15,563 nucleotides of DNA from Candidatus Thorarchaeota archaeon (GCA_048884785.1 JBHLQM010000022.1:1-15563); one strand, 5' to 3'; counted from the first letter of the stretch, positions 1 through 15,563 are shown. Numbers and translations: made by a program. Notes: generated by a model not told the origin, from the letters alone.

Positions 1-24
1 CCGCTTTGAAAAGGATGGAAGGAG

Positions 25-3000
25 TCAATAGATACCACGGGGGAAGTCTTCAGATAGCACTCTCTCTAAACAATGCACGAGCTGGTCAGCATTATTCCTG
101 GTAAAGACCATGGGGGGTTTTATTTTCAGGACATTATGATAGGTTCCATCAACGCTCATCAAGACTCCGAGTTCTCTCATCCTGTTCACAATATACAATG
201 CTTCATCTCTTGCTGGAGTCAAGTTTTCCGCATTCGCAACTACCAACTCGATTCCAATGAAAAGACCAATCCCACGAACATCTCCTATTGTCAAGTGTTT
301 TTCTTTTAGTTTGAGAATCTCTCCTATCAAATATTCTCCAACAGTAAGTGCATTCTCTTGAAGTTTCTCACGCCTGATAACATCAAGAACTGCAAGACCA
401 GCGGCGCAAGAGACTGGATTGCCTCCAGTAGTACTGAAGAACTCCATTCCATTATTGAATGACTCGGCTATCTCAGAAGTTGTTACCACTGCGCCAAGAG
501 GGTGTCCATTTCCAATTGCTTTGCCCATTGTTACTATGTCTGGAATCACACCCTGAGTTTCAAATCCCCAGAAGTGCGTACCCGTCCGACCAAACCCGAT
601 CTGCACTTCATCTGCAATGCAAACTCCGCCAGCATCTCGAACATGCGAATAAACATGTTTGAGATAGCCATCAGGCAAAACAATCTGTCCGGCACAGCTC
701 ATAAGAGGCTCACACAGAAAGGCTGCAATAGGATGATTCCGATCTGCGATAGTTCGAATGGCGGTTCTCACATCTTCTCCATAATTTGCCCCGACATTCA
801 ATTCTGTCTTCTTGAAAGGCCCTCTATAAACATCTGGAGTAGGAACTGACTCGACATTGGCCGGTTTCCCCGCGCCACCAGGTCCATCATGCTTGTAGGG
901 ACTCAAATCTATTAGTGAGCCAGTGTTTCCATGGTAGGCCCCGTCAATCACAATGAAACCATCTCGTTTCGTATGAGCCCGGGCCAGCCTAAGCGCTAGT
1001 TCATTGGCTTCGCTCCCACTATTCACAAAGAAGCAAACACTGAGTGAATCGGGCAGGGTTGAACAGAGAGCTTCAGCATATCTGACAAGATTTTCATGGA
1101 GGTATCTGGTGTTGGTGTTCAATACCTTAGATTGCTTTTGAATTGCCTTTACTACATCAGGGTGAGAATGCCCAACATGAGGCACATTATTCACAGAATC
1201 CAGATAGGGTCTTCCGTCTTCATCGTAGAGATACTGCATATATCCTCTCACAATCTTGAGGGGTTTTCTGTAGGACACACTAAGATTTCTCCCCATATGC
1301 TCATGTCGTGAATGAATAATCTCATCCATGGTCATTTTTTCAGGTGGGAAGCGATTCAAAGGTATTCCGAGAATCAGATTAGGATCCGGGCACAGATTGG
1401 TCCAGAGGTTTCTCTGACTTGTCCAGCAAACACCATAATAATCGCCAGAAAAGTCGAGCATATCCAGAATAATCTGGAAATGAAGATGCGGGGGCCAACC
1501 TCCGTTCTCAGGATATTGTCCAACATCAGCAAGTTCCTGTCCACAGGAAATATGTTGACCAACCTCCAGGCGCGCAATTGACTCTTTTGAGAGATGGCCG
1601 TATAGTGTGTAGAACTTCAATCCATTAGGGATTCCGTGTTCGAGAACAATAGTGGGTCCATTATCATACGGGAGGTCATTGTTCTTGAAAGAGTGGACAA
1701 TCCCCTCCAATGGTGCGTAAATTTTGGTTCCTTCTCTAGAAAACAGATCAACGGCAATATGTACCGTTCTAGACTCATCACTGATGCCAGGAGTTGAGTA
1801 CTGAGGACCTGCATAAATCATCCTGGCTTCATTATATCTCCCGATACCAACCTTTGCCTGGTCTTCCTCTAGTTTGGCATTAACAATGCGTGTAAAAACA
1901 TCGATATCTGTCACATCGGAGGGTATTGAATAGTCAGAACTTCCAACGCTCAAGTCGAGTATTGTGGTTGGGATCTGATCCCAAGAGCTACCCAGAATGT
2001 GAGCAAACTGATCCTGGTTGCTTTCTATCCATTCAACAAGGGCTGAGCTTTCGGGATGAGGGGAAAGGCCGCAAACCGAACGAAATGCATACCAAGCCTG
2101 CCTATGATTGTAGGCTCTAAATCGCATTAGGACATTCCAGGCAGGAGCTTCGGAGATTCTCAAATACTCATTATCTGGCTCTAATGTACTTTGATATGCT
2201 GATATACAAACACTCGCAGCTAATCGCATACATATCAGCGGAAAGAGCAACTGAATCTCGTCTTCTGTCAAGGGATACAGTTTGTGGTACCCAGCAACAA
2301 CCTGCAAAGCAGCCGCCATTGGATCCGATTTGCCTAATATGGCGTATGCAGTAGCTATGGCTATCTCAAACACTGTTGCAGTATACACCATATCACCGAA
2401 GTCGAGAATGCCAAAGCTTCTCTTTTCATCGGACCAAGCATTATTCACCAGGATATTGTAATCATTTGCATCATTATAGACTACACTCTGCCTAAGGTCA
2501 GTAATCCTAGGAAGGACCTGATCTTCAAATAGACTGTTAATGTAATTGACAATCTCTCTTCGTGTTTCGTCAGTGATAAGACTCCGATACTCTGCTACCG
2601 CCTTAGGGGCATTTTGAAGGTCCCAGTAGAAGTCTCGATGGGCCGCAGGATGGTCAAATCCTTCTAAGCCTTTACTTAACATCCCCATAGTTTCCCCAAA
2701 GTCATGAAGTAGCTTCGGAGTATGGGGATTCACCTTTGCTAGAACTCGGCCCTCGATGTATGAGAAGACGCGTGTAAAGTGAGGCTGACCAATGTCATCG
2801 ATAGTTTCTATGATGTCCTTCCCATTCTGAGATAAAACAACACGAGGAACTGAAAGCGAGGGCGCATGATCTTTGAGATGTGTAAGGGCTTGATTTTGCG
2901 CTTCCAGATTCTCGCGAACCTCTGAGGTGGCTGATATCTTCAGAACAAATTTCAGACCTGCATCCGTCTGAATGAGAAAATTGCGGTCGCGTTCGCTGGG

Positions 3001-3099
3001 CAATTCATTGATTGTTCCTGAAATGCCATAATATCGTGAAGCAATCTCCAATGCATGGTCCAGTGTAAAGGGAGGCCTCGAATTGTCCTTTGATGACAT
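25..3099 (-). CDS. Three-domain fusion: aminoglycoside-phosphotransferase/hydroxylysine-kinase-like domain + M23 metallopeptidase-like domain + class-III PLP aminotransferase/phospho-lyase (AGXT2L/PHYKPL-like)
   Basis: 1024-aa ORF. Kinase motifs: [23 protein letters not shown] (Brenner-type), GILDFGD (aa ~1-340). M23 motifs: HIAVD (H447/D451), LYGHLS, PHLHFQ (aa ~440-580). Class-III PLP motifs: [60 protein letters not shown] (PLP lysine). Confidence 0.92.
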
Positions 3100-3157
3100 G
3101 TACTACTCAATGTGCCGCTCTTCAATTCAATTTTTCCAATCGAAGATTGAGATAATC

Positions 3158-4015
3158 CTAGGAACCTAATCCTGCAAGGTTCAGACTGATATTCCATAAG
3201 CGAAGAGCAGCGGACTCATCATAAGAATCAGGCGATGACTTGGTTTCCTTCATCTTCTCGAAGTATTTACCGGTGATATCAGCAACTTCGTCGGAGGATG
3301 CTAGATAGACAGGGGTTTCAGCACCCTTTTCAGGCTTGCTAAAGAACCTGCTAAATAGTCTGTATATCATCAATGATGACCGAGGATAGTTTGGATCTTT
3401 CTCAATAAGTCCTGTGGCTATTGCACCGGGGTGCAGGCAATTTGAAGTGACTCCGGTACCTTTGAGTTTTCTTGCCAGTTCGTATGTAAAGAGCACTAGA
3501 CCAAGTTTTGCCATGTTGTTAGCTTTGGTCCCACTGTAGTCCTGTTCAGACATTAGGTCATCAAAATTCATGGTTGCCTTCCTGTGATATGCCCCCGCTA
3601 CATTAACAACCCGCGATGGCGCGTTTGCCTTGAGAACATCGAGCAGAAGATTGGTCAGGAGAAACGGAGCGAGATAGTTTACTGCAAAAGTCGTTTCTAG
3701 TCCATCCTCAGTAATCGATCGCACTGTCGAGTAAGTTCCTGCATTGTTGACTAGAACGTGAAGTTGATTATACTTGCTCTTGAATTCCTGCACGAGTTGG
3801 CGAATATCTTTCTGAGAGGATAGATCTGCTACTATAAGATCTACGTTGGAATTGCCGCTTGCAGCAATAATCTCTGAAACAACAGCCTTTCCACGGTCCT
3901 TATTCCTTGCAACTATCACAACCTGTGCATTCATTTTTGCCAATTCGAGAGCCGTTGCCTTTCCTATTCCGGAACTTGCACCTGTAATAAGACAGATTCT
4001 GTCCTTCATGCTCAT
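3158..4015 (-). CDS. Short-chain dehydrogenase/reductase, retinol-dehydrogenase-like subfamily, probably NADP(H)-binding, with atypical catalytic residues
   Basis: TGASSGIG glycine motif, ARN after beta-2, ADLSS, NNAG, TEDGLETTFAVNYLAPFLLT, LHPG, PEKGAETPVYLASS, GKYF. AAGGTGG RBS-like motif just upstream of the ATG. Confidence 0.93.
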   Translation of the reverse strand: MSMKDRICLITGASSGIGKATALELAKMNAQVVIVARNKDRGKAVVSEIIAASGNSNVDLIVADLSSQKDIRQLVQEFKSKYNQLHVLVNNAGTYSTVRSITEDGLETTFAVNYLAPFLLTNLLLDVLKANAPSRVVNVAGAYHRKATMNFDDLMSEQDYSGTKANNMAKLGLVLFTYELARKLKGTGVTSNCLHPGAIATGLIEKDPNYPRSSLMIYRLFSRFFSKPEKGAETPVYLASSDEVADITGKYFEKMKETKSSPDSYDESAALRLWNISLNLAGLGS

Positions 4016-4018
4016 TTA

Positions 4019-4026
4019 ACCACCTT
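4019..4026 (-). promoter_or_regulatory. Ribosome-binding site of the SDR gene
   Basis: The minus strand reads ...gatAAGGTGGttaaATG, a GGTG core a few nt before the start codon. Confidence 0.55.
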
Positions 4027-4302
4027 ATCTGATTAAATATCAAATCAATTTGAAGCGGAAGAAACTTTGAATCTTCTCAGGAGCACACACTGAATTGTCT
4101 AGCAGTGGAGTCCTGTAATGATTGAGTTTCGAAGCGTAACTAGTTCTTAAGGATTCCCTTTCAATGTGTCACCTATATTAGTATTTCATTCGGCAAGCGG
4201 TCTTCATTTATTCCTTCTCCGTTTCTTCAATGATTGATTCCTCGACTAGCTTAGCATACTCATTCGACCTATCATGGATGCGTCCGTATCTATGAGGTGA
4301 AT

Positions 4303-4863
4303 TCACTCTTCTTCTGAATCATATTTCAGTGAGAATCTATGTTCAATCCAACTTGAAACATCAACACCACTAGGGCTATTAGGCCTAGCACCTTTGCTGG
4401 GATTCTCGCGTCTTCGTCTTTCCATCTCCTCAGAAAAGTCCTTCACTACAAGTATGCTGCCATCCTGAATCTGTAAGTCAATCACTTTTCTGAAGGCGAT
4501 TGCGCGCTGGAAACCCATGTGGACATACATCTCGGGAATGAAATCCTTGGCAAGCATAATTGAACCTGTGAAATGAGTCTTCAAGCGAAGGCCTTGGTAT
4601 CCAAATTTGAAGAGATCTTCTATTGGTTCTGGTTGTACACCGTTGATGGGCTTTGGATCGTTGACATTTATCTTCATGGCGTTAAGAAGCAATTCCCCAT
4701 CCACACAATCGTAGTACATGATATAGCCCCTCCAACATGCAGTGCACGTAGAGTAGGCCTTCATTCCAAAATCGCTCGGCTCATAGAAACCCTCTCCATC
4801 CCTGCCAATGAGGAAGTAGACCTCCCCTTCATACTTAAACTCGTCTGCCATCTGTGCGGTCAT
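4303..4863 (-). CDS. Conserved hypothetical protein (MTAQxxD...CTACWRGY type)
   Basis: 186-aa ORF co-oriented with its neighbours, with globular composition. The N-terminal MTAQ..D...Y.G..Y and TACWRGY motifs resemble an uncharacterised prokaryotic family (from recall, not searched). Confidence 0.8.
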   Translation of the reverse strand: MTAQMADEFKYEGEVYFLIGRDGEGFYEPSDFGMKAYSTCTACWRGYIMYYDCVDGELLLNAMKINVNDPKPINGVQPEPIEDLFKFGYQGLRLKTHFTGSIMLAKDFIPEMYVHMGFQRAIAFRKVIDLQIQDGSILVVKDFSEEMERRRRENPSKGARPNSPSGVDVSSWIEHRFSLKYDSEEE

Positions 4864-4920
4864 TGCGAATCAGGAATTAACCATAGGCATTCTACATAAA
4901 CTAATGTTGTAGAGTGGTAT

Positions 4921-5439
4921 CTACTTCTTTACATGGGGGATCTTTTGATTCAGTCGAATCCGTGTTGTATCAAGATATGTATCCATAACAAACATTGTCA
5001 GGGTTCTATCAACAGCTGGTATCTGCCTGAGAAAATCAACAATGAATCCATTGATTTCTTCAACGTCGCGTGTTCGTACTTTCAGAAGAACATCCCACTC
5101 ACCACTCAGAACATGAACACTCTGCACGAACGGATGTTCTGCAATATCCTTGCAGAACTCTCGTTGAGAGATGAGGTCCCTTCGACCTGGCACTCGATAT
5201 TGAATTCTTACAAGAACCATGGCCAACGTTGGCTTTCCCACTTTCGCACCATCAATCACCGTGGTGTACCCTTTGATTATCCCATCAGACTCCATGGCGC
5301 GAATTCGCTTGTGAACTGTGGATATTCCTCTATCAACAGCTTTTGCGATTTCTTTTATGGTCATACGAGCATCTGACTCAAGAAGTGATAGAATTTTTTC
5401 GTCCGTTTTGTCTAGTTCTATAGAAATTTTTTCACTCAT
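4921..5439 (-). CDS. Lrp/AsnC family transcriptional regulator
   Basis: N-terminal HTH LDKTDEKILSLLESDARMTIKEIAKAVDRGISTVHKRIRAMESDGIIKGY; C-terminal RAM domain with SGEWDVLLKV and IPAVDRTLT. Divergent from glnA across a 76-bp spacer. Confidence 0.95.
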   Translation of the reverse strand: MSEKISIELDKTDEKILSLLESDARMTIKEIAKAVDRGISTVHKRIRAMESDGIIKGYTTVIDGAKVGKPTLAMVLVRIQYRVPGRRDLISQREFCKDIAEHPFVQSVHVLSGEWDVLLKVRTRDVEEINGFIVDFLRQIPAVDRTLTMFVMDTYLDTTRIRLNQKIPHVKK

Positions 5440-5515
5440 ATGCCAATTTTACTAGAAAAAAGTGAAATACTTTTCGGATTCTATAGGATAATCTTATACA
5501 ATAAACTCGAGATGC
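5416..5515. promoter_or_regulatory. Divergent lrp/glnA control region with candidate Lrp-binding boxes and a TATA-like element
   Basis: AT-rich. Related boxes TTCTATAGAA (5416), TTTACTAGAA (5448) and TTCTATAGGA (5479); TTATAC at 5494. Confidence 0.5.
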
Positions 5516-6841
5516 ATGGTTCAAGACCATTGGGTGAATTTGATGAACGACAAGCCTCGAGACCCTGATTTTCTACGAATCATGTTCACTTCGCTATTGG
5601 GCACTACCCATAGCATTGAGGTGACATATGACCGTAAGGAAGAGGTCTATGAAGACGGAATCTGCTTCGATGGTTCGTCCGTACCAGGATATGCTCAAGT
5701 GAATTCAAGTGACCTCCTCCTACGCCCCATCTACGGGAATCCAATTCCAGCCCCTTGGGATCCCCATATGGAGATAGTTCCATGCCGTGTTTATGAAACC
5801 GCCGGACTACCTCATAGGAACGATCCTATCAACATACTAACAAGATTCTCAAAGGATGCGGAAAGACAAGGATTCCGACTATTAGCTGGCTTCGAGCTGG
5901 AATTCTTCCTTGTCAATAGAAAGGGCACATCCATTTCTCCTGCAGATTATGGAGGATACTTCGCAACGGTTCCTTCGGATTTGGGTCTAGCATTCAGACG
6001 AGAAGTCATGATGACTCTCAGAGGAATGAACATAGCTACAACGACACATCACCATGAGGTAGCCATGGGTCAACATGAGATTGGCTTTCAACACAGTCAG
6101 GCAATTGATGCAGCTACATCATTGATGCTTGCACGACATGTCATTGCAGAGATAGCTGTGCGACATGGCTTTTCAGCCACATTCATGGCAAAACCCTTTG
6201 TATCAATGAACGGAAGTGGCATGCACATTCATCAGAGTCTCTGGACTCCCGACCTTACCAAAAACCTCTTTGCAACTGAGAAGTCATCCGAGATTTCTGA
6301 TATTGCAGAATATTATGTTGCAGGAATCCTAGAGGACGCAAGGGCCCTTTCTGCAATAGTTGCACCTACTGTCAACTCATTCAAGAGACTGGTCCCAGGT
6401 TTTGAAGCACCTACCAGGATTGCGTGGGGCCCACGGAATCGGACAACAATGCTCAGGATACCACACTTCAATGGATCAGCCAGAAAGGCACGAATTGAAT
6501 TCAGATGCCCAGACCCTTCGAGCAGTCCGCACCTATGCCTTGCTGCAATTATGGCGTCTGGGCTTCGAGGGATTCAAGAGGAGAAGAAAGCTCCAAATCC
6601 AACCGCTGAAGACTTATTCCATAGTACCTCAGAAGTAGGCTCCCTGCCGGGATGCCTAGGCGATGCGCTTGAAGCTCTTGAATCGAATTTAGCAATTAGA
6701 CAGTCTCTTGGAGAAGATGTGATTGATACTTTTCTATCTCTGAAAAGAGCGGAATGGAATCGCTATGTTCAGACGACAGGAGACCCCGGCCCCTCTGATA
6801 TAACAGATTGGGAATTGCGTGAATATCTGGATTGCAATTAG
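5516..6841 (+). CDS. glnA: Glutamine synthetase type I (GSI-alpha-like)
   Basis: FDGSS, GFELEFF, GGYF, HHEVAMGQHEI, FMAKP...NGSGMHIHQS, NSFKRLVPGFEAP, NRTTMLRIP and RIEFRCPDP retain the metal, ATP, glutamate and ammonium-site residues. An alternative start at ATG 5543 has GGTGA at 5533-5537 upstream; the 5516 start keeps an N-terminal segment of usual length. Confidence 0.93.
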   Translation: MVQDHWVNLMNDKPRDPDFLRIMFTSLLGTTHSIEVTYDRKEEVYEDGICFDGSSVPGYAQVNSSDLLLRPIYGNPIPAPWDPHMEIVPCRVYETAGLPHRNDPINILTRFSKDAERQGFRLLAGFELEFFLVNRKGTSISPADYGGYFATVPSDLGLAFRREVMMTLRGMNIATTTHHHEVAMGQHEIGFQHSQAIDAATSLMLARHVIAEIAVRHGFSATFMAKPFVSMNGSGMHIHQSLWTPDLTKNLFATEKSSEISDIAEYYVAGILEDARALSAIVAPTVNSFKRLVPGFEAPTRIAWGPRNRTTMLRIPHFNGSARKARIEFRCPDPSSSPHLCLAAIMASGLRGIQEEKKAPNPTAEDLFHSTSEVGSLPGCLGDALEALESNLAIRQSLGEDVIDTFLSLKRAEWNRYVQTTGDPGPSDITDWELREYLDCN

Positions 6842-6843
6842 AA

Positions 6844-6887
6844 TGAGTTGCCTCTCCTGCCTCGGTCCTGCAGGTGTAGGCAATTCA
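6844..6887 (+). terminator. Strong stem-loop immediately after the glnA stop (terminator, stability element or part of a structured RNA)
   Basis: TGAGTTGCCT (6844-6853) pairs with AGGCAATTCA (6878-6887, one G-U), plus CCTGC (6856-6860) with GCAGG (6870-6874) and a 9-nt loop. There is no U-tract, so the function is uncertain. Confidence 0.4.
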
Positions 6888-6981
6888 ACTGCCTCTTCGA
6901 ATGTCTTCGATAAATCGAACAACTAGATTCCAGATTATCTTATATTATGATGAAATAGATTTGGACTGACCAAAGGGACCG

Positions 6982-7008
6982 TACTAGTCTGAACTATGTA
7001 GACTAGTA
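6982..7008. repeat. Perfect 9-bp inverted repeat upstream of the giant gene
   Basis: TACTAGTCT (6982-6990), 9-nt spacer, AGACTAGTA (7000-7008). It extends with bulges via ACCG/CGGT and AAGG/CCTT to about 6973-7023. Confidence 0.8.
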
Positions 7009-7049
7009 GCTCGGTAGTTCCTTGAAGTTTTCATAAAGAGGCACCTATA

Positions 7050-10000
7050 ATGCGAGCCAGCCGTGAAGCCCTAATGATTCTGTGTTTTGTTACTCTGCTA
7101 ATTCTCCCAGGTGTTTTTTCAAACTACGATGGAACACCATTCATGCCAACCATCGATACACGGTTGGATGGGAATAATCAAGGAACATTGGAAACTCCTC
7201 CAAGTATGCAAAATATGTATACAATGGCAGCAATACCATCATCAACAACAGGATCAGGAATGCTCCTTGGCATCAAGGAGTTTGCCAATGGAACATATCC
7301 TGCAAGAATTGCCTGGGCCAATGAGTCAAGCACTTATTATCCTCAGACTTTTGATATTCCATCAGGATGGTACACAACTTCAATCACGGCAATAAGCTCG
7401 CAAATGTATCATCTTACTGACTGGATCTCAAATGGGGAATTTACCTCTTCAGCCGACCCATGGATATATGATGATAGTGGAGACACAGTTGGTGTTGTTT
7501 CAGGAGCCTACGAGATTGGAGGGTATATATCGATCACTAGAGTGTCTGGTGGAAAGGTCAGATATGACTATCGTGGATCTTGGAATCAGTCAGTGTCTGT
7601 TACTGAAGGAGGAACAGCATCAGCAACACTCAATGTGACCTATAAAATCGATACATCAAGCGGTACAAATGGTCAAAATGCACAACCCTACTTGTATGTC
7701 AATGGAACTGTTTGGGAACTCCCCACTGGTGGCCAAAGATTCTCAGTGAATCAGGATTGGACAACATACTCTGTCGATTTGCCGCTAGACACATTCACGT
7801 TCCCAGGCACTCTGGAGGTGTCGCTCGGAATACAGGGATGGGCTGAAACACAATTCCAAACAACGGGAGTTCTCTCTATGGATAATGTCAGCCTGACACT
7901 CAGGACTTCAAGACTGTCCGAGGTGGTTAATTTGAGAGCAAGAGACACTGACCAGACTTCCAACCAGGAACCATTTGTAACAGGCCCAGGAGGAAAAGGA
8001 TACGCCACATTTAGCGGCAACTGGTCTGACGATGTTACCCTCGAATTTCTTTCAAATGAAACAGGCACCGAATTTACACTTCAATTATTTATGGAACTCC
8101 AGAAAAACAATAAACTGGATGCAAACACATACTCCGTGTCCAATGGCACTGATGTAATATGGAATTCAGCATTCACTGCTCGTGAAATGGCATTTCCATT
8201 CACCTATTATTACTTCAATTTAACGGCTCCTGATGATTGGATTCTGTCAACTGTATATGATGCATATAATGACCTACAATTATCTGGAACCACCTATTAC
8301 AATGCTACATTCTATCCTACAGATGGAGTCTTGGTATGCAATGTCTATGGTACTGGAGTTAGTGGCACTCCACATTATGGTACGTGGGCAATAAGCAGCA
8401 CAGCTCCAAACTATGGAGATTCTATCTCTTTTATGGGAGATTCAGGAGGCAGTTGGACTGAGTTATCAAACTACTATCCTTACTCGCCGCTGAGAGCAGA
8501 TTTAGAATTCACAGATGGCTTGTCAAATCCGCCCACAACTGGAGGCACAAGTGGTATCAAATTCTACGATGTTGAAGGACAACTCATCTATAGTGAAACA
8601 GGAAAATCACTCGATGTTTTTGGACAGACCACATATCAGAATGGAACAGGATCTGCAAACATAACCATCTTGCCAAACTGGCTGGCTGGACCTGTTACTG
8701 CGCTGGCAGCATGGTCGAATGGAACTGCAGTTGGCGAGATAAGAAAACAATTCTACATTTTCCATCATACTGAGTTAGAGATTGAAGCAGCTACTTATTC
8801 AGCATTCCGAGGAGATACTATCTCTGTGAGGGTCAAATATGTTGATTCTGAAACAGGTTTAGGGATTGCTGGTGCAAATCTCAACTATGCCTGGCTCTAT
8901 GGTTCAGACAATATGGGCTATGCAGGAAATGGATGGTATGCAGGCTATGTTGATACATCAGTTGCCGTGATTGGAGGCTACCCTGTCACGGTTAATGCCA
9001 CTAAGGATTACTATGATTTCGCAGAAACAACTGGCATCACCATTGAGATACAGGAACGCACAACTCTATACTCTCCAAAGAACCTTCAAACGCCCACCAC
9101 AGACTATGAGATTGCTTGGGGCAACTCCAAGACAATTTACTTAGCATATGAAGATACAATCGCAATGAATCCGGATACAATGACCGCAAATCCAGGAAGT
9201 CCGAGTAGTCCTGATGTTACATATGCATACACCTCCAATAACGTGTATACTACTGTGAGCAGCGCTGGTAACTCCATGTCCCTAACTATTGAAACAGATG
9301 TCGATCCGTACTCATTCCTAGTCGCTGATTTAACTACACTGACTTTCAAACTAGAGGGCAAGTTCAGTGTTGCCGTCAGTTCAGGCTCAGTCTATGCCTA
9401 CAACTACACAGCCGGTAACTGGGTTCTTGTTATTAGCTCCTATTCTCCCACAATTGACACAACACTCACCTGGAAGACCACCCATCCATCTGATTTCATT
9501 TCAGGAGAAGGCATTGTCAAAGCAAGAGTAAATGCTACTCATACTTCAGCCTTCACCTATAGTCTAGATCTCTTTGACTTTGTAGCTGGACGCCCCATAA
9601 ATAATGCTGTTCCAGGAGTTTCCATCACATCAAATTGGCCCGAGCAATCCGTAGTAGGAACTCAGGTGGGTCCCACCTATAACTCACTCTTGAAGATCTG
9701 GGAAGTGAACCTCAATACAAAGGATGTCACTCCTGGTGAATATACAGTTCTGATTCAGGCCTCTGCGACAGGGCACCAGGAAAAAGTGCTGGAGCTAACC
9801 ATTACTGTGCGAGCACATCACAGTCGTGTTAGTGTAGTTCCGCCAAGTGAAACACCTTGGGGATGGATGACATGGGTGAATATCTCGTTTGAGGACACAG
9901 ATAACTCATCAATAATAATCTCTGAAGGAAATCTGACCTCCATTGTAATTGATTCGCCTTTTGGCTCTCAGATATTCACAATATCAAACTGGACTTATAG

Positions 10001-13000
10001 TCAGTCAACTGGTTTGGCCACAGTTGCGTTCTGGCTTGATACACGTCAGTGGACGACTGACTCATACTCCTTGACAGTGAATGTAATCACCAGTGGCTCT
10101 GGGCTCTCAAAGTTCTTTGATGATAGCTCAAGCGTCCTCCAGATTACCATTCGCCCTCATGATATTGGAATTACTGCAAATCCACCAACCCAGACACCTT
10201 GGGGATGGGATACAAATGTAAGTGTGATTCTCAGTGATTTGGACAATTCTTCATTGTTGGTCAATCCAGCAAACATAACGTCAATCACTGTCGCAGGACA
10301 AATCTTTACATCAGCAGATTGGACCTATGCAAATGGAGCTTTCAGCTTCTTTGTTGATACATCAAGCTGGGCTGTATCATCACAGGCGTATACAGTTATT
10401 GTGACTTGCTCCGATACACCTGCAAGATTCTATAATAATCGTCAGAGTAATGTCTTGATCACAATTCGAGAACACTCGTTATCAGTTTCAGCTGCAACCG
10501 TAACAAGCACACCATGGAGTTGGTGGACTAATGTTTCTGTCACTCTGATAGACTCCGATAATTCAAGTATCATAGTTTCAGAAATGAATGTCACACAAAT
10601 CGTAATTGCAGGACAGGTATTCACCTCTGCAGAGTGGGTAGCTGACTCAGGTGTATTCTATGTATTGGTAGACTCCTCATCATGGCCAATTGGAACCTCA
10701 AGTCGTCAGGTAACAGTTACAACAAGTGTATCCCCGAGTCGATTCTACTACAATGGTATCAGTTCCGTTTCAGTACAGATTCGAGCTCACCTGCTCGGCG
10801 TATCAGCATCACCACCAACTCCAACACCATGGAGTTGGATGACAACAGTCACTATTACACTGCAAGATTTAGACAATCTTTCTCTTACTGTTAGTGAAGC
10901 CAACATAACACAGGTGCAAATCGGAATTCAGGTTTTCACAGCATCGAGCTGGAGCTATGACACTGGTGTAATTACTATTCTCTTTGATACTCGCAATTGG
11001 GCAATTGGCTCCGGATCCTATCAGGTCAGTGTGACAACCACATCAGCGCCTGTGAAAGCTTACTCAAATGGAGTTTCAAGTGTTACTGTGACTATTCGAG
11101 CGCATAACATTGGAATTTCCTTAATACCCCCGGCATCCACACCTTGGAGCTGGAATACTGATGTTTCCTTTACACTTATCGACCTAGACAATACTAGTTT
11201 GAGTGTCAACGAGGCAAATATCACTCAGGTTGCTGTTGCAGGTCAGATATTTACAGCCTCCAACTGGTCATATTCATCTGGGACATTCACATGCATTGTG
11301 GATACTTCTAATTGGGTAATCGGAAGTGCATCATATGGTATTTCACTTACAACTTCAACTGCTGGTTTCAAGTATTATGGCGATTCTTCTGCAACTGTCC
11401 TAATTCGAATAGTCAGCCACGGTTTGGTCGTCGACGCAATCAGACCTCCGGCAACGCCTTACTCTGATGATACAACGGTTTCAATCAGAGTAATAGACCT
11501 GAATAACGAATCGCTGATAGTATCTGAGAATAATATCACTCAGATAGATATCGGTGGACAAATCTTCACTTCAGCATCTTGGTCGTATTCTGCAGGAGAG
11601 TTCTTAGTTGTTCTGGATACTGATACTTGGCCATTGGGCACATATTCACTAACCGTATCTGTTTCATCTGCAGGTTCTGGAAACACAAAATTCTATGCGG
11701 CGTCTACGGGAAGACTTACTGTTGACATTAGAGAGCGCTATACCGAAGCATATGCCCCGACACCGGATCCGGTACCTTCAGGGAATAATCTGGTTTTCAA
11801 TATGGAGTTCAGAGATAGAGATGCATCAGGAATTCTAGTCAATGCAACCTGGATCTATCTTAATGGAACAGATTTGACCGAGGGAGTTGATTTCTGGATT
11901 TCTTGGATTAGCGAGGGCTATTATCAGGTATCAATGGTCACAACTGGACTCTCACTTGGCGACAATATCGTTCTAGTCACTCTGACAAGAAATAACTACG
12001 AGAATGCCACAACAACTGTACGGTTTAGGATCAGAGTCACTGATACAGAGGCAATTGCATCAGGATACAGATTCAATGTTCCTGTTGGCTCTAATGCAAT
12101 ATTTACCGTACAATTCAACGATGTTGACCATAGTGTTGGAATTGCGGCAGACACAATCACTTCTAATACCACTTTAGGATGGTCATATCTAAATCAAGGT
12201 GGTGGACTCTACCAGATTACTGTAGTAACAACGGATGCCACATCTTTAGCCAACTATCCTATTCGATTCAATTTCACTAAATCTGGGTATGAAGATGCCT
12301 ATGTGATAATTGTAATCTCCGTTGTCACACACGATTCCTATCTCTCATTTGATGAGGGCGTAATTCCAACTGATATAGCGTCGAACATCAGTGTCTATCT
12401 CTTCTATGAAGACATTAGTCTGGGTGTTGGTATAGCAAATGACACGCAGGAGATTGCTGTTTCAGTGTGGTTTAGCCATTCAAGTGGAACCGCAACTGGT
12501 TGGGCTCAAATCTTCGTGCGGGAAAACATGGCATTGGGAATCGGACACTATTTGATTGAGATTCCAGCCAGCCAATTTGGAGGACTCTACACTGTTTCAT
12601 TCACTGCATTCTTCAACTGGACTGGCATTGCAAAATATGAGAGTCTCAATCGAATGTTCTCTGTAGAACTTCAAGGCACTGACACGGATCTAAGTGTTTC
12701 AATTGCGCCTCAGGCAATTTATTATGGCGATTTGACTAACTTTACACTCTACTACGAAGCGACTCAATCCTCAACAGGAGTAGAGAATTCAACTGGTAAT
12801 GTATGGGCATTTGCATTAGTTATTGGTCAGTCAATTGATCCAAACGAATTCCAAATCACATGGGTTGGCGAGGGACTATACCGATTCATTCTGAATTCAT
12901 CATTGTTTGCTTCGGATGGTTCATTTACAATCAGGGCATTCCTGAATTGGACTCCTACAGAATCTCCATATTATGAGAATCAAACACTTTCTTTGACTGT

Positions 13001-15563
13001 CACAATTCTCTACAGGACAACTCTTCTAGATGTTGTTCCTCCACAGAATACAGCGTATGATGAGGATGCAACATTCACCTTTGCTTTCTACGACTCTCCA
13101 ACAAACACAATCATCCTGAATTCATCTAAGATGTTTGTTCAGCTGAATAACATAGGCATATCATACACACTTGGATACAATGCCGGGACATGGACTGTAA
13201 TTGTTGATACGGCCTCAATTGGAAGCACTGGAACAATAGCCCTGCAGCTAAATGTAACTTGGGTTGGTGCCCCCTTCTATCAGAACCAGACTAGGTTAGT
13301 ATCGCTGACTGTGACTATGCGTCCTACTCAGCTCACATATACACCGCCAACTCCAACATTCTTCAATTCGAATGTTTCTCTAACTCTCACTTACATTGAC
13401 CTGATTGATGATAGTAGTTCTGCAATGTTCGGAGGTACGCTTGTGCTAACAAGCGGTGCCTTAGTATTGACAGGTTACTATGACATCATTGATAATAGTG
13501 ATGGCACATATGATGTCATCCTAAATACGACCGCCTTCCTTGAACCCGGGGCGTATGTAATCACCGCTACGATGACATATGGTGGCTCACGATTCTGTAA
13601 TAATGCCCAAGCTTCATTCACTCTGCGAGTCTTGTATCGTGCAATTCTCGCCACTGCGGATCCAGTGGGAAGCACGGCTTATCAGCAAGATATTGAGATT
13701 CTGCTTCATTTAACTGATGGAGAAACAGCTGGTGATGTTACTAACTCGACCGGCGCAGTACGTATTCGGATAGGGGATCAGAATGCCACCTCACCTGCCT
13801 TGCAGGGTTTGAATGTCGTTTGGACTCCAGGAACCGATACCTATTCAGTAAGTGTGGCAAATACTCTCCCGATAGGCACGCATGTACTCTATTTGAATGT
13901 CAGCTATGACTATACATCACCATATTATGGCTACCGACTGGTGAAACTTACATTCACAATCAGAAAACATTCAACTGAGCTGCAGCTCTCAGAACCTGCT
14001 GCAGGAATAGGATTCGGATTAAACACAACCTTCCAGCTTTCATACATCGATTTGGATACTGGACTGCCCATCACAGGGGCTTCATTGACGGTATCAAATG
14101 CATCCCTAGCAGGATATTGGTCAATTGTAGAGGTCGGAGGAAATCTGTATGAAGTTCGCATTAATACAACTGCATTCCTAGCAATTGGTACATATTGGGT
14201 TGTAATGAATACACAAAATACAGGGGCTTATGCAAATTACCAAGATACATCAATCTATGTCAGAGTCTATGTACGTGAGAGATACACAACTCTCTCATAT
14301 GATGCGGTAGGAAGCGTAGGATACACTGATGATGTAGTAATCACAGTGTATTATAGTGATTCAGACCTTGGAAATGCACCTATAACAAATGCTACGAATG
14401 CACTCAGACTGACCACAAATCAGAGTACATACTCAGTAACCTATGGCATTGCACCCGGGTCCTTCGTAATCACCATGCCTGCAAATCAATTCGTACCATT
14501 TGCTTATTCAACCGTATCAATAACCATGCTTTACGAAGGAGTGCCATTCTACCAGAATCAGACCATCACAGTTAGATTCCAGATCACTGGTACCTCAACA
14601 GAATTTGCATGGGACCCAATCGATCCAGTTCCATATGGCAACTATGCAAATGTCACCTTTTACTGGGGAGATGTAGATTCAGGAACTCCTGTTCTTTGTG
14701 CTTTAGGTGGTGATACAGCAATTACTGTAGTGTCAATCACACAACCAGGCTTGGATACTTCGAATACAACCATTATGAATATAGTACAGGGCAGCAATGT
14801 AGGTGCATATGCCACCTTCTTCCTCCTTTTGAACACCAGTTTTCTTGATGGATTTGGAACATTCGAGTTCAGAATCACAATAGATTGGACTGACTCAGGA
14901 GCTGCTCCTTACTACGAGGATCAGAATAACAAACTGGTTACTATAGTTGTTAGGATTAGAGACACTGCAGTACCTCAGATACTAGTAGACTCAGTTTATT
15001 ATGGTGAGGATGCTACAATTAGACTCCAATATGTTGACATGGACAACTCAGGTCAACTAATTACAGGTGCAAACCTGAACATTGCAGTCTTGGACGGACT
15101 TTCGTACACAGTTAATCCAACGCCTGTTGGAGGCTTTTATGAAGTCTATGTCGTGACAGAGGGCACAGGTCTCTTAGGCGCAGTTAGAATTAACATGACG
15201 ATACAATGGTACGGAACACCATATTACGAGAATCAGACCAGTGTTGCTGCAATCCTGACTATCAACATGAAAATCGCCACTATGGAAGTCACATATCCAG
15301 ATGTGACTCCATATCTTGACAATGTGACCTTCTTCATCCACCTTCGAGATAGCACTACACTGCAATATATCAATAATAATGAAAGCTTCATTTCAGCCAT
15401 TTTCGTAGTTCCAAGTATTGGCTCCACTCCAACAATAACCTATGTCATTGCAAGTGACGGAACATATAAGGTGACATTCAATTCGTCCATTCTTTCACAA
15501 GTGGGTACCTATGTCGTCACAGTGACATTCGACCACTCGGGATCATCACCCTACTACAGTGTA
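7050..15563 (+). CDS. Giant secreted/cell-surface glycoprotein with about 20 tandem Ig-like beta-sandwich domains (3'-partial, at least 2838 aa)
   Basis: ATG at 7050. Hand translation shows no stop to the window end (...GSSPYYSV), which explains its absence from the ORF track. The N-terminus MRASREALMILCFVTLLILPGVFS has a basic n-region and hydrophobic h-region. The protein is T/S/V/Y/G-rich and K/C-poor, with a recurring unit [RH]xTxL...YG...Y.D.D.G.PI..A...G.Y.V..[ND]T....G.Y.......PYY.N.T. Confidence 0.95.
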   Translation, partial: MRASREALMILCFVTLLILPGVFSNYDGTPFMPTIDTRLDGNNQGTLETPPSMQNMYTMAAIPSSTTGSGMLLGIKEFANGTYPARIAWANESSTYYPQTFDIPSGWYTTSITAISSQMYHLTDWISNGEFTSSADPWIYDDSGDTVGVVSGAYEIGGYISITRVSGGKVRYDYRGSWNQSVSVTEGGTASATLNVTYKIDTSSGTNGQNAQPYLYVNGTVWELPTGGQRFSVNQDWTTYSVDLPLDTFTFPGTLEVSLGIQGWAETQFQTTGVLSMDNVSLTLRTSRLSEVVNLRARDTDQTSNQEPFVTGPGGKGYATFSGNWSDDVTLEFLSNETGTEFTLQLFMELQKNNKLDANTYSVSNGTDVIWNSAFTAREMAFPFTYYYFNLTAPDDWILSTVYDAYNDLQLSGTTYYNATFYPTDGVLVCNVYGTGVSGTPHYGTWAISSTAPNYGDSISFMGDSGGSWTELSNYYPYSPLRADLEFTDGLSNPPTTGGTSGIKFYDVEGQLIYSETGKSLDVFGQTTYQNGTGSANITILPNWLAGPVTALAAWSNGTAVGEIRKQFYIFHHTELEIEAATYSAFRGDTISVRVKYVDSETGLGIAGANLNYAWLYGSDNMGYAGNGWYAGYVDTSVAVIGGYPVTVNATKDYYDFAETTGITIEIQERTTLYSPKNLQTPTTDYEIAWGNSKTIYLAYEDTIAMNPDTMTANPGSPSSPDVTYAYTSNNVYTTVSSAGNSMSLTIETDVDPYSFLVADLTTLTFKLEGKFSVAVSSGSVYAYNYTAGNWVLVISSYSPTIDTTLTWKTTHPSDFISGEGIVKARVNATHTSAFTYSLDLFDFVAGRPINNAVPGVSITSNWPEQSVVGTQVGPTYNSLLKIWEVNLNTKDVTPGEYTVLIQASATGHQEKVLELTITVRAHHSRVSVVPPSETPWGWMTWVNISFEDTDNSSIIISEGNLTSIVIDSPFGSQIFTISNWTYSQSTGLATVAFWLDTRQWTTDSYSLTVNVITSGSGLSKFFDDSSSVLQITIRPHDIGITANPPTQTPWGWDTNVSVILSDLDNSSLLVNPANITSITVAGQIFTSADWTYANGAFSFFVDTSSWAVSSQAYTVIVTCSDTPARFYNNRQSNVLITIREHSLSVSAATVTSTPWSWWTNVSVTLIDSDNSSIIVSEMNVTQIVIAGQVFTSAEWVADSGVFYVLVDSSSWPIGTSSRQVTVTTSVSPSRFYYNGISSVSVQIRAHLLGVSASPPTPTPWSWMTTVTITLQDLDNLSLTVSEANITQVQIGIQVFTASSWSYDTGVITILFDTRNWAIGSGSYQVSVTTTSAPVKAYSNGVSSVTVTIRAHNIGISLIPPASTPWSWNTDVSFTLIDLDNTSLSVNEANITQVAVAGQIFTASNWSYSSGTFTCIVDTSNWVIGSASYGISLTTSTAGFKYYGDSSATVLIRIVSHGLVVDAIRPPATPYSDDTTVSIRVIDLNNESLIVSENNITQIDIGGQIFTSASWSYSAGEFLVVLDTDTWPLGTYSLTVSVSSAGSGNTKFYAASTGRLTVDIRERYTEAYAPTPDPVPSGNNLVFNMEFRDRDASGILVNATWIYLNGTDLTEGVDFWISWISEGYYQVSMVTTGLSLGDNIVLVTLTRNNYENATTTVRFRIRVTDTEAIASGYRFNVPVGSNAIFTVQFNDVDHSVGIAADTITSNTTLGWSYLNQGGGLYQITVVTTDATSLANYPIRFNFTKSGYEDAYVIIVISVVTHDSYLSFDEGVIPTDIASNISVYLFYEDISLGVGIANDTQEIAVSVWFSHSSGTATGWAQIFVRENMALGIGHYLIEIPASQFGGLYTVSFTAFFNWTGIAKYESLNRMFSVELQGTDTDLSVSIAPQAIYYGDLTNFTLYYEATQSSTGVENSTGNVWAFALVIGQSIDPNEFQITWVGEGLYRFILNSSLFASDGSFTIRAFLNWTPTESPYYENQTLSLTVTILYRTTLLDVVPPQNTAYDEDATFTFAFYDSPTNTIILNSSKMFVQLNNIGISYTLGYNAGTWTVIVDTASIGSTGTIALQLNVTWVGAPFYQNQTRLVSLTVTMRPTQLTYTPPTPTFFNSNVSLTLTYIDLIDDSSSAMFGGTLVLTSGALVLTGYYDIIDNSDGTYDVILNTTAFLEPGAYVITATMTYGGSRFCNNAQASFTLRVLYRAILATADPVGSTAYQQDIEILLHLTDGETAGDVTNSTGAVRIRIGDQNATSPALQGLNVVWTPGTDTYSVSVANTLPIGTHVLYLNVSYDYTSPYYGYRLVKLTFTIRKHSTELQLSEPAAGIGFGLNTTFQLSYIDLDTGLPITGASLTVSNASLAGYWSIVEVGGNLYEVRINTTAFLAIGTYWVVMNTQNTGAYANYQDTSIYVRVYVRERYTTLSYDAVGSVGYTDDVVITVYYSDSDLGNAPITNATNALRLTTNQSTYSVTYGIAPGSFVITMPANQFVPFAYSTVSITMLYEGVPFYQNQTITVRFQITGTSTEFAWDPIDPVPYGNYANVTFYWGDVDSGTPVLCALGGDTAITVVSITQPGLDTSNTTIMNIVQGSNVGAYATFFLLLNTSFLDGFGTFEFRITIDWTDSGAAPYYEDQNNKLVTIVVRIRDTAVPQILVDSVYYGEDATIRLQYVDMDNSGQLITGANLNIAVLDGLSYTVNPTPVGGFYEVYVVTEGTGLLGAVRINMTIQWYGTPYYENQTSVAAILTINMKIATMEVTYPDVTPYLDNVTFFIHLRDSTTLQYINNNESFISAIFVVPSIGSTPTITYVIASDGTYKVTFNSSILSQVGTYVVTVTFDHSGSSPYYSV
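8763..15563 (+). repeat. Array of about 20 diverged Ig-like protein repeats
   Basis: Approximate unit starts: 8763, 9057, 9816, 10158, 10473, 10788, 11103, 11418, 11736, 12039, 12330, 12678, 13014, 13320, 13638, 13968, 14280, 14592, 14958, 15270. Confidence 0.8.
9816..11735 (+). repeat. Six closely related ~105-aa TPWxW-type repeats
   Basis: The TP[WY] motif starts at 9852, 10194, 10509, 10824, 11139 and 11454 (spacing 342, 315, 315, 315, 315 bp). Consensus: R.H...PP..TPW.W.T.VS..L.D.DN.S..VSE.NITQI..AGQIFT...W.Y..G.F...DT..W. Confidence 0.92.

Follow-up and report, generated by a model that had tools for sequence, protein, structure and literature searches.

A giant Ig-repeat gene of a Thorarchaeota archaeon encodes a predicted surface fibre whose membrane-and-tail module marks a protein family nearly restricted to Asgard archaea

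A reading frame of 8.5 kb that runs off the end of the DNA analysed raises the question whether it belongs to a real gene and, if so, how so large a protein would be anchored and what it might do at the cell surface. The window, by which we mean the whole stretch of 15,563 nucleotides analysed here (G000:C22:1-15563), is part of a 46.8-kb scaffold of a MAG (3.6 Mb, 158 contigs, 91% complete, 5.4% contamination). In a six-frame ORF listing with open ends, 7050..15563 (+) forms a single frame of 2838 codons with an ATG start and an open 3' end, which is far beyond chance, and its translation contains zero stops, as expected from an earlier note on this DNA that had claimed an 8.5-kb open frame for a protein of more than 2800 aa. 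The note had also stated rightly that the frame was absent from the ORF track: the frame hits a run of 100 N (C22:15564-15663) directly after the window end, a scaffold gap beyond which the contig continues, and the lister skips frames leaving the source.

We joined the gene model across the gap; that the two parts meet at such a gap, in a MAG, counts to some extent against the reading of the protein given below. The post-gap frame is open for 1535 codons up to a stop at C22:20269-20271 and shows the same repeat style, followed by a hydrophobic helix of 24-28 residues, a basic stretch and about 185 charged helical residues. By BLASTP, the window part corresponds to residues 1-2835 and the post-gap part to residues 3067-4602 of a full-length 4602-aa orthologue (P0004), and three other full-length orthologues give an equivalent placement, so that about 231 aa are hidden in the gap and the whole protein has about 4600 aa. 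The orthologous frames or proteins are 4602, 4606, 4610, 4615 and 4618 aa long; at 45-75% identity they are collinear with the giant protein and stop-free, showing that the frame is a real coding gene, and its base composition is that of the flanks. We reject an assembly or non-coding artefact on the strength of these collinear orthologues and of the conserved synteny. The anchor and any cytoplasmic domain had been placed outside the window, and past the gap the stop, a TM helix and a 185-aa tail were all found; the suggestion that the host is an Asgard archaeon agrees with matches named Thorarchaeota and with the synteny shared with other Thorarchaeia genomes. The features of the complete model are as follows.

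6842..7049 (+), intergenic leader from the glutamine synthetase gene to the giant gene, read from the sequence
7050..7121 (+), putative signal peptide, aa 1-24, with a basic n-region, a hydrophobic core of ~17 residues and VFS/N
7347..7919 (+), head module 1, ~aa 100-290, a putative jelly-roll like those of CBMs and galactose-binding domains
7920..8759 (+), head middle, aa 291-570, beta-rich, pLDDT mostly <50, 53-67% identical in orthologues
8760..9059 (+), first Ig-like unit, aa 571-670
9147..9599 (+), head module 2, ~aa 700-850, a second putative jelly-roll of CBM type, set between Ig units
9831..11750 (+), six Ig-like units of 105 aa that closely resemble one another, aa 928-1567, with the motif TPWSW...D-x-D-N-S-S (HMM E 1e-25 to 1e-29)
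11751..15563 (+), twelve additional Ig-like units of divergent sequence, aa 1568-2838, broken off at the scaffold gap
~19642-19725 of C22 (+), predicted TM helix, from the post-gap translation
~19726-20268 of C22 (+), predicted cytoplasmic tail of 185 aa, from the post-gap translation, with the stop at 20269-20271

Counting back from the ATG, the leader has AGAGG at 9-13 nt and an A/T-rich TTATATTA at about 100 nt, which we infer to be a candidate RBS and a candidate promoter element, respectively. The protein starts with MRASRE, about 17 hydrophobic residues and VFS/N. This N-terminus looks like a Sec signal peptide, orthologues keep the layout at an identity of only 17-23% over the first 60 aa, and aa 3-22 were modelled as a helix by AF2; neither a lipobox nor a class-III signal was found there. 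The signal peptide claimed earlier is thus seen in the sequence as a Sec-type layout. The ectodomain carries 98 N-X-S/T sequons (1 per 42 aa, 2.4 per 100 aa) compared with 50 +/- 6 in composition-preserving shuffles, and the other long ORFs of the genome have 0.58 per 100 aa; the cytoplasmic tail has zero. Its composition (12.7% Thr, 9.8% Ser, 1.2% Lys, 0.2% Cys) is accompanied by a tail with 14.8% Glu and 8.2% Lys, and a basic stretch directly follows the TM helix. The sequon bias, the compositions, the signal-like N-terminus and the basic residues after the helix together support a type-I protein with N-out, C-in topology that would be heavily N-glycosylated. N-glycosylation at N-X-S/T has been documented for one Asgard archaeon, and the S-layer proteins of Sulfolobales have about one N-glycosylation site per 30-40 residues (PMC11284389).

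The N-terminal part of the ectodomain does not look like the rest. The first unit recognised by the repeat HMM starts after about 580 aa, in good agreement with the non-repetitive head of about 570 aa described before, and the head region as a whole, including the second module inserted between Ig units, covers about 930 aa. An AF2 model of aa 1-1040, for which the alignment had no more than 9 close homologues, was of low quality overall (pLDDT 52.7) but all-beta, and was locally usable at aa 190-350 (pLDDT 53-79) and aa 740-860 (69-88). Foldseek with this model returned only generic multi-Ig chains (TM ~0.1), while a VIA search of the same mostly low-confidence model resolved two jelly-roll modules; module 2 matched the Bacteroides thetaiotaomicron protein SGBP-B and classical CBM4/16/22 modules, which is modest fold evidence. 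As a separate line of evidence, the language-model (ESM) features of aa 60-360 pointed only to CBM_6, CBM_35, CBM_4_9 and galactose-binding-like clusters (scores 0.85-0.89, a range rated as leads). At E <= 0.1, no CBM model of Pfam matched aa 1-600 or aa 581-930 and no Pfam family at all matched aa 1-600; the sole Pfam match in aa 581-930 was InlK_D3 (E 0.025, 15.1 bits, below the cut-off of 25). A PDB sequence search with the head profile gave nothing significant, and the head middle (aa 291-570) had no Pfam or PDB sequence match. We consider it probable from these models that the head carries two CBM-like lectin modules, which would fit ligand-binding domains held off the cell, and the modules provide defined constructs for glycan-binding tests.

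The stalk consists of tandem Ig-like units, and their number appears to be fixed. An HMM iterated from one unit counted 20 units between aa 581 and 2837, before the gap, which is the approximate number given in the earlier note, and 13 further units after it, from 15664 to about 19640. Since each of five orthologues that are only 45-65% identical has exactly 35 units, the 33 detected here imply that two lie within the gap. Within aa 928-1567 adjacent units share 40-57% identity, compared with about 20% for the other units, and nowhere else is the identity between orthologues as low as in this stretch (40-59%). Conservation between orthologues is otherwise even along the length (head 53-78%, stalk 40-70%, tail 51-71%), and only the first 60 residues vary freely. 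The unit number is constant as well, and each unit resembles the orthologous unit far more than the units beside it. The persistence of 35 evenly conserved units despite this divergence indicates, at the level of sequence, purifying selection on every domain and on the rod length. An Ig-like domain is about 4 nm long when extended, so that 35 units would make a rod of about 140 nm. The stalk is longer than the visible part, for which about 80 nm had been reckoned earlier.

The repeats fold as beta-sandwiches in the models, as had been supposed. We modelled the last 340 residues with AF2 from an alignment of 18 orthologues and paralogues (mean pLDDT 77.7), and the final repeat was an eight-strand sandwich with pLDDT ~90. 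Foldseek with the Ig+TM model found titin, palladin, myotilin and Rib domains (target TM 0.6-0.69). In fold searches the sandwich of the repeat superposes on invasin/intimin domains (invasin 1cwv, intimin 1f02, InvE 5n40 at 20% identity, and the RTX adhesin tetra-repeat 6xi1), and its best matches include S-layer Ig domains (Sap, SbsC and Nitrosopumilus maritimus). The expectation that the repeat family might have no curated model was also borne out. No Pfam model was above threshold on the 2838-aa part, where the best was Filamin (E 0.57); the Filamin/ABP280 repeat PF00630 (cut-off 26.9 bits) was not reached, Big_1 (PF02369) and Invasin_D3 (PF09134) gave no match at E <= 1, and NCBIfam had no match for the protein. 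Paralogues in the same genome have sub-threshold Pfam matches to Invasin_D3, Big_1, Filamin and CarboxypepD_reg; in the paralogue on C73, Invasin_D3 reaches 31 bits (cut-off 33) and Big_1 26.7 bits (cut-off 34.9).

From the observed architecture, Ig fold, topology indicators, family and distribution, we propose that the protein is a long-reach, adhesin- or receptor-like fibre that binds glycans and whose tail docks a shared intracellular partner, a reading that we hold to be reasonably probable. The Sec signal peptide would export the N-terminus, and the distal head with its two CBM-like jelly-rolls would sit on a rod of 35 Ig/filamin-like domains, which a single C-terminal TM helix would anchor while the 185-aa helical tail would stay in the cytoplasm. 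The fibre might bind glycans on partner cells, on a matrix or on particulate polysaccharide, and the tail would probably dock one conserved partner inside the cell that the whole family shares. In cryo-ET of a cultured Lokiarchaeon, no ordered S-layer was seen and there were many long protruding surface proteins, some of them bridging protrusions (PMC9834061); the giant fibre would fit this picture, but only by analogy, as that organism belongs to a different class. Long Asgard surface proteins are thought to mediate cell-cell contacts relevant to models of eukaryogenesis (PMC9834061), and the giant gene offers a concrete gene model for one such surface molecule of Thorarchaeia.

The ligand could also be purely nutritional, the CBM-like head tethering the cell to detrital polysaccharide with no cell-cell role, much as cellulosome anchoring scaffoldins and the surface glycan-binding proteins of Bacteroides do. 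The matches of head module 2 to SGBP-B and CBM4/16/22 modules and the CBM families among the ESM features agree with this model, yet the fold evidence is modest and no glycoside hydrolase or transporter gene adjoins the giant gene, whose neighbours are GS, Lrp, SCP2 and PanB. Substrate capture is moreover a sub-case of the adhesin reading, from which it differs in the ligand alone, and the present data fit partner cells and detrital polysaccharide alike. We regard an exclusively nutritional role as unlikely, though the best placed of the alternatives.

Giant Ig-repeat surface proteins are already known in bacteria and archaea (PMC11573180, PMC10619420, PMC12863079). We compared the glycan-binding fibre proposed here with the invasin/intimin Big_1 family, RTX adhesins (Aeromonas/Marinomonas ice-binding type), the Mobiluncus 51-Ig adhesin and Apilactobacillus Giant1-5. 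Like these bacterial adhesins, the giant protein has tens of tandem Ig-like beta-sandwiches and distal ligand-binding modules, which are putative here. Unlike them, it is archaeal and sequon-rich, has no Pfam Ig model above threshold, and ends in a predicted C-terminal TM helix with a 185-aa cytoplasmic domain instead of an outer-membrane beta-barrel, a T1SS retention module or a sortase/LPXTG link. Its 35 units are fixed in number and individually conserved, whereas copy number varies in many bacterial repeat adhesins.

The genomic surroundings of the giant gene are those of housekeeping functions. Upstream are an APH/M23/aminotransferase gene, an SDR, a 186-aa ORF, Lrp/AsnC and glutamine synthetase, and downstream SCP2, PanB, a UFM1-ligase-like protein, a P-type ATPase and a subtilase. 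In two genomes of the same genus (G018 and G020) the giant gene occupies the same GS-SCP2 slot. In a third (G015, 92% complete) SCP2 follows GS after 72 bp and the giant gene is absent from the locus, as it is in a genome of another genus (G003, 98% complete). The head was found strongly in only about 11 of the 87 genomes of the class, across 6 of 17 genera. This presence and absence at the locus and the patchy head make the giant gene an accessory, presence/absence-variable member of a core family. The flanking genes are conserved with or without it between them, and no operon partner was found among the conserved neighbours.

The gene at 25-3099 (-) of the window encodes a 1024-aa fusion of an APH-like kinase, an M23 peptidase domain and a class-III aminotransferase, a combination that looks unusual and is kept as one gene in two same-genus genomes at 57-59% identity. 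Between this gene and Lrp, the 186-aa ORF at 4303-4863 (-) has no Pfam match and is conserved in G018 and G015 (50-53% identity). Further downstream, a 651-aa protein (C22:22081-24036 (-), equal to L002:6418-8373) has repeated matches to E3 UFM1-protein ligase 1 (PF09743, E 3e-13) and is possibly a eukaryote-signature protein; its gene adjoins that of the P-type ATPase in G018 too.

The accessory distribution also bears on whether the protein is a structural one, an S-layer-like or stalk protein comparable to SlaB or to a glycocalyx sheath that sets the thickness of the envelope and binds no ligand. Its sequon density matches that of archaeal S-layer glycoproteins, the fold matches of the repeat include the S-layer Ig domains named above, it has a predicted C-terminal membrane anchor, and an invariant length of 35 units would suit a spacer or ruler. 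An archaeal S-layer glycoprotein would be expected to be a universal and essential envelope component of its lineage, in one or few copies, while this gene is lacking at the G015 and G003 loci and its head occurs in about 11/87 genomes, and we disfavour the structural role because of this distribution. A 4600-aa rod with CBM-like tips is unlike lattice-forming subunits as well, and cultured Asgard archaea appear to be without S-layers (PMC9834061, PMC11284389). Compared with the stalk or anchor protein SlaB of Sulfolobales and with the S-layer Ig-domain proteins (N. maritimus, Sap and SbsC), the giant protein is 10-fold longer, is accessory rather than universal, has a large conserved tail and comes without a lattice-forming partner gene. 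A structural role is thus quite unlikely in our judgement, and the ligand-binding fibre remains the reading that we prefer.

What sets the giant protein apart is its C-terminal end. An alignment of 18 orthologues and paralogues has 24 invariant and 9 nearly invariant positions in the region after the TM helix, including S-[VI]-P-K-x-[IV]-R-x-[LIM]-N...K-G-x-[IV]-P next to the membrane, P-E-x(3)-L-L, and M-[KR]-x-S-E-[RQ]-x(2)-F-[LVI]-x-E-V-[ILV]-x-Q-E, while the ectodomains of the same 18 members diverged far more. The giant protein has the C-terminal TM helix and then all of these tail motifs, and so belongs to the family. A TM-plus-tail query matched 106 of 301 Asgard genomes in a phylum-wide sample; in the taxonomic family of the host 73 of 76 genomes carry the tail in 2-9 copies each, and every copy forms the C-terminal end of an open frame, these frames being about 2500-6560 aa long. 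Five other Asgard families gave weaker matches (E 1e-6 to 1e-13), and several large Asgard families gave none (0/68, 0/28 and 0/21). Against 5.8 billion proteins the tail profile had 89 matches, nearly all named Thorarchaeota, the other labels being one each of Sifarchaeia, Odinarchaeota and Hermodarchaeota and three of Promethearchaeota; 88 of the 89 are unnamed or 'hypothetical' and one is an 'Ig-like domain-containing protein'. Against 1.84 billion cluster representatives from all life there were 143 matches. Judged by these searches, the TM-plus-tail module defines a multigene family nearly restricted to Asgard archaea, and a profile of it could serve to annotate giant ORFs now called 'hypothetical', of which there are hundreds and which MAG assemblies usually leave in pieces.

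In the AF2 model the tail consists of a juxtamembrane amphipathic helix and six further helices (pLDDT ~70-83), the last three of which are short (residues 292-304, 309-319 and 324-339 of the 340-residue model). The last 215 aa have no Pfam match at E <= 0.1, the tail profile has no significant sequence relative in the PDB, the ESM Atlas gave no usable match, and no enzymatic or known signalling domain was found in the tail. Of the tail, only the short helical unit formed by the final ~55 residues is also found, singly or in repeats, in unrelated, bacterial-looking proteins. No fold relative or partner of the tail was recognised, the match lists of the fold searches being filled by the Ig domain, and the neighbouring genes suggest no partner; the conserved tail itself, however, is a defined bait for an intracellular partner.

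Would the tail do more than dock, and relay ligand binding or force across the membrane to the cytoskeleton, to ubiquitin/ESCRT or to trafficking machinery? The tail is more conserved across paralogues than the ectodomains, is modelled as an amphipathic helix followed by helices ending in three short ones, and is confined to Asgard archaea, all of which would suit such a coupling receptor. By sequence, the three-helix end is nevertheless not recognisable as a UBA-like domain: UBA (PF00627) and CUE had no match in the 18 tails even at E <= 10, and the commonest sub-threshold match, in 8 of the 18, was the generic three-helix domain RecX_HTH1. As the two halves of the tail are unrelated by profile comparison (hhalign probability 4%), the terminal module recurs in bacterial-looking proteins and no signalling domain is present, we consider a transmembrane coupling receptor very improbable. 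In a broader form, the TM-plus-tail proteins might be Asgard-specific adhesion receptors that couple length-defined, glycan-binding ectodomains to the actin cytoskeleton, ESCRT/ubiquitin or trafficking for contact with partner cells, which we think rather unlikely; if the coupling were true, prokaryotes would have in them a functional counterpart of the single-pass adhesion receptors of eukaryotes. Like eukaryotic IgCAMs of the basigin/neuroplastin type, the giant protein has a type-I layout with an Ig ectodomain, one TM helix and a conserved tail, and the Foldseek list for the Ig+TM model includes basigin (7dce_B) and 6a69_B, a chain of a P-type ATPase complex. There is however no sequence homology, the likeness in fold is that of a generic Ig sandwich, and no known adaptor-binding tail is related to the one found here; the resemblance is an analogy of layout only.

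A survey of archaeal 'huge proteins' described types with N-terminal Laminin_G_3 and halomucin, listed 3 proteins of >5000 aa in Thorarchaeota, and stated that it is not understood what proteins of the LamG-type architecture do (PMC11573180). The giant protein resembles the Laminin_G_3 proteins as a very large, uncharacterised surface protein with a lectin-type N-terminal domain, putative in our case, but it is below the 5000-aa cut-off and has no Laminin_G_3 match, and the TM-plus-tail module is not described in that survey (PMC11573180). In our literature searches we found no description of the TM-plus-tail family, of the uncurated head and repeat family, or of a fixed 35-unit design. These three are new, above all the nearly Asgard-restricted TM-plus-tail module.

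The host genome contains at least four further family members, on C51, C124, C127 and C132. The tails on C124:1-3465 and C51:23356-26103 have one to four extra terminal units of ~55 aa, or an acidic/proline-rich insert before the unit, so that tail length varies downstream of the invariant core. On G000:C127:1-4771 (-) two members stand in tandem, both truncated where the contig stops: 4166-4771 holds the end of one with its tail, and next to it comes the start of another, which has a putative signal peptide, a sub-threshold match to DUF2341 (E 0.0039) and then the same Ig repeats. Tandem arrays whose members measure about 2590 or about 2900 aa, spaced by ~7.7 kb, are found in many Thorarchaeia genomes (for example G060:C22:5919-30105 and G003:C4:89381-97749), and their lengths are tightly clustered at 2583-2620 and 2882-2916 aa, suggesting that the tandem members form length classes or pairs.
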